In this document: one piece after another, positions 1-64,000 of the stretch
Numbering within the stretch: position 1 is the stretch's first letter
Layout: every line of letters begins with the position of its first letter
Source: Candidatus Multivoradales bacterium
GTDB lineage: Bacteria > Acidobacteriota > Thermoanaerobaculia > Multivoradales > JAHEKO01
DNA length: 64,000 nt
Reading direction: 5' to 3'
Assembly (NCBI GenBank): GCA_965248055.1
Contig: CBDFIJ010000004.1
Span: 3,072,001-3,136,000 of the forward strand
Notes under the pieces: generated by a model
The model's input: the letters and a program-made list of their open reading frames with translations, nothing else
The model's database searches: none
What the model was told of the DNA's origin: nothing
Position numbers and translations under genes: made by a program

Positions 1-108
1 CTCTGGGGTGCCCCTGAACCGGTGGTAGGCCCGATACTCACGCTATGGGTCGGCGGAGAACTGGTTCCCCGTTTCACCTACGGCCGGTCGGCTTCTGAGG
101 CGGGCCGA

Positions 109-138
109 AGGGTACTAGATGCAGTAGAGCTCTGTCAA
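109..138 (-). promoter_or_regulatory. Putative sigma70 promoter firing leftwards out of the window
   Basis: Minus strand TTGACA (138-133), 18 nt, TACCCT (114-109). Confidence 0.4.
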
Positions 139-142
139 CGCG

Positions 143-158
143 CCCCTATATCTTGGGG
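143..158. promoter_or_regulatory. NrdR-box-like 16-bp pseudo-palindrome
   Basis: CCCCTATATCTTGGGG resembles NrdR boxes (e.g. CCCCTATATATAGTGT type) and abuts the -35 above. Confidence 0.5.
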
Positions 159-163
159 TTGTC

Positions 164-230
164 TGTGGAAATGCTCTGTGACTTTCTTGTGCAAAAGAAC
201 CGCCCTGGTCAGTGGAAAACCTGTGGAAAA
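164..230. promoter_or_regulatory. Cluster of DnaA-box-like 9-mers
   Basis: TGTGGAAAT (164), TGTGCAAAA (188), AGTGGAAAA (211), TGTGGAAAA (222) versus consensus TGTGGATAA. Confidence 0.4.
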
Positions 231-489
231 GACCGCCGTGTTAGCGTCTAAGGGGGCACTTTTGCTGGCTTTATGTCGCCCGCTCTGTGGCTGGTTGGGC
301 TGAGGCAGGGAGTTTCACAGGCGCGCGAAAACCAACTGTTGACTGCCGGGGCGGCGCCGACTAGCGAGGGGGGTATTTGAGGCTGGCGCCCGGACTGACA
401 TCTGGACTGGTATCCAGATTGGCATCGAGATTGGACCCCGCGTCACCGTCATAGGCAGCGCCTCAGACTGGGCGTGAGAGGATCGCGGC

Positions 490-3400
490 ATGCAGTCGCT
501 GACCGCATTGCTCGAAGAGTTGGCCGAGGATCGCAAGCTCGGTCCGCAGTTGTCGACCCAACACATTTTGCCCGTTGAACCCGAACGCCTGGGGGAGTTC
601 CCAGCGGCGATCCCAGAGTCGTTGCGCGAGCTCTTGGCGGTGCATTCAATCGAGCAGCTTTACCGCCACCAACAGCAGGGTTTGGCGGCTGCGATGGCTG
701 GCGAAGACGTCTTGATCACCACTCCCACCGCGTCGGGCAAGTCCCTGATCTTTCAGTTGCCACCCTTGGCCGCGGAACTCAACGGGGAACCGGGAAGGGC
801 ATTGTATTTGTATCCGCTCAAGGCTCTGGGGCGGGATCAGGAAGCCAAGATTAGTGGGCTGGCGGCGGCGGCCGGATGCGATCCCGGTTGGGCTGCAGTC
901 TACGATGGTGACACAGCGAAATCGGAACGTAAGAAAATTCGTCAGCAGCCGCCCAGAGTGCTGATCACCAACCCGGACATGCTGCACTTGGGCATCTTGC
1001 CCTCGTGGCAGTCTTGGACGCCTTTTCTCGCCGAGCTACGCTGGATCGTGTTGGATGAGTTACACGCCTACCGAGGAGCTTTTGGCGCCCATCTGCACCA
1101 TGTGCTGTGGCGGTTGCAGCGGCTATGTCGCCAACTGGGGGCTGAGCCGCGCTTGATCGCTTCTTCGGCAACCGCCGCCAACGCTCTGGAGTTCGCCCAG
1201 ACGCTGGGTGGCCAAGCGTTGGCCGGGCGAGAATTTCGCTGGATCCAGGAATCTGGAGCTGCGCGCGAGCGCCGCCACATTGTGATCTTGGACCCGATTG
1301 GCAGTGCCTATACCGCGGCGGTAGACCTCACTGCGTTTCTCCTGGATCGGGGTTTGAAAACCATCGTCTTTACCAAGGCTCGCCGGGTGACCGAACTGCT
1401 CTACACCTGGCTGATCCGCCAGCGTCCTGATTTGGCTCCCCGAGTCAAGAACTACCGCTCGGGGTTCTTGGCTGGAGAGCGCCGGCAGATCGAGGCCGAC
1501 CTGTTCTCCGGCAAGTTGGATGGCGTGATCTCGACCTCGGCTCTGGAGCTAGGGATCGACGTGGGTGGTTTGGACGCCTGTGTGCTGGTCGGTTTTCCAG
1601 GCAGTGTGATGGCGACTTGGCAACGCTCGGGTCGGGTGGGCCGGGATGGTCGCGACTCGATCACCGCCTTGGTGCCGCTGCCCGACGCCCTGGATCGATA
1701 TTTTGTTGAGCATCCCCAGGAACTCACCACCCGGGCTTGCGAGCCCCTGGTGGTCGACATCGACAACCCACACGTGGTGCGAGCGCAATTGCTGTGTGCG
1801 GCGACCGAGGAGCCGTTAGCTCCGACCGAGGAATCGGACGCCTTGGGCCATCGGCAGCAGATCTTGGCCACCTTGACCGAAGAAAAGTTGCTCACTGAAG
1901 GTGAGGACGGGCGCTTGTACTCAACCCAAGCTCGACCGCACAACCAAGTCAGTCTGCGCGGTGGGGGAGACAGCTTCTTGGTGCTGGATTCGGCGCGCCA
2001 ACAGATCATCGGTACCCTCGACGGTATTCGACTACTGCGCGAAGGTCACCCCGGCGCGGTATACCTGCACGGCGGGCGGCAGTACCTAGTGCGCGAATTG
2101 GACTTCGATGGCAACCGGGTGCGTGGCGAACGGGTGGAGGTCAACTACTTCACCCAGCCGTTGACCGAAAAATGTACCGAGGTACTGGAGATCTTGGGAC
2201 ATCGCACAGAGGGCCTGTTGGAGGCGTGGCACGGTCGCTTGCGGGTCACCGAACGGGTGGTGGGATTCGAGCGGCGCAAGATCCAGGGTCGTGAGCTTCT
2301 GGATCGCCATGAATTGGAGCTGCCTCCGATGGTGGTGGAAACCGAAGGGTTATGGTGGCTAGCTCCAGCCAACGTGCAAGCTCACTTGGTCGAAGCTGGC
2401 TACCACTTCATGGGCGCTTTGCACGCGGCCGAGCACACCACGATCGGCTTGCTGCCTCTGTTTGCAGTTTGTGATCGCGGCGATCTTGGGGGAATCTCGA
2501 TTCCCCTCCACAGCCAAGTGCGCAGCGGGGCGGTGTTCGTCTACGACGGACACGCAGGGGGTGCGGGGATCACCGCTCGCGCCTTCGCCCAGTTGCCCGA
2601 GGTCTTGACCCGGGTGCGCGATCATTTGCAAAGCTGCACTTGTGAAGACGGCTGCCCCTCCTGTGTCCAATCGCCTAAATGCGGTAACGGCAATCGTCCT
2701 TTGGATAAGAAGGGCGCTGAGGACTTTCTCTCGCTGATCTTGGAGGGGTCACCAACGGAGCACGACCCTCCCGCGGTGCGGGTTGCGCCAGAATGGGAAG
2801 AACCAGCTTGGCAAGCGCCACCTCCTCCCGAGGACGTGGTGCGTTCCGGCAAGGTGATGTTCGATCTCGAATCACTCGCCGATGTCGGTACAACCAGGGG
2901 CGCCGCCTGGCTCTCCGATCTCGGTGAGCCAGCTCGTCAGGCAACGGCGACCGAACTGCACAAATTGGAATCGAACTTGGTCTTGAAGCCGGATCTGGTG
3001 AACGCGGCTCAAGGGCCGCCCCAAAGTTCTTCAGCAATCGCAACCCAGGCTGCTAACTTGCCGCCCCCGCGACCGCAGAATCCGCGCAAAACTCTGCTCT
3101 TCGACTTGGAAACCCAGAAATCAGCTGCTGACGTTGGAGGCTGGCAAAACATTCACCGCATGCGGGTGGCGATCGGCGTCAGCCTCGACCTGCAGCAAGG
3201 TGAGATGCGAGTGTTCAAGGAGGACCAAGTCGACGACTTGATCGAGCAGTTGGCCTCGGCGGACTTGGTGATTGGCTACAACATCATCCGCTTCGACTAT
3301 CTGGTGTTATCGGGCTATACCGGCGCTGCATACCATCGACTATGGCCGACGCTGGATCTCTATCAAGAGGTGTATCGGTCTTCTGGGATGAGGTTATCGA

Positions 3401-3618
3401 TGAACGCTCTGGCCCAAGAGACCTTGGGAGAGGGCAAATCGGCGAATGGCTTGACCAGCTTGCGCTGGGTGGCGGAGGGCAAGCTCGACAAGGTGACCGA
3501 ATACTGCCGTCGCGACGTCGAAGTGCTGCGTGATCTCTACCTCTACGGTCGTCGGATGGGATATTTGCTGGTGTCCGGTGAACACCACCAGCAGCTGCGA
3601 ATCCCGGTCGGCTGGTAG
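490..3618 (+). CDS. MrfA/YprA/SftH-type DEAH helicase (DUF1998 Zn domain) fused to a C-terminal RNase H-like DEDD exonuclease (MrfB/YprB-like)
   Basis: Walker A TPTASGKS, DELH, SAT, QRSGRVGR, CTCEDGCPSC; C-terminal FDLETQ...GYNIIRFD...YCRRDV. Confidence 0.88.
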   Translation: MQSLTALLEELAEDRKLGPQLSTQHILPVEPERLGEFPAAIPESLRELLAVHSIEQLYRHQQQGLAAAMAGEDVLITTPTASGKSLIFQLPPLAAELNGEPGRALYLYPLKALGRDQEAKISGLAAAAGCDPGWAAVYDGDTAKSERKKIRQQPPRVLITNPDMLHLGILPSWQSWTPFLAELRWIVLDELHAYRGAFGAHLHHVLWRLQRLCRQLGAEPRLIASSATAANALEFAQTLGGQALAGREFRWIQESGAARERRHIVILDPIGSAYTAAVDLTAFLLDRGLKTIVFTKARRVTELLYTWLIRQRPDLAPRVKNYRSGFLAGERRQIEADLFSGKLDGVISTSALELGIDVGGLDACVLVGFPGSVMATWQRSGRVGRDGRDSITALVPLPDALDRYFVEHPQELTTRACEPLVVDIDNPHVVRAQLLCAATEEPLAPTEESDALGHRQQILATLTEEKLLTEGEDGRLYSTQARPHNQVSLRGGGDSFLVLDSARQQIIGTLDGIRLLREGHPGAVYLHGGRQYLVRELDFDGNRVRGERVEVNYFTQPLTEKCTEVLEILGHRTEGLLEAWHGRLRVTERVVGFERRKIQGRELLDRHELELPPMVVETEGLWWLAPANVQAHLVEAGYHFMGALHAAEHTTIGLLPLFAVCDRGDLGGISIPLHSQVRSGAVFVYDGHAGGAGITARAFAQLPEVLTRVRDHLQSCTCEDGCPSCVQSPKCGNGNRPLDKKGAEDFLSLILEGSPTEHDPPAVRVAPEWEEPAWQAPPPPEDVVRSGKVMFDLESLADVGTTRGAAWLSDLGEPARQATATELHKLESNLVLKPDLVNAAQGPPQSSSAIATQAANLPPPRPQNPRKTLLFDLETQKSAADVGGWQNIHRMRVAIGVSLDLQQGEMRVFKEDQVDDLIEQLASADLVIGYNIIRFDYLVLSGYTGAAYHRLWPTLDLYQEVYRSSGMRLSMNALAQETLGEGKSANGLTSLRWVAEGKLDKVTEYCRRDVEVLRDLYLYGRRMGYLLVSGEHHQQLRIPVGW

Positions 3619-3749
3619 CTGCTCGGCTCATCAGCGCGCCACTCCCCGTGCCAAATTTTTGTGATGGTCTATGATGTCGTGGTGTTTCCTAGCTCGAATC
3701 CGATGCTTCTAGCCATCGATTCGATGACAAAACCAGAAGGAGGTCTCGG

Positions 3750-6734
3750 GTGATGAAGACGATGAAAGCCTTGGCAGGGTTGGTGGTGTTGGTGTGTGCG
3801 GGTGCAGCGTTCGGTCAATCTCAAGCGACCACTGGCGTGATCGAAGGCACGGTGGTGGACAACGCTGGCGGGGTGCTTCCCGGTGCGACGGTCAGCCTTA
3901 CCCAGACGGAAATCAACTATCAGGTCACTCAAGTGACCGATGCAGTCGGTCGTTTTCGCGCCGTGCTCCTACCCTTGGGTCCCTATCGGGTCGAGGCGGG
4001 CCTGGATGGCTATTCCGGCGCGGCACAGGAAGGTTTGCAGGTGACGGTTGGAGCTACGGTCGCCATTCGCATGACGCTGTCCCCAGGAATCTCGGAAGAG
4101 ATCGTGGTGACTACCGACGCGCCGTTGCTGGAAACCCGACGATCCCAGAATTCGGTTTTGTTCGGCCAAGACGAAGTCGAGAACTTGCCCAACTTGGGCC
4201 GCGACTATCTCAACTACACCAAGTTGACCCCGGGCGTGGCGATTGTCCAGGGTCCTGACGGCGACGAGCTGACGATCAACGGCCAGAAGGGAATTCAGAA
4301 CAACATCTCGGTTGACGGTGCGGATTTCAACAATCCGTTTTTTGGCGAGCAGCGCGGCGGACAACGGCCAGCGTTTACTTTCAATATGGACGCGGTGCAG
4401 GAGTTTGTGGTGATCGCCGACGGCGCCTCGGCCGAGTTTGGACGCTCATCGGGAGGCTTCGTCAACGTGATTACCAAATCGGGTACCAACAACCTGCAAG
4501 GTACGGCGAACTTGTTCTTCTTCAACGACAGTATGTCGACCGAGGCTGAGCGTTCCGATGGCAGCAAGGAACTCAAAGGCGATGCCGATCGTCTACAAGC
4601 TGGTTTCACCATCGGCGGCCCGGTGCGCAACGACGAGGTCTTTTTCTTCGCCGCGGTTGACACCCAGTCGGCAGAGCAGACCAAGCAGAATGACCCAACG
4701 CGCATCGAGCCTCGGGTGTTAGAAGCCTTGGCACGTTTCGGGGCCACCGGAGAGAATCTGCCGATTACTCGAACCGATGATGCGTTGGTTGCCTTGGGCA
4801 AGATCGACTGGCGGGCCAACCCCGCACAGTTGTTCACCGCCAAGGTCAACTACACCGACTCGGAGCAGGTCAATGGCACCTTCGACGTGGATTCCTGGGG
4901 TCGATCGGCCAACGCCATTGAAGCTGACGACTCGATCGCCATCAACGGCTCGTTGATTTCGACTCTCTCCTCTAGCAAACTCAATGAGTTCCGTTTTCAG
5001 TGGGCTAAGGAGAATCGACCGCGGCCATACGACGGACCGATTAACCCAGCCACCAACCGTCCATTGCCCGATACCGCATTTGATTTTGGCAATGGCTATC
5101 GCTTTGGCATGCCGTTTTTCATCCCGGTGGACTACTTCGACACGCGCGTTCAGTTGAACGAGAATTTGACCCTGTTGCGCGGCGACCACACCTTCAAGGC
5201 CGGCTTGGAGTTCAACCGCACTGATTCAACGCAGACCTTCATTGGTTTCGCCAATGGTCGAGTGATCTTTGGTTCCACCGATGGTTTTCTCAACTACATC
5301 GACAATCCAGACTATGTGGAGTGTTCTGACGGTAGCTCCTCGCAAACCGGGGTTTGTCCTCCGGGCAGCTCTCCTGTGGGCCCGGTGTTGCTCTACCTGC
5401 AACAGGTGGGGGTGGGCGGCCTCAGCGTTGAAGATGCCGGCACGCAGAGCATTGTGCAGGACGAGCCGGCGTTGTTTTTTCAAGACACTTGGCAGCCGCG
5501 CGCAGACCTGACGGTGTCGTATGGCCTACGTTGGGAAGCCATGATTATGCCCAACATGCTCACTTCTCCCAATGATGTTTTCTACGCCCCGTTTATCGGC
5601 CAGACAGTGAACACCGCTGCTGGACCACAGGTCTTCCCGTCGGACGGGACGATTCCGGATGACATGGACAACTTCCAGCCGCGAGTCTCGATCGCCTGGG
5701 ATCCCAAGGGCGATGGCAGTCAGGTGGTGCGAGCCAGTGCCGGGGTCTACAACGCCCGGGTGCCAGGTCTCGCGCTGGCGGGTGCTCGCAACACCAACGG
5801 CAGCATCGGCCAGAGTCTGTTCCGTAACAGTGAATTGACATTCTTGGGGCCAGTTCCCGCTTTTGGCGAGATCATCGATCCGGCGTCTGTCGGCGATCCG
5901 TTCTTCCCGGGCGTGACCGTTTTCGACAAGGACTTCGAACTGCCGGAAACCACCACCGTTGCCCTGGCGTACGAGCGGCAGGTGGCCCCCAACACCACAG
6001 TGATGGCTAAGTACAATTACGCCAAGGGCGACAACCTAACGCGCTATACCGATGGCAACGATCCACTCTTGGGGTCTCCTTGGGGTGCGGGTCTGGCTCC
6101 TTTCGGGATCAACGGAATCGGTGTTCTTACCGTGGTTGAGTCGACCGCTGAGAGTAAGTACTCCGGGGTAACCGTGGGCGCCAACCATCAGGGCGAGCGT
6201 TTCCAGATCGAAGGGTTCTACACCTATTCCAAGGACAAGTCCGACGACGACAATGAACGTGACCCGTTCTCGTTTCGCTACGCCAAGATCACTGATTTGG
6301 ACGCAGAGTGGGGCTACTCAGACCGAGATCAACGCGATCGCATCAACCTGTGGGCTCAGTGGCAGGCACCCAAGGACATCCATGTCAGCTTTCTCTATCA
6401 GTACCGGTCGCCGCAGCCGAAGTCGATTACCGAGACCGGTGCTGACGCCGGGACCCCGCAGGCTCGAATCAATGCCGACGGTTCGGTGACCCGGCGCAAC
6501 TTGGGCCGCAAGGACAATCGGATCACCCGTTTTGACTTGCGGGTGGGCCGCGAGTTTCAGGTTAACGATGGGGTTTCGATCGAAGGGATCTTCGAGATTT
6601 TCAACCTTTTCAATGGTCGCAATCCTAGGTCTCCAGAGGTCACCAACCTGATCTTTAACTTCGACGGAACGGTAACCAGTGGCTTAGGTGAACCACGCCA
6701 GATGCAGCTCGGACTGCGCTTGCGTTGGAACTGA
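3750..6734 (+). CDS. TonB-dependent receptor, Oar-like, with carboxypeptidase-regulatory N-domain
   Basis: Signal peptide, GVIEGTVVD..GGVLPGATV, plug SAEFGRSSGG.VNVITKSGTN, C-terminal PRQMQLGLRLRW beta-signal. Confidence 0.92.
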   Translation: MMKTMKALAGLVVLVCAGAAFGQSQATTGVIEGTVVDNAGGVLPGATVSLTQTEINYQVTQVTDAVGRFRAVLLPLGPYRVEAGLDGYSGAAQEGLQVTVGATVAIRMTLSPGISEEIVVTTDAPLLETRRSQNSVLFGQDEVENLPNLGRDYLNYTKLTPGVAIVQGPDGDELTINGQKGIQNNISVDGADFNNPFFGEQRGGQRPAFTFNMDAVQEFVVIADGASAEFGRSSGGFVNVITKSGTNNLQGTANLFFFNDSMSTEAERSDGSKELKGDADRLQAGFTIGGPVRNDEVFFFAAVDTQSAEQTKQNDPTRIEPRVLEALARFGATGENLPITRTDDALVALGKIDWRANPAQLFTAKVNYTDSEQVNGTFDVDSWGRSANAIEADDSIAINGSLISTLSSSKLNEFRFQWAKENRPRPYDGPINPATNRPLPDTAFDFGNGYRFGMPFFIPVDYFDTRVQLNENLTLLRGDHTFKAGLEFNRTDSTQTFIGFANGRVIFGSTDGFLNYIDNPDYVECSDGSSSQTGVCPPGSSPVGPVLLYLQQVGVGGLSVEDAGTQSIVQDEPALFFQDTWQPRADLTVSYGLRWEAMIMPNMLTSPNDVFYAPFIGQTVNTAAGPQVFPSDGTIPDDMDNFQPRVSIAWDPKGDGSQVVRASAGVYNARVPGLALAGARNTNGSIGQSLFRNSELTFLGPVPAFGEIIDPASVGDPFFPGVTVFDKDFELPETTTVALAYERQVAPNTTVMAKYNYAKGDNLTRYTDGNDPLLGSPWGAGLAPFGINGIGVLTVVESTAESKYSGVTVGANHQGERFQIEGFYTYSKDKSDDDNERDPFSFRYAKITDLDAEWGYSDRDQRDRINLWAQWQAPKDIHVSFLYQYRSPQPKSITETGADAGTPQARINADGSVTRRNLGRKDNRITRFDLRVGREFQVNDGVSIEGIFEIFNLFNGRNPRSPEVTNLIFNFDGTVTSGLGEPRQMQLGLRLRWN

Positions 6735-6757
6735 ACCAAGTAACTATCGATGACCAG

Positions 6758-6786
6758 CGCCCCGCCCTTGCGGCGGGGCGTTTTTT
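6758..6786 (+). terminator. Rho-independent terminator
   Basis: CGCCCCGCC-cttgc-GGCGGGGCG followed by T6. Confidence 0.85.
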
Positions 6787-6933
6787 CTTGCATAGGACTC
6801 TTCCGTTATCGATTGAAATCCGATCGGGCGACTGACAACGTAGGATTGGCTCGCGGACTGGTCAAGGGCCCCGGTCAGTGATCTAGGTAGACGAAGAGCA
6901 ACTGGCAGAAAGGAAAACCGCAGAAGGAAAACC

Positions 6934-7692
6934 ATGTACAACTCGATCAACGACCGGCGCCTACTCTCCGGCCCAGAACGCCGCAGCTCCGAACTGATGC
7001 GCGGCTTACGGATCTTCCGCGAGTTCATGCGCGCGGTGCGCAAGCTGCACTTCGTCGGCCCCTGTGTAACCGTTTTCGGTTCTGCCCGCACCAAACCTGA
7101 GGACCCCTACTACCAAATGGCTCGCCAAGTGGGAGCCGAGTTGTCTGAGCGCGGGTTTACCACCATGACCGGTGGTGGTCCTGGGATCATGGAAGCTGCC
7201 AATCGGGGTGCCAAGGAAGGGGGTGGAGTGTCAGTGGGCTGTAACATCGAACTGCCATTCGAGCAAAGCGGCAACCCGTACGTCGACATCTCGGTCAATT
7301 TTCGTTACTTCTTCGTGCGCAAGGTGATGCTGGTGAAATATTCATATGGCTTTGTGGTGATGCCCGGAGGCTTCGGCACCATGGATGAGATCTTTGAAAC
7401 CGCTACCCTGATCCAGACCGCCAAGATCCGGGATTTTCCGATTGTGGTGATGGGAGAAGCCTATTGGGATGAGATGTTCGATTTCATTCAGCGGCGGATG
7501 ATCCTTCAAGGAACCATCAATGAGAGCGATATCGACCTTTTCTACGTTACCGACTCCCCAAGCGACGCAGCAGAACACTTACTCCAGGTAGCCAAAGCCA
7601 AACACGGCATCGAAGAACGGTGGGCGCCCAAGCCGACTTGGATGCTGGGGGAAAAAGGGCAAAGAAGAGTCAAAATATCGGCTGTGCGTTAG
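6934..7692 (+). CDS. LOG family nucleotide monophosphate phosphoribohydrolase (TIGR00730-type)
   Basis: VFGSAR, TGGGPGIMEAANRGA, RKVMLVKYS, PGGFGTMDE motifs. Confidence 0.9.
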   Translation: MYNSINDRRLLSGPERRSSELMRGLRIFREFMRAVRKLHFVGPCVTVFGSARTKPEDPYYQMARQVGAELSERGFTTMTGGGPGIMEAANRGAKEGGGVSVGCNIELPFEQSGNPYVDISVNFRYFFVRKVMLVKYSYGFVVMPGGFGTMDEIFETATLIQTAKIRDFPIVVMGEAYWDEMFDFIQRRMILQGTINESDIDLFYVTDSPSDAAEHLLQVAKAKHGIEERWAPKPTWMLGEKGQRRVKISAVR

Positions 7693-7791
7693 CAACCGGG
7701 AGCAATCCCCAGTGGTATTTCGATACACTCTCTTGTGAAATGGCTACTTGGGCGAGAGTCTGGACTCGCTGTATCAAGAGGGAGGGTTGAG

Positions 7792-9840
7792 GTGAAGGGC
7801 ACTAAATTTTTGCTGGCGGGGATGGCCGTTATGCTATCTAGCGCTGCCATTCCCGCAGACGATCTAACGAGCAAGATTGGCGCACTCAATACCCCGACCG
7901 TCGCTGGAGAACTCCCGGGCCTCGAATCCTTACAGCTGGGTCGGGGGCGCATGACTTTGTCCGCCGGAACCAAGGCCTACAGTTTGACCGCCGGAGACCG
8001 TCCGTGCGGTGTATGGATCAATGGACCTGCTCGTTTCACTTATCGAGTGGAGGATCCATTATCGGTTCCCTTGGCAAAACGCAATCTAGAGACCGGCAAA
8101 GGCCTGCACTGGCGGCTTGACGGCGACGCCGTGGAATTATCGATCGACTTGCAGGAGGCGGTGGTTTGGAGCTTCTCTGGTTTTGGTGAGGTGGATGTCA
8201 ATCCTGAGGGCCTCACTTTTTCACCCTGGGCGTCAACTCTTCTTGAGAGTGAATTTTTGGATATTCCAGGGACGGAGATGTTGGTCGCTGGCGCGCCGGA
8301 CCTCACATCAAGCCTGGCTTGGCTGCGGGGGGATACCCAGGAGTTCCAGCTCAATGTGGACCCATTTGAGTCGGGGCTGGAGTCACTGTATTGGTTGCGA
8401 GAATTGAAAGGGCAGATGTGGGGGACCTTCCAGGGTGAGAAGGTACCGGTTGTTCAGCTGAATCAACCGGTTGGTCGGGATTGGCGCGACACGATGAAAC
8501 CTCTGTGGACTATTGAGCGACTCGCGACGGAGGTTAAAAATCCGCAGGCCGAACGGCTAGAAATTAGCGCCAAGTTTGTCTTGCGTTCCAATCGCCAGGG
8601 CCAGTCGATTTGGCGCGGTTATCTTCCCTCGGCTCTGTATGACAATCGCCGTAACCGTCATTCCGTAGATGTAGAACACGTCACGATCGAGGGCTCTGCT
8701 GCCGATTTCAGTCATCGCAACGGCGAGCTTCTAGTGGATTTTGGAAGGTCCCTGGCGTTGGATGAGCGGGTAATGGTTGAGCTCCGCTACGTGGGCGATA
8801 TTGCGATTCGTCCCCAGAACAAGAGCTACTATCGCTTGGACCCAGGAATTTTGTTTCCCGGTGGAGTTGATGAGCTTGCGGGGGCGTTTCAACTTACCTT
8901 GGACGTTCCTGAATCGTTAACTCCCATGGCATCCGGGCGCGAAATTTTGCGCCAAACGTCCGGCGGTCGAACGGTCTTACGCACTCAGAGCGAGTTGCCT
9001 GGCAATTTTCCGACCGTTGTCGTGGGTGACTACCATCTCTATGACGTGACTGTCGGTGATAGAAGCTGTCGCGTCGCTGCTCATGTATTCAAACAAGAGA
9101 AATCGGCGCAAAAAGTGGGTAAGTTGGTTCTGGCTACCCAGGATTATTTGGCACAACTGTTTGCGACCGACTACCCCTACCAGCAACTGGTGATTGTAGA
9201 AATTGATTCGTGGGGATGGGGCCAGGCTCCAGACGGTGTTATCTACATTACCAACGAGGCTTTTTCGCCGATTGGCACCGCCCTCGAAACTCCCGGCGCA
9301 ACCTCGATCGGGATCAACGCCAGGCTGGTTCACGAAGTAGCACATGGGTGGTGGGGTGGCGTGGTTCTGCCCGACAGCGAGAACGCATGGATTATTGAAG
9401 GCTTGGCAGAGTACTCGGCAGCTCTGGCAATGCGCAACTTTGTTGGCGAGAAAGGCGCTAAGGAGTTCCGGACAACCTTGCAGGGATGGTTTCAGGTTGC
9501 CAAGCGCATCGAGGATGGAGCGACTTTACACATGGTCTCTCAACTCTCAGGTTGGGATCCCAAGGCTGGCGGTGACTCGTGGCGGCTTCGATACGCAAAA
9601 GCTCCGGTGGTGTTCCATGCCATCAGGCAAGAACTCGTCCGGTCGAAGGGCGGCAAAGAAAAGGGAGATCAGATGTTTGTGGTTTTTCTACGGGCACTTC
9701 TCACGCATTTTCAGGCGCAACCACTGCACACCCAAGACTTGGTTGATGTCATTAACCAGATCTCCGGCGATGACTGGCAACCCTGGTTCGACAAGTATGT
9801 CTACGGAACCGAGCTTCCCGAGATAGATCTGGATTCCTAA
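7792..9840 (+). CDS. Secreted M1-family (gluzincin) metallopeptidase
   Basis: HEVAHGWWG plus downstream EGLAEY; signal peptide after GTG at 7792 with GGAGG upstream (ORF open from 7735). Confidence 0.8.
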   Translation: MKGTKFLLAGMAVMLSSAAIPADDLTSKIGALNTPTVAGELPGLESLQLGRGRMTLSAGTKAYSLTAGDRPCGVWINGPARFTYRVEDPLSVPLAKRNLETGKGLHWRLDGDAVELSIDLQEAVVWSFSGFGEVDVNPEGLTFSPWASTLLESEFLDIPGTEMLVAGAPDLTSSLAWLRGDTQEFQLNVDPFESGLESLYWLRELKGQMWGTFQGEKVPVVQLNQPVGRDWRDTMKPLWTIERLATEVKNPQAERLEISAKFVLRSNRQGQSIWRGYLPSALYDNRRNRHSVDVEHVTIEGSAADFSHRNGELLVDFGRSLALDERVMVELRYVGDIAIRPQNKSYYRLDPGILFPGGVDELAGAFQLTLDVPESLTPMASGREILRQTSGGRTVLRTQSELPGNFPTVVVGDYHLYDVTVGDRSCRVAAHVFKQEKSAQKVGKLVLATQDYLAQLFATDYPYQQLVIVEIDSWGWGQAPDGVIYITNEAFSPIGTALETPGATSIGINARLVHEVAHGWWGGVVLPDSENAWIIEGLAEYSAALAMRNFVGEKGAKEFRTTLQGWFQVAKRIEDGATLHMVSQLSGWDPKAGGDSWRLRYAKAPVVFHAIRQELVRSKGGKEKGDQMFVVFLRALLTHFQAQPLHTQDLVDVINQISGDDWQPWFDKYVYGTELPEIDLDS

Positions 9841-10572
9841 CTAGAGGTTGCTGTTCGCCGCTGGGGTGTCGGTGGTGGTGACGTTGAAGGGGCGACACCA
9901 GCGCTCTTTGCGCCGCTCTAGGTCGCGTTTGACTGCTGCTTTGAATGTGCGGGAGTCTTTGTTCGCGTCAATCGCGGCCTGGTAGTGCTGCAGGTCCATT
10001 ACTTCCAGGGTCATCTCCAGGCGCTTGAACAGGCGCGGCAGGTGCTGCCCAGGAACTTGGACGTGATGCAAGCCGCCGGCGTAGCCAAACAGAATTCGTC
10101 CTTCGTCGATGCCGCGAATGATGTCGGCAACCCCACCGCGCACACTCATCGGGCGACCGTGGGAGTCGAGGCCGTCGGCTCGCTTCATGCGTCCCTCGGG
10201 CAAGATCAACATCATCGATTCGGGGTCGTCAATGCGAACCAGCACCTGTCTCCAGGTCTCGTCTGGCCGCCGTGTGATCGGGACTACGTGCTGAGCCAGC
10301 AGCGAGAAGAACTTGCCGACGATTGGTCTCTTGAGAGTCTTGTCGGCCGCTGGGACCACCCCGTGGCCGGCGATTCTCCACAACATCTTGATCGGCAGCA
10401 TGCCTGTGTAGAGCCACTCAAACAGGCTGGTGTGGTTGAGGAAAACGATTAAGCGCAGGTGATCCCAAGGGTCGCTCGGTACCTCGCCAACCCGGCGCAC
10501 CGCGAAGCGGTAAAACAGGCGGGCAAAGATTTTGGCCTTGAGCAGGACGAGGAAGATGAAGTATTTCTTCAT
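9841..10572 (-). CDS. PlsC-family acyltransferase
   Basis: NHTSLFE (NHxxxxD/E) and LPEGRM motifs. Confidence 0.78.
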   Translation of the reverse strand: MKKYFIFLVLLKAKIFARLFYRFAVRRVGEVPSDPWDHLRLIVFLNHTSLFEWLYTGMLPIKMLWRIAGHGVVPAADKTLKRPIVGKFFSLLAQHVVPITRRPDETWRQVLVRIDDPESMMLILPEGRMKRADGLDSHGRPMSVRGGVADIIRGIDEGRILFGYAGGLHHVQVPGQHLPRLFKRLEMTLEVMDLQHYQAAIDANKDSRTFKAAVKRDLERRKERWCRPFNVTTTDTPAANSNL

Positions 10573-10628
10573 AGGGGTGAAGGGCCTTGTGGCAGGTGCA
10601 TTTTTATCATGGCGCGGTCACCGAGGCA

Positions 10629-10685
10629 GAAGAGGGGGACACAAACAAGAGAAGAGGGGGACACAAACAAAGTATTGTGTCCCCC
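10629..10685. repeat. GGGGACAC...GTGTCCCC short inverted-repeat element with duplicated left arm
   Basis: GGGGACACAAACAAAGTATTGTGTCCCC, same core at ~14014 and ~19090. Confidence 0.75.
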
Positions 10686-10728
10686 AGATATGTTCCTCAC
10701 ACCAAGGTACCCGAGATAACATCCCCAC

Positions 10729-11517
10729 ATGAGCATGGATCTAAAGGGCAAGAACATTCTGGTCATGGGTGTGACCAACAAATTCAGTCTCGGATGGGCG
10801 ATCGCTGAGGTGGTGCGGGATGCTGGAGCGAATCTGGCGTTCAGCTACCAAGCGGAACGGCAGCAGGCTGGATTGGAAAAGTTGACCGCCAATATCGACG
10901 GCTGCCGTCTCTACCAATGCGACGTAACCGCCGAGGGCGAGTTGAAGTTGATGATGGCGGATCTGGGGGCGACTTGGGGCGGCATTGATGGCGTGGTACA
11001 CGCGATCGGCTTTGCTCCGCGCGCGGCAATGGAGGGGCGTTATTTGGACACCACCAAAGAGGATTGGTTGGTGGCGTTGGAGGTCTCTGCCTATTCGCTG
11101 TTGGCGGTGGCGCGGGAAGCGGAGGCTCATCTCAACGAAGGCGCTGGAATTGTCACCCTGACTTACTACGCCGCGGAAAAAGTGGTACCCAAATACAACG
11201 TTATGGGGGTTGCCAAGAGCGCCTTGGAATCGACCGTCCGTTACCTGGCCTACGATCTGGGCAAACTTGGCGTCCGGGTCAACGCGGTCTCCGCGGGACC
11301 GGTGAAAACCGTTGCCGCCCGCAGCATCCCCGGATTCATGCAGATGTACAGAAAGTTTGCCGATATGGCTCCGCTCAAGACTGGGATTGTGCCGCGCGAT
11401 GTGGGCAACCTGGGTGCCTATTTGCTCTCGCCGATGGCCGCGGGGATCACTGGCGAGACGGTTTATGTCGACGCTGGCTACCACGCTATGGGCATGGACC
11501 TTCCCGACGAAGACTAG
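10729..11517 (+). CDS. fabI: Enoyl-ACP reductase
   Basis: GVTNKFSLGWAIA, YNVMGVAKSALE catalytic motif, RVNAVSAGPVKT. Confidence 0.95.
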   Translation: MSMDLKGKNILVMGVTNKFSLGWAIAEVVRDAGANLAFSYQAERQQAGLEKLTANIDGCRLYQCDVTAEGELKLMMADLGATWGGIDGVVHAIGFAPRAAMEGRYLDTTKEDWLVALEVSAYSLLAVAREAEAHLNEGAGIVTLTYYAAEKVVPKYNVMGVAKSALESTVRYLAYDLGKLGVRVNAVSAGPVKTVAARSIPGFMQMYRKFADMAPLKTGIVPRDVGNLGAYLLSPMAAGITGETVYVDAGYHAMGMDLPDED

Positions 11518-11521
11518 TGCG

Positions 11522-12202
11522 TCACCGCCTTGGCCGACGCCAATTTCGTGTGATGAGAAACTGCGCGGAGTAGTAGAGAGGCCAAGTCAACACAGCACCA
11601 AACCCGATCGGACCGACCAAACGGCTCCAACCGATCAGGGAATCTGAAACTAGGTAAGCCCACGCGCCGATGGCGATCGGTAGCGACCGACGTTGGGCTG
11701 CGATTGCCATGGCAGCGATGGCAGTGATGTAGAAGGGGAGGGCGATCTGGAGTGGCCCTGGGCCCGAGGCAGCGCCGACGCGGGGCAGCAAGACCCACAA
11801 GGCTAGGCAGCCCAAGAGCACAATCGAAGACGCGCTCACCAGCCGCCATCGAGTCCACGGATCTTTGCGTTGCAGAAAGAGCACCAGATAGGCCAGGTGT
11901 CCGATCAAGAAAAATCCAATCGCGGGCAGAATCGAGGCCTCGAGTATGTCGAGTGAAAGGTCGCCAGCGCTGTGGGCGACCAGCCCGAGGACCAGGATGC
12001 CCCATCCCGGCCGTCTGGGGATCGCTACTGCTGCGATCAAGAACCCAATCGCCGCTCCCTTGGCCAGTAATACCAGAGAGGGTGAGAACTCGAAGCCAGC
12101 TCCGCGATCACCGAGCCAATAGAGGAGCGCAAAGCAGATCGAGATTGCTGCCAGAGCCTTGCTCCATCGGCCATGATCGTGGGCTAACTCGGCTGTGGTC
12201 AC
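11522..12202 (-). CDS. YhhN/lysoplasmalogenase-family membrane protein
   Basis: HSAGDLSLD, FFLIGHLAY, LVSDSLI, TWPLYY motifs; GTG at 12202 overlaps upstream stop (GTGA). Confidence 0.8.
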   Translation of the reverse strand: MTTAELAHDHGRWSKALAAISICFALLYWLGDRGAGFEFSPSLVLLAKGAAIGFLIAAVAIPRRPGWGILVLGLVAHSAGDLSLDILEASILPAIGFFLIGHLAYLVLFLQRKDPWTRWRLVSASSIVLLGCLALWVLLPRVGAASGPGPLQIALPFYITAIAAMAIAAQRRSLPIAIGAWAYLVSDSLIGWSRLVGPIGFGAVLTWPLYYSAQFLITRNWRRPRR

Positions 12203-13968
12203 GGGCCTTCTCGGTTTGCCTCGGCAGGGTAGGCCGAGCGCACGTGGAGCATGAACAACGCGGCGGTGATCAAGCCAACCAGGAGCCCTGGCAGTGCTTC
12301 TAGCCATCCTTTAAACAGTGCGGTTCCCATCGCCGAGAGAGTGGCAAACACCATCACCACACCGAGCCACCAAGCCGCGAGATCGCGCCAACCCCACCAA
12401 CGTTCAGAGCGCTGATTTCGCCGCGCCACTGGACCCCACCAGGGACTGCCCGGCTGCACCCGTTGGTAGAACCGATCCAAGGTGGCGGCATCGACCGCGG
12501 GCGTCAGCAGGGTCGCGCTGACCCAAACCGCGGTCGAGACGCCGGCGATCAAGATCAGCCGCGTGCCGAATATCATGTTCGGCGCGAGTTGCACTGAGAT
12601 CGCGTAGCTGGTTGCTGATGCGGTCCAGGCTGCGATCTCGCTCCAGGCGTTGACTCGCCACCACAGCCAGCGGCCAATGTAGACCCCGCCGACCCCTGAT
12701 GACAGGCCATACAGCAGTCGCCAAGCGCCGGCCACCGAAGACATCGAATAGGCCACTACACCAGCAATAATCATCAGCGCCACCGAGATCCAGCGCGACA
12801 GGCGCACCAACCGTCGATCATCCCAGGTGCTAGGCAAGCGTGGTTTCAGGAAGTCGTTGACCACCAACGACGCACCCCAGTTGATGTGGGTGTCTACGGT
12901 CGACATGAAGGCTGCCACCAAGCTGGCCACCATCAACCCCAGCCATCCCGCGGGGAGATAAGCCAACGCCATTTTGGGGTAGCCCATTTCGGCGTCCTCC
13001 AGGTCGGGAAAGATGATCAACGAAATCAACGCGACGATGATCCATGGCCAGGGGCGCAGGACGTAGTGGGCGACCGTAAACCACATCGAAGCCAGGACAC
13101 TATGACGAGGATTCTTGGTCGAGAGAGTTCTCTGCGCTAGATAGCTACCGCCGTCGGAGTTGCGACTGGCCCACCACTGGACGGCGAGAAAGGCACTAAA
13201 GGTGATCCACGGTAGCGAGCTGGTCTGGCCGTTCGGAAAGAAGTCGAGGAATCCGTCGGCAGCGTCTCCAAATCGCTCGGCCAAGCCAACGCGCAATCCC
13301 TCAGCGCCGCCGATATCACGCCAGGCAAACACAGCTAGAGCGATGGAACCGATCATAGCCATCACGAACTGGACGATATCGGTCACCACCACCCCCCAAT
13401 AGCCGGCCATCACCGTGTAAACAACTGCGACGATCAGACACACCAGGATGCCCGCCCATCGACCGTCGATGATTCTGCTCAGTCCAGCCCAGGCCACCCA
13501 ACGGTCCAGATCAAAGAAAGCGTCCATGATCTTGACCATCGCCAAGGTAACCCAGCCGAGTATGATTGAGTTGATTACCACGCCATCCCAGAGGGCGCGG
13601 AAGGAGCGCAAGAAGTGGGCGGGTTTGCCCGAATAGCGCAGCGGGATTAGTTCGATGTCGGTGAGTACCCCGGCGCGTCGCCATAGCGGTGCGTAAAACA
13701 GAGTTGCCGCGACGTGGGCGATCGCCACACTCCACCAAAACCAGTTGCCGGCGATCCCGTTCTCGGCGACCAGACCGGTAATCGCCAACGGCGTGTCGGC
13801 GGCGAAAGTCGTCGCCACCATCGAAGTTCCAGCAACCCACCAGGGCAAACTGCGACCCGAAAGAAAGTATTCGTCGAGCCCGCTTCCTGCACGGCGGGAA
13901 AAGATCGCCCCAACGCCAACCGCAAAAAGCAAGTAGGCCAAGACAATGACGAAGTCGATCGCCGACAT
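12199..13968 (-). CDS. Sodium:solute symporter family protein
   Basis: EYFLSGRSLPWW, SMVATTFAADTP, AAFMSTVDT, many transmembrane segments. Confidence 0.92.
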   Translation of the reverse strand: MSAIDFVIVLAYLLFAVGVGAIFSRRAGSGLDEYFLSGRSLPWWVAGTSMVATTFAADTPLAITGLVAENGIAGNWFWWSVAIAHVAATLFYAPLWRRAGVLTDIELIPLRYSGKPAHFLRSFRALWDGVVINSIILGWVTLAMVKIMDAFFDLDRWVAWAGLSRIIDGRWAGILVCLIVAVVYTVMAGYWGVVVTDIVQFVMAMIGSIALAVFAWRDIGGAEGLRVGLAERFGDAADGFLDFFPNGQTSSLPWITFSAFLAVQWWASRNSDGGSYLAQRTLSTKNPRHSVLASMWFTVAHYVLRPWPWIIVALISLIIFPDLEDAEMGYPKMALAYLPAGWLGLMVASLVAAFMSTVDTHINWGASLVVNDFLKPRLPSTWDDRRLVRLSRWISVALMIIAGVVAYSMSSVAGAWRLLYGLSSGVGGVYIGRWLWWRVNAWSEIAAWTASATSYAISVQLAPNMIFGTRLILIAGVSTAVWVSATLLTPAVDAATLDRFYQRVQPGSPWWGPVARRNQRSERWWGWRDLAAWWLGVVMVFATLSAMGTALFKGWLEALPGLLVGLITAALFMLHVRSAYPAEANREGP

Positions 13969-14011
13969 CGCGGCAGGCTACCACCAGGGTGTATACGGGT
14001 CTCCGAAAAGA

Positions 14012-14043
14012 AAGGGGACACAAACAAAGTATTGTGTCCCCCT
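14012..14043. repeat. GGGGACAC...GTGTCCCC short inverted-repeat element
   Basis: AAAGGGGACACAAACAAAGTATTGTGTCCCC. Confidence 0.75.
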
Positions 14044-14049
14044 CCTGGC

Positions 14050-14084
14050 AAACAAGAAAACGGCCCGCCATTCGGCGAGCCGTT
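14050..14084 (-). terminator. Rho-independent terminator of HU gene
   Basis: CGGCCCGCC-attc-GGCGAGCCG hairpin with A-tract on its left (U-tract on minus strand). Confidence 0.6.
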
Positions 14085-14109
14085 CTATCAACACTTGCTC
14101 GAAACCGAA

Positions 14110-14403
14110 CTACTCGGCGACGCGATCTTTGAGACCTTTGCCAGCCTTGAAGTAGGGGTACTTCTTGGCTGCAATGGTGATGGTCTCACCGGTAGCTGGG
14201 TTGCGGCCCTGACGGGCTGCGCGGTCTTTGGTGCCAAAGGTGCCGAAGCCAGTGATCTGCACTTTGCGACCGGCATCCAGTTCGACGGCGATAATGCCTT
14301 CACCAGAGGTGGTCGAGAAAATGCAATTGATGATCTCTGCTGCCTTCGCCTGGCTGAGGTCGGCTTTTGTCGCCAACTTGGCTGCCATATCTGACTTCTT
14401 CAT
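14110..14403 (-). CDS. hup: HU family DNA-binding protein
   Basis: MKKSDMAAKLA...VQITGFGTF...RQGRNPATGETITIAAKKYPYFKAGKGLKD. Confidence 0.93.
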   Translation of the reverse strand: MKKSDMAAKLATKADLSQAKAAEIINCIFSTTSGEGIIAVELDAGRKVQITGFGTFGTKDRAARQGRNPATGETITIAAKKYPYFKAGKGLKDRVAE

Positions 14404-14570
14404 TCCGTTGCTCCTCCTTGTTAAGGACTGCGGGGTTGTTTGTTCCTGTCTGACCACATTGGTCACGGGTGACGGTAAAGAAATGTAACAGGGTAAAGGC
14501 GGTTTGCCAAGGTGCAACTGTGCTTCCCATCTCCCGTCTGCCCGACCTGCGGGCTGTTTAGCGATTTCCT

Positions 14571-15707
14571 CTAGCTTGCTTTGATGTGGCGTATCCAGAC
14601 TGGCACTTCCAATTCCTGCTCCAGAATCACGGTTCGCACGCTGCCCTCCGGAAGCTCGACCGGCTCGCCGCGATCTTTGGCGGCCCGGGCCGCGCCGATT
14701 GCCGCGCCAATTAGGGCTCCCATTTTGGCTCCGTCGGAATCTTTGAAAATGCTCCCGGCTGCGGCCCCTGCCGCCGCTCCGCCGCCAATGCGGGTCGCGT
14801 CCTTTTTCTTTTGTCCGGAGTCTTCGCCCGACCAGGGGATGTCAATGTCGATCGAGTCGTCACCGGCTAACTCTAAGGTGTTAAAGAGGATAGCCAGCGT
14901 GGCTTGACCGCCAAACCGTTTGGTTGGAGTTGCTTCTAGAACTTCGCCGACCAACTCGCTTCCGGCCGGGATGGCAAAAGTTCCGTCCACCAAGTGACTC
15001 TTGGAAACTCGCACCCGCACCTCATCTCCGATCTCACTCCACTCGCTGGAAACCGCGGACAGAAATTCAATTTCCAACTCGCTGCCGGATTCCACAGTCA
15101 CCCAGGTGGTCTCCACTGTTTCGGTCACCGTCGCGTTGCCTTCAGGTTTTACTGGCTGTTCGGTCGCGGCCATTAGCTCGCTGTCGTCCGCAGGCGAGGT
15201 CTCAGGTTGCAGTGGCGATTCGCTGGGTGAATCGGGGGCGGTCGCAGCAGTTGTGGGCACCGGCGGCGGTGTCACGTCGGCAACCGTCACGGGTACCACG
15301 TCGGCGACCTGGGTCCGGTCGCTGCGATAAGTGTCGGCATCCTGAACCCGCGTGGCTTCCGACGCTTCGGCGTCCACTGCCACTCGTTCATAAGGGTCGT
15401 TGCCGGGCAGTTCGCTCTCGGGCAGCGCTTGCAGTGAGTCTTTTGCCGCCTGATCTGGAGCGGATGGGTCGGTACCGGACTGGCCGGTTCTGACTAGGGT
15501 AGTGTCTTGCTCTTGACGATCAGCAGTCTGTTCCTGGAAACCAGTGCTGTTCTCCTGAAGATCCGCACTGTTCGTTTCTCTGCCACCGCAGGCCAGCGTC
15601 ATGCTAGCCACTAGCAGGCAAGCCGCGCCCAGTGTCGCAGCAAGCGGCTGGTTTGCACGGTTGGCAAAAGCGGTCCGAGATATGGATAGGTTTGTGGTTG
15701 CAATCAT
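14571..15707 (-). CDS. Hypothetical lipoprotein with low-complexity linker and C-terminal glycine-zipper/TrbI-like domain
   Basis: Lipobox-like TLAC, GGGAAAGAAAG...GALIGAAIG, IPAGSELVGEV. Confidence 0.6.
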   Translation of the reverse strand: MIATTNLSISRTAFANRANQPLAATLGAACLLVASMTLACGGRETNSADLQENSTGFQEQTADRQEQDTTLVRTGQSGTDPSAPDQAAKDSLQALPESELPGNDPYERVAVDAEASEATRVQDADTYRSDRTQVADVVPVTVADVTPPPVPTTAATAPDSPSESPLQPETSPADDSELMAATEQPVKPEGNATVTETVETTWVTVESGSELEIEFLSAVSSEWSEIGDEVRVRVSKSHLVDGTFAIPAGSELVGEVLEATPTKRFGGQATLAILFNTLELAGDDSIDIDIPWSGEDSGQKKKDATRIGGGAAAGAAAGSIFKDSDGAKMGALIGAAIGAARAAKDRGEPVELPEGSVRTVILEQELEVPVWIRHIKAS

Positions 15708-15931
15708 GACTTGTCTCCCACGATCTTGGGGAGCAAGGCCGGTGCCAAGATCGAATCAGATCCCGGCCCCCCTCGCTCCCCGCCGCCGGGATGACGAGAG
15801 AAAAGACAAGGTGCACTCTGTCGGACTGCTACTTGGGCCTTGGCCTAGCGTCTTTCCGCAGGGGCGGGGATAAACCCGCCCCTGCGGAGGCGACGGTCCA
15901 ATCCCATTTTCTTGTAGGGGAGGGGCGTTAC

Positions 15932-16330
15932 CCTCACAGCCTGCCCCCACATCATCACCCCACAGCCTGCCCCCACATCATCACCTCACAGCCTGCCCCC
16001 ACATCATCACCCCACAGCCTGCTCCCACATCATCACCTCACAGCCTGCCCCCACATCATCACCCCACAGCCTGCTCCCACATCATCACCTCACAGCCTGC
16101 CCCCACATCATCACCCCACAGCCTGCCCCCACATCATCACCTCACAGCCTGCCCCCACATCATCACCTCACAGCCTGCCCCCACATCATCACCTCACAGC
16201 CTGCCCCCCATCATCACCTCACAGCCTGCCCCCACATCATCACCCCACAGCCTGCCCCCCATCATCACCCTGAAGCTGCCCCCACATCGTCATCCCCGTA
16301 GGGAGGGGGTTCTCGGGGGTCGGGGATCTT
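15932..16330. repeat. About 13 x 26-bp tandem array ending in a GTCATCCCC palindromic element
   Basis: Unit CC(T/C)CACAGCCTGC(C/T)CCCACATCATCA, no spacers; ends CGTCATCCCCGTAGGGAGGGGG...GGGGGTCGGGGATCT. Confidence 0.9.
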
Positions 16331-16397
16331 TTCTGAGTCAAGTAACCGATGCGGTCGGGGAGTCTCTTCAGCTAGGTACTAGATTGGACTGGTTGAT

Positions 16398-18170
16398 CTA
16401 CTGCTCTCGAGCCGCTGCAATGTAGCGCTCGACCATCGTCCGCAGGGTTCCCAGCGGCACCGAGCCTTGCGACAACACCACATCGTGGAAGGCGCGGATG
16501 TCGAACGACTCTCCCAGTGCTGCTTCAGTCTGTGCTCGTAGGCGGCGAATCTCGAGTTCGCCCAATTTGTAGGACAACGCTTGGGCTGGCCAGGAAATGT
16601 AGCGATCGGTTTCGGTCTCGACCTCGTGCAAGGACAACGCAGTATTTGAAGCCAAGAAGGCCATTACCTGATCGCGGCTCCATCCCATGGCGTGAATCCC
16701 GGTGTCGACCACCAACCGACAAGCGCGCCACATCTCGTAGGTCAGGCGACCAAAGTTGCTGTAGGGATCAGTATAGAAACCGGCCTCCAGCCCCAGTCGT
16801 TCGGAGTACAAGCCCCATCCTTCACCGAAGGCCGAGATGTACTCAAACTTGCGAAAGGCCGGAACCTCCTCCAGCTCGGCAGCCAGCGCGGTTTGCAGGT
16901 GATGGCCGGGCACTGCTTCGTGCAGCGTTAGCGCCTCCAGGTTGTACAGCGGGCGAGTGTCGAGGGCGTAGGTGTTAACCCAGTAGATCCCCGGGCGGGT
17001 ACTGCCAGCCGGAGCATCGACGTAACGCCCGGCGGTGTATCTGGCTGCCAGATGGTCGGGCACCGGTTCGACCGCGTAGGGAAGTCGGGGTAGACGACCG
17101 AACAGCCGGGGCAGTTGGCCGTCCATTTTCTTAGACAAGTATGCGGCTTGTTTGAGCAGTTCTTCGCCGGACTTGGGATAGAACTGCGGATCGGTACGCA
17201 AGAAGGTGAGGAAGTCATCGAAGCTGCCCTCGAAGCCAACCTCTTCGATCACCGCCTCCATCTCGGATCGGATGCGTGCCACTTCTTCGACGCCAATCTG
17301 GTGGATCTCTCCCGGGGTCAGATCCAGGGTGGTGTAGTAGCGAATTTGATTCTGGTAGTACGCCTCGCTATTGGGAAGATGCAGAGCGCCGCCAGTCGGC
17401 CGGGTGTTGGGTAGGTATTCCTGGACTAAGAACTCCCGCAGTTGGGCGTAGGCTGGGACCACCGTCTCGTTGATGACTTGAGAACCGAGCTCGGCCAATC
17501 CAGCCCGCTCGCTCGCGGGAACCCCCACCGGGAACTCTGCGAACGGGGCATAGAACACGCTCTTGGTCGGCTCGTCCACCACGTGCGCCGCCGCCGTGTC
17601 CTCGATACCGACCAGAACTTCCTGCGGTTGGCTCATGCCGCGCGCCAAGCCAGCGCGCATGTTGTCGATGTTTTGGCCGAAGTAGCCACCGATCGCCTGG
17701 AGTCGGGCAATGTAGTTTCGGTAGTCGGCGAGGGTTGCTAGCGGGATCATGTTGGGCAAGCTGGCGATCGCCGAATGAAATCCCGAATCGGCGTTGAACG
17801 GGATTTCAAAACTGCCAAATTCGACCGTCGCGATCTCTGCCTCGATCTGACGGCGGAACACGTCGTAGTTGATGCGGTCGCTGGTGGACAGTGATTCCTG
17901 ATCGATGGCATCGAGGTCTTCCAGCAGGCTCCGCCAAGTCGGGAGTCTTCGTAGGTAAGCCTGGCGCGAGACATCCGCCAGCCGGTCGTTGTAGCGGTTA
18001 TCTCCCACTGCGGTGGCGAACTGCGGGTATTCCTGCATCTGGAATTCCCAGCCCCGGGAAAAAATCTCATCTAGCGGATTTACTGAATCCTGAGCGACCC
18101 CTGGTGACGCAATCGTCATTCCAACCAAAGCAGCCAGATTGCAAAAATGGAGAAAACGACAATGACTCAT
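16398..18170 (-). CDS. DUF885 family secreted metallopeptidase-like protein
   Basis: HEAVPGHHLQ, EGWGLYSE, RACRLVVDTGIH, PAQALSYKLG. Confidence 0.9.
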   Translation of the reverse strand: MSHCRFLHFCNLAALVGMTIASPGVAQDSVNPLDEIFSRGWEFQMQEYPQFATAVGDNRYNDRLADVSRQAYLRRLPTWRSLLEDLDAIDQESLSTSDRINYDVFRRQIEAEIATVEFGSFEIPFNADSGFHSAIASLPNMIPLATLADYRNYIARLQAIGGYFGQNIDNMRAGLARGMSQPQEVLVGIEDTAAAHVVDEPTKSVFYAPFAEFPVGVPASERAGLAELGSQVINETVVPAYAQLREFLVQEYLPNTRPTGGALHLPNSEAYYQNQIRYYTTLDLTPGEIHQIGVEEVARIRSEMEAVIEEVGFEGSFDDFLTFLRTDPQFYPKSGEELLKQAAYLSKKMDGQLPRLFGRLPRLPYAVEPVPDHLAARYTAGRYVDAPAGSTRPGIYWVNTYALDTRPLYNLEALTLHEAVPGHHLQTALAAELEEVPAFRKFEYISAFGEGWGLYSERLGLEAGFYTDPYSNFGRLTYEMWRACRLVVDTGIHAMGWSRDQVMAFLASNTALSLHEVETETDRYISWPAQALSYKLGELEIRRLRAQTEAALGESFDIRAFHDVVLSQGSVPLGTLRTMVERYIAAAREQ

Positions 18171-18473
18171 AAATCCCTCGCTAAATCGGTGTGGACAGGT
18201 GGGCGAGAGCGGGAAAATCAATTCTCGATTTGCCGCCCTAGCAAGACTACAAGACTAGCCGTGGTTTCCTAGATCATCTGTGGCAATCACCGGCGGTATG
18301 CCTCGGATCGGTGTCTCTCCTACAGCCAAACGGTGAATTGTTCCGTATAGTCTGCAACCGAGTGGCCCGAGTGGGTTCAGGTCAGCGAAGACTCGACCGA
18401 TCGAACTCGCCCGTCCAACTCTGTCTTGACTGGCTCGTGTAAGACTCGTTCTGCAATCAGGAGGACCATTTCA

Positions 18474-19079
18474 ATGAAAAGACTGTTATCCACGATTACA
18501 TTCTTGTCGGCATTTCTGCTGGCGGCTACCTTGGCCGGCGCCCAAGAATTCACTATGGACACTTCACACGCACATGTCGGCTTTGGGGTTCGCCATTTCA
18601 CCGTCTCCACGGTGCGCGGATCGTTTGCTGATTTCGAGGCCGCAGTCACTTACGATGCTGACAACCCAGCCGATTCCTCGGTTAGCGTGACTATCCAGGC
18701 TGCCAGCGTCGACACCAGGATGGAACAACGCGACAACCACTTGCGCAGCGAAGATTTCCTCGATGTCGAGAACCACCCCGAGATCACCTTTAGTAGCACC
18801 TCTGTCGCTCAGACGGAGAGTGGGTTTGACGTCACTGGCGACCTGACCATCCGCGGGGTGACTAAAGAAGTAGTACTGCCGGTCGAAGTGATCGGTCCGA
18901 TTACCGATCCACTGGGTCTTCAACGCATCGGGATCAGCGGCGAACTGGTCATCGACCGCAAAGAATTTGGCATCTCCTGGAACCGTACCATGGACGCCGG
19001 TGGCCTGTTCGTCGGCGACGACGTGACGATCATCATCGAGGGCGAATTCACTCACAACCCGAATCCCGAAGACTCCTAG
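18474..19079 (+). CDS. YceI family polyisoprenoid-binding protein
   Basis: Signal peptide, DTSHAHVGF.VRH, RDNHLRSEDF, GDLTIRGVTK; GGAGG RBS. Confidence 0.92.
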   Translation: MKRLLSTITFLSAFLLAATLAGAQEFTMDTSHAHVGFGVRHFTVSTVRGSFADFEAAVTYDADNPADSSVSVTIQAASVDTRMEQRDNHLRSEDFLDVENHPEITFSSTSVAQTESGFDVTGDLTIRGVTKEVVLPVEVIGPITDPLGLQRIGISGELVIDRKEFGISWNRTMDAGGLFVGDDVTIIIEGEFTHNPNPEDS

Positions 19080-19085
19080 CTCAGA

Positions 19086-19117
19086 AAAAGGGGACACAAA
19101 CAAAGTATTGTGTCCCC
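19086..19117. repeat. GGGGACAC...GTGTCCCC short inverted-repeat element
   Basis: Third copy of the same core. Confidence 0.75.
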
Positions 19118-19277
19118 GGCCGCAGATTTGAGATCCTTCGACTTCCTCGCCGGGCTCGGTCGCTCAGGATGACCAGTGGTGGCGAGAGCCGGTAAAGGGC
19201 TCCCCTACATCAAGATATTGGGTGGTTCTGGTGACCTTGAGGCGAGCGGGAGCTCTGCTGTGAGCGCTGACCAGCAA

Positions 19278-20129
19278 CTACAGTTCAACCGCAGTGCCGC
19301 TGAGCACGATGCCACCTTCAACCGGGATATTGACGGACAACCGACTGGGGCGCCCCATCGTTTCCCCTTGGCGAATCAGAATCGATGCTGGCGCTTGCAC
19401 CAAACCAGCGTCTCGCAGATATCCGCCCAATGCGGCAGCCGCAGCTCCAGTGGCGGGGTCTTCGACCACACCACCGACGGGGAACGGATTCCTGGCATGA
19501 AAGACCTCCGACGACTGACGCCAGATCAGCTGTAGCGTGGTTAGACCGTCTTCGATCATCAACGCCTTGAGCTGATCGAAGTCGTAGTTCAGATCGGACA
19601 AACGCTGTTCGCGTTGAACTGCCAAAATCAGGTGGCAAGCGCCTGCATAGGCACGGGCGGCTGGGATCGAAGCATCCAATTCTGAGGGCAACCAATGCAA
19701 TGTCGCCAGAGCTGCGGAAACCAGTTCGGGCGAGGCGGGTTCTGATCGCGGTGGAACAGAGGTTAGTGAAGCGGTACGAATTCCGTCTTCTGTAGTCACC
19801 GTAACGGGCACTTCACCGACCGCAGTCGAAAGTCGATAGACGCCATCGCCAGCTGTCTGTCCGAGTGCAACCCCTGTGGCAATTGTTGCGTGACCGCAAA
19901 AAGACACTTCCGCTTCCGGGCTGTAGTAGCGGATGGTGCGCAAACTTCCATCGTCTGGTGCGATGAAAGCAGTCTCGGAAAAGCCGACCTCTGCGGCAAC
20001 CCGCTGCATCTCTGTAGCCTCAGGCAGTTGCGCCCCGATCCATACTCCTGCTGGATTGCCCCCGTTCGGGTCAGTGGTAAAGGCGGTAAGTTTTCTAAGA
20101 GTCCCTGAGGTGATGGTGGTTTGCGTCAT
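19278..20129 (-). CDS. PhzF family isomerase
   Basis: AFT...GGNPAGV, FSETAF, EVSFCGHAT, EDPATGAA, QGETMGRPS. Confidence 0.92.
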   Translation of the reverse strand: MTQTTITSGTLRKLTAFTTDPNGGNPAGVWIGAQLPEATEMQRVAAEVGFSETAFIAPDDGSLRTIRYYSPEAEVSFCGHATIATGVALGQTAGDGVYRLSTAVGEVPVTVTTEDGIRTASLTSVPPRSEPASPELVSAALATLHWLPSELDASIPAARAYAGACHLILAVQREQRLSDLNYDFDQLKALMIEDGLTTLQLIWRQSSEVFHARNPFPVGGVVEDPATGAAAAALGGYLRDAGLVQAPASILIRQGETMGRPSRLSVNIPVEGGIVLSGTAVEL

Positions 20130-20352
20130 GGCTAGAGAACCGGCGAAAGTGGTCGGTTATTCCGCTCCGGTAGCCATCCCGAGGGAATGGTCGAGGGTAT
20201 CCAGCGCGGGAGCCCATAAAGGGCTCCCCTACATACAAGGCACCCCATGCTTCGCGTGGCCGTCTCGCGACAAAGCAGCGGCGATGGGTCTCTGGAGTTG
20301 ACCCGTCTTAGTGGACACTAAGAATAGGATCATTGGATCCAAGGAGGTGTTC

Positions 20353-20649
20353 ATGTCAGTAGTTCGTCGTCGATTTAGCAAAGAGTTCAAACGAGAAGCA
20401 GTACATCAGGCTCTGGAAAGCGATCTGCCGATGTCGTCAGTGGCTCGAGATCTAGACATCCGGCCGAATCTTCTGGGCAGGTGGAAGCAGCAGTATTTGG
20501 AGGACCCTGATCAAGCGTTTCCCGGCGAGGGGCGTTTGCAGCCGGAGCAAGAGGAGGTGCGTCGTCTTCGCCGAGAGCTGGCGATGATGAAAGAGGAGCA
20601 CGCGATCCTAAAAAAAGCGGTGGCGATCTTCTCGGATCGACGGCGATGA
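20353..20649 (+). CDS. IS3 transposase OrfA (HTH)
   Basis: RRRFSKEFKREAV; A7G slippery site 20610-20617; ATGA overlap with OrfB. Confidence 0.92.
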   Translation: MSVVRRRFSKEFKREAVHQALESDLPMSSVARDLDIRPNLLGRWKQQYLEDPDQAFPGEGRLQPEQEEVRRLRRELAMMKEEHAILKKAVAIFSDRRR

Positions 20650-21545
20650 GATTTGATTTCATCCGCCGTCATCGGCGCGAGCATTCTGTGCGCGTCATGT
20701 GTCGTGTTCTGGAGGTATCACCGAGCGGTTATTACGCCTGGGTACGTCGTCCAGAGTGCCGACGTGGCCGGGAAGATCGCCGCCTTTTGACCCAGATTCG
20801 CATGATTCACTCGGAGAGTCGGCGGACGTATGGAAGCCCTAGAATCCATGGTGAGTTGCGAGACCGGGGTTTTTGCCACAGCCGCAAGCGTGTGACTCGC
20901 TTGATGCGCAGTCACGGCATTCGCTCAATACGGGCCAAGCAGTTTCGGGTAACGACGCAGTCGAAACATAAGCATCCGGTGGCTGCGAATGTATTGGATC
21001 GCCGCTTCGAGGTCGAAGATCCCAATCATGTGTGGTTAAGCGACATCACCTACATTCCCACCACTGAAGGCTGGCTGTACTTGGCAGCGATCATGGACCT
21101 TGGGTCCCGGCGTATTGTTGGTTTCTCGACCAGTACTCGTCTGACCCAGGATCTGACTCTACGGGCTCTGGACAGTGCGCTCTATGAGCGCCGCCCAGAT
21201 CCTGGGAGGCTGTTGCACCATTCTGATCGCGGTAGTCAGTACGCAGCGTCTGACTATCGCAAAAAACTCAAAGATGCCCGCATCACGGTGAGCATGAGCC
21301 GCAAGGGCAATTGCTGGGACAACGCACCGATGGAGAGCTTCTTTGCCAGCTTGAAGACCGAGCGGGTGCATCATGTGCGCTACACCAGCCGTCGCCAAGC
21401 TCAACGAGATCTATTCGATTACATCGAGATCTTCTACAACCGTAAACGACGCCACTCAAGCCTCGGAGGCTTGAGTCCTGTCGCCTACGAAGACCGACTC
21501 GCTGCCTCGGCAACGGTCGTCAACCAAACGGCTCTCCCTCAATGA
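20646..21545 (+). CDS. IS3 transposase OrfB (DDE integrase core)
   Basis: WLSDITYI, HHSDRGSQY, CWDNAPMESFF. Confidence 0.95.
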   Translation: MRFDFIRRHRREHSVRVMCRVLEVSPSGYYAWVRRPECRRGREDRRLLTQIRMIHSESRRTYGSPRIHGELRDRGFCHSRKRVTRLMRSHGIRSIRAKQFRVTTQSKHKHPVAANVLDRRFEVEDPNHVWLSDITYIPTTEGWLYLAAIMDLGSRRIVGFSTSTRLTQDLTLRALDSALYERRPDPGRLLHHSDRGSQYAASDYRKKLKDARITVSMSRKGNCWDNAPMESFFASLKTERVHHVRYTSRRQAQRDLFDYIEIFYNRKRRHSSLGGLSPVAYEDRLAASATVVNQTALPQ

Positions 21546-21616
21546 GAGCTAAACTATGTGTCCACCAAAACGGGGCAGCTTCACTCCTTGCGGTATTGGC
21601 CAACGGTGGTTCCAGG

Positions 21617-21831
21617 GCTTCTTCATCGTTTTCTCCTTTCGGTTACACTGTCCCTTCGGCTCCCTGACCTTGGGTAACTCTCGCACCGACCTTGTCAATA
21701 CAGGCTCTACGGCCTCAGATTCTTTCCGGCGTTTGAGAGCTAGGGCAGGGAGCTGATCTACGTACAGGCTCAGGGCCTAAGGGGAGGGACAGCTTCCCTG
21801 CCGAAGAGACTCATCTCCACAAACATACAAG
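21617..21831 (-). ncRNA. Orphan IS110 left end carrying a bridge RNA; recombinase ORF truncated after MKKP
   Basis: Inverted near-copy of 57150-57365; guide CCCTCCCCT (21788-21780) equals its own flank (21838-21830). Confidence 0.8.
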
Positions 21832-21842
21832 GGGAGGGGGGT

Positions 21843-23609
21843 TTACCCCCTCCCGAGCTGTTCCCCGCCGTCAGCCAGATTCCGATGCTGATACAACTCC
21901 CCATCTTCGAATCCCAATTTCCGGTAGTAGTTTCGGGTTCCGACCGCGGAAATGACAGCAAGGTCTCGATAGCCGGCAGCCCGAGCGATTTCGACCGCAC
22001 GTTCGGTGAGCGCAGTACCAAGACCCTGGTGTTGGGTTCTTGACCCCGGCTCAGCCTGCCAGTCCACCACCTGGCCGTAGACGTGGACTTCGCGAATCAT
22101 CGCGCTGTTTTGGATCTCCGGGATGGGCACTGGTTGCTTGGGCAGGCTCAGGCGCAAGAAGCCGGCGATCTGGTCGCTCTCGGTGACGAACTCGAGAAAC
22201 ACTTGGGGCCCGATCGACGAGTCGTACTTGGTGTCGCGCAATTGCAATGCTGAACGTCGCACGCTCTTGCCACGAGTCTCACGAGCCCGGATTTCGACGT
22301 TGATTTTCCCCAGTGCCTCCAGCCTGGCTTCGGCGACCTCTCGCAGATTGGTCACCCGGTTGCCGTCGACGATGTCGCCGCCGGGGATGTCGCGGATGAC
22401 GCGAGTCAAACGGCAGTAGCGGGGTGTGGCTTCCATACAGGCCGCCAAGACCTCGACTAGTTCTTCCTCATCGTAGGGGCGCCAACGACCGTCTTGGTAG
22501 TAGCCCATCAATTCCGCACTCTCAATCAGGCTGCAGGGGTAGATCTTAAGTTCGTCGGGACGGAAGTCGGGATCGTCGAACATGCGCCGGTAATCTTCGA
22601 TGTCGGCTTGCGGACTCGAGCCGTAGAGATTGGCCATCCAGTGCCCGTGGATCTTGAAACCGGCCGCACGCAAACGTTGGACCGCGCTACGCGAGGCGGC
22701 AACGTCATGCCCCCGGTGGTTGGCTTTCAGCACCGCGTCGTTGAGACTTTGAAATCCGATCTGGACTTTGGTGGCTCCCAGGCGGCGCAAACGTGTGATC
22801 TCTGCGTCATCCAGATGATCAGGCCGGGTTTCCAGCACCAACCCGACGCAGCGACTGCCTGCCTCTTCATTGGTTGTTTGGGCAGTAGATAACTGCTGCC
22901 AGGTTGCTGCTCCGGCAAGTTGGTCCATTCCGTTTCGGCGCACCACCTGGTTGTAGTTGTCTTGAGCGATCGTCTCACCACGGACCCGGTCCTCGATCGC
23001 TTCATAGCCGGTCGACGGCAAATCGGGAAGATCCAGGCGGTCGCTGGGGAGAAAGTCGTTCATCGCCTCAAAGCAGCGGAGCACCAACCAAATCTGATAT
23101 TCCTCGGGATAAGACGACCAGGTTCCGCCCAAAACGATCAGCTCGACCTTGTTGACCGAGTGGCCATTGTTGTAAAACGCTTGCAGTCGGGATGCGGTTT
23201 GTCGGTAGGGATCGAAACGATGTTCAGCGGCGCGCTGGGCCCCGGGTTCGTCTGATAGGTAACTCTTGGGCATGCGCACGTCGCTGGGGCAGAAGATGCA
23301 CTTTCCCGGACACGGATAGGGCGGTGTCAAGACCGTCACCGGCGCTACCCCGGAAAGGGTGCGGATCGGTTTCATCCGCACCTTGTCGAGAAACACAGAT
23401 TCGTCCCGTTGCCAGTTGCGCACCTGATTTAGGTGGCGAAAGCCGCGGATGATCTCGGCCTTGGAGTAGAAGCCGCCTTCTTGTTTTGGATGGGCGCGGA
23501 GAATTCTCGCCCACGCCGCATTGTCGAGTCCGGTGGCGGTATCAACCGCCTGGACGATTCCCTCGATCGCCTGTTCGTGCTGCTGAGGATCGAAGGTGTA
23601 GACACTCAC
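21843..23609 (-). CDS. elp3: Elp3/KAT9-type radical SAM + GNAT tRNA U34 carboxymethyltransferase
   Basis: KPIRTLSGVAPVTV, CPGKCIFCP, MPKSYLSDEPG, LETRPD, PDELKIYP, IREVHVYG, QHQGLG; start chosen at GTG 23609 (ORF open to 23705). Confidence 0.88.
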   Translation of the reverse strand: MSVYTFDPQQHEQAIEGIVQAVDTATGLDNAAWARILRAHPKQEGGFYSKAEIIRGFRHLNQVRNWQRDESVFLDKVRMKPIRTLSGVAPVTVLTPPYPCPGKCIFCPSDVRMPKSYLSDEPGAQRAAEHRFDPYRQTASRLQAFYNNGHSVNKVELIVLGGTWSSYPEEYQIWLVLRCFEAMNDFLPSDRLDLPDLPSTGYEAIEDRVRGETIAQDNYNQVVRRNGMDQLAGAATWQQLSTAQTTNEEAGSRCVGLVLETRPDHLDDAEITRLRRLGATKVQIGFQSLNDAVLKANHRGHDVAASRSAVQRLRAAGFKIHGHWMANLYGSSPQADIEDYRRMFDDPDFRPDELKIYPCSLIESAELMGYYQDGRWRPYDEEELVEVLAACMEATPRYCRLTRVIRDIPGGDIVDGNRVTNLREVAEARLEALGKINVEIRARETRGKSVRRSALQLRDTKYDSSIGPQVFLEFVTESDQIAGFLRLSLPKQPVPIPEIQNSAMIREVHVYGQVVDWQAEPGSRTQHQGLGTALTERAVEIARAAGYRDLAVISAVGTRNYYRKLGFEDGELYQHRNLADGGEQLGRG

Positions 23610-23723
23610 AGAGTTGATTATCCCGCAACCCGAATGGCTACTGGGATGACGCACCAGACCCTGGGTTCCCGCCCCCAGCTCCCGATCCCCTTCGCGCCGG
23701 GGCAAGCTTTCCTCTTTCGCCGA

Positions 23724-24090
23724 TATGACCCCGGCTCCCTACCCGAACCCCCGCCGGGGCAGGCTCCACATCATCATCCCCGCAGCGCGCCCGATCAACA
23801 TCCCTGTAGGCAGGGCATCCCAACACGTCATCCCCGTAGCATGGGGTGATACATCAACACGTCATCCCCGTAGCATGGGGATACATCAACACGTCATCCC
23901 CGTAGCATGGGGATACATCAACACGTCATCCCCGTAGCATGGGGATACATCAACACGTCATCCCCGTAACGTGGGGATACATCAACACGTCATCCCCGTA
24001 ACGTGGGGATACATCAACACGTCATCCCCGTAGCGTGGGGATACATCAACACGTCCCCCGTAGCGTGGGGGTCCTGGGGGTCGGGGATCT
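23724..24090. repeat. Left arm of direct repeat flanking GIY-YIG gene, with 8 x 32-bp tandem units
   Basis: Unit CAACACGTCATCCCCGTA(G/A)C(A/G)TGGGGATACAT, no spacers. Confidence 0.9.
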
Positions 24091-24135
24091 GTTCCCAATC
24101 GCAAGGACGGTTGCTAAAAAGTCGTCTTACCTAAC

Positions 24136-24438
24136 ATGGGTAGCACGTACACCCGACGGCCTTGTGCCTACATTCTCGCCAACAAGCCCCGCGGTGTCCT
24201 CTATGTTGGCGTGACCTCGAATCTTGCTGGTCGTGTCTACCTCCACCGGGAAGGTGTGGTGCGTGGTTTCACCTGGAAGTACAACGTCCACCGGCTAGTC
24301 TGGTTTGAAATGCATGCGACTATGTACGCTGCGATACAACGAGAGAAGCAGATCAAGAAATGGAAACGATCTTGGAAACTCAAGATGATCGAGCGGAGCA
24401 ATTCTGGATGGTCAGACCTGTACGAGACCTTGTTCTAG
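24136..24438 (+). CDS. Small GIY-YIG nuclease (COG2827-like)
   Basis: AYILANKPRGVLYVGVTSNL..RVYLH, FTWKYNVHRLVWFE, AIQREKQIKKWKRSWK. Confidence 0.92.
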   Translation: MGSTYTRRPCAYILANKPRGVLYVGVTSNLAGRVYLHREGVVRGFTWKYNVHRLVWFEMHATMYAAIQREKQIKKWKRSWKLKMIERSNSGWSDLYETLF

Positions 24439-24444
24439 GCTCGA

Positions 24445-24745
24445 CGAGATCCCGGCCCCCCGCCCTCCCCCCGCCGGGATGACCCCGGCTCCCCACCCGA
24501 ACCTCCGCCGGGGCAGGCTCCCCACCCGAACCCCCGCCGGGGCAGGCTCCACATCATCATCCCCGCAGCGCGCCCGATCAACATCCCTGTAGGCAGGGCA
24601 TCCCAACACGTCATCCCCGTAGCATGGGGATACATCAACACGTCATCCCCGTAGCGTGGGGATACATCAACACGTCATCCCCGTAGCGTGGGGATACATC
24701 AACACGTCATCCCCGTAGCGTGGGGGTCCTGGGGGTCGGGGATCT
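24445..24745. repeat. Right arm of direct repeat with 4 x 32-bp units, preceded by inverted GATCCCGG...CGGGATGAC element
   Basis: Same sequence as 23724-24090 with fewer units. Confidence 0.9.
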
Positions 24746-24786
24746 TTCGCAACCTCAATCAAGCGGCTATCAGGTAACGTTTCCCG

Positions 24787-25536
24787 GTGGAAGAGAATAC
24801 CCGCCAGTACCTGGAGCAAGTCAACCGCCGTTTCTATGACCGGCACGGGGCTGCCTTTGCTTCACGGCGCACCCGTCCCTGGCCTGGGTGGGCACCGTTA
24901 ATCGAGAGCCTGCGATCCGATGGGCTGTCGTCGACAGCCCGGATCTTAGACGTCGGTTGTGGTCACGGACGCTTCTTCTCTTGTTTGCAAGAACATCAGT
25001 TGACCCCGGAATACGTCGGTGTCGACCAGAGTCTTGCGCTGCTCCGACTGGCGGCCAACCGTAGCCCTGCGGCCAGCGATGTGATCCGCAGTGCGCACTG
25101 GGTCTGCGCTGATGCCGCCAGCAGCTTGCCGATCAGACGGGGCTTTGACTTAGTGGTCGCCTTCGGACTGTTGCATCACATCCCCAGCAGCCGAGCCAGA
25201 GTCCAATTGATTCAGCGCTTGCAATCCGTGGTCAATCCGGGCGGCTGGTTGGTGTTGACTTTCTGGTTTGCCGACTCCAAACGCCGAGGTCGCGCTGTTG
25301 GTACGGAGTCACAGATCGAAGGCCGCTCATTGGATCGTGGCGATGTTTTATTTCCCTGGGGTGCCCCAGGTGATCCATCCGAAACCGAAGACGCGGTCCG
25401 TTACTGTCATTTTTTTAACAAACACGAAGTTGACGCACTGGCTGAGGCGGTCGGGTGGGGGCCAGGAGTGCGCTTTCGCGCCGATGGTCGCGAGAATCGA
25501 GAGAATGAATACTTGGTTGTCCGGCGACCACCCTAG
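24787..25536 (+). CDS. Class I SAM-dependent methyltransferase, Trm9/ALKBH8-like
   Basis: ILDVGCGHGR; FYDRHGAAFASRRTRPWP and LLHHIP...R...NPGG..VLTFW resemble Trm9 motifs. Confidence 0.75.
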   Translation: MEENTRQYLEQVNRRFYDRHGAAFASRRTRPWPGWAPLIESLRSDGLSSTARILDVGCGHGRFFSCLQEHQLTPEYVGVDQSLALLRLAANRSPAASDVIRSAHWVCADAASSLPIRRGFDLVVAFGLLHHIPSSRARVQLIQRLQSVVNPGGWLVLTFWFADSKRRGRAVGTESQIEGRSLDRGDVLFPWGAPGDPSETEDAVRYCHFFNKHEVDALAEAVGWGPGVRFRADGRENRENEYLVVRRPP

Positions 25537-25838
25537 CGATTTGGTGGCCGCGCTCGGTGATTTTCCGGCATCGCAGATCTCGCTGTCTTCGGGAGTTGTT
25601 GCGCGGATAACTGGCGTAACCACCACTCTGAACCTGGAGAGAGTTGGCCGAAAGTGATGTGGGACAAGCGTTTGCGATGCGGCTCAATCTTTGCAGCTGT
25701 AAAGCTGCTACACTCGCCGCAAGCTCGTCGGCGTGAACCGAATTCCGATAACGCAGGACTTGGCGACTGCAGTACAATCGCTGCAGGTCGGGTGGTATTC
25801 GCGATCTCTAGGACAAAGGGACACCGGGAGAATTCAAG

Positions 25839-26063
25839 ATGTCTATGCATTCAAATGAGCAAAACGGAGACCGAGGAAACTCGGATCTGCGAGACACGGA
25901 AAGCGGAAAGAATCGGGCCGAAGATCACAAGCCGGACTATCAAGCACCGCGCATATTGTCGATTGAACCACTGGAGGTCGCGGCTGCAGTTTGCGACCCG
26001 CCGACTGGTCTGTTTGGGAAAGTATTCGTCCCGCCTTCGTCTTGCTCGACTTTAGGCTCCTAG
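25839..26063 (+). CDS. Putative RiPP precursor peptide (74 aa)
   Basis: Polar leader with YQAPRI (YxxPxL-type RRE recognition motif), core AVCDPPTGLFGKVFVPPSSCSTLGS; GGGAG RBS; directly upstream of kinase/RRE/rSAM. Confidence 0.78.
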   Translation: MSMHSNEQNGDRGNSDLRDTESGKNRAEDHKPDYQAPRILSIEPLEVAAAVCDPPTGLFGKVFVPPSSCSTLGS

Positions 26064-26123
26064 GGCCCAGGGCTCGGTGCTCGACATAGTTTGTATCCAC
26101 GCTTTTGGCATGAGGGGCCGTGG

Positions 26124-27122
26124 ATGCAAGTAGATAGTTGTGGGTTCGCCGTAGGTGCCAGTCACTTTGAACCTCGTACAGGCGATCGCAATCTCCCGAT
26201 GCCTTGGGGAGAGCACTCTATGGTGATTGCGTTGGGAGGGGAGGTGATGGCCCTGCAAGGTTTGACTTCGCTGCAAGCAGAGGAGATCGGACGAAGTTAC
26301 CAAGTGGTCGATCAAGCCGATGACCAAGAAGCTACCCCTTCAAACATGATCAGCGTAACCTTTCAACGTGGTGCGGTTCCGAAAGTTCGTCCGGGACGCT
26401 TCACTGTGAACCAGATCTACACACCGGAGACTCGTTACATGGCGCAGGTGGTCGAGGTTCTGGGCTGTGGCTTCGCCGCCAAGGTGGATCTCACTGGTAA
26501 GTGCTCAAGTTACTTGACCACGGAACAGGAAGAGTTAACGGCGCAACCAATTGTGCTGCAGAATTTCTTGCGTGTTTCGGCTGCCTACATAGCTCTACGC
26601 CGCGGGGGTTTGCTTTTGCACTCAGCTGCGATTGTGATTGATGACCGTGCTCACCTATTTGTTGGACGATCGGGCGCTGGTAAGACCACACTCTCTCGTA
26701 AGGCATTGGCGGCGGGCTGCAAAGTTTTGAGTGATGATGCGGTCATGGTGTTGCCGAGTCGCGGTTACGGCTTTGAGGTGAGGTTTGTCCCCTTTGCCGG
26801 GGAGCTAGGAATGACCTGTGCCGATCGGCGTCAGTACGCGGTAGCGACTGTCAACTGGTTGATCAAGACGGAACATTTAGCCTTGAGCGAAATAGCACCG
26901 AGCGTTCAAGTGGCTCGTGCCCTTGCCTGCTGCCCAACGGTCAACGCCGACCCTTTCCGCGTTGAGCAAACCATCTCAAACCTAGAGAACTTGTTCCGTT
27001 GCTACAAAATGCCCGAATTTCGATCGTCAAAGGATGAGGATTTCGCCAACGTCGCGGAGCTTTTGACGACCGGATCGAGCTCCTTAAGAGAAGCAGAGAA
27101 CATCCAACTGGGAGCCCTATGA
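26124..27122 (+). CDS. HPr-kinase-related P-loop protein, module 1
   Basis: GLLLHSAAI, GRSGAGKTT, LSDD; start approximate (ORF open from 26091). Confidence 0.8.
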   Translation: MQVDSCGFAVGASHFEPRTGDRNLPMPWGEHSMVIALGGEVMALQGLTSLQAEEIGRSYQVVDQADDQEATPSNMISVTFQRGAVPKVRPGRFTVNQIYTPETRYMAQVVEVLGCGFAAKVDLTGKCSSYLTTEQEELTAQPIVLQNFLRVSAAYIALRRGGLLLHSAAIVIDDRAHLFVGRSGAGKTTLSRKALAAGCKVLSDDAVMVLPSRGYGFEVRFVPFAGELGMTCADRRQYAVATVNWLIKTEHLALSEIAPSVQVARALACCPTVNADPFRVEQTISNLENLFRCYKMPEFRSSKDEDFANVAELLTTGSSSLREAENIQLGAL

Positions 27123-27394
27123 AGACTGCGCATAAGGTCAAACTGAGTTCAGATATCCGTTTTCGTCGTCTTGATCACGAAGGGGTCGTAGTGGATCAGT
27201 CCGGGCCTCGAGTGCTTGTGGTTAACGATGTGGGCATTCGTATATTGGAATGGCTTCGCGCGGGAGTTGTCGATGATGAACTGGCCACCAAGGTAGTTGA
27301 TCATTACCAAGTCCCGATCGAAACCGCGACAACGGATGTCGATAACTATCTTTCTACGCTGCTAGCCGAGCAGCTTATCGAGGAATCCAATTGA
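27119..27394 (+). CDS. PqqD-family RiPP recognition element, module 1
   Basis: 91 aa, VNDVGIRILEWL...YQV..ETATTDVDNYLSTLLAEQLI; ATGA coupling. Confidence 0.88.
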   Translation: MKTAHKVKLSSDIRFRRLDHEGVVVDQSGPRVLVVNDVGIRILEWLRAGVVDDELATKVVDHYQVPIETATTDVDNYLSTLLAEQLIEESN

Positions 27395-28461
27395 CGTATC
27401 ACGGGGACATCAAAGACCGCATTCGTCAGCAGGGCCTACTGCACGGGGTGATGCTCGAACTCACCTACAAGTGCAACCTTGACTGCTTCTTCTGTTATAA
27501 CGACCGCGGCCTTGAGGGTAAGCAGATGATGCTGTCGGACTATCAGCGTCTGCTGGATGACCTTGCAAACATGGGAGTCTTGTTTGTGACCCTCACCGGT
27601 GGCGAGCCGCTGGTACACCCGGATTTTTTCGCCATCGGCGGCGCGGCTCGCGAGCGAGGCTTTGTTACCTACATTAAGACTGGTGGTCATGGGCTCAAAG
27701 GCGCGGTTGCACGTCGTCTCAAACAAGAGGTCGACCCCTTGGGGATCGAGATCAGTCTGCATGGAGCAACCGCTGAAACCCACGACCGCCAGACGCAAGT
27801 CCCCGGCAGTTTCGACAAATTGATCCGTGCGCTCCCTGAACTCATTGATTTGGGATTGCGTCCTTTGTTTGTCTCCACGTTGACCGCTTGGAACGAGCAC
27901 CAAATCGACGAGATGTTTGAGCTGGTTAATAGCTTTGGTTTACGTCTACGTTTTCAAGGTCCGGTCGCTCCACGCGACGATGGCGACACCGAGCCCTTAT
28001 CTATCCAGCCCTCTGAGGCAGCCTGGCAGCATATGGCCGCGGTTGCTGAGGAATGGCGGCAAACGGCATTGGCTGATACGGAGTGCGCACCACGCGAAGA
28101 GAAGAAAGCCTCCAGCGAACCGAAAGCTTTTTGTGGTGCTGGCAGCGAGGGGATTCTCATCGATCCATACGGCAGTGTGGTTTCGTGCCTGCAGCTGCGC
28201 CGATCTGCGGGAAACGTCCATCAACAGCCGATTCACGAGATTTGGCGATCGCACGTCTTTCGTGACGCAAGGCAGCTTTCCTACGATTCCGCGACCAGGA
28301 TCAAAGAAGAAGGCCCGTTGTCGATTCTCGGCGCGCCCCTCTATTGCCCAGGACTCGAAGAGAAAGGCTGTTCTTGCTCCAGTCAATCCGAGGGTGCAGG
28401 CCGTGGTTGCGGTCCTGGGAAGGAACAGAGTGGCCTGGTTTCGATTGGTAGCTTGGCTTAG
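27391..28461 (+). CDS. Radical SAM peptide maturase with SPASM/Twitch-type C-terminus, module 1
   Basis: ELTYKCNLDCFFC, LTGGEP, CGAG...IDPYGSVVSC, CPG...GCSC. Confidence 0.9.
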   Translation: MTYHGDIKDRIRQQGLLHGVMLELTYKCNLDCFFCYNDRGLEGKQMMLSDYQRLLDDLANMGVLFVTLTGGEPLVHPDFFAIGGAARERGFVTYIKTGGHGLKGAVARRLKQEVDPLGIEISLHGATAETHDRQTQVPGSFDKLIRALPELIDLGLRPLFVSTLTAWNEHQIDEMFELVNSFGLRLRFQGPVAPRDDGDTEPLSIQPSEAAWQHMAAVAEEWRQTALADTECAPREEKKASSEPKAFCGAGSEGILIDPYGSVVSCLQLRRSAGNVHQQPIHEIWRSHVFRDARQLSYDSATRIKEEGPLSILGAPLYCPGLEEKGCSCSSQSEGAGRGCGPGKEQSGLVSIGSLA

Positions 28462-28629
28462 GCTTACTTCTCAGCAATGTAGTAACTCGTCGGCGCTGAA
28501 CGCGATCCTCTGAGGGATTCTTTGGGATTGCCACTTCTAAAGAGGGCCTTTCAACGCAGTCAACCAACGTGAAGCTGCCCCGCATAAGTAGGCAGATAGT
28601 GTAGCGCTCATTAGGCGAGAGCGATTTGG

Positions 28630-28760
28630 CTAGCGCAGTACCAAGCCCCTGATGTTGGGTTGGTGAGTCCGGCTCAGCCTTCCAGTCGACCATAAGGTCG
28701 TAGACGTGGACCTCGCGGATCATCGTGCTATGTTGAATCTCCGAAATCGCCAACCGGTGG
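28630..28760 (-). pseudogene. Diverged fragment of the Elp3 GNAT domain
   Basis: EIQHSTMIREVHVYDLMVDWKAEPDSPTQHQGLGTAL versus EIQNSAMIREVHVYGQVVDWQAEPGSRTQHQGLGTAL at ~22010-22130. Confidence 0.85.
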
Positions 28761-28867
28761 GTTGGGTAAGACTGTGCCGCTCTGCGGCACGCTCGGTTCC
28801 TGACATCGGCAAGAGGCGACGGTGCCGGACTCTGGCTGCTTTGCCTGAGCTTGGGTACCAATCCATC

Positions 28868-29800
28868 ATGATTTCAGCGGCAGCGATTGCAGCAACCGAA
28901 CCGGCCTTCAATCGGGCGGCGCGGACTCCTTGGGGCTCGCGAACGGTAGCCGTGCGCATGGCCGGACTGGATTTGCAGTTTGGCGGACTCAGCGCCCACC
29001 AGGGATCGGTAATCAGAGATCAGTACCGGGTGGCTGATGGTTCTGTGATGATTAGTGGTCAAACCCAAGTGGTCCAGGGCGCGGTTCCTACCATGGTCCC
29101 GGGTCGATTCTCTGTCGACGGGATCTATACCCCCACCTCGACCTTCTCGGAACGAGGGTTGGAGATGGAAGGCTTGGGGTTTCGCAGCAATATAGAACTG
29201 GGAAACCCTATTCGCGGCACCTTGACTACCGATCAAGAAGACCTCACGGTGCAGCCGATCGTGTTGCAGAACTATCTGCGGGGTATCGTTGCCTACTTGT
29301 CATTGCTTCGGGGCGGGTTGCTGCTTCACTGTGCCGTGGTGATCGTCAACGATTTGGCGTACCTTTTCTTGGGGCGTTCTGGCGCTGGCAAAACCACCTT
29401 GGCGCGCACGGCGCTTGCCGAAGGATACGAAGTGTTGAGCGATGACGCCGCGGTTGCCTTGCCGCGAGCTGACGGCGGCTTCGAGGTCGGCTACGTTCCG
29501 TTTGCCGGCGAATTGGGAACCACCTGTACCGATCAACAAACCCTCTATCCGGTTGCTGGGCTGGGATGGTTGGTCAAGAGCCGGGAATTGAGAATCCTGC
29601 CGATGTCTCTAGCGACCCAGATGTCGCGGGCTCTGGCGTGTTGCCCAACTGTGAACGCAGATCCGTACCGAGTCGAGCAAGCGATGTCCAACTTGGAGCA
29701 ATTGCTGGGTGCGAGCCCGATGGACGAAATTCAATTGAACAAAGACATAAGTTTTTCTCGGGTTTTCGATCAATCGAATTGGAAAGGGGTCGGGTCATGA
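28868..29800 (+). CDS. HPr-kinase-related P-loop protein, module 2
   Basis: GLLLHCAVV, GRSGAGKTT, LSDD; paralog of 26124-27122. Confidence 0.8.
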   Translation: MISAAAIAATEPAFNRAARTPWGSRTVAVRMAGLDLQFGGLSAHQGSVIRDQYRVADGSVMISGQTQVVQGAVPTMVPGRFSVDGIYTPTSTFSERGLEMEGLGFRSNIELGNPIRGTLTTDQEDLTVQPIVLQNYLRGIVAYLSLLRGGLLLHCAVVIVNDLAYLFLGRSGAGKTTLARTALAEGYEVLSDDAAVALPRADGGFEVGYVPFAGELGTTCTDQQTLYPVAGLGWLVKSRELRILPMSLATQMSRALACCPTVNADPYRVEQAMSNLEQLLGASPMDEIQLNKDISFSRVFDQSNWKGVGS

Positions 29801-30072
29801 ATACGGCTGTTACCTTGAGCGCAGATCTGCGCTTTCGCCGACTCGATCAGGAAGGGGTTTTGGTCGATCAGGCGAACGGGCCACGCATCGTCGTGGTCAA
29901 TGAAGTCGGCATCCGCATTCTGGAGATGCTGCGTGAAGGGGTTGCCGGGAACGACTTGGCGGCCAATGTCGCCTCTGAGTATCAGGTCGACCCTGAGACC
30001 GCGGCCAAGGATGTGCAGTCCTTCTTGGTCGAACTGCAATCTCAGGGATTGGTGCAAGGGGTAGTTTCCTGA
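29797..30072 (+). CDS. PqqD-family RiPP recognition element, module 2
   Basis: MNTAVTLSADLRFRRLDQEGVLVD...VNEVGIRILEML; ATGA coupling. Confidence 0.88.
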   Translation: MNTAVTLSADLRFRRLDQEGVLVDQANGPRIVVVNEVGIRILEMLREGVAGNDLAANVASEYQVDPETAAKDVQSFLVELQSQGLVQGVVS

Positions 30073-31124
30073 TGTATCACGACATCATCAAAGGCAAGAT
30101 TCGTCGCCAGAGCATTCTGCACGAAGCGATGCTGGAGCTCACCTACAAGTGCAACTTAGATTGCTTCTTTTGTTACAACGACCGCAAGCTGGAAGGCCGG
30201 CCGCTCTCCGTCGCCGACTATGAAACGTTGCTCGATGACCTAGAGCGCATGGGGGTGTTGTTTATTGTCCTCACCGGAGGCGAACCTCTGATCCATCCGC
30301 ATTTTTATGAAATCGGACGCGCGGCTCGCGACCGCGGCTTTGCGATTCGCGTCAAGACCGGTGCCCACGGCCTGCACGGCCGAACCGCCGAACGGCTCAA
30401 AGCAGAGGTCAATCCCTTGCAGACCGAAATAAGCTTGCACGGAGCGACCGCAGAAGCCCATGATCGGCAAACCCAGGTTCCCGGGAGTTTCGACAAATTG
30501 ATCGTGGCGATTCCAGAGTTACTTGCTCTAGACCTACGTCCATCCTTCGTCACCACCTTGACCGCTTGGAATGAACACCAAGTCGAGCAGATGTTTTCAT
30601 TGTCCGACCAGCTCGGCGTGCGCTTGCGCTTCCAAGGTCCCGTCGCCCCGCGCGACGACGGCGACACCAGTCCCTTCGCGATTCAGCCCTCCAGAGCTGG
30701 ATGGGAAAAGGTCACCGAGATTGCCAAGCGCCGCCGGGAGGAAGTTCCGGTAGAAATGGACTGTTCGTCCAAGGGTCGGGTAAATGAGCCCGGAGAACTC
30801 AAGCCCCATTGTGGCGTCGGCAGTGAAGAAGTCTTGGTCGATCCCTATGGCAGCGTCTTCCCCTGTCTCCATGTAAGGCGTTCTGCCGGCAATGTTCACC
30901 AGGATTCCATCGAAGAAATCTGGAAGTCGTACGTTTTCCGTGATGCTCGACAGCTCTCCCTCGATTCCGCAAAACGCCTCAAGGAAGAAGGTCCGCTGCA
31001 TCTGTTCGACGCTCCGGTCTTTTGTCCCGGGCTTGAGGAGAAAGGATGTTCCTGTTCCACCCCGGACCAGCGAGCTGCTAGCCCCGTCGATTCTTCCCTG
31101 GTACAACTCGGTAGCCTGAGTTAG
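30072..31124 (+). CDS. Radical SAM peptide maturase with SPASM/Twitch-type C-terminus, module 2
   Basis: ELTYKCNLDCFFC, LTGGEP, CGVG...VDPYGSVFPC, CPG...GCSC. Confidence 0.9.
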   Translation: MYHDIIKGKIRRQSILHEAMLELTYKCNLDCFFCYNDRKLEGRPLSVADYETLLDDLERMGVLFIVLTGGEPLIHPHFYEIGRAARDRGFAIRVKTGAHGLHGRTAERLKAEVNPLQTEISLHGATAEAHDRQTQVPGSFDKLIVAIPELLALDLRPSFVTTLTAWNEHQVEQMFSLSDQLGVRLRFQGPVAPRDDGDTSPFAIQPSRAGWEKVTEIAKRRREEVPVEMDCSSKGRVNEPGELKPHCGVGSEEVLVDPYGSVFPCLHVRRSAGNVHQDSIEEIWKSYVFRDARQLSLDSAKRLKEEGPLHLFDAPVFCPGLEEKGCSCSTPDQRAASPVDSSLVQLGSLS

Positions 31125-31355
31125 ATCCCGGCCCCCCGCTCTACCTCGCGCCGGGATGACGAGCACCAGAGCCTTCGCTGCGATGGTGAGAAAACGCCTG
31201 CCCCCGCGGGAACGTGTGGCTAGCCCCGTCGATTCTTCCCTGGTACAACTCGGTAGCCTGAGTTAGATCCCGGCCCGCCGCTCTACCCCGCGCCGGGATG
31301 ACGAGCACCAGAGCCTTCGCTGTGATGGTGAGAAAACGCCTGGCCCCGCGGGAAC
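31077..31355. repeat. 142-bp tandem duplication of the rSAM 3' end plus a GATCCCGG...CGGGATGAC element
   Basis: GCTAGCCCCGTCGATTCTTCC... starts at 31077 and again at 31219. Confidence 0.85.
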
Positions 31356-31660
31356 GGCCCCGCGGGAACGTGTGTGGTGGGCGGGGATCAACCCGGTAGG
31401 TTGCCGGGATGACCAAGCATTCTCATCCCCGTAAGTGGGAAGTCTTTGGAGTCGGGGATCTGCCTCCATTCGCGAAGGTATTTGGCCGATCTAGTTTTCG
31501 ATATCCAGTGCGGCGTAACTCCCTAGAACGCTTGAGAGCTAGGCGGTGGCATGGGAGGTGCTCGGTTAAGGTCGTCCAGGCCGCATGTAGTGTGGCAACT
31601 GAATCTTGCCGCCATATCCGTCGGTCTCACATAGGTGTAACCGTGGATGAGCGGTTCAAG

Positions 31661-32912
31661 TGACCTAGATCAAACACCTGTGAGACAGCGCCGTTAGTCG
31701 CCGAGGCTGTGGGGGATGTGGGAATCTCGTGAGAGATTTCCAAGGGCTGTGGGAAGGCAAGCGTAGCTGGCTTTCCACCAGCCCATCATCATCCACAGCC
31801 TTGACAAGTAAAAAGGGGGCCAAGATCCTTCGGGTCTATCGAATAACCCAAAACGAAGGGAGGCCCCCAGATGCAAATCGTCGCACTCGATCCAAGTTTC
31901 TACAAGTACTACCGTGAAGACATCGTTGTCTTAAGCTCTCAGGCTCGTGATCGGCTGCGCTTGGTTGCGAGCTTCGAGCAACTACGCGACAAGGGGATCT
32001 CGGGTGAAGAAGCAGCTCAGATCTTGGGCAAGAGTCGAGCTACCCTTTACCGCTGGCGCAAACGCCTTGAGCGTGGCCCCCGACATCTAGAACCGATCTC
32101 AAGCCGACCCAAGCGGGTGCGTAAGGCTGACTGGTCACCTGAATTGGTACAGAGAGTCGAAAGTCTCCGTCGAGACTTTCCTGCCTGGGGCAAGGAAACC
32201 CTAGCGCCGCTGATCCAGGGCGAGGGCTTTGAGGTATCAGAAGCCACCGTCGGGCGTATCTTGCGCAAACTAATGGATCGAGGGGTAATCCACCGGGTAC
32301 GCTACCGGCGCCAGAAGTACAAAAACTCCCGGCGTATGCGCCGGCTCCACGCTCAGCGACTGCCGAAATGGTGTCCCCGACCAACGCGCCCTGGCGAGCG
32401 ACTGCAGATCGACACGCTGCATCTGGTCCCTGCTCCAGGCAAGTGGCTCAAACACTTTTCAGCCTCCTGTCCGGTCAGCCGGTGGACAGTGGGAGAGATC
32501 TATCAACGTGCCACTTCTCGCTGTGCAGCACGCTTTCTAGACAAAGTCATTGCCGAGTGTCCGTTTGACATCACCTCGATCCAAGTGGACGGTGGTAGTG
32601 AATTTATGGATGAATTTGAGAAAGCCTGCCGAGATAGAGGCATCACCCTCTATGTGCTGCCGCCAAAGAGTCCGAAGCTCAACGGCACCGTCGAACGAAT
32701 GCAGGAAACCTGGAGAGGAGAGTTTTATGAAATGTATGAGCTACCCGATACTGTCTCGGCTTTGAGACCTTACATCCAGAGATTCCAGGACCTCTACAAC
32801 ACCTACAGGCCGCACAAGAGCTTGAAAAGAAAACCCCCGGCAAGGTACCTTCTAAAGCTCGACCCAGGGGTCGTGCTCCCGCCAACTGTCTCAAAGGTAC
32901 TGATCTAGGACA
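31661..32912 (+). mobile_element. IS481-family-like insertion sequence
   Basis: IRL TGACCTAGATCAAACACCTGTGAGACAG, IRR CTGTCTCAAAGGTACTGATCTAGGACA, 5-bp target duplication TCAAG. Confidence 0.85.
31871..32908 (+). CDS. DDE transposase with N-terminal HTH (IS481-like)
   Basis: SRATLYRWRKR, LQIDT, IQVDGGSEF, KLNGTVER, YNTYRPHKSL. Confidence 0.9.
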   Translation: MQIVALDPSFYKYYREDIVVLSSQARDRLRLVASFEQLRDKGISGEEAAQILGKSRATLYRWRKRLERGPRHLEPISSRPKRVRKADWSPELVQRVESLRRDFPAWGKETLAPLIQGEGFEVSEATVGRILRKLMDRGVIHRVRYRRQKYKNSRRMRRLHAQRLPKWCPRPTRPGERLQIDTLHLVPAPGKWLKHFSASCPVSRWTVGEIYQRATSRCAARFLDKVIAECPFDITSIQVDGGSEFMDEFEKACRDRGITLYVLPPKSPKLNGTVERMQETWRGEFYEMYELPDTVSALRPYIQRFQDLYNTYRPHKSLKRKPPARYLLKLDPGVVLPPTVSKVLI

Positions 32913-32917
32913 TCAAG

Positions 32918-32946
32918 TTGGACTTGGTACCTAAATAGTGTATAGT
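32918..32946 (+). promoter_or_regulatory. Putative promoter for giant gene copy 1
   Basis: TTGGAC-17 nt-TATAGT with TG in the spacer just before the -10. Confidence 0.4.
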
Positions 32947-33154
32947 CCCTTTGTGCGACGTGGAGTCGCATTATTTTCAGGCCGACACATCGGGGGATCT
33001 GTCTGTCTGCTTTGAAGCACGTTTTAGCGCGTGCTGTTTTTTTCGTTTCTTAGGCTCAACCAAAAGCCCAAAGCCAACAGTCGGGGGTACGGAGTCGCGC
33101 TTAATCATAGCTCGGGAAAGCCGAGGGTGTGCAAAAAGAGTGAGGTATTGAGCG

Positions 33155-36100
33155 ATGACGATGGAATCCCACAACCATATGAACCGTGGACTGTGCAAAG
33201 CAAGGAGCTGCACTTTGGTGGCATGGGGCACCGGGGAGAGTAAGAAAATGAATAGAGCAAAATCTGTAGTCAATAAGATGTTCTGCATCGGCCCGGAGCG
33301 GCTGTCGCTTGCCACAATCCTGTCTTCAACTGCACCATGGGGATTTGAAATCAACCCGAAAGCAATCATAAAAGCCTTGTGCATGGCTGTTGTTTTTCTA
33401 GCAGCTAATCTTTTCGCGGCATCCGCGGCGCAGGCGCAGACCAATGTCGCCTTAAACAAAACCATCACTGGTTTCAGTTCGCAGGTCGACGGCACTACGT
33501 GGGCGGCAACCAACATCAATGATGGTGTGGTCAATTTGACCGATCGGGCTTGGGCTTCGGTGAACCAGGCTCCGAATTCAACTGGATTGGATGAATGGGT
33601 GAGCATTGACCTCGGTGCAGCGTATCTGCTGGATTCGTTGAGGGTCACGAGTGAGATTGTTACTGGTGGTTCCCGCAATATTAAAGACTACAATCTGTAT
33701 GGCAGCGCCACCGGCGACTTTGCGGGGGAGGAAACGCTCCTGTCGTCGGGCACGATTCCGCCATTGGGGGACATGGGGACCCACGACGTTTCGTTTACTC
33801 CCCAAGCGTTCCGCTACGTGAAACTCCAAGGCACATCGACCTATTTTATTGGCTCGAACATTTACGTTATCGTCGGTGAGTTGGCTCTTTTTGGTGAGTT
33901 GGTCCCAGACAGCGACGGCGACGGGGTCTTCGACGACGTCGACATTGATGACGACAACGACGGCATTCTGGACACCGTCGAGGGCGACGGCGCGGTGGAT
34001 ACCGACGGCGATGGCCTTGCCGACTCGCTGGATCTGGATTCCGATGGCGACGGGCTGCCCGATACCACGGAAGCTCAAGCCGGCACCATTACCGCCAGCG
34101 GCAACGACACTGACAACGACGGTTTGGACGACAACTTCGAGCCCGGCGGGCTGCCGGCGACCGCTCAGGATGCCGATGGCGACAGCACCCCCGACTGGCG
34201 TGACTTGAACGTGGCGCAGCTGGTGATCGAGAAAGTGGGCACGGCGCGAACCACTAGCTCCACCAGCGCCGTGGCCGAAGACGACCTGATCGATTGGGTG
34301 CTCAGCTATGACAACCAGACTGGCGGCACGATCAATAATGTGGTTTTGGGCGACGTGCTCTCCGGCGATCACAGCGTCGTCAGTAGCGATTTTCCAGATG
34401 GCTGGGGCTTCACAGCCGGAGAGTTCACCGCTGATCGGGTGGCCGGCGGCGGCTTCGGCCTCACTACTCCGCTGCCGGCGGTGCCCGCCGCGACCAACAT
34501 CAACTTCGGCAGCACCGGCGGCGATGGTTACGACCCGATTCTCGGTGCCGACGATGGCCGTATCTATATGACGTTTCACCATCAATCCTCCAACGGCGTA
34601 CTGCAGTGCGTTGATCCGGTAACCGGTACCGTCTGTGCTGGCTATACGGTGCTCTTGCGCCCCAACCTCATCAGTTCTACCAAAATAGGCCAGACGCCGG
34701 AGAACACGCTGTTTATCGGTAACCGTCTCTACTACCCCTATACCGATCCCACGTCGAGCGATTGGGGTCTGGGCTGTTTCGATGTTTCGGCCTATGACGG
34801 GGTGGATCCACTGACCGGCAATTGTGACAAAGACAGCAATTTCTCGGGCAGTGCCTGGGATGACGGCGGGGTGTCACTGGGCGGTGGCGGCGTAACCTCG
34901 GATCGTGGAGCCATCCAGGGACCGGTGTTGGCTGACGACGGCAATCTATACCTGTTCGACTACAACATGCTGATGCACTGCGTGCAGCCCGATGGCAACC
35001 TGTGTGCGACCACTGGCACCAATATGTCAACCGGCGATGCAAATCTATTTACCATTAGCGCAGATAGTCTTTACAGTGGTACGGCAATTGAGATGGAGTT
35101 ATGGCAAAACCGGATCTATTTCGGCGTGATGTACCATGACGTCACCGATGGCGGTGATCCCAACAATAGTAGTGTTGTGATTGGTTGTTTCGATATTGCC
35201 ACGGCAACAAATTGCTGGGGAACGTCCGCCATAGTCGATGATCTCTCTGGATTATCGATCGACGCGAGCACCTTCTCCAATATTCATATACGTTATGACC
35301 AAGCCGGGGCGGCGGATGCGGTATGTATCCTCAGTCGGGCCTATGATTCCACGCGCAACGCGGAAGGTTGTGCCAGTTTGACCGGCGTTGCCATCGCCAA
35401 CGATGACGCAACCTATTGTGCGGCTTATCCTGGGGGCACCTGCGTTCGCGGTATTCCGACCAATCTCGAAGCGCTGTTCCCCAATGTCAACCGGACCAAC
35501 GGCAGCGGTGGCGAAGTGCATCACAATGGCAGGACGTATTTCAACCGTTTCTTTACAGATGAAGTGTACTGCTGGGACTGGTTGGCGGCGCCTGGGGGGG
35601 CGCTGTGCGCCGACTTTGGGGTTGCTGGCTTAGTCACCGGACCCACGGGTGCCGAAACCTATGGTATTGCTCGTGACGAAGCGGGGTGTTTCTGGGTGCT
35701 GGGCGACAATAATAACCTGTGGAACTTCGATGTCTTGGGCAACTCGCCGTGTTTAATTGGCGAGATTTTCGCCGACGAGACGCTTACCCCGGCGAACACC
35801 TACTGTGCCACTGGCCCCAGCGCTTTGACCGATAACGGCGCGTTGTGGGAAAAACTCCGTCTGACGGATATTGACAGCGATCAATTCATCGCCTTGAGCG
35901 CGGATGTCTACGACCTCACCGGCGCGCTGGTTACCCATTGCGACTTCAAGGCCGATACCTGTAGCAACGGCTTCACTGTGGTCGACAGCGGCTTTGAGGA
36001 GACGGTGGATCTGAGCTCTCTCAGCGTGGCCGGCAACAACCTGGAACTAAGGGTTGAGTTTGCCGCCCAGGTGCCCCTGGGTACCGACCTGGAAGCACTC

Positions 36101-39100
36101 GGCCGTTCGCCGCAATTTGATCTCACCTGGGACTACCCCGGCACCGCGCCGCCGCTTGAGCTGTGTCTGGTGACCGATCCCGGCCCCACCAGTTGCCCGG
36201 TCTCCGGCAGCGACTTTGCCGCCAACAGCGCTACGGTGCAACTGCAAGGCTCGCCCAACCCCGACGACAGCGCCGGACCGGTGTCGCTGGACATTATTCC
36301 CTCCACCACCGCTGCTACTTGCAGCATGGACTATGGCGATGCGCCGGACAGCTACGGTGCGCTGCTGGCCAGTGATGGGGCGAGGCATGCGCTTCAAACC
36401 GGAACCTTAGCGCGCTATGTGCGGATCATGAAATCGGGCAATAACACATTCGATGATCTGATTAATTTGGCAGAGGTTGAGGTGCTTGATGCTGGCGGTG
36501 TCAACCGGGCGTTGGCCAGCATGGGCGCAACGGCCAGCCAAAATTCCACCTTTAACTCTTCAACTTTGGCTTTGAATTGCAACGACGGCAATACCACCGG
36601 GAGTGGAGGGGCTAGTAACATATGTGCTACCGCTGGCACTACCGCCAACGACTGGTGGGAAGTGGATTTAGGCGCGGTTTACAACATCGCTGAAATAAAT
36701 ATCTTCAATCGTGACGACGGTGCCGAAGAACGCTTGAGCAATGTGTATGTACTGGCGGCGGATACCGCCTTTCCCGGGACCACCAACCTGACCGATGCGC
36801 GCAACAACGCCGATTTCGAATTTCAGCTCGGCGAAGTTATAGCCGCCAACCCGGACCGCACAGTGACGGTAACGGGGGGCACCGCCCCGACACTGACTCT
36901 GGGCCCGACGGTGGACAACGAGGCAGACGGCCAGCCGAGTGGCACGGCCACGGACGACGGCGCGGATGAGGATGGTTCGGTTTTTCGATCGCCTGCCGGA
37001 ACGAGTCATTCGATCTTCGGAGATGTAACAGTCAACAACGCGACAGGGGGCTCGGTGACGGTGTGTGCTTGGCTGGACCTGCCTTCAGGGGGCAGCGTAG
37101 ACGGTGCGTTCGGCGCCTCAGACGGCCAGTGCCAGACGACCAGCGCGAGCAATCCGACGCTAACGTTTCAATGGTCGGGTCTGCCGGATGACCAGACTTA
37201 TGCGACCTACGCTCGTTTCCGAGTGAGTTCGTCGGCGATGACGACCTCTCAGGCGACGGGAGCCTTTGCGGACGGCGAGATCGAGGACTACCTGGTGAAC
37301 TTCGATTTCACGCCGACGCGGGCGACGGTGAAGGGATTGAGGGCTCGCTTGCTGCCCGCCGGTTCGCTGCGGGAGGTGGCAGGGCTAGCGAGTCTGGTGG
37401 AAGGGATTGCGGATTCCCAGCTGGTGGCTGTGGTGGAGTGGGAGACGGTGATGGAGCAGGGCACCAGCGGGTTTGACCTGGAGCGTCGTGGCGAGAATGG
37501 TTCTTGGCAGAAGCTCAACAATCAGATGCTTCCGGGCTTGGTGGTCTCTCGCCAGGGTGGTGAATATCTGTGGGTCGACACCGAGGTTAGCGAAGGCAAG
37601 GTTTCCTACCGCTTGGTTGAGCACGAGGTCTGGGGTACCGAGTTGATGCACGGCCCTTGGAAGGTCGACTTGAAAGCTCCTTTGCCGGGCAAGGGTCGAG
37701 GTCCGTCCAAGTCCATGCAACCTTCGATTTCAGAGGGTGGCAGCTCGAACGGTGTGCTCGAGTGGTGGGCCTGGGAAAAGCTCGACAGGCGTTTTGCTGG
37801 TCGTGGTCGCTCGGCTCCGCTGCCCGATGAGGAAGAAGTAGCGACGCGTTTGCGCCAGCGCACGGCCCAGCGCCAGATCCAGTTGAAGCAAAGAGCTGGG
37901 GCCGCAGCGCTTGCTGACAAGTCTGCAAGCACCGTCGGTAGCGGCGGTCGCCAGGCTGGGCTAGGCGCAGGTGTTGGATCTCGGGATGGAAACAACTTGA
38001 TCAAATCCAGGCCCAAAGGCAGCGCTCGCCTAGTGACCGATGGTTCCGGTTGGTACAGCGCACAGGTTGCCGATCTCGCAGCGGCTCTGGGAGCGCCGAG
38101 CGCTAAGGTCAGTGCGTTGTTACGCAAAAGTCACTTGGGTCTTTCGATGGGTGGCCAAGAAGTTCCTTATAGCTACGATGGCGGCAGTACGATCTACTTG
38201 GTCGGTTATCCGTATCAGAATCTGGATACTTTCTCGAATGCCTACCAGTTGGGGCGCAGTCGTGGCACAGCGATGGCTGTGACCAGCGGAAGTGGTCCGT
38301 CCTCTGGGGTTGCCGGAACCTTCCGGGATACCTTGGTTGCCGAGCAAGAAGTGTGGTTGCTACCTTGGGCGACGCGGGAAGAGGGTGGAGATACTTGGTA
38401 TTGGGATTTCACCTACGCCCCGTACACGCCGGAAACGGTCTTGAGCTTCGATCTTCCCGACGCCGCAGCGGCTGGGACCGCTGACCTCCGCATCGCTTTG
38501 CGCGGCGCCAGCAAAAATGGTTCGGCACAGGATCATCACGCCTGGGTTTCGGTCAACGGGCAGGTACTGCCAGGCAGCGTGACCTGGGACGCCTACGGCT
38601 TGGTAACCCTGGAAACCAGTTTTGACCAGAGCCTGCTGGCTGGTGGCAATACCGTGACCTTGACGGTACACGCACAAGCCGGTGGCGACGCAACCTACAG
38701 TTTGGTGCTGGTCGATGACGTTCAAGTTTCCTTTGAGCGCAAGATGAGGGCCAAGGAAGGTTCTTTATGGGTGCGTAATGCAAGTACTGGAGTGATGACG
38801 GTAGAAGGCTTTGAGTCTGCCGACATCCGGGTTATTGAATTGAGTCAAGGCACCTCGGCAACCGAGCGGCAAAATTTGACGGTTGGTGCCGACGGCTTGG
38901 GCGGCTGGCAGGTGAGCTTCCGCGGTAAGAATGGCCGGGATTACTTGGTGGTCGACCGCGCTCGCCCGGCATTGGTGGAAGCTGAGGTGGCTTCATCGCT
39001 CAAGAACCGTGGTTTAAGTGCTGAGTACCTGATCATCGCCCCTGAGTCGCTGGCTGAAGGTGCCCAGGCACTCAAGGATTACCGTTCCAACCGCTTTTCG

Positions 39101-40042
39101 ACCCAGATCGTCTGGTTGCAAGACATCTACGATGAGTTCAGCTACGGTCGCACCGATTCGGCGGCGATCGAGGCCTTCTTGGCCAGCGTCTACGCCAAGT
39201 CACCACAACCCCCGCTCTACGTAGTCCTGCTGGGGCGAGGAACGCTGGATCATCGCGATTTGCAGGGTTACGGCGAAAGCCTGATTCCGTTGCGACTCGC
39301 GGTCACTCCTTGGGGCCTGTATTCGAGCGATAACCGCTACGCGGACATCAATGGCGACAAGCGGCCTGAGTTCTCTGTCGGTCGTATCCAGGCAATGACC
39401 AACGCCGAAGTGCTGACTTATGTCAACAAACTGGCGGCTTACGAGGCTGGTGTTGGTACCGGTAGCGCCCTAGTGCTGGCGGACAATCCAGACGCTGCTG
39501 GAGACTTCCACGCCAACAGTGAAAAGACTGCGGCGAACCTCAGGTCCTACGGAGTGACGGTCGACAAGCTGTACCATCCGACGGATGCGGTGCGCACCGA
39601 TCTGTTGAGTGGTTGGGCAGCCGGCGACTGGTCGTTGATTGTCTACGACGGCCACGGTGCATCCACCCAGTTGGGTAGTGAGGCCTATCTCAAGTCTAGC
39701 GACGTTGCCGGCTTGACCAACGGCTCGGCACTGCCGGTGTTTTCCGCCTGGACCTGTGCTGCTGGGGACAGCACTAGCCCCGGGATCATGGGTCTGGCAG
39801 ATAGCTTGGTGCTGTCGTCAGGTGGTGGTGCGATCGCGGCGGTGGCCCCTGCTGGCTTGTCCTTGGATGCCCCAGCCCAACGGTTGAGTCAGTCGTTTCT
39901 CAATTCCCTGGTGGGTCGTGGCGAGACCGTGGGTCAGGCGTTTGTCCGTGCCCACGAGCAAGGGGAAGCGGAAGGTCTGTCTCCCTGGATGCTGGACATC
40001 TACCTGGTGTCGGGCGACCCGGCGGTCAACCTGCAGGACTAG
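33155..40042 (+). CDS. Giant secreted multidomain protein copy 1: F5/8-C/discoidin, Ca-binding DxDxDG repeats, DUF11-like, F-type lectin, GEVED, C-terminal C25 (gingipain/PorU-like) cysteine peptidase
   Basis: NVALNK..WVSIDLG, DSDGDG repeats, [51 protein letters not shown] (His) and WTC (Cys); true start uncertain because the paralogous ATG is ATC at 33350. Confidence 0.85.
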
Positions 40043-40235
40043 TTGTTATTAAGAAGGGGACACAATACCCCCTAATCAGAAAACTCAATTCCGAATCAAA
40101 GAATCGCGGATCGGTGGAAACGGGTTTTGTTAAGAAAGGGGACACAATACCCCCTAATCAGAAAACTCGATTCGATTCAAAGAATCGTGGATCAATGGAA
40201 ACGGGTTTGGGTTGCAAATAGGGTTTGTGTCCCCG
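40043..40235. repeat. GGGGACACAATACCCC...GGGTTTGTGTCCCC element after each giant gene
   Basis: Also at 47501-47695 and 55183-55295; internal ~83-bp duplication in copies 1 and 2 only. Confidence 0.8.
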
Positions 40236-40397
40236 TCTTGTCCGAAGGGCGGCGGCTTGGTGGTCGGGGATCTACTTCACACAGGTGTCAGATCCCGGCT
40301 CCACACCTGCCGTATCCATCCGCCGCTCCCCATCCGCCTCGCACCTCTGAGTGTGTCGAGTGGACCTCGATTAATGTTGTTATGTATGATCCATCAC

Positions 40398-40413
40398 AGT
40401 GGCGGGGGTCACA
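40398..40413. promoter_or_regulatory. CRP/FNR-family-like site upstream of giant gene copy 2
   Basis: AGTGG-N6-TCACA inside a ~75-bp block shared with the copy 3 upstream region. Confidence 0.35.
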
Positions 40414-40804
40414 TCTGATTTTGGGCGGAAGTTGTGCGATCTATTGTCGTAATTTGACATAGTGAAAGTACTGTTTTGTAGCGGGGGCTGCAGCGAGAAA
40501 TCAAAAAATGAGTGGAACAAGAAGCGTGGTTGAGGTGCTTGTGGGTCTGGCTTTGGGGCGATGGATGGGAAACGTGCATAGTGCAATTCTGGCGTATGTT
40601 TTCGGGGTTACGCATTTGCATGGGGCCGGTTGGCTGGAGTCCGGTGTGAATAAGAGTTGTGAAGTGAGAGTAATACAAATGTTGCGGCGGGGAGGTACCA
40701 TGACAAGAACGAGAAGAAAAGAAAAATGCCCCGGTGTCGCCTTCGCACCGGAGCGGCTGTCGCTTGCCACAATCCTGTCTTCAACTGCACCATGGGGATT
40801 TGAA

Positions 40805-43800
40805 ATGAACCCGAAAGCAATCATAAAAGCCTTGTGCATGGCTGTTGTTTTTCTAGCAGCTAATCTTTTCGCCGCATCCGCGGCGCAGGCGCAGACCAAT
40901 GTCGCCTTAAACAAAACCATCACTGGTTTCAGTTCGCAGGTCAACGGCACTATGTGGGCGGCAACCAACATCAATGATGGTGTGGTCAATTTGACCGATC
41001 GGGCTTGGGCTTCGGTGAACCAGGCTCCGAATTCAACTGGATTGGATGAATGGGTGAGCATTGACCTCGGTGCAGCGTATCTGCTGGATTCGTTGAGGGT
41101 CACGAGTGAGATTGTTACTGGTGGTTCCCGCAATATTAAAGACTACAATCTGTATGGCAGCGCCACCGGCGACTTTGCGGGGGAGGAAACGCTCCTGTCG
41201 TCGGGCACGATTCCGCCATTGGGGGACATGGGGACCCACGACGTTTCGTTTACTCCCCAAGCGTTCCGCTACGTGAAACTCCAAGGCACATCGACCTATT
41301 TTATTGGCTCGAACATTTACGTTATCGTCGGTGAGTTGGCTCTTTTTGGTGGGCTGGACAGCGACGCTGACGGGGTCATTGACGACGTCGACATCGACGA
41401 CGACAACGACGGCATTCTGGACACCGACGAGGGCGACGGCGCGGTGGATACCGACGGCGATGGCCTTGCCGACTCTTTGGATCTGGATGCCGATGGCGAC
41501 GGGCTGCCCGATACCACGGAAGCTCAAGCCGGCACCATTACCGCCAGCGGCAACGACACTGACAACGACGGTTTGGACGACAACTTCGAGCCCGGCGGTC
41601 TGCCGGCCACCGCTCAGGATGCCGATGGCGACAGCACCCCCGACTGGCGTGACTTGAACGTGGCGCAGCTGGTGATCGAGAAAGTGGGCACGGCGCGAAC
41701 CACTGGCTCCACCACCGCCGTGGCCGAAGACGACCTGATCGATTGGGTGCTCAGCTATGACAACCAGAGTGGCGGCACGATCAATAATGTGGTTTTGGGC
41801 GACGTGCTCTCCGGCGATCACAGCGTCGTCAGTAGCGATGTTCCCGACGGCTGGGTTTTCACAGCCGGAGAGTTCACCGCCGATCGGGTGGCCGGCGGCG
41901 GCTTCGGCCTCACTACTCCGCTACCAGCCGTGCCCACCATGAGCAACATCAACTTCGGCAGCACCGGCGGCGATGGTTACGACCCGATTCTCGGTGCCGA
42001 CGATGGCCGTATCTATATGACGTTTCACCATCAATCCTCCGGCGGCGTGTTGCAGTGCGTTGATCCGGTAACCGGTACCGTCTGTGCTGGTTATACGGTG
42101 CTCTTGCGCCCCAACCTCATCAGCTCTACCAAAATAGGCCATACGCCGGAGAACACGCTGTTTATCGGCAACCGTCTCTACTACCCCTATACCGATCCCA
42201 GCTCCAGCGATTGGGGTCTGGGCTGTTTCGATGTTTCGGCCTATGACGGGGTGGATCCACTGACCGGCAATTGTGACAAAGACAGCAATTTCTCGGGCAG
42301 TGCCTGGGATGACGGCGGGGTGTCACTGGGCGGTGGCGGCGTAACCTCGGATCGTGGAGCCATCCAGGGACCGGTGTTGGCTGACGACGGCAATCTATAC
42401 CTGCTCGACTACAACATGCTGATGCACTGCGTGCAGCCCGATGGCAACCTGTGTGCGACCACTGGCACCAATCTGTCAACCGGCGATGCAAATCTATTTA
42501 CCATTAGCGCAGATAGTCTTTACAGTGGTACGGCAATTGAGATGGAGTTATGGCAGAACCGGATCTATTTCGGCGTGATGTACCATGACGTCACCGATGG
42601 CGGTGATCCCAACAATAGTAGTGTTGTGATTGGCTGTTTCGATATTGCCACGGCAACAAATTGCTGGGGAACGTCCGCCATAGTCGATGATCTCTCTGGA
42701 TTATCGATCGACGCGAGCACCTTCTCCAATATTCATATACGTTATGACCAAGCCGGGGCGGCGGATGCGGTATGTATCCTCAGTCGGGCCTATGATTCCA
42801 CGCGCAACGCGGAAGGTTGTGCCAGTTTGACCGGCGTTGCCATCGCCAACGATGACGCAACCTATTGTGCGGCTTATCCTGGGGGCACCTGCGTTCGCGG
42901 TATTCCGACCAATCTCGAAGCGCTGTTCCCCAATGTCAACCGGACCAACGGCAGCGGTGGCGAAGTGCATCACAATGGCAGGACGTATTTCAACCGTTTC
43001 TTTACAGATGAAGTGTACTGCTGGGACTGGTTGGCGGCGCCTGGGGGGGCGCTGTGCGCCGACTTTGGGGTTGCTGGCTTAGTCACCGGACCCACGGGTG
43101 CCGAAACCTATGGTATTGCTCGTGACGAAGCGGGGTGTTTCTGGGTGCTGGGCGACAATAATAACCTGTGGAACTTCGATGTCTTGGGCAACTCGCCGTG
43201 TTTAATTGCCGAGATTTTCGCTGAAGACACGCTTACCCCGGCGAACGCCTACTGTTCCACTGGCGCCAGCGCCTTGACCGATAACGGCGCGTTGTGGGAA
43301 GAAGTACATCTGACGGATATTGACAGCGATCAATTTATCGCCTTGAGCGCGGATGTCTACGACCTCACCGGCGCGCTGCTTACCCATTGCGACTTCAAGG
43401 CCGATACCTGTACCAACGGCTTCACTGTGGTCGACAGCGGCTTTGAGGAGACGGTGGATCTGAGCTCTCTCAGCGTGGCCGGCAACAACCTGGAACTAAG
43501 CGTTGAGTTTGCCGCCCAGGTGCCCCTGGGTACCGACCTGGAAGCACTCGGCCGTTCGCCGGAGTTTGATCTCACTTGGGGCTTCCCCGGCACCGCGCCG
43601 CCGCTTGAGCTGTGTCTGGTGACCGATCCCGGCCCCACCAGTTGCCCGGTCTCCGGCAGCGACTTTGCCGCCAACAGCGCTACGGTGCAATTGCGAGGCG
43701 CACCCAACCCCGACGACAGCGCCGGACCGGTGTCGCTGGACATTATTCCCTCCACCACCGCTGCTACTTGCAGCATGGACTATGGCGATGCGCCGGACAG

Positions 43801-46800
43801 CTACGGTGCGCTGCTGGCCAGTGATGGGGCGAGGCATGCGCTTCAAACCGGAACCTTAGCGCGCTATGTGCGGATCATGAAATCGGGCAATAACACATTC
43901 GATGATCTGATTAATTTGGCAGAGGTTGAGGTGCTTGATGCTGGCGGTGTCAACCGGGCGTTGGCCAGCTTGGGCGCAACGGCCAGCCAAAATTCCACCT
44001 TTAACTCTTCAACTTTGGCTTTGAATTGCAACGACGGCAATACCACCGGGAGTGGAGGGGCTAGTAACATATGTGCTACCGCTGGCACTACCGCCAACGA
44101 CTGGTGGGAAGTGGATTTAGGCGCGGTTTACAACATCGCTGAAATAAATATCTTCAATCGTGACGACGGTGCCGAAGAACGCTTGAGCAATGTGTATGTA
44201 CTGGCGGCGGATACCGCCTTTCCCGGGACCACCAACCTGACCGATGCGCGCAACAACGCCGATTTCGAATTTCAGCTCGGCGAAGTTATAGCCGCCAACC
44301 CGGACCGCACAGTGACGGTAACGGGGGGCACCGCCCCGACACTGACTCTGGGCCCGACGGTGGACAACGAGGCAGACGGCCAGCCGAGTGGCACGGCCAC
44401 GGACGACGGCGCGGATGAGGATGGTTCGGTTTTTCGATCGCCTGCCGGAACGAGTCATTCGATCTTCGGAGATGTAACAGTCAACAACGCGACAGGGGGC
44501 TCGGTGACGGTGTGTGCTTGGCTGGACCTGCCTTCAGGGGGCAGCGTAGACGGTGCGTTCGGCGCCTCAGACGGCCAGTGCCAGACGACCAGCGCGAGCA
44601 ATCCGACGCTAACGTTTCAATGGTCGGGTCTGCCGGATGACCAGACTTATGCGACCTACGCTCGTTTCCGAGTGAGTTCGTCGGTGATGACGACCTCTCA
44701 GGCAACGGGAGCCTTTGCGGACGGCGAGATCGAGGACTACCTGGTGAACTTCGATTTCACGCCGACGCGGGCGACGGTGAAGGGATTGAGGGCTCGCTTG
44801 CTGCCCGCCGGTTCGCTGCGGGAGGTGGCAGGGCTAGCGAGTTTGGTGGAAGGGATTGCGGATTCCCAGCTGGTGGCTGTGGTGGAGTGGGAGACGGTGA
44901 TGGAGCAGGGCACCAGCGGGTTTGACCTGGAGCGTCGTGGCGAGAATGGTTCTTGGCAGAAGCTCAACAGTCAGATGCTTCCGGGCTTGGTGGTCTCTCG
45001 CCAGGGTGGTGAATATCTGTGGGTCGACACCGAGGTTAGCGAAGGCAAGGTTTCCTACCGCTTGGTTGAGCACGAGGTCTGGGGTACCGAGTTGATGCAC
45101 GGCCCTTGGAAGGTTGACTTGAAAGCTCCTTTGCCGGGCAAGGGTCGAGGTCAGTCTAAGTCCATGCAACCTTCGATTTCAGAGGGTGGCAGCTCGAACG
45201 GTGTGCTCGAGTGGTGGGCTTGGGAAAAGCTCGACAGGCGTTTTGCTGGTCGTGGTCGCTCGGCTCCGTTGCCCGATGAGGAAGAAGTAGCGATGCGTTT
45301 GCGCCAACGCACGGCCCAGCGCCAGAGCCAGTTGAAGCAAAGAGCTGGAGCCGCCGCGCTTGCTGACAGGTCTGCAAGCACCGTCGGTAACGGCGGTAAC
45401 GGCGGTCGCCAGGCTGGGCTAGGCGCAGGTGTTGGATCTCGGGATGGAAACAACTTGATCAAATCCAGGCCCAAAGGCAGCGCTCGCCTAGTGACCGATG
45501 GTTCCGGTTGGTACAGCGCACAGGTTGCCGATCTCGCAGCGGCTCTGGGAGCGCCGAGCGCTAAGGTCAGCGGGATGCTGCAGAAGGGACATCTTGGCCT
45601 CTCAATGGGCGGGGACAGCGCACCCTACAGCTACGATGGCGGCAGTACGATCTACTTGGTCGGTTATCCGTATCAGAATCTGGATACCGTCTCGAACGCT
45701 TATCAAATGAGCTACGGTCGTGGAACGGTGATGACTGCCGCGGGTGGTGGTGGCCCCTCTTCTGGGGTTGCCGGAACCTTCCGGGATACCTTGGTTGCCG
45801 AGCAAGAAGTGTGGTTGCTGCCTTGGGCGACACGGGAAGAGGGTGGAGATACTTGGTATTGGGATTTCACCTACGCCCCGTACACGCCGGAAACGGTCTT
45901 GAGCTTCGATCTTCCCGACGCCGCAGCGGCTGGGACCGCTGACCTCCGCATCGCTTTGCGCGGCGCCAGCAAAAATGGTTCGGCACAGGATCATCACGCC
46001 TGGGTTTCGGTCAACGGGCAGGTACTGCCAGGCAGCGTGACCTGGGACGCCTACGGCTTGGTAACCCTGGAAACCAGTTTTGACCAGAGCCTGCTGGCTG
46101 GTGGCAATACCGTGACCTTGACGGTACACGCACAAGCCGGTGGCGACGCAACCTACAGTTTGGTGCTGGTCGATGACGTTCAAGTTTCCTTTGAGCGCAA
46201 GATGAGGGCCAAGGAAGGTTCTTTATGGGTGCGTAATGCAAGTACTGGAGTGATGACGGTAGAAGGCTTTGAGTCTGCCGACATCCGGGTTATTGAATTG
46301 AGTCAAGGCACCTCGGCAACCGAGCGGCAAAATTTGACGGTTAGTGCCGACGGCTTGGGCGGCTGGCAGGTGAGCTTCCGCGGTAAGAATGGCCGGGATT
46401 ATTTGGTGGTCGACCGCGCTCGCCCGGCATTGGTGGAAGCTGAGGTGGCTTCATCGCTCAAGAACCGTGGTTTAAGTGCTGAGTACCTGATCATCGCCCC
46501 TGAGTCGCTGGCTGAAGGTGCCCAGGCACTCAAGGATTACCGTTCCAACCGCTTTTCGACCCAGATCGTCTGGTTGCAAGACATCTACGATGAGTTCAGC
46601 TACGGCCGCACCGATTCGGCGGCGATCGAGGCCTTCTTGGCCAGCGTCTACGCCAAGTCACCACAACCCCCGCTCTACGTAGTCCTGTTGGGCCGAGGAA
46701 CGCTGGATCATCGCGATTTGCAGGGTTACGGCGAAAGCCTGATTCCGTTGCGACTCGCGGTCACTCCTTGGGGCCTCTATTCGAGCGATAACCGCTACGC

Positions 46801-47500
46801 GGATGTTAACGGCGACAAGCGGCCGGAGTTTGCTGTCGGTCGTATCCAGGCAATGACCAACGCCGAAGTGCTGACTTACGTCAACAAACTGGCGGCTTAC
46901 GAGGCTGGTGTTGGTACCGGTAGCGCCCTAGTGCTGGCGGACAATCCAGACGCTGCTGGAGACTTCCACGCCAACAGTGAAAAGACTGCGGCGAACCTCA
47001 GGTCCTACGGAGTGACGGTCGACAAGCTGTACCATCCGACGGATGCGGTGCGCACCGATCTGTTGAGTGGTTGGGCAGCCGGCGACTGGTCGTTGATTGT
47101 CTACGACGGCCACGGTGCATCCACCCAGTTGGGTAGTGAGGCCTATCTCAAGTCTAGCGACGTTGCCGGCTTGACCAACGGCTCGGCACTGCCGGTGTTT
47201 TCCGCCTGGACCTGTGCTGCTGGGGACAGCACTAGCCCCGGGATCATGGGTCTGGCAGATAGCTTGGTGCTGTCGTCAGGTGGTGGTGCGATCGCGGCGG
47301 TGGCCCCTGCTGGCCTGTCCTTGGATGCCCCAGCCCAACGGTTGAGTCAGTCGTTTCTCAATTCCCTGGTGGGTCGTGGCGAGACCGTGGGTCAGGCGTT
47401 TGTCCGTGCCCACGAGCAAGGGGAAGCGGAAGGTCTGTATCCCTGGATGCTGGACATCTACTTGGTGTCGGGCGACCCGGCGGTCAACCTGCAGGACTAG
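40805..47500 (+). CDS. Giant secreted lectin/GEVED/C25-peptidase protein copy 2
   Basis: Near-identical to copy 1; signal peptide [29 protein letters not shown] (ORF open from 40508). Confidence 0.87.
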
Positions 47501-47841
47501 TTGTTATTAAGAAGGGGACACAATACCCCCTAATCAGAAAGCTCAATTCCGAATCAAAGAATCGCGGATCGGTGGAAACGGGTTTTGTTAAGAAAGGGGA
47601 CACAATACCCCCTAATCAGAAAGCTCGATTCCGAATCACAGAATCGCGGATCAATGGAAACGAGTTTGGGGTTGCAAATAGGGTTTGTGTCCCCTTGTCC
47701 TCCGCTCCCCGCGCCAGGCTCTCCCAATATTGCGTGCTGTTTCTTTGGGAGGGTGGATACCCTGCCGGAATCACGGATCGGCGAATGCACAGGGGATAAG
47801 AAAGCAACAAAATACGTCCCTCTCCTCATCGGGCAGAGCAA

Positions 47842-47928
47842 GAATCCTTATGTTTACATCTTGGCCAATAATCCCAACGCAATCCTCTGCGTCGGAGTGA
47901 GCTCGAACCGAGTGCGTCGCATAAACTT
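47842..47928 (+). pseudogene. Truncated GIY-YIG nuclease remnant
   Basis: NPYVYILANNPNAILCVGVSSNRVRRI resembles N-terminus of 24136-24438; cut by an IS3 end. Confidence 0.65.
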
Positions 47929-48037
47929 TGAAACTGCCCCGTTTTAGTGGACACACAGTCTAGCTCTCATTAGGCGAGAGCGGTTTGGTTAAGGACCGTA
48001 GCCACAGCGGCAAGTTGGTTTTCGTAGGCGAGCGGAC
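47929..48037 (-). mobile_element. IS3 right-end remnant
   Basis: TGAAACTGCCCCGTTTTAGTGGACAC plus inverted, degenerate 3' end of OrfB. Confidence 0.8.
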
Positions 48038-48281
48038 GCCGTTGTTCCCTCATTCCCGTGAGGATAGGGTACTGCAAATTGGATAGCTGCCACTGAGCCT
48101 AGGAACCCAACATATTCTCCTGGGAGAAACTCCCGCCCCCGCCCTTCCGTGGCAGTTACTTAAGTTGGGAACTCATTCTGATTCAACGGTTAGGAATTTG
48201 GCTCAGGAGTTGCATTTACAACCGGTAATCACTAATGTGTCGGGTGGAGCTCGATCAATATTGGTGTTTCTGATCCATCAT

Positions 48282-48297
48282 AGTGACATGGGTCACA
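48282..48297. promoter_or_regulatory. CRP/FNR-family-like site upstream of giant gene copy 3
   Basis: AGTGA-CATGGG-TCACA, one mismatch from TGTGA-N6-TCACA. Confidence 0.45.
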
Positions 48298-48483
48298 TCT
48301 AATTTGGGCGAGACGGCTAGCCAAAGTTTCAGCTTTGACGCGAATCACTCGGCTTCGAATTGCAACGCTGGCAGCACCAACGGGATTTTTGCGGGAAACA
48401 GCAAATATGCGAATTGATGGGAATTAAAATGTGGATAGAACTTAAACACGATATGTTGACCATTGCACCACAGGGGATTTGAA

Positions 48484-51400
48484 ATGAACCCGAAAGCAAT
48501 CATAAAAGCCTTGTGCATGGCTGTTGTTTTTCTAGCAGCTAATCTTTTCGCCGCATCCGCGGCGCAGGCGCAGACCAATGTCGCCTTAAACAAAACCATC
48601 ACTGGTTTCAGTTCGCAGGTCAACGGCACTATGTGGGCGGCAACCAACATCAATGATGGTGTGGTCAATTTGACCGATCGGGCTTGGGCTTCGGTGAACC
48701 AGGCTCCGAATTCAACTGGATTGGATGAATGGGTGAGCATTGACCTCGGTGCAGCGTATCTGCTGGATTCGTTGAGGGTCACGAGTGAGATTGTTACTGG
48801 TGGTTCCCGCAATATTAAAGACTACAATCTGTATGGCAGCGCCACCGGCGACTTTGCGGGGGAGGAAACGCTCCTGTCGTCGGGCACGATTCCGCCATTG
48901 GGGGACATGGGGACCCACGACGTTTCGTTTACTCCCCAAGCGTTCCGCTACGTGAAACTCCAAGGCACATCGACCTATTTTATTGGCTCGAACATTTACG
49001 TTATCGTCGGTGAGTTGGCTCTTTTTGGTGGGCTGGACAGCGACGGCGACGGGGTCATTGACGACGTCGACATCGACGACGACAACGACGGCATTCTGGA
49101 CACCGACGAGGGCGACGGCGCGGTGGATACCGACGGCGATGGCCTTGCCGACTCTCTGGATCTGGATGCCGATGGCGACGGACTGCCCGATACCATGGAA
49201 GCTCAAGCCGGCACCATTACCGCCAGCGGCAACGACACTGACAACGACGGTTTGGACGACAACTTCGAGCCCGGCGGGCTGCCGGCCACCGCTCAGGATG
49301 CCGATGGCGACAGCACCCCCGACTGGCGTGACTTGAACGTGGCGCAGCTGGTGATCGAGAAAGTGGGCACGGCGCGAACCACTGGCTCCACCACCGCCGT
49401 GGCCGAAGACGACCTGATCGATTGGGTGCTCAGCTATGACAACCAGAGTGGCGGCACGATCAATAATGTGGTTTTGGGCGACGTGCTCTCCGGCGATCAC
49501 AGCGTCGTCAGTAGCGATGTTCCCGACGGCTGGGGCTTCACAGCCGGAGAGTTCACCGCTGATCGGGTGGCCGGCGGCGGCTTCGGCCTCACTACTCCGC
49601 TGCCGGCGGTGCCCGCCGCGACCAACATCAACTTCGGCAGCACCGGCGGCGATGGTTACGACCCGATTCTCGGTGCCGACGATGGCCGTATCTATATGAC
49701 GTTTCACCATCAATCCTCCGGCGGCGTGTTGCAGTGCGTTGATCCGGTAACCGGTACCGTCTGTGCTGGTTATACGGTGCTCTTGCGCCCCAACCTCATC
49801 AGTTCTACCAAAATAGGCCAGACGCCGGAGAACACGCTGTTTATCGGCAACCGTCTCTACTACCCCTATACCGATCCCACCTCGAGCGATTGGGGTCTGG
49901 GCTGTTTCGATGTTTCGGCCTATGACGGGGTGGATCCACTGACCGGCAATTGTGACAAAGACAGCAATTTCTCGGGCAGTGCCTGGGATGACGGCGGGGT
50001 GTCACTGGGCGGTGGCGGCGTAACCTCGGATCGTGGAGCCATCCAGGGACCGGTGTTGGCTGACGACGGCAATCTATACCTGCTCGACTACAACATGCTG
50101 ATGCACTGCGTGCAGCCCGATGGCAACCTGTGTGCGACCACTGGCACCAATATGTCAACCGGCGATGCAAATCTATTTACCATTAGCGCAGATAGTCTTT
50201 ACAGTGGTACGGCAATTGAGATGGAGTTATGGCAGAACCGGATCTATTTCGGCGTGATGTACCATGACGTCACCGATGGCGGTGATCCCAACAATAGTAG
50301 TGTTGTGATTGGCTGTTTCGATATTGCCACGGCATCAAATTGCTGGGGAACGTCCGCCATAGTCGATGATCTCTCTGGATTATCGATCGACGCGAGCACT
50401 TTCTCCAATATTCATATACGTTATGACCAAGCCGGGGCGGCGGATGCGGTATGTATCCTCAGTCGGGCCTATGATTCCACGCGCAACGCGGAAGGTTGTG
50501 CCAGTTTGACCGGCGTTGCCATCGCCAACGATGATGCAACCTATTGTGCGGCTTATCCTGGGGGCACCTGCGTTCGCGGTATTCCGACCAATCTCGAAGC
50601 GCTGTTCCCCAATGTCAACCGGACCAACGGCAGCGGTGGCGAAGTGCATCACAATGGCAGGACGTATTTCAACCGTTTCTTTACAGATGAAGTGTACTGC
50701 TGGGACTGGTCGGCGGCGCCTGGGGGGGCGCTGTGCGCCGACTTTGGGGTTGCTGGCGTAGTCACCGGACCCACTGGTGCCGAGACCTATGGTGTTGCTC
50801 GTGACGAAGCGGGGTGTTTCTGGGTGCTGGGCGACCAGAATAACCTGTGGAACTTCGATGTCTTGGGCAACTCGCCGTGTTTAATTGCCGAGATTTTCGC
50901 TGAAGACACGCTTACCCCGGCGAACGCCTACTGTTCCACTGGCCCCAGCGCTTTGACCGATAACGGCGCGTTGTGGGAAGAACTCCGTCTGACGGATATT
51001 GACAGTGATCAATTTATCGCCTTGAGCGCGGATGTCTACGACCTCACCGGCGCGCTGGTTACCCATTGCGACTTCAAGGCCGATACCTGTAGCAACGGCT
51101 TCACTGTGGTCGACAGCGGCTTTGAGGAGACGGTGGATCTGAGCTCTCTCAGCGTGGCCGGCAACAACCTGGAACTAAGCGTTGAGTTTGCCGCCCAGCT
51201 GCCCCTGGGTACCGACCTGGAAGCACTCGGCCGTTCGCCGCAATTTGATCTCACTTGGGACTACCCCGGCACCGCGCCGCCGCTTGAGATGTGTCTGGTG
51301 ACCGATCCCGGCCCCACCAGTTGCCCGGTTTCCGGCAGCGACTTTGCCGCCAACAGCGCTACGGTGCAACTGCGAGGCGCGCCCAACCCCGACGACAGCG

Positions 51401-54400
51401 CCGGACCGGTGTCGCTGGACATTATTCCCTCCACCACCGCTGCTACTTGCGTTATGGACTACGGCGATGCGCCGGACAGCTACGGCTCGCTGCTGGCCAG
51501 CGATGGGGCGAGGCATGTGATTCAAACTGGAACGTTAGCGCGCTATGTGCGGATCATGAAATCGGGTAATAACACAGGGGGTAATTGGTTAAATATGGCA
51601 GAGGTTGAGGTGCTTGACGCTGGCGGTGTCAACCGGGCGTTGGCCAGCTTGGGCGCAACGGCCAGCCAAAGTTCCACCGCTTCCGGTCCCCTCCTGCCTT
51701 CGTTTTGCAACGACGGCAACACCGCCGGGACAGGTACAGCAGGGAACATTTGTCGTACTAATGCCCCCACCGCTAACGAATGGTGGGAAGTAGACCTGGG
51801 CGCGGTTTACGACATCGCTGAAATAAATATCTTCAATCGTGATGATTGTTGCCAGGAAAGATTGAGCAATGTGTATGTACTGGCGGCGGATACCGCCTTT
51901 CCCGGGACCACCAACCTGACCGATGCGCGCAACAACGCCGATTTCGAATTTCAGCTCGGCGAAGTTATAGCCGCCAACCCGGACCGCACAGTGACGGTAA
52001 CGGGGGGCACCGCCCCGACACTGACTCTGGGCTCGACGGTAGATTCGGAAAGCGACGGCCAGCCGAGTGTTGCGGCCGTGGATGACGGCGCGGATGAGGA
52101 CGGTACAGTTTTTCGAACACCTGCCGAAACGAGTCATACGATCTTCGGAGATGTAACAGTCAACAACGCGACAGGGGGCTCGGTGACGGTGTGTGCTTGG
52201 CTGGACCTGCCTTCAGGGGGCAGCGTAGACGGTGCGTTCGACGCCTCAGACGGCCAGTGCCAGACGACCAGCGCGAGCAATCCGACGCTAACGTTTCAAT
52301 GGTCGGGTCTGCCGGATGATCAGGCTTATGCGACCTACGCTCGTTTCCGCGTGAGTTCGTCGGCGATGACGACCTCTCAGGCGACGGGAGCCTTTGCGGA
52401 CGGCGAGATCGAGGACTATCTGGTGAACTTCGATTTCAGGCCGCCGACGCGGGCGACGGTGAAGGGATTGAGGGCTCGCTTGCTGCCCGCCGGTTCGCTG
52501 CGGGAGGTGGCAGGGCTAGCGAGTTTGGTGGAAGGGATTGCGGATTCCCAGCTGGTGGCTGTGGTGGAGTGGGAGACGGTGATGGAGCAGGGCACCAGCG
52601 GGTTTGACCTGGAGCGTCGTGGCGAGAATGGTTCTTGGCAGAAGCTCAACAATCAGATGCTTCCGGGCTTGGTGGTCTCTCGCCAGGGTGGTGAATATCT
52701 GTGGGTCGACACCGAGGTTAGCGAAGGCAAGGTTTCCTACCGCTTGGTTGAGCACGAGGTCTGGGGTACCGAGTTGATGCACGGCCCGTGGAAGGTCGAC
52801 TTGAAAGCTCCTTTGCCGGGCAAAGGTAGAGGTCAGTCTAAGTCCATGCAACCTTCGATTTCACAGGGTGGCAGCTCGAACGGTGTGCTCGAGTGGTGGG
52901 CCTGGGAAAAGCTCGACAGGCGTTTTGCTGGTCGTGGTCGCTCGGCTCCGTTGCCCGATGAGGAAGAAGTAGCGATGCGTTTGCGCCAGCGCACGGCTAA
53001 GCGCCAGAGCCAGTTGAAGCAAAGAGCTGGAGCCGCCGCGCTTGCTGACAGGTCTGCAAGCACCGTCGGTAACGGCGGTAACGGCGGTCGCCAGGCTGGG
53101 CTAGGCGCAGGTGTTGGATCTCGGGATGGAAACAACTTGATCAAATCCAGGCCCAAAGGCAGCGCTCGCCTAGTGACCGATGGTTCCGGTTGGTACAGCG
53201 CACAGGTTGCCGATCTCGCAGCGGCTCTGGGAGAGCCGAGCGCTAAGGTCAGCGGGATGCTGCAGAAGGGACATCTTGGCCTCTCAATGGGCGGGGACAG
53301 CGCACCCTACAGCTACGATGGCGGCAGTACGATCTACTTGGTCGGTTATCCGTATCAGAATCTGGATACCGTCTCGAACGCTTATCAAATGAGCTACGGT
53401 CGTGGAACGGTGATGACTGCCGCGGGTGGTGGTGGCCCCTCTTCTGGGGTTGCCGGAACCTTCCGGGATACCTTGGTTGCCGAGCAAGAAGTGTGGTTGC
53501 TGCCTTGGGCGACACGGGAAGAGGGTGGAGATACTTGGTATTGGGATTTCACCTACGCCCCGTACACGCCGGAAACGGTCTTGAGCTTCGATCTTCCCGA
53601 CGCCGCAGCGGCTGGGACCGCTGACCTCCGCATCGCTTTGCGCGGCGCCAGCAAAAATGGTTCGGCACAGGATCATCACGCCTGGGTTTCGGTCAACGGG
53701 CAGGTACTGCCAGGCAGCGTGACCTGGGACGCCTACGGCTTGGTAACCCTGGAAACCAGTTTTGACCAGAGCCTGCTGGCTGGTGGCAATACCGTGACCT
53801 TGACGGTACACGCACAAGCCGGTGGCGACGCAACCTACAGTTTGGTGCTGGTCGATGACGTTCAAGTTTCCTTTGAGCGCAAGATGAGGGCCAAGGAAGG
53901 TTCTTTATGGGTGCGTAATGCAAGTACTGGAGTGATGACGGTAGAAGGCTTTGAGTCTGCCGACATCCGGGTTATTGAATTGAGTCAAGGCACCTCGGCA
54001 ACCGAGCGGCAAAATTTGACGGTTAGTGCCGACGGCTTGGGCGGCTGGCAGGTGAGCTTCCGCGGTAAGAATGGCCGGGATTATTTGGTGGTCGACCGCG
54101 CTCGCCCGGCATTGGTGGAAGCTGAGGTGGCTTCATCGCTCAAGAACCGTGGTTTAAGTGCTGAGTACCTGATCATCGCCCCTGAGTCGCTGGCTGAAGG
54201 TGCCCAGGCACTCAAGGATTACCGTTCCAACCGCTTTTCGACCCAGATCGTCTGGTTGCAAGACATCTACGATGAGTTCAGCTATGGTCGCACCGATTCG
54301 GCGGCGATCGAGGCCTTCTTGGCCAGCGTCTACGCCAAGTCACCACAACCCCCGCTCTACGTAGTCCTGCTGGGGCGAGGAACGCTGGATCATCGCGATT

Positions 54401-55182
54401 TGCAGGGTTACGGCGAAAGCCTGATTCCGTTGCGACTCGCGGTCACTCCTTGGGGCCTGTATTCGAGCGATAACCGCTACGCGGACATCAATGGCGACAA
54501 GCGGCCTGAGTTCTCTGTCGGTCGTATCCAGGCAATGACCAACGCCGAAGTGCTGACTTATGTCAACAAACTGGCGGCTTACGAGGCTGGTGTTGGTACC
54601 GGTAGCGCCCTAGTGCTGGCGGACAATCCAGACGATGCTGGAGACTTCCACGCCAACAGTGAAAAGACTGCGGCGAACCTCAGGTCCTACGGAGTGACGG
54701 TCGACAAGCTGTACCATCCGACCGATGCGGTGCGCACCGATCTGTTGAGTGGTTGGGCAGCCGGCGACTGGTCGTTGATTGTCTACGACGGCCACGGTGC
54801 ATCCACCCAGTTGGGTAGTGAGGCCTATCTCAAGTCTAGCGACGTTGCCGGCTTGACCAACGGCTCAGCACTGCCGGTGTTTTCCGCCTGGACCTGTGCT
54901 GCTGGGGACAGCACTAGCCCCGGGATCATGGGTCTGGCAGATAGCTTGGTGCTGTCGTCAGGTGGTGGTGCGATCGCAGCGGTGGCCCCTGCTGGCCTGT
55001 CCTTGGATGCCCCAGCCCAACGGTTGAGTCAGTCGTTTCTCGATTTCTTGGTGGGTCGTGGCGAGACCGTGGGTCAGGCGTTTGTCCGTGCCCACGAGCA
55101 AGGGGAAGCGGAAGGTCTGTATCCCTGGATGCTGGACATCTACTTGGTGTCGGGCGACCCGGCGGTCAACCTGCAGGACTAG
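48484..55182 (+). CDS. Giant secreted lectin/GEVED/C25-peptidase protein copy 3 with variant F-type lectin domain
   Basis: Same architecture; [11 protein letters not shown]-lectin motif. Confidence 0.87.
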
Positions 55183-55309
55183 TTGTTATTAAGAAGGGGA
55201 CACAATACCCCCTAATCAGAAAGCTCAATTCCGAATCAAAGAATCGCGGATCGGTGGAAACGGGTTTGGGATCAAAAATGGGGTTTGTGTCCCCGTCTTG
55301 TCGGTACCA

Positions 55310-55776
55310 ACGTCATCCCCGTAGGGAGGGGGTTTCGGGGGGTCGGGGATCTTTGTCAATGCCAGAGACGCTCGGTACGGGACTGCAATTGCCACTAGAT
55401 CCCGGCCCCGCGCCCTCGCACCCGCCGGGATGACGAGGGAATGGGTCCTGCCGGGGTGACGGAGCGGATCCCGGCTAGCGTCTCCTCAACCTGCGGGCGG
55501 GGATCAACCCCGCCCCTGCGGAGAGGGCGGTCGCCATCACATTCTTTGTACCCCGTCGCGATTATTGGCCGTAGGGAGCCGGCAATCCCATTTCTTGGTA
55601 GGGAGGGGTTTACCCCCTCCCACGGCTCATTCCGAAATTGTCGCCTTGAAACCTGCCCCCCACATCGTCATCCCCGAAGGTTGGGGGTCTTTGGGGGTCG
55701 GGGATCTTTCAAGCGTAGGGGCATGCGTGCTGCCCTGAGATCCCGGCCCCCCGTCGGCCCACCCGCCGGGATGACG
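55310..55776. repeat. Cluster of GTCATCCC and GTAG palindromic REP-like elements
   Basis: Two GTCATCCCC...GGGGATC / GATCCCGG...CGGGATGAC pairs and GTAGGGAGGGGTTTACCCCCTCC. Confidence 0.75.
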
Positions 55777-55866
55777 AAAGAAAAGACGAGGCGCCTTTTG
55801 TTGGTTTGGAGTTGACCCGTTTTAGTGGACACTAAGAATAGGATCATTGGATCTAAGGAGGTGTTC

Positions 55867-56163
55867 ATGTCAGTAGTTCGTCGTCGATTTAGCAAAGAGT
55901 TCAAACGAGAAGCAGTACATCAGGCTCTGGAAAGCGATCTGCCGATGTCGTCAGTGGCTCGAGATCTAGGCATCCGGCCGAATCTTCTGGGTAGGTGGAA
56001 GCAGCAGTACTTGGATGACCCAGACCAAGCGTTTCCCGGCGAGGGGCGTTTAAAGCCAGAGGAAGAGGAGTTACGTCGTCTTCGCCGCGAGCTGGCGATG
56101 ATGAGAGAGGAACACGCGATCCTAAAAAAAGCGGTGGCGATCTTCTCGGATCGACGACGATGA
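55867..56163 (+). CDS. IS3 transposase OrfA
   Basis: Paralog of 20353-20649. Confidence 0.92.
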   Translation: MSVVRRRFSKEFKREAVHQALESDLPMSSVARDLGIRPNLLGRWKQQYLDDPDQAFPGEGRLKPEEEELRRLRRELAMMREEHAILKKAVAIFSDRRR

Positions 56164-57059
56164 GATTCGATTTCATTCGCCGTCATCGGCGCGAGTATTC
56201 TGTACTCGTCATGTGTCGTGTGCTGGAGGTGTCACGCAGCGGCTATTACGCTTGGGTGCGTCGCCCAGAGTGCCGACGTGGCCGAGAAGATCGCCGACTT
56301 CTGACTCAGATTCGTATGATTCACTCCGAGAGTCGGCGGACGTATGGGAGCCCTAGAATCCATGGTGAGTTGCGAGACCAGGGGTTTTGCCACAGCCGCA
56401 AGCGTGTGACTCGGTTAATGCACAATCACGGCATTCGCTCAATACGGGCCAAGCAGTTTCGGGTAACGACGCAGTCGAAACATAAGCATCCGGTGGCTGC
56501 GAATGTATTGGACCGCCGTTTCGAGGTCGAAGATCCCAATCATGTGTGGTTGAGCGATATAACCTACATTCCCACCACTGAAGGCTGGCTGTACTTGGCA
56601 GCGATCATGGACCTTGGGTCCCGGCGTATTGTTGGTTTTTCGACCAGTACTCGTCTGACTCAGGATTTGACTCTACGGGCCCTGGAGAGCGCTCTCTATG
56701 AGCGCCGGCCAGATCCTGGCAGGCTCCTGCACCACTCTGATCGCGGTAGTCAGTACGCAGCGTCTGACTATCGCAAGAAACTCGAAGATGCCCGCATCAC
56801 GGTGAGTATGAGCCGTAAAGGCAACTGCTGGGACAACGCACCGATGGAGAGCTTCTTTGCCAGCTTGAAGACCGAGCGGGTGCATCATGTGCGCTATACC
56901 AGTCGTCGACAAGCTCAAAGAGACCTCTTCGATTACATCGAAATTTTCTACAACCGCAAGCGACGCCACTCAAGCCTCGGAGGCTTGAGTCCTGTCGCCT
57001 ATGAAGACCGACTCGCTGCTTTGGCAACGGTCGCTAACCAAACCGCTCTCGCTCAATGA
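56160..57059 (+). CDS. IS3 transposase OrfB
   Basis: Paralog of 20646-21545, DDE motifs intact. Confidence 0.95.
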   Translation: MRFDFIRRHRREYSVLVMCRVLEVSRSGYYAWVRRPECRRGREDRRLLTQIRMIHSESRRTYGSPRIHGELRDQGFCHSRKRVTRLMHNHGIRSIRAKQFRVTTQSKHKHPVAANVLDRRFEVEDPNHVWLSDITYIPTTEGWLYLAAIMDLGSRRIVGFSTSTRLTQDLTLRALESALYERRPDPGRLLHHSDRGSQYAASDYRKKLEDARITVSMSRKGNCWDNAPMESFFASLKTERVHHVRYTSRRQAQRDLFDYIEIFYNRKRRHSSLGGLSPVAYEDRLAALATVANQTALAQ

Positions 57060-57166
57060 GAGCTAAACTATGTGTCCACCAAAACGGGGCAGCTTCAGTT
57101 GTAGCTTTGGCCGGTCTCCGCAACCTTCGGGCGGGGATCAACCCCGCCCCTTGTATGTTTGTGGAG

Positions 57167-57345
57167 ATGAGTCTCTTCGGCAGGGAAGCTGTCCCGCCCC
57201 TTAGGCCCTGAGCCTGTACGTAGATCAGCTCCCTGCCTTACCTCTCGAACGCCGGAGAGAATCTGAGGCCCTAGAGCCTGCATTCACAAGGTCGGTGCGA
57301 GAGTTACCCAAGGTCAGGGAGCCGAAGGGACAGTGTAACCGAAAG
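57167..57345 (+). ncRNA. IS110 bridge RNA (boundaries approximate)
   Basis: Target guides CCCGCCCCT (57193) and CGTAG (57219); donor guides AGAGAATCT (57256) and ACAAG (57286), each pair inside a closing stem. Confidence 0.85.
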
Positions 57346-57354
57346 GAGAAAACG

Positions 57355-58359
57355 ATGAAGAAGCCACTGCCCTGCGGAATCGAAGTCAGCGCCAAGTCCT
57401 TTGAGCTATGTCTCAAGCTTGCCTCAGGCAAGCTTGAGAGGCGACAGTTTGCAAATACTGCGTCCGGTATTCGCCAGCTGGCCGCTTGGCTCAAGAGACA
57501 AGAACGGCCCGTTCAAGCGGTCCTGGAAGCCACCGGAGTGTACGGTCAAGATCTGACCTTCACTCTGTGCAAAACCACAGGTGTTGAGGTCATGGTTGCC
57601 AACCCTCGTGCTGCTCGCCGTTTCGCTGAAGCTTTGATGAAAAGAGCCAAGACCGACCGCATCGACGCGGAAATGCTTTGTCAGTTTGCTCAACGCATGC
57701 CGTTTGAAGAGTTCCAGCCACCTGGTGACCAAGAACTGGCCCTAAGGTCCATCACCCGCCGCATCCTGGCATTGACTCAACAACGAACAGAGGAGAAGAA
57801 CCGACTCCATGCTGCATCTGCCTCTAGAACGATTCCGGCAGCTGTAAGCCAAAGTCTTAATCGCCAAATCGTTGTACTGAATCGGGAAATCGATCGGCTC
57901 GACAAACAGGCACTCAAACTCATCAACAACCAGACCAAACTCAAGATACGTTATCAATTCCTGCTGAGTATCCCGGGAATCGGACCCAAGAGCGCATCTC
58001 GGATTCTTGCCGAACTCGCAGTGCTGCCCAAAGAGCTCACCCCTAGGCAATGGGTCGCTCATGCCGGACTCGATCCGAAACCGGTCGAATCCGGCTCCTC
58101 TGTCAACAAACCACGAAGAATCTCCAAGACCGGAAACTCACGCCTTAGACAGGCTCTCTACATGCCCGCTCTCTCGGCTGCGAGGGCCAATCCTCACTGT
58201 CGAAGTTTCTATCTCAGTCTCCAACAACGAGGACTAAAACCCATGCAAGCGATTGTCGCCATCATGAGAAAACTACTCCACGCCATTCATGGAATCTGGA
58301 CACACGCCACTGACTTTGACGCTACAAAGCTCTTCCCAAATGTCGTTATTAACCATTGA
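57355..58359 (+). CDS. IS110 DEDD-type recombinase
   Basis: GIEVS, LEATGVY, AKTDRIDA, SIPGIG, ESGSS, SKTGNSRLRQALY; AAGGAG RBS. Confidence 0.93.
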   Translation: MKKPLPCGIEVSAKSFELCLKLASGKLERRQFANTASGIRQLAAWLKRQERPVQAVLEATGVYGQDLTFTLCKTTGVEVMVANPRAARRFAEALMKRAKTDRIDAEMLCQFAQRMPFEEFQPPGDQELALRSITRRILALTQQRTEEKNRLHAASASRTIPAAVSQSLNRQIVVLNREIDRLDKQALKLINNQTKLKIRYQFLLSIPGIGPKSASRILAELAVLPKELTPRQWVAHAGLDPKPVESGSSVNKPRRISKTGNSRLRQALYMPALSAARANPHCRSFYLSLQQRGLKPMQAIVAIMRKLLHAIHGIWTHATDFDATKLFPNVVINH

Positions 58360-58529
58360 CCCCGAACAGAGAATCTACGGAGCGAGCGGTCGCTGTTACA
58401 TTTCTTGTAGGGGAGGGGTTTAGCCCCTCCCGGTTCTCTTGCAAGGTGGCACGAGTGTTCGGGCCGACGAATCACCAGCCAACAACACCAAGGACAAGCC
58501 GTTACAATTCGTAGCAGAGGGAAAGAACT

Positions 58530-59267
58530 ATGGAGTGGCTGAGCAACCCGGAAACTTGGATCGCATTGGCAACTTTGACCGCGGTCGAAATTGTTCTCGG
58601 AATTGACAATATTGTTTTCATCGCGGTGCTGGCGGGGCGCCTGCCACCGGAGCAACAGGGACGCGCTCGCACCCTTGGGCTCGCTGCTGCGATGCTCACT
58701 CGTATCCTGCTCTTGCTGTCGATTACTTGGGTGATGGGCTTGACCAAGCCGTTGTTTGAGGTGCTTGATTTTACCTTCTCCGGTCGCGATCTGATCTTGA
58801 TCGGCGGTGGGTTGTTTCTGTTGGGCAAGAGCACTCTGGAGATTCATCACAGTCTAGAAGGTGTGGATGGGGAAGTGCATACTAGAGTCGTGGCGTCCTT
58901 TGCGGGAGTGATCTTTCAGATCATGATCCTAGATATTGTTTTCTCCCTAGACTCGGTGATCACTGCGGTCGGTTTGGCGGACCAAGTTGGGGTGATGGTG
59001 GCAGCTATTGTGATCGCGGTGGCAGTGATGATGCTGTCCGCCGGGACCATTTCCAAGTTCATTGACGAACACCCGTCTTTGAAGATCTTGGCTCTATCAT
59101 TTCTCTTGTTGATCGGCATGAGCCTGGTCGCTGAAGGCTGGGAGTTCCATATCCCCAAGGGATACATCTACTTCGCGATGGCGTTTTCAATCTTTGTCGA
59201 GATTCTCAACTTGCGTCTGCGTCGCGGCCGGGCTGTCAAGCTGCACAAGCAGTTTGAAGACAAGTGA
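58530..59267 (+). CDS. TerC family membrane protein
   Basis: EIVLGIDNIVFI, LDIVFSLDSVITAVG, PKGYIYFAMAFS. Confidence 0.93.
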   Translation: MEWLSNPETWIALATLTAVEIVLGIDNIVFIAVLAGRLPPEQQGRARTLGLAAAMLTRILLLLSITWVMGLTKPLFEVLDFTFSGRDLILIGGGLFLLGKSTLEIHHSLEGVDGEVHTRVVASFAGVIFQIMILDIVFSLDSVITAVGLADQVGVMVAAIVIAVAVMMLSAGTISKFIDEHPSLKILALSFLLLIGMSLVAEGWEFHIPKGYIYFAMAFSIFVEILNLRLRRGRAVKLHKQFEDK

Positions 59268-59299
59268 CTGGGTGACCTCACCCTCCCTTGGTGTCACTT

Positions 59300-59665
59300 G
59301 GTAGGAGCGGGGTTTACCTCGCCCGCGGTTTTCGATCTACATCATCAGGAGAGACAAAAGGCCGGGCTGGTACCGCCGGTCTCTGGCGCTGATGAAGATC
59401 CCCGACCCCCAGAACCCCCAACCTTCGGGGATGACATTGGTGCTTTGTGACCTTGTTGCTGAGTTGCTGATCTGCCGACTGGCGCTGCCTCTTGTAGGGG
59501 TGGGGTTTATCCCCACCCGCGGGAGCCCATAAAGGGCTCCCCTACGGAGAGGTGTGTCTTTGAGCCCGTCATCCCGGCGAGGCGTTTCAACCTCGTCATC
59601 CCGGCGGGTGTTAGAGCCTGCCCCGGCGCAAGGGGGGTGAGGGCCCGGCGCGGGGGGCCGGGATC
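59300..59665. repeat. Cluster of GTAG and GTCATCCC REP-like palindromes
   Basis: GTAGGGGTGGGGTTTATCCCCACCC...GGGCTCCCCTAC; GATCCCCG...CGGGGATGAC; GTCATCCCGGCG x2. Confidence 0.75.
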
Positions 59666-59689
59666 CGTCTCCTCATGAGATCGGAAAAC

Positions 59690-59716
59690 AAAAAAGGAGC
59701 CCCGTGCGGGGCTCCT
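59690..59716 (-). terminator. Rho-independent terminator of PDZ gene
   Basis: A-tract then GGAGCCCCG-tg-CGGGGCTCC. Confidence 0.8.
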
Positions 59717-59734
59717 GAAGGAGAGTTTGTTTAC

Positions 59735-60670
59735 TTACTCCATGGCTGGGCAGTCAGCCACCTCGCCATTGACTTTGCACGAGCAGTTACTGCGGTCTTC
59801 GCTTTCGCAGCGAACTTCGACTTGACACTCTTCCAAACCTTCGCATAACTCGTCGGTATCGAAATCGTGAACTGCCATGGCGTGGACTCCTGGAGCGCCT
59901 GGAGTGTGAGGCATACCCTTCATCTTGCGAATCTCGATGCGTTTGTTGGCATGCGGTGCTCCCATCATGTGCATCTTGCCGATCGGCAATTTTTTGGTCT
60001 CGAGGGTTGCCTCAACTACGGTCTCACGACCGTCGCGCAGCACTCCCAGACGGACCGCGTCGCCGCCTTCTTTGCCGTGGATGGCACCGACCAGGCCGTG
60101 TCCGGCGAGGGGTTCGCCATCGACCGAAGTGACGATGTCACCGACCGCCAAACCGGCGCGGGCCGCGGGGCTGTCCTCCATGACCTTCGAGACCAGTACC
60201 GCATGGTCTGCGGCGGCACCGAAGTGTTCGGCGAGTTCTTCGGTCAAAGATAGAAACTGCACACCCAGGTAGGCGCGCGGTCCGTGGGCGAAGCCAAAGG
60301 AATGCCCTTCATCGTTCGACCACGCCATCGGCGCGTTGTGCTCGCCGGAGCCGCTCTTGTAGACAAAGACTTGGTGATTTTCGCAGTCTTCTCCCTGACA
60401 TGGGTGCAGCATGTCGCCGTTCATCACTTTTTCGATGATCACATCGACGTCACATTCTTGGCCCTGGCAATCTTCATTGACCCAAGCCAAGGGTGCTTCC
60501 CGGTCGTGGACAAAGACGTGTTTTTGTTCGTCGCAATCTCCGTCTTCGCACTTGATAATGATTTTCTTGACCGTTTTGCGCTCGGTCTTGGGCGCATCGT
60601 CGCCCGCCTGGGCGCTGCTGACCGCAAGTCCGAGGGAGAGGATTGCGGCGAGGATGGTTGTTGGTCGCAT
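59735..60670 (-). CDS. Secreted PDZ-domain protein
   Basis: Signal peptide; RAYLGV...VSKVMEDSPAARAGLAVGDIVTSVDG; flanking Cys-rich segments. Confidence 0.85.
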   Translation of the reverse strand: MRPTTILAAILSLGLAVSSAQAGDDAPKTERKTVKKIIIKCEDGDCDEQKHVFVHDREAPLAWVNEDCQGQECDVDVIIEKVMNGDMLHPCQGEDCENHQVFVYKSGSGEHNAPMAWSNDEGHSFGFAHGPRAYLGVQFLSLTEELAEHFGAAADHAVLVSKVMEDSPAARAGLAVGDIVTSVDGEPLAGHGLVGAIHGKEGGDAVRLGVLRDGRETVVEATLETKKLPIGKMHMMGAPHANKRIEIRKMKGMPHTPGAPGVHAMAVHDFDTDELCEGLEECQVEVRCESEDRSNCSCKVNGEVADCPAME

Positions 60671-60881
60671 TGGGGCGATTCTCCTATTTTGGATTGGATT
60701 GTTTTTGCAGATTTGCAGGTTGTTTCATCGGTTTGGGTACTCGGCGGTATTGCCGCCGTTCGATCAGTACAACGACCCGAGCTGAGAAAAGGTTCCGACA
60801 ATCGGATTTGCTCCGGAAACTGGGCAATTGGGCGAATCTCGGTTTGGTAACTGCGTGGATCGCTCATATCATCGGTGCCTC

Positions 60882-61880
60882 ATGAGTGACTCGCCCCAAG
60901 CCCTGCCTCTGGTTGTTCTCGCTGGTAGCGACGAGGAGCCGGCGGCGCTTCCCGAGGGCGCTGACAAACACGCGATCCACGGCAAGAAGGGGCTTGAGGT
61001 GCAGGTGGAAGGCCGAGCGCTGATCGACCACGTTTTGGAACGGATGCAGGCGTCTGGCCACTTTGGCCCAACTTATGTTGGAGGGCCGCGGTCGGTCTAC
61101 GGGGAGAACCGCGGAAGCGCTGAGGTGATCGATACCGATCGGAGTCTGGGCGAGAATCTGCAAACCGTGATTGAGGCGATGATCGAGCGGCATCCTAGTC
61201 AGCCGGTTGCCTTCACCACCTACGACATCATTCCCGACCTAGACGAGTTGGATACCTTGATGGAGGACTATCGGGAACATGTGCCGATGGACTTTTGGTA
61301 TCCGTTGGTTCTGGCGCGCGAAGAAGATCTGGGGGAGTCGGCGTGGAAGCCCAAGTATCGCTTGAGACCGGAGGTTGGCGAGCCAGCGCGAGTGGTGTTG
61401 CCTTGCCATCTGATCGTAATGCAGCCTGGGGTTTTCCGTTTGGGACTGGTCTACAAGGTTCTGGATCTGTTGTATCGGAGCAGGAATCGACCTGTTCTCT
61501 ATCGCTTGGCATACGGCCTCAGCAGGATGGCTGGTTATTTTGTTTCTCGCGATTTTCGCCACCTGATGGCGTTGCGACCGCCGGTGGTTACCTTGCCGAT
61601 CATGTTCCAGGGCACCCGATTGGCACTGCGTTTGCGCAGGGGGGCGATGACCACCCAGGAACTTGCCGATCGGATTCGGGCAATCCTGGTGCGCTGGCGT
61701 CACCGCAAGGATAATCCCGATCGGCGGGGCCGAATTCCGTTGGTTGACGCCTTGTCCTTTGCCAAAGACATTGACACCTTTGAAGAGGCGGAAGAGCAGC
61801 GCAAGTTATTTCGACTGCACCGCACCAAGGCTGCCACTGCCAAGTTTCGTTCCCGTTTCCGCCAGTCCCCGCCTTCTTGA
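60882..61880 (+). CDS. MobA-like NTP-transferase-fold protein
   Basis: VVLAGS...K..V.GRALIDHV and C-terminal KDIDTFEE. Confidence 0.55.
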   Translation: MSDSPQALPLVVLAGSDEEPAALPEGADKHAIHGKKGLEVQVEGRALIDHVLERMQASGHFGPTYVGGPRSVYGENRGSAEVIDTDRSLGENLQTVIEAMIERHPSQPVAFTTYDIIPDLDELDTLMEDYREHVPMDFWYPLVLAREEDLGESAWKPKYRLRPEVGEPARVVLPCHLIVMQPGVFRLGLVYKVLDLLYRSRNRPVLYRLAYGLSRMAGYFVSRDFRHLMALRPPVVTLPIMFQGTRLALRLRRGAMTTQELADRIRAILVRWRHRKDNPDRRGRIPLVDALSFAKDIDTFEEAEEQRKLFRLHRTKAATAKFRSRFRQSPPS

Positions 61881-61899
61881 GATCCATTCTCTTCGCTTA

Positions 61900-62135
61900 A
61901 GAGATCCCCGACCCCCCGACCCCCCGAACCCCCGACCCCCCGACCCCCCGACCCCCAGAACCCCAGAACCCCCGACCCCCAGAACCCCAGAACCCCCGAC
62001 CCCCAGAACCCCAGAACCCCCGACCCCCAGAACCCCAGAACCCCCAGAACCCCAGACCCCCCGACCCCCAGAACCCCAGAACCCCCAACCCCCAGAACCC
62101 CAGAACCCCAGAACCCCCTCCCTTCGGGGATGACG
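61900..62135. repeat. 8-bp-period CCCCAGAA/CCCCCCGA expansion inside a GATCCCCG...CGGGGATGAC element
   Basis: Unexpanded form at 59396-59435. Confidence 0.88.
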
Positions 62136-62427
62136 ATGTTGGGTAATTCCGGCTACCGGCCTGCCGTCCGGGCGCTGTCTCTTGTAGGGGCGGGGTTTAC
62201 CCCGGCCCGTGGCCTTTTCGGTCTACATCAGAAGAGGTGAGAAGGCCGGGCGTTCAAAAAGGACGCCCCTACGAAGAGGGCGCGTGATTTTGTGCAGCGC
62301 AGCACCGCCGTTGTCATCCGTAGGGGTGGGGTTTATCCCAGCCCGGGTCATAGATCTAGATCGGATAAGGCAAAAGGCTGGCCGCCCGTAAAGGACGCCC
62401 CTACGAAGGAGGGATTACGCCAGCTTG

Positions 62428-62760
62428 GTCATCCCGGCGGGGGAGAGGGAGAAGAGAAGACGTCCTGCAAGAGAATGTCATCCCGGCGAGGGAGAGGGAG
62501 AAGAGAAGACGTCCTGCAAGAGAATGTCATCCCGGCGGGGGAGAGGGAGAAGAGAAGACGTCCTGCAAGAGAATGTCATCCCGGCGAGGGAGAGGGAGAA
62601 GAGAAGACGTCCTGCAAGAGAATGTCATCCCGGCGGGGGAGAGGGAGAAGAGAAGACGTCCTGCAAGAGAATGTCATCCCGGCGAGGGAGAGGGAGAAGA
62701 GAAGACGTCCTGCAAGCGAATGTCATCCCGGCGGGTGTGAGGGAGGGGGGCCGGGATCTG
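62428..62760. repeat. 6 x 49-bp tandem array ending in a GTCATCCCGGCG...CCGGGATC element
   Basis: Unit GTCATCCCGGCG(G/A)GGGAGAGGGAGAAGAGAAGACGTCCTGCAAGAGAAT with alternating G/A. Confidence 0.9.
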
Positions 62761-62841
62761 TTACGTGATTGGAAAAGGTCTCCTCTCCCCACCCAACCCC
62801 CTCCGGGGATGACATTCGTGCTGCGTGATGTTGTTAACGGA

Positions 62842-64000
62842 CTACCGATCAATAAAGAACGGACTCGACCACGCGGCGCCAAAGCCACGCTGGCGCACCC
62901 GGACGTAGAGGTAGGAAATCTTGCGGGTGTCGAGCGTCAGGTCCCAGGAACCAAAGACACCGGACTTAACCGGGTGCTCGGCGATCACCGCTCCATCAAC
63001 GATCACTTCAAAGGTTGCTAGCTGCTCTGTGCCGGCAGCAAATATGCGCAAGAGGGCTGCTGAGTTACCGGCAACCTCGGACCCCATTTCCATTCCATCG
63101 AGACGCGCGCGTAACAGGATTCTGGGCCCGTTGGTGGCATAGCTGCGGCGGGTGCGCAGTGCTTCCAGAATGTCAGCTCGGGAGTTGCTCTTGCTGAATA
63201 CCGCTGCCATGCCACCACTGGGTGAGGCCAGGTGTGCCAGCCCGGGATGGCCATCGTGACTGTCGCCGCTACCGACGAAACCTAGGTTGTAGCCTCGGTC
63301 CAGGGCATCGCGGACAAATTGACCTGGTTTCGCCCCGGTGACCAGCCCTCGGTCGTCGTCGGCTTCACTGGAACCGTGTACTGAAACGATCTCGGTAATC
63401 GGTTCCAGGACTGGATCAGGGGTGATCGACCAATCGGTCGGGATCGGTGCCCCTGCGGAATGGTGGGCAAAGGTCAAAGCAGGGAGACCTGTGAGCGCCG
63501 CCCAAAGCTGCTGTGGATGCTCGGTCTCGCGGTTGAGAGAGGAGAACATCGGGCCACGATCGGCAAAGTACACTACGTGGCGATGACCGTAGATCCAACT
63601 GGTCCACTCGTATCCCAGCAGGGCGACAAATCGATCTGGCTGATGGGCTACTGCTACCGCTTGGCGAATACGCTGCCAGCTTTGCGGCGCGCCGTCGAGC
63701 GGCTCCAAGCCCCAGTGGTCGTGGTCGGTAATCGCCGCGAAATCCAGCGCAGCCACTTGCTGTGCGTACCAGAAGTAATCTTCCGGAGTGCCGGTACCGT
63801 CAGACAGGCCGGTGTGCCCGTGTAGGTCGCCCCATAGGATTCGCGGGAATTTTTCACTGGCGAGCATGGGATTGCTCAACGCTGAATCAAGGTCAGCTCC
63901 ATGAATCTCGACTCGGTAAAAACCCTCTGTTTCGACCGTGAGCATCTCGCTGCCGGTTCCCTGTTGGATCGTCACTTGTCTCGGTCCCGATAAGCCACTG
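62842..64000 (-). CDS. PHP-fold metallohydrolase (CehA/McbA, DUF3604-like), 5' end probably outside window
   Basis: WGDLHGHTGLSDG, ITDHD, GYEWTS..GHRHV, GSGDSHDG, YATNGPRI, AWSSP. Confidence 0.85.
   Translation of the reverse strand, partial: SGLSGPRQVTIQQGTGSEMLTVETEGFYRVEIHGADLDSALSNPMLASEKFPRILWGDLHGHTGLSDGTGTPEDYFWYAQQVAALDFAAITDHDHWGLEPLDGAPQSWQRIRQAVAVAHQPDRFVALLGYEWTSWIYGHRHVVYFADRGPMFSSLNRETEHPQQLWAALTGLPALTFAHHSAGAPIPTDWSITPDPVLEPITEIVSVHGSSEADDDRGLVTGAKPGQFVRDALDRGYNLGFVGSGDSHDGHPGLAHLASPSGGMAAVFSKSNSRADILEALRTRRSYATNGPRILLRARLDGMEMGSEVAGNSAALLRIFAAGTEQLATFEVIVDGAVIAEHPVKSGVFGSWDLTLDTRKISYLYVRVRQRGFGAAWSSPFFIDR

Follow-up and report, generated by a model that had tools for sequence, protein, structure and literature searches.

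An orphan left end of an IS110-family element retaining a bridge-RNA module and a matched guide/target pair

The window, the whole 64,000-nucleotide stretch of DNA that was analyzed and whose positions are used below, carries a truncated IS110-family left end on the − strand (copy B; 21616–21829, 214 nt), delimited by BLAST to an intact copy in the same window (copy A) and by reading of the boundaries. Upstream and co-directional lies an Elp3-like radical-SAM/GNAT gene (21843–23705, − strand; Radical_SAM, Radical_SAM_C, and GNAT domains), which terminates 14 nt before the left end with its TAA stop inside the loop of a REP-like hairpin. This hairpin, a T-type repeat with arms GGGAGGGGG and CCCCCCTCCC, forms the target of copy B together with the core CT (21830–21854, − strand); its final nine bases (21838–21830) are the left target CCCTCCC-CT. 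On the other side of copy B, 32 nt of unique intergenic DNA (21584–21615) lead from the deletion junction to an IS3-family element (20293–21583, + strand; orfA 20311–20649, orfB 20646–21545), and the first three bases of that spacer, CTC, are the 3-bp IS3 target duplication.

Copy B begins with TGTATGTTTG at 21829 (− strand) and aligns with the copy A left end from 57152 onward, with 94% identity across 241 nt when the flank is included. Eight differences lie inside the 125-nt bridge-RNA module, and by-eye reading finds none in the remainder of the 214 nt. The recombinase-gene remnant (21616–21626, − strand) reads ATG AAG AAG CC; homology stops past ATGAAGAAGCC (M-K-K-P), and the deletion junction lies at 21616/21615. 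The sequence-only reading had described an inverted IS110-family left end with an altered guide and a recombinase frame that stops matching after MKKP: All of its sequence statements hold at 21616–21829, and the last matching base is 21616. Copies A and C (described below) have the intact recombinase gene and both ends of an autonomous IS110-family element, whereas copy B ends after codon 4 and lacks a right end. These features support the reading of copy B as an orphan left end of an IS110-family element with an intact bridge-RNA module.

Copy A is an intact element of 1,225 bp (57152–58376, + strand) with a bridge-RNA module (57179–57303, + strand) and a recombinase gene (57355–58359, + strand) whose product matches DEDD_Tnp_IS110 and Transposase_20 (Pfam E = 2.3e-27 and 9.1e-22). 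It follows a G-type REP-like hairpin with core CT (57129–57151, + strand). An empty paralogue of this target (55495–55517, + strand) has the same hairpin, with CCCCGCCCCT followed by GCGGAG..., and thereby defines the ends of the element, which CT flanks on either side, as TGTATG...AGAGAATCT. Read across the joined ends, copy A contains TTGACC (58356–58361), a 17-nt spacer, and TATGTT (57154–57159), a candidate junction promoter. A third copy, C, lies beyond the window at approximately C4:3279519–3280729 on the − strand and is identical to copy A over all 1,225 bp, so that the genome holds two identical intact recombinase genes. The copy C hairpin is T-type on both arms. A solo right-end fragment, 100% identical to copy A, is positioned after a G-type hairpin.

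The copy B module (21678–21802, − strand) is complete under the covariance model, with target-binding loop, linker, and donor-binding loop (model R1: 158.9 bits, E = 1.7e-35). The bridge-RNA model was first built from copies A and B alone and then run on 80 related loci, which came from a profile search with a 24-protein recombinase alignment. It gave 55 matches at E ≤ 1, and in the large majority of the 80 loci the match lay upstream of the recombinase gene, on the + strand and within ~200 nt. Genome contigs scanned with a single recombinase protein yielded no relative, and a DNA search across 41 related genomes (G000 included) returned just tiny matches outside G000. In an alignment of 31 sequences, which was fitted to the model and is thus biased toward the structure, 89.9% of cells in the two-loop structure were paired and 28 of 31 pairs had changed on both sides; none of 500 shuffles scored as high, and slid controls were 34–45% paired. 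In the family structure, each of the two internal loops lies between a basal stem and a distal hairpin, the helices being supported by co-variation, and in copy A the module sits in the left end, on the same strand, 52 nt upstream of the recombinase ATG. In the donor loop, the base that follows CAAG is the handshake base: Of 28 cases, 26 show it paired with target position −3 (G-C 19, A-T 4, C-G 3; the others are one G-T and one mismatch); copies A and B both place G opposite C. Rfam 15 at its gathering score gave no match anywhere in the window, intact copy A included, a result that is not specific to copy B. Single-sequence folds of the two left ends produced a long-range fold that does not resemble the two-loop arrangement and has weak z-scores (−0.91 and −2.18); it was dropped for the structure supported by co-variation.

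All six stems are intact in the copy B module, and seven of its eight differences from copy A fall at unpaired positions; this avoidance of paired positions is not significant (P ~ 0.28 by arithmetic), and the pattern gives no sign of decay either. Seven of the eight differences cluster in a 48-nt stretch in the donor-binding region, and no compensatory pairs were found among these seven by eye. Over 166 of the 214 nt, the guide base is the sole difference from the active copies. Such near-identity implies that copy B is young, gene-converted, or conserved, and we counted it against the view of copy B as a fossil.

The left target guide of copy B, CCCTCCCCT (21780–21788, − strand), carries T at 21785, where copies A and C carry G. 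The nine bases preceding the left end (21830–21838) are likewise CCCTCCCCT, which confirms the claim that the same G-to-T change occurs in guide and flank. Copy A has CCCGCCCCT both as target guide (57193–57201) and as flank (57143–57151). Guide and flank agree at 9/9 positions in copy A, 9/9 in copy B, and 8/9 in copy C. Tabulating guide against flank over the genome copies, as the sequence-only reading had proposed, thus upholds the rule in two of three: Copies A and B follow it, and copy C, whose G guide sits at a T-type site, breaks it. Across relatives (30 unique own pairs and 856 cross-pairs), guides matched their own flank at a mean of 6.87/9 positions vs. 4.53/9 for the flanks of other loci, and scores of at least 8 were reached by 7 of 30 own pairs vs. 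0.23% of cross-pairs. This co-variation places the base changed in copy B at a true guide position. The same kind of one-base guide/flank switch at −6 occurs within a single Latescibacterota genome (L042 vs. L031, L032, L033, and L038). These comparisons show that copy B preserves a matched guide/target pair, one base (−6) away from copy A, which pairs a G guide with a G-type site.

The targets belong to a family of short GC-rich hairpins repeated at many intergenic places, as expected of REP-like palindromes. Hairpin matches with complementary arms, counted on both strands, comprise 27 T-type, 9 G-type, and 2 A-type sequences, which by our own count correspond to about 14 T-type, 6 G-type, and 1 A-type loci. 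For the T guide, six empty sites carry the exact 9-mer with AC after it; for the G guide there is one. The earlier proposal of natural reprogramming toward a different REP variant is not required for reaching T-type repeats, since copy C occupies such a site with a G guide. Relatives without a second guide (L025 and L027, compared with L026) also contain natural insertions with a mismatch at −6/−5.

In copy A the donor guide AGAGAATCT (57256–57264) equals the right end of the element (58368–58376), and the same is found in copy C; in relatives, donor-guide matches of 7–9 nt end ~1,060–1,150 nt downstream. The left donor guide of copy B is AAAGAATCT (21717–21725, − strand), with A at 21724 where copies A and C and 33 of 33 relatives have G; positions −8 to −6 thus read GAG in all 33 relatives and AAG in copy B. 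From this guide the sequence-only reading had predicted a right end AAAGAAT-CT, for which a genome search with context returned 0 matches. Because the −8 base is G in every relative, the change in copy B resembles decay more than co-variation, and it suggests, most simply, a mutation acquired after truncation.

The surroundings constrain how copy B came to its present form. In a same-genus genome, an orthologue of the Elp3-like gene (73% identity) is followed by a PhzF-like gene, as here, and this synteny indicates that no host gene was lost at copy B; a comparison of the Elp3–PhzF spacer with that genome in search of the empty site of copy B gave just 7–9-nt chance matches, the spacer being too diverged. 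The IS3-family element was considered as the cause of the truncation and rejected, as it has its own 3-bp duplication, CTC; judged from the sequence, its insertion is a later event, independent of the truncation. Two empty T-type sites, C4:3063800 and 3064094, carry the motif GAAGAAGCC(AC) 3 nt past the insertion point on its right side, and variants of it occur at C4:670000 (GAAGAAG) and in the right flank of copy C (GAAGAAGC).

We consider it likely that copy B arose by insertion under the direction of its T guide, lost ~1 kb by deletion between short repeats, and survives as a fossil that receives no more than weak transcription, by read-through. An element of the IS621 type, guided by its bridge RNA, inserted right after CCCTCCC-CT in the T-type hairpin that immediately follows the Elp3-like gene. 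About 1 kb would then have been lost, comprising the recombinase gene from codon 4 on and the right end, along with a few bases of flank. The loss likely occurred by deletion between direct repeats GAAGAAGCC, one at the recombinase start and the other in the motif that follows the insertion point by 3 nt on the right, a model that leans on other T-type sites rather than on the pre-insertion flank of copy B itself. The IS3-family element would have arrived afterward, 32 nt away. Lacking both recombinase and right end, copy B cannot circularize or rebuild a junction promoter. No sigma-70-like promoter for its RNA was found in the sequence, and a terminator-like hairpin, a 9-pair stem followed by the T-rich CTTGTATGTT, precedes the left end. 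Copy B is thus most likely a molecular fossil, with weak read-through as the most transcription it would receive.

A functional role for copy B would look different: Read-through of the Elp3-like gene would yield its RNA, which the recombinase of copies A and C would use in trans, broadening their range to the commoner T-type repeats, and copy C would be a product of this route. The orientation of the Elp3-like gene, stated earlier to point into copy B, is as claimed, and the co-directional module has retained both loops and all of its stems. The two identical recombinase genes of copies A and C could supply the protein, the copy C site matches the copy B guide at 9/9 positions against 8/9 for its own guide, and the 6-to-1 excess of empty exact sites favors the T guide. 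Bridge RNA is reported to work in trans (PMC11208160), and for IS621 read-through by itself gives enough bridge RNA for excision (PMC13626964). Against this stand the missing promoter-like site, the terminator-like hairpin between the Elp3-like gene and the left end, and the loss of the right end, without which a junction promoter is impossible. The copy B donor guide, moreover, mismatches the right end of copies A and C at −8, the base invariant in 33 of 33 relatives, so the trans route would cost one mismatch as well; copy C requires no helper, given the mismatched insertions in relatives without a second guide. We therefore regard such a role as unlikely. Were copy B active, it would show that guide RNAs of decayed insertion sequences can go on working and redirect intact relatives to new targets.

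Copy C could also be explained by mutation in place, with strict matching throughout: The T guide would be ancestral, a T-to-G change would have arisen inside copy C after insertion at its T-type site, and the new guide would have led a daughter, copy A, into a G-type site, which makes copy C the locus of reprogramming in this account. The identity of copies A and C over 1,225 bp fits a parent and daughter in which nothing else has changed, the T-type arms on both sides of the copy C hairpin indicate that the flank is unmutated, the right-end fragment identical to copy A follows a G-type hairpin, and mismatch tolerance is reported to be low in IS621 (PMC11208160). The same identity leaves zero informative differences, however, so that a move from A to C is indistinguishable from one from C to A; mismatched natural insertions do occur in relatives; and copy B, with seven further differences from copies A and C, is not their direct ancestor. 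On balance this history seems improbable to us. The remaining explanation, that guide and flank changed from G to T by chance or that the bases specific to copy B are assembly errors, is very improbable. It draws on there being a single such pair in the genome, with copy C breaking the rule, and on Logan contigs over 21655–21778, which are of the A/C type only (in two of four runs of one sample, with no B-type contig). By our own arithmetic, however, the chance that one of eight substitutions in 214 nt restores flank identity is ~0.01, and the family-wide co-variation puts the base within the guide. Both junctions of copy B are covered by Logan contigs with 0 differences, including a 92-nt contig across 21554–21645 in four runs of one sample, and the eight differences are substitutions rather than homopolymer errors. 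The A/C-type contig departs from copy B at 21785; where a repeat has alternative paths, contig graphs discard the rarer one, and we attribute the missing B-type contig to bubble-popping during contig construction rather than to true absence. Insertion under the T guide followed by deletion thus remains the reading that we prefer.

The locus provides an in-genome illustration of one bridge-RNA guide base tracking one base of a REP variant, and copy C makes it relevant to how strictly guide and target are matched in nature. It also brings a diverged subfamily, whose boundaries, guides, and handshake base are clear, to the IS110-group systems of bridge RNA and recombinase described for IS621 (Durrant et al. 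2024, PMC11208160; Hiraizumi et al. 2024, PMC11208158, and 2026, PMC13626964). The likenesses are several. The left end encodes the RNA ahead of a DEDD/IS110 recombinase gene, and the RNA has two internal loops with distal hairpins; the left guides are sense-identical to the left target and, in copies A and C and in relatives, to the left donor, CT core included, and the short right guides are complementary to CT-AC in the target and CT-TGT in the donor. The handshake base co-varies with the target, a REP-like hairpin is targeted, and only in the circle would the −35 box of the right end meet the −10 box of the left end to form a promoter. There are also differences from IS621: The recombinase is probably a distant relative, with ~66% identity to its nearest database proteins, the RNA has no Rfam match at gathering score, and copy B is a stump without recombinase or right end.

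ISPpu9 and ISPpu10 of Pseudomonas putida likewise belong to the IS110 family and occupy a fixed point in REP hairpins, with the target stem-loop also 5' of the guide match and with partial derivatives that persist (orphan ssr9 copies and a truncated tnp fragment) (PMC12288879; 10.64898/2026.03.19.712850). In the same sources, the orphan pieces of ISPpu9 are the downstream Ssr9 module, whereas copy B is a left end that keeps its bridge RNA, and ISPpu9 has a strong native promoter, whereas none was seen for copy B. Compact IS110 elements that consist of a recombinase without a 5' UTR also imply separate loci and possible action in trans; copy B is their reciprocal, an RNA without a recombinase, and truncated remnants were filtered out of that study, so that stumps such as copy B fall outside it (10.64898/2026.08.14.744561). 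Within the portions of the bridge-RNA literature searched, trans action is raised as a possibility and not demonstrated for a solo left end, and a bridge RNA retained in such an end is not described. Copy B is a natural example of a known mechanism and does not change that mechanism. [quoted passage not shown]

Comparison of empty and filled sites defines the IS110-family element. An unoccupied paralogue of the copy A target (window 55495–55517) reads ...CCCCGCCCCT then directly GCGGAG..., and the filled site reads ...CCCCGCCCCT, then the element (TGTATG ... AGAGAATCT), then ACGGAG.... Copy A (57152–58376, + strand) is thus a 1225-bp element starting TGTATG and ending AGAGAATCT, with CT on both sides, as a CT core predicts. 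Its 334-aa product matches DEDD_Tnp_IS110 (E 2.3e-27) and Transposase_20 (E 9.1e-22).

We surveyed the whole 3.4-Mb genome (four contigs, C1–C4) for pieces of this element. Besides copy A, it holds copy C (locus L004; about C4:3279519–3280729, near 3.28 Mb and outside the window, − strand), identical to copy A at 1225/1225 positions and with a right flank beginning ACGAAGCGAAGAAGC; stump B, a left-end (LE) remnant running from 21829 down to 21616 (− strand) by alignment to the copy A LE; a 72-nt solo right-end (RE) fragment (L007; C4:433804–433875, outside the window), 100% identical to copy A; and a 16-nt LE scrap (TGTATGTTTGTGGAGA; L009, C4:2623788–2623827, outside the window). That scrap and a 12-nt one (GTTTGTGGAGAT; C4:1044478 onward, outside the window) each follow a T-type hairpin of the REP-like target, a sign that elements have inserted and decayed there repeatedly. 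The solo RE fragment abuts a G-type hairpin directly (…CCCCGCCC-A-CT…), and its internal break, GCC/ACTG, has the same four-plus-four bases as the stump B break (AAGCC/ACTG in the intact gene). Five further PF01548 genes (C4:804945, 1145015, 1379158, 2104384, and 3287963, outside the window) are part of other IS110-family elements; four, equal in score, probably represent a single element present four times. Contigs C1–C3 (14.8, 16.7, and 28.4 kb) have 39–43% G+C vs. 57% for the 3.35-Mb contig and may be plasmids, phage, or contamination.

Reading copies A and B by hand gives a two-loop RNA. The target-binding loop has a basal stem GGCAGGGA(A)GCTG / CAGCTCCCTGCC enclosing a 5′ guide UCCCGCCCCUU, a distal hairpin AGGC-N5-GCCU, and a 3′ strand GUACGUAGAU; the donor-binding loop has a basal stem CUCUCG-AA-CGCCG / CGGUG-CGAGAG enclosing a 5′ guide GAGAGAAUCUG, a hairpin AGGC-N6-GCCU, and a 3′ strand GCAUUCACAAGGU. 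A covariance model built from A and B only was run on 80 loci of other phyla whose recombinases are 31–52% identical. It matched 55 times at E ≤ 1, and every strong match is on the + strand and precedes the recombinase gene by about 200 nt at most. In a 31-sequence alignment, which was fitted to the model and is thereby biased in favor of the structure, 89.9% of cells pair and both sides are changed in 28 of 31 pairs; 0/500 shuffles scored as high, and sliding the partner by 1–3 columns lowered pairing to 34–45%. The target-loop 3′ strand GUAGAU, read from the sequences, complements AT-CT-AC—the right-end tail, core, and right target. We assign the module to the IS621-type bridge RNAs. Genome-wide, the model scored significantly only at A, B, and C, plus one weak match (E 0.89), and had no match upstream of the five other IS110-family recombinase genes.

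Guide and flank agree at copy A (CCCGCCCCT in both, 9/9) and at stump B (CCCTCCCCT in both, 9/9), whereas copy C carries guide CCCGCCCCT at flank CCCTCCCCT (8/9, mismatched at position −6). The copy C hairpin is T-type on both arms, which rules out a mutation of its flank after insertion. The co-variation proposed in the sequence-only reading thus holds in two of three copies when tabulated over the genome; the natural reprogramming drawn from it is still reasonable, though weakened by a G guide sitting in a T-type site.

The target itself is a small REP-like family: hairpin-pattern matches on both strands comprise 27 T-type, nine G-type, and two A-type, corresponding by our own count to about 14, six, and one hairpin loci. 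Exact 9-mers at hairpins number nine for the T-type (two occupied, by B and C; AC next in 6/7 empty sites) and six for the G-type (one occupied, by A; AC next in 1/5), so fully matching sites are more numerous for the T guide than for the G guide. One T-type hairpin (58411–58431) lies 35 nt beyond the right end of copy A; its − strand offers the stump B guide an exact target that is empty (CCCTCCCCT then ACAAG).

The guides of this family's module behave like those of IS621. In relatives, the target-loop 5′ strand matches the bases directly before the TGTAT/TGTAC start (motif present in 32/41 loci; the nine without it were left out), with a mean match of 6.87/9 to the own flank vs. 4.53/9 to flanks of other loci; scores of at least 8 occur in 7/30 own pairs and 0.23% of 856 cross-pairs. 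The relatives' donor guide finds a 7–9-nt match ending about 1060–1150 nt downstream, at ...GAGTATCT or ...GAGAATCT, and the donor-loop base after CAAG pairs with target position −3 in 26/28 cases, through three pair types; this base is the handshake guide known from IS621 (PMC13626964). The −6 guide base changed in stump B falls inside the stretch co-varying among relatives, and the co-change of guide and flank there is real and more than chance. Paralogues on a Latescibacterota chromosome (OZ242010.1) provide a second natural case in which guide and target differ together by one base at position −6: L042 has CGCCTCT in guide and flank, and L031, L032, L033, and L038 have CCCCTCT in both. Mismatched natural insertions also occur among relatives: L025 and L027 share the L026 guide, and their flanks match at only 5–6/9.

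In stump B, all six helices of the module are intact. Its differences from copy A number eight, seven of them at unpaired or linker positions (not significant by our own arithmetic) and seven confined to a 48-nt stretch of the donor-binding region (significant by the same arithmetic; 21696–21743 in B, 57238–57285 in A); the remaining 166 nt of the LE differ at the target-guide base alone. This clustering may reflect a mosaic structure or rapid evolution of the donor loop. The stump B donor guide has A at −8, in place of the G shared by 33/33 relatives and the A/C right end. The right end predicted from this guide in the sequence-only reading has no counterpart in the whole genome, and decay is the more likely source of the change.

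Element homology in stump B stops after ATGAAGAAGCC at 21616; 32 nt of unique DNA separate this point from an IS3-family element (20293–21583, + strand), whose right end faces it. This IS3 has its own perfect 3-bp duplication, CTC, marking an independent insertion that did not cut the IS110 element and ruling it out as the cause of truncation. A relative (55807–57097, + strand; duplication GTT; 93% identical) lies beside copy A, and a third copy at C4:142098–143383; the three share about 93% mutual identity and TG...CA ends. Each of the two window copies is on the + strand and has an IS110 piece no more than 55 nt to its right.

Stump B probably arose instead by deletion between short direct repeats, the start of the recombinase gene and a right-flank motif, the latter inferred from other T-type sites. 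At C4:3063800 and 3064094, the insertion point is followed, three bases to its right, by GAAGAAGCC(AC); C4:670000 shows GAAGAAG and the copy C right flank GAAGAAGC. The recombinase gene begins with the same 9–10 bases. Such a deletion would yield exactly ...ATGAAGAAGCC fused to the flank; the stump B spacer does not align with that of a same-genus relative, so the repeats are seen at other sites only. That relative has an Elp3-like gene (73% identity), 417 nt, and a PhzF-like gene (72%); the order is alike, so no host gene was lost. Within 21843–21900, the Elp3-like ORF enters the repeat hairpin, with its TAA stop in the hairpin loop, and its C terminus is about a dozen residues longer than in the same-genus orthologue, so the gene end was rewritten by the repeat.

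The sequence-only reading also raised use of the stump B RNA in trans with intact recombinases, which we consider improbable from the sequence features at hand. The IS621 bridge RNA acts in trans, with read-through supplying enough for excision (PMC11208160; PMC13626964); this genome has two intact recombinase genes, and the copy C site fits the stump B target guide better than copy C's own. Against this, a scan found no sigma-70-like promoter in the LE of copy A or stump B. Copy A has a TTGACC box (58356–58361) 15 nt before its end and TATGTT at 57154–57159; once the ends are joined, TTGACC would precede TATGTT by 17 nt, which is how junction promoters are described in IS110 elements (PMC11208160; PMC12288879). 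Lacking a right end, stump B can never form this promoter. Read-through from the Elp3-like gene would meet a GC-rich hairpin of nine pairs and then CTTGTATGTT, terminator-like by scan, before the stump B LE. In IS621, excision no longer occurred once a terminator had been placed ahead of the LE (PMC13626964). The altered donor guide, with no right end to match, also counts against a trans role.

The discovery of bridge RNAs rested on guide/target co-variation over thousands of IS110 elements (5,511 RNA–target pairs; PMC11208160), and IS621 and ISPpu9/ISPpu10 are known to target REPs (PMC11208160; PMC12288879; 10.64898/2026.03.19.712850). Insertion at off-target or partly matching sites is being investigated (10.64898/2026.08.31.748434). 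Recombinase-only elements have been read as suggesting trans-acting bridge RNA, in a study whose filter removed truncated remnants (10.64898/2026.08.14.744561). In the literature searched, we met no account of a solo left end that retains its bridge RNA; the stump B locus is an IS110-group bridge RNA kept in a fossil stump.

What the first reader, a model, noticed from the sequence alone, without database searches (positions are those of the whole stretch)
57150..58379. IS621-like IS110 with a fully readable bridge RNA programmed for the host GTAG REP
Seen: left target guide CCCGCCCCT (57193-57201) equals the left flank plus core (57143-57151); CGTAG (57219-57223) is complementary to core plus right flank CTACG (58375-58379); AGAGAATCT (57256-57264) equals the right end (58368-58376); ACAAG (57286-57290) is complementary to CTTGT (57150-57154). 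Circularisation would join TTGACC (58356) to TATGTT with a 17-nt spacer. Established: this is the IS621 bridge-recombination architecture, here an ortholog with its own target and donor.
Basis: partly seen in the sequence, partly recalled or inferred. Interest (0 to 1): 0.8.

Follow-up and report, generated by a model that had tools for sequence, protein, structure and literature searches.

The report
IS110 insertion sequence with bridge RNA
This is an ordinary but very clean example of an IS110-type jumping gene whose own small guide RNA spells out both the host repeat it inserts into and its own ends, a mechanism already well described for IS621.

Summary
Window 57152-58376 is a 1,225-bp IS110-group insertion sequence. 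It holds a 334-aa recombinase gene (57355-58359; PF01548 + PF02371; NCBIfam 'IS110 family RNA-guided transposase'; PDB relatives ISCro4 and IS621) and a bridge RNA in the left end. The four guides sit in two internal loops closed by stems that covary across 68 related left ends. I added the two handshake dinucleotides, the discontiguous right donor guide, a 3-bp subterminal inverted repeat, and a -35/-10 promoter that exists only in the circular form.

The target is a small host family of GTAG-headed GC-rich hairpins (about 40-60 copies). The element sits at GT^AG, as IS621 does in E. coli REPs. A second copy, 1225/1225 identical, lies in another hairpin of this family. A diverged left-end fragment carries one changed base in its left target guide, and its own flank carries the same change.

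Not shown: expression, circle formation, current activity, or that the hairpins are RAYT-dependent REPs. Differences from IS621 are minor: no convincing 5' stem-loop, and Glu in place of the first Asp of DEDD (clade-wide).

Verdict: a new member of a known kind, of low to moderate interest.

The parts
57129..57149 (+). GC-rich stem-loop of the host REP-like repeat (8-bp arms, 5-nt loop). Its 3' arm is the left target.
   Evidence: 8 pairs, all G-C; member of the nhmmer repeat family.
57143..57151 (+). Left target (7 nt) plus left copy of the CT core
   Evidence: identical to the left target guide 57193-57201.
57152..58376 (+). The insertion sequence, 1,225 bp counted with one CT. The boundary is ambiguous by the 2-nt core, so 57150-58374 is equivalent.
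   Evidence: Second copy identical 1225/1225. In-silico excision restores the host repeat best with these boundaries. Paralogous uninterrupted site with a single CT.
57154..57159 (+). -10-like hexamer of the junction promoter (4 of 6 to consensus)
57157..57159 (+). Left arm of a 3-bp subterminal inverted repeat (partner 58365-58367)
   Evidence: The same position in relative L037 carries a compensating pair.
57166..57303 (+). Bridge RNA, minimal extent. The 5' end is inferred from the -10 hexamer; the 3' end is set at the close of the donor-loop stem and is not determined.
   Evidence: Inference. No RNA data.
57179..57237 (+). Target-binding loop module. Outer stem 57179-57191 with 57226-57237 (A57186 bulged); left target guide 57193-57201; inner hairpin 57203-57215; right target guide 57219-57223; handshake dinucleotide 57224-57225.
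   Evidence: Folds alone at -30.6 kcal/mol, z = -4.09. Helix 1 has compensatory changes in 9 of 12 pairs.
57242..57303 (+). Donor-binding loop module. Outer stem 57242-57247 and 57250-57254 with 57293-57303; left donor guide 57256-57264; inner hairpin 57266-57279; right donor guide 57281-57283 plus 57286-57290 (2-nt bulge); handshake dinucleotide 57291-57292.
   Evidence: -22.1 kcal/mol, z = -1.2, not significant alone. Helices 4-6 have compensatory changes in 11 of 15 pairs.
57304..57354 (+). Conserved 3' segment with a nearly invariant G-rich motif, followed by a GGAG ribosome-binding site at 57345-57348. Role unknown: bridge RNA tail or recombinase leader.
   Evidence: Invariant and nearly invariant columns in A2. 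No significant fold (z = +0.34).
57355..58359 (+). Recombinase gene, 334 aa. Catalytic positions E10, E58, D101, D104, S246.
58356..58361 (+). -35-like hexamer (5 of 6 to consensus) overlapping the stop codon 58357-58359
   Evidence: A TTG-starting hexamer stands at the same fixed place in 51 of 64 related right-end candidates.
58368..58376 (+). Left donor (last 7 nt of the element) plus right copy of the CT core
   Evidence: identical to the left donor guide.
58375..58379 (+). Core plus right target. With the core it forms the GTAG head of the host repeat on the minus strand.
58407..58431 (+). Second, intact REP-like unit (GTAG + hairpin), convergent with the occupied one
21613..21856 (-). 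Diverged left-end fragment of a sister element (96% identity over the left end). Its left target guide has T at position 4 and its own flank has T there too. It is cut off after about 4 codons of the recombinase gene and lies next to an IS3 copy.
55480..55550 (+). Paralogous uninterrupted copy of the target region, collinear with left flank + one CT + right flank. The first base after the core is G, not A.
   Evidence: 36 of 38 identical up to the CT; 27 of the first 35 columns identical after it, my count from the printed alignment.

Best explanation
Window 57152-58376 is an autonomous IS110-group insertion sequence (bridge recombinase element).

By analogy with IS621, it leaves the chromosome as a circle in which the right end is joined to the left end across one CT. 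That junction creates a sigma-70-type promoter, with the -35 in the right end and the -10 in the left end. The promoter drives a non-coding bridge RNA of about 140 nt from the left end.

The RNA has two internal loops. The first (57193-57225) pairs with both strands of a host GTAG-headed hairpin repeat around the CT core. The second (57256-57292) pairs with both strands of the element's own right-end/left-end junction. Recombinase dimers bound to the two loops then bring target and donor together. They exchange the strands next to CT through a phosphoserine intermediate (S246, with E10/E58/D101/D104 holding Mg2+).

Shown here:
- the element, its boundaries and a second identical copy;
- the guide-target and guide-donor matches;
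- their position in covariation-supported internal loops;
- the conserved placement of the promoter halves;
- the repeat nature of the target.

Inferred from IS621 and not shown here: transcription, circle formation, chemistry and present activity.
For: Protein:
- PF01548 at 2.3e-27 and PF02371 at 9.1e-22.
- NF033542 'IS110 family RNA-guided transposase' at 225.6 bits against a cut-off of 140.
- Solved relatives ISCro4 (9t56) at 8.9e-49 and IS621 (8wt6) at 1.4e-45, over about 320 residues.
- The IS621 catalytic positions E60, D102, D105 and S241 are kept as E58, D101, D104 and S246. These are invariant or nearly so in 120 homologues.

Guides: four matches are exact at the stated coordinates. 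I added three features from the published IS621 model.
- The dinucleotide after the right target guide (57224-57225) pairs with donor positions 6-7.
- The first base after the right donor guide (57291) pairs with target position 7.
- The right donor guide pairs discontiguously, with 3 + 5 nt around a 2-nt bulge.
The model is read from PMC11208158 and PMC11208160 (passages).

Structure, on 68 related left ends:
- The 31 pairs I drew are 81.4% paired, against 32-55% when the partners are slid.
- 20 pairs show compensatory changes.
- 0 of 500 shuffles reach the observed values.

Family-wide guide/target tracking:
- The left flank matches the locus's own loop with at most 1 mismatch in 21 of 48 loci, against 30 of 2,246 cross-pairings.
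- The right flank does so in 24 of 39, against 345 of 1,452.

Within the genome:
- A sister left-end fragment has a single changed base in the left target guide, and its own flank has the same change.
- The second full copy is 1225/1225 identical and lies in another hairpin of the same family.
- Exact in-silico excision restores the repeat profile score: 22.3 bits against 12.8-18.2 for wrong boundaries at copy 1. Copy 2 rises from 28.6 bits occupied to 37.5 bits excised.

Promoter:
- The hexamers would be 17 nt apart in the circle.
- A TTG-starting hexamer stands at the same fixed distance from the core in 51 of 64 related right-end candidates.
- No promoter-like site was found in the linear copy.
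Against: - No RNA run holds the locus, and the public runs are kept only as contigs, which showed no joints. Expression and circles are therefore untested.
- The first residue of the DEDD motif is Glu, not Asp. D11A abolishes IS621 activity (PMC11208158, passage), and D-to-E has not been tested. The Glu is shared by 88 of 120 nearest homologues.
- The donor-loop module alone does not fold better than shuffles (z = -1.2).
- The whole left end folded as one piece gives a different minimum-energy structure (z = -1.08).
- The 5' stem-loop of the IS621 consensus is not evident. There is only a -3.5 kcal/mol hairpin, z = -0.93, and it overlaps the predicted start site.
- The second copy's target mismatches the left target guide at position 4.
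- The second handshake base of the donor loop does not pair with the target.
- The family-wide tracking counts rest on crude automatic boundaries. Many rows miss: 27 of 48 left flanks and 15 of 39 right flanks have 2 or more mismatches.
Confidence: 0.93

Rival explanations
1. The element is a correct but dead relic. The guide matches record a past insertion, and the Glu at the first DEDD position, or another defect, has inactivated the recombinase.
For: E10 replaces the Asp that is essential in IS621 (PMC11208158, passage). Three of the five loci derived from this element in the genome are fragments or stubs. No joints were seen in the public contigs, though contigs drop rare forms.
Against: Two copies are identical over 1,225 bp at different hairpins, which points to recent transposition. 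The reading frame is intact. Glu stands at this position in 88 of 120 nearest homologues, several of which occur in more than one copy per genome, so it is a clade trait and not a lesion.
Confidence: 0.12
2. The target is not a true REP (a repeat spread and maintained by a REP-associated tyrosine transposase). It is another kind of short GC-rich hairpin repeat, for instance part of a larger composite intergenic repeat, that merely carries a GTAG-like head.
For: The family has only about 40-60 profile hits and is clustered at a few loci. The 13 Y1-transposase hits score 52.8-57.7 bits against the NCBIfam RAYT model, below its cut-off of 80. They are 300+ aa long and none lies next to the hairpins. 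A second repeat of about 115 nt often lies beside the hairpins.
Against: The form is that of a REP: a GTAG head, then a palindrome with a short loop, no T-run, convergent pairs (57129-57149 with 58407-58431), and presence in a same-genus genome that lacks the IS. The insertion point at GT^AG is the same as for IS621 in E. coli REPs (PMC11208160, passage giving the REP query sequences and the natural target).
Confidence: 0.35
3. The left end is only a leader of the recombinase mRNA, and the matches to flank and ends are coincidental or reflect terminal repeats.
For: The whole-UTR fold is not better than shuffles. Rfam holds no matching family.
Against: There are two exact 9-mers and two 5-mers at the four positions predicted by homology. 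The stems covary. Guide and flank track each other across loci and within this genome.
Confidence: 0.01

Closest known systems
IS621 of Escherichia coli (IS110 group; bridge RNA-guided recombinase; PDB 8wt6)
   Same: - Two-domain recombinase.
- Bridge RNA in a long left end with two internal loops.
- A 9-nt left guide that includes the CT core in both loops.
- A discontiguous right donor guide and an 'AU' handshake after the right target guide.
- Junction promoter and CT core.
- Insertion at GT^AG of a host palindromic repeat.
- A natural target mismatch at position 4 of the left target.
   Different: - Distant in sequence (E 1.4e-45; identity not computed).
- Different target: a C-rich hairpin arm.
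- The right target guide pairs 5 nt, not 4.
- No convincing 5' stem-loop, so the RNA is shorter (about 140 nt to the end of the donor stem, against 177 nt).
- Glu in place of D11.
- The position-4 mismatch here would be rG:dA, not the rG:dT wobble described for IS621.
ISCro4 (PDB 9t56)
   Same: Best solved relative by sequence (8.9e-49), with the same domain order and the same catalytic serine motif.
   Different: Has Asp at the first DEDD position. I did not examine its RNA or target.
ISPpu10 of Pseudomonas putida (bioRxiv 10.64898/2026.03.19.712850; abstract and section 7 read)
   Same: The target is a REP whose GC-rich 5' extension forms a stem-loop with the complement of the left target. 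Convergent pairs of targets occur. Here too the left target is the 3' arm of an 8-bp hairpin.
   Different: A different host and sequence. Whether the stem-loop adds specificity here is untested.
IS1111 group / seekRNA elements
   Same: The same recombinase family and the same idea of an RNA that reads target and donor.
   Different: Those carry the RNA in a long right end and have 7-17-bp subterminal inverted repeats. This element has a 203-nt left end, a 17-nt right end and a 3-bp inverted repeat, so it belongs to the IS110 group.

Membership tests
IS110 family, IS110 group (bridge recombinase elements) | Recombinase with an N-terminal RuvC-like DEDD domain (PF01548) and a C-terminal Tnp domain (PF02371) | tested here: met
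   96.1 and 77.7 bits, both over their cut-offs; NF033542, 225.6 bits against a cut-off of 140.
IS110 family, IS110 group (bridge recombinase elements) | Catalytic DEDD residues and the conserved serine | tested here: inconclusive
   E58, D101, D104 and S246 (followed by G247) align with IS621 E60, D102, D105 and S241. The first position is E10, not Asp. Glu stands there in 88 of 120 homologues and Asp in 32. Whether Glu is functionally equivalent is not tested.
IS110 family, IS110 group (bridge recombinase elements) | Long non-coding left end, short right end, no long terminal inverted repeats, 2-3-bp subterminal inverted repeat | tested here: met
   The left end is 203 nt (57152-57354). The right end is 17 nt after the stop codon. 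The 3-bp inverted repeat is 58365-58367 with 57157-57159.
IS110 family, IS110 group (bridge recombinase elements) | Bridge RNA: two stem-loops with internal loops, the first complementary to both strands of the target and the second to both strands of the donor, each including the core | tested here: met
IS110 family, IS110 group (bridge recombinase elements) | 5' stem-loop preceding the target loop (IS621 consensus) | tested here: not met
   Only 27 nt lie between the left end and the target-loop stem. The one hairpin is -3.5 kcal/mol, z = -0.93, and overlaps the predicted start site. This is a feature of the consensus and not, as far as I know, a requirement (recalled).
IS110 family, IS110 group (bridge recombinase elements) | Same dinucleotide core on both sides of the element and once in the empty site | tested here: met
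   CT at 57150-57151 and at 58375-58376. A single CT stands in the paralogous uninterrupted site 55516-55517 and in unoccupied hairpins.
IS110 family, IS110 group (bridge recombinase elements) | Promoter reconstituted across the circle junction | tested here: met
   In sequence only. Activity is not testable with these tools.
IS110 family, IS110 group (bridge recombinase elements) | Circular intermediate, expressed bridge RNA, RNA-dependent recombination | not testable with these tools
   No RNA holder is listed. Only contigs are available and they showed no joints.
REP (repetitive extragenic palindromic) elements as the target | Short imperfect palindrome with a 5' GTAG head, multicopy, between genes | tested here: met
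   (66 profile hits at E <= 10, 24 at E <= 0.002). A location between genes was seen for the copies I read and was not censused.
REP (repetitive extragenic palindromic) elements as the target | Associated REP-associated tyrosine transposase (RAYT), typically flanked by REPs | tested here: inconclusive
   13 Y1_Tnp hits. The two I scanned score 57.7 and 52.8 bits against NF047646, below its cut-off of 80. By coordinates, none lies beside a hairpin copy.

The most novel reading that the evidence does not exclude
Two sister bridge RNAs in one genome differ at position 4 of the left target guide, in step with the two commonest subtypes of the host hairpin (G-type and T-type). This would be a natural single-base retargeting event caught in place. 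It would suggest that guide and host repeat diversify together.

The 70-nt right-end stub at C4:433.8 kb is joined to a hairpin arm at an internal site of the element. It could be the scar of a bridge-RNA-guided 'half-match' deletion and not of ordinary illegitimate recombination.

Together with the clade-wide Glu at the first DEDD position and the missing 5' stem-loop, this would mark a compact natural variant of the system.
Probability: 0.2. Interest if true: 0.4.

Novelty: new member of a known kind. Interest (0 to 1): 0.25.

Why it matters
It adds one more cleanly annotated, compact bridge recombinase: 334 aa, a 1,225-bp element, and an RNA of roughly 140 nt that seems to lack the 5' stem-loop. 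It comes from a lineage far from E. coli, with target, donor, handshake guides and junction promoter all readable. That is useful for orthologue mining and as a worked example of annotation, but it does not change what is known. There are two points of modest biological interest. The first is the single-base guide/target covariation between sister elements within one genome. The second is the natural Asp-to-Glu variant of the first catalytic residue, shared by most of the clade.

Tried and rejected
- **Rfam.** Nothing reached any family's gathering score over 56900-58700, and the six weak rows are chance-level. No bridge RNA family matched.
- **Whole-UTR fold.** The minimum-energy structure of 57152-57340 was no better than shuffles and did not show the two-loop form. 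The modules were then folded separately and tested by covariation.
- **Related loci.** The search for related loci with the single protein found no relative. The second scan that is allowed in that case, run with alignment A1, gave 80 loci at 43-52% identity.
- **Empty site in a relative.** The same-genus genome G001 is only 74-80% identical in the flanking genes. Its corresponding intergenic region is different, so no orthologous empty site could be read. A paralogous uninterrupted site in the window and in-silico excision scored against the repeat profile were used instead.
- **Public runs.** No RNA holder is listed. The four runs come from one sample and one study, are kept as contigs, and may be the source of the assembly. 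Laid on 56950-58550 they gave no joints, and their loose ends sit only at repeat boundaries. This says nothing about circles or expression.
- **Automatic boundary finding in the related loci.** It is crude, and frame offsets of 1-2 nt inflate the mismatch counts. I did not refine it.
- **Literature.** The paper search for 'IS110' plus 'EEDD' found 0 papers. I did not otherwise search for the Asp-to-Glu variant. Supplementary files of the papers were not opened; the orthologue tables of PMC11208160 may already list this clade.
- **Not done.** No structure prediction, complex prediction, covariance model or atlas search was run, because sequence homology to solved structures was already decisive.
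Full report
**Observation.**
- 57193-57201 equals 57143-57151.
- 57219-57223 is the reverse complement of 58375-58379.
- 57256-57264 equals 58368-58376.
- 57286-57290 is the reverse complement of 57150-57154.

The two promoter hexamers (58356-58361 and 57154-57159) would stand 17 nt apart if the right end were joined to the left end across one CT. The right-end 9-mer occurs three times in the window against 0.34 expected. The left 9-mer occurs six times against 1.12 expected, and the extra copies lie in further units of the host repeat.

**The gene.** The open frame 57355-58359 (334 aa) starts after a GGAG ribosome-binding site at 57345-57348, and homologues start at the same Met.
- It carries PF01548 and PF02371.
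- It passes the NCBIfam model 'IS110 family RNA-guided transposase' at 225.6 bits against a cut-off of 140.
- It matches two solved bridge recombinases over nearly its whole length: ISCro4 at 8.9e-49 and IS621 at 1.4e-45.

I converted chain numbers to native IS621 numbers by an offset of 2, checked on D11, E60, D102/D105 and S241-G242. IS621 E60, D102, D105 and S241 then correspond to E58, D101, D104 and S246. IS621 D11 corresponds to E10. Among the 120 best homologues this position is Glu in 88 and Asp in 32, while E58, D104 and S246 are invariant. The Glu is therefore a trait of the clade and not a lesion in this copy. Its biochemical equivalence is untested.

**The RNA.** I aligned the region upstream of the recombinase gene from 75 loci that had enough upstream sequence (of 80 related loci, plus the window; five were too short). 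The left ends are plainly homologous and share a scaffold with variable blocks at the four guide positions.

On a second alignment of 68 distinct left ends (A2) I drew 31 base pairs from the window sequence. They comprise an outer stem and an inner hairpin for each of two modules. Counting them across the alignment gave:
- 81.4% of cells paired, against 32-55% when the 3' partners are slid by 1-3 columns;
- compensatory changes in 20 of 31 pairs;
- none of 500 shuffles reaching the observed values on any measure.

The structure was derived from one of the aligned sequences, which favours it on 'cells paired'. The compensatory counts are less affected by this.

Folded alone, the target module (57177-57239) takes the expected stem / internal loop / hairpin form at -30.6 kcal/mol, z = -4.09. 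The donor module (57240-57305) takes the same form at -22.1 kcal/mol but with z = -1.2.

Reading the published IS621 model (PMC11208160 and PMC11208158, passages found) against the sequence adds four details.
1. The two bases after the right target guide (57224-57225, AU) can pair with donor positions 6-7 (AT, 58373-58374). IS621 has the same handshake letters.
2. The first base after the right donor guide (57291, G) can pair with target position 7 (C, 57149). The next base (U) faces C and does not pair.
3. The right donor guide is discontiguous. 57286-57290 pairs with CT plus 3 nt, and after a 2-nt bulge 57281-57283 pairs with the next 3 nt of the left end. This matches the 'nine RNA bases to seven donor bases' pattern of IS621.
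4. A 3-bp inverted repeat flanks the donor (58365-58367 with 57157-57159). Relative L037 shows a compensating pair at the same place.

**What the guides track.** Element boundaries in the related loci were located with simple patterns. The 9 nt of left flank plus core then match the locus's own 5' loop side with 0-1 mismatch in 21 of 48 loci, against 30 of 2,246 cross-pairings. Core plus 4 nt of right flank match the 3' loop side with 0-1 mismatch in 24 of 39 loci, against 345 of 1,452. This started from 65 distinct target loops out of 75 rows; loci without a recognisable boundary were dropped. The misses are partly boundary errors of 1-2 nt.

The clearest case lies inside this genome. A 244-nt left-end fragment at window 21856-21613 (minus strand) is 96% identical to the left end (94% with flank). 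It has T in place of G at position 4 of its left target guide, and the hairpin arm next to it has T at the matching position. The fragment ends a few codons into the recombinase gene and lies next to an IS3 copy.

**Copies and boundaries.** The genome (3.4 Mb, four contigs) holds a second full copy on contig 4 at 3279505-3280729, identical at 1225 of 1225 positions and flanked by different DNA. Its left flank is a T-type hairpin, so the left target guide mismatches it at position 4. Its right flank begins with the same 3 nt as copy 1.

Two stubs also exist. One is the first 17 nt of the left end next to a hairpin at about 2,623.8 kb. The other is the last 70 nt of the right end at 433.8 kb, joined on its left to a hairpin arm at an internal site of the element.

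Removing 57152-58376 in silico restores the repeat profile score at the insertion site better than any shifted boundary: 22.3 bits against 12.8-18.2, and 16.5 for the occupied site. For copy 2 the score rises from 28.6 to 37.5 bits, close to the best intact units at 39.2.

A paralogous stretch at 55480-55550 is collinear with left flank, a single CT and right flank. It is 36 of 38 identical up to the CT, and 27 of the first 35 columns are identical after it, by my count from the printed alignment. Its first base after the core is G, not A, which would mismatch the right target guide.

At the DNA level the element was not found in 39 of the 40 relatives searched, including the same-genus genome. 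One same-order genome gave two short weak matches.

**The target.** The flank is a GC-rich hairpin (57129-57149, eight G-C pairs) followed by the core. On the minus strand, the core and the next two bases form a GTAG head in front of the palindrome. A profile built from nine strict copies finds 66 hits at E <= 10 and 24 at E <= 0.002, clustered at several loci. Several lie in the window, and an intact convergent unit stands at 58407-58431.

Of the 18 genome matches to the left target pattern plus CTAC, 4 have G at position 4, 11 have T and 3 have A. One unoccupied hairpin at 366.86 kb matches all 12 guide-specified bases. Short perfect matches to the hairpin occur at several places in the same-genus genome, which lacks the element, so the repeat belongs to the host.

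IS621 inserts at the equivalent point of E. coli REPs. Its natural target ends in ...CCTAC, and the REP query sequences end in ...GGCCTAC(G) (PMC11208160, passages). A GC-rich stem-loop 5' of the left target is reported as a specificity element for ISPpu10 (bioRxiv 10.64898/2026.03.19.712850, abstract and section 7).

A RAYT partner is not established. There are 13 Y1-transposase hits. The two I scanned fall below the NCBIfam RAYT cut-off (57.7 and 52.8 bits against 80), and none lies beside a hairpin.

**Promoter.** In the linear copy the hexamer 17 nt upstream of the -10 is GC-rich and unlike a -35, and the consensus scan finds no promoter in 56950-58550. In the circle the -35 (5 of 6) comes from the right end, where it overlaps the stop codon. 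At the same fixed distance from the core, 51 of 64 related right-end candidates start with TTG and 32 with TTGAC. The candidates were picked by a pattern for the donor end, not for the hexamer.

**Differences from IS621.**
- The stretch between the left end and the target-loop stem is only 27 nt. Its one hairpin is weak and overlaps the predicted start site, so the 5' stem-loop of the consensus is not evident.
- The distance between the two core-pairing G residues is 67 nt against 85 in IS621 (numbers from PMC11208158).
- The right target guide pairs 5 nt, not 4.
- A conserved G-rich segment follows the donor stem (57304-57345; nearly invariant columns in A2). Its role is unknown.

**Mechanism and confidence.** The most likely reading, at about 0.93, is an IS110-group element that uses its left-end bridge RNA to insert at GT^AG of the host hairpin repeat, exactly as described for IS621. 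Recent activity is likely, given two identical copies, but it is not shown. Recent work on how such elements excise is relevant, and I read it as abstracts only. It reports weak bridge RNA expression from integrated copies, excision complexes bound across both loops, and donor-only 'half-match' excision (PMC13626964; bioRxiv 10.64898/2026.08.31.748434).

**Verdict.** This is a new member of a known kind, with interest about 0.25.

Noticed in passing
window 55816-57097 and 20293-21583; contig 4 142102-143383: An IS3-family element of about 1,282 bp, with overlapping ORFs of 112 and 299 aa (HTH_Tnp_1; rve). It is present in three copies: two at 100% identity and one at 93%. One copy ends 55 nt before the IS110 element. 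Another abuts the truncated sister left-end fragment, so both IS110 loci in the window have an IS3 neighbour.
   Followed up: partly
recombinase residue 10 (window 57382-57384): The first residue of the DEDD motif is Glu. Among the 120 nearest homologues it is Glu in 88 and Asp in 32. A full-text search for IS110 with 'EEDD' found no paper.
   Followed up: partly
contig 4 433766-433875 (locus L004/L109): A stub holding the last 70 nt of the right end is joined on its left to a host hairpin arm at an internal site of the element (about window 58307-58309), where a few bases are shared. It could be an ordinary microhomology deletion or a guide-assisted recombination at a pseudo-site.
   Followed up: no
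contig 4 804945, 1145015, 1379158, 2104384 (loci L019-L022) and 3287963 (L023): There is a second IS110-family element in four copies with equal scores, plus a fifth, different one. Three of the four copies lie 1.0-2.3 kb from a 300-340-aa Y1_Tnp (IS200-like, RAYT-like) gene, and two of these pairs look like mirror-image duplicates.
   Followed up: no
window 55657-55782 and dozens of sites on contig 4 (e.g. 1044564-1047324, 2865988-2866863): An intergenic repeat of about 115 nt with 20-nt inverted arms. It occurs many times, partly in tandem arrays with a period of about 200 nt, and often lies beside the GTAG hairpins.
   Followed up: no
window 57304-57345: A segment after the donor-loop stem is conserved across the clade, with a nearly invariant G-rich motif. 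It has no significant fold in this sequence. It may belong to the bridge RNA or to the recombinase leader.
   Followed up: no
contigs C1-C3 of the genome: Three small contigs (14.8, 16.7 and 28.4 kb) have 39-43% G+C, against 57% for the main contig. They may be plasmids, phage or contamination.
   Followed up: no
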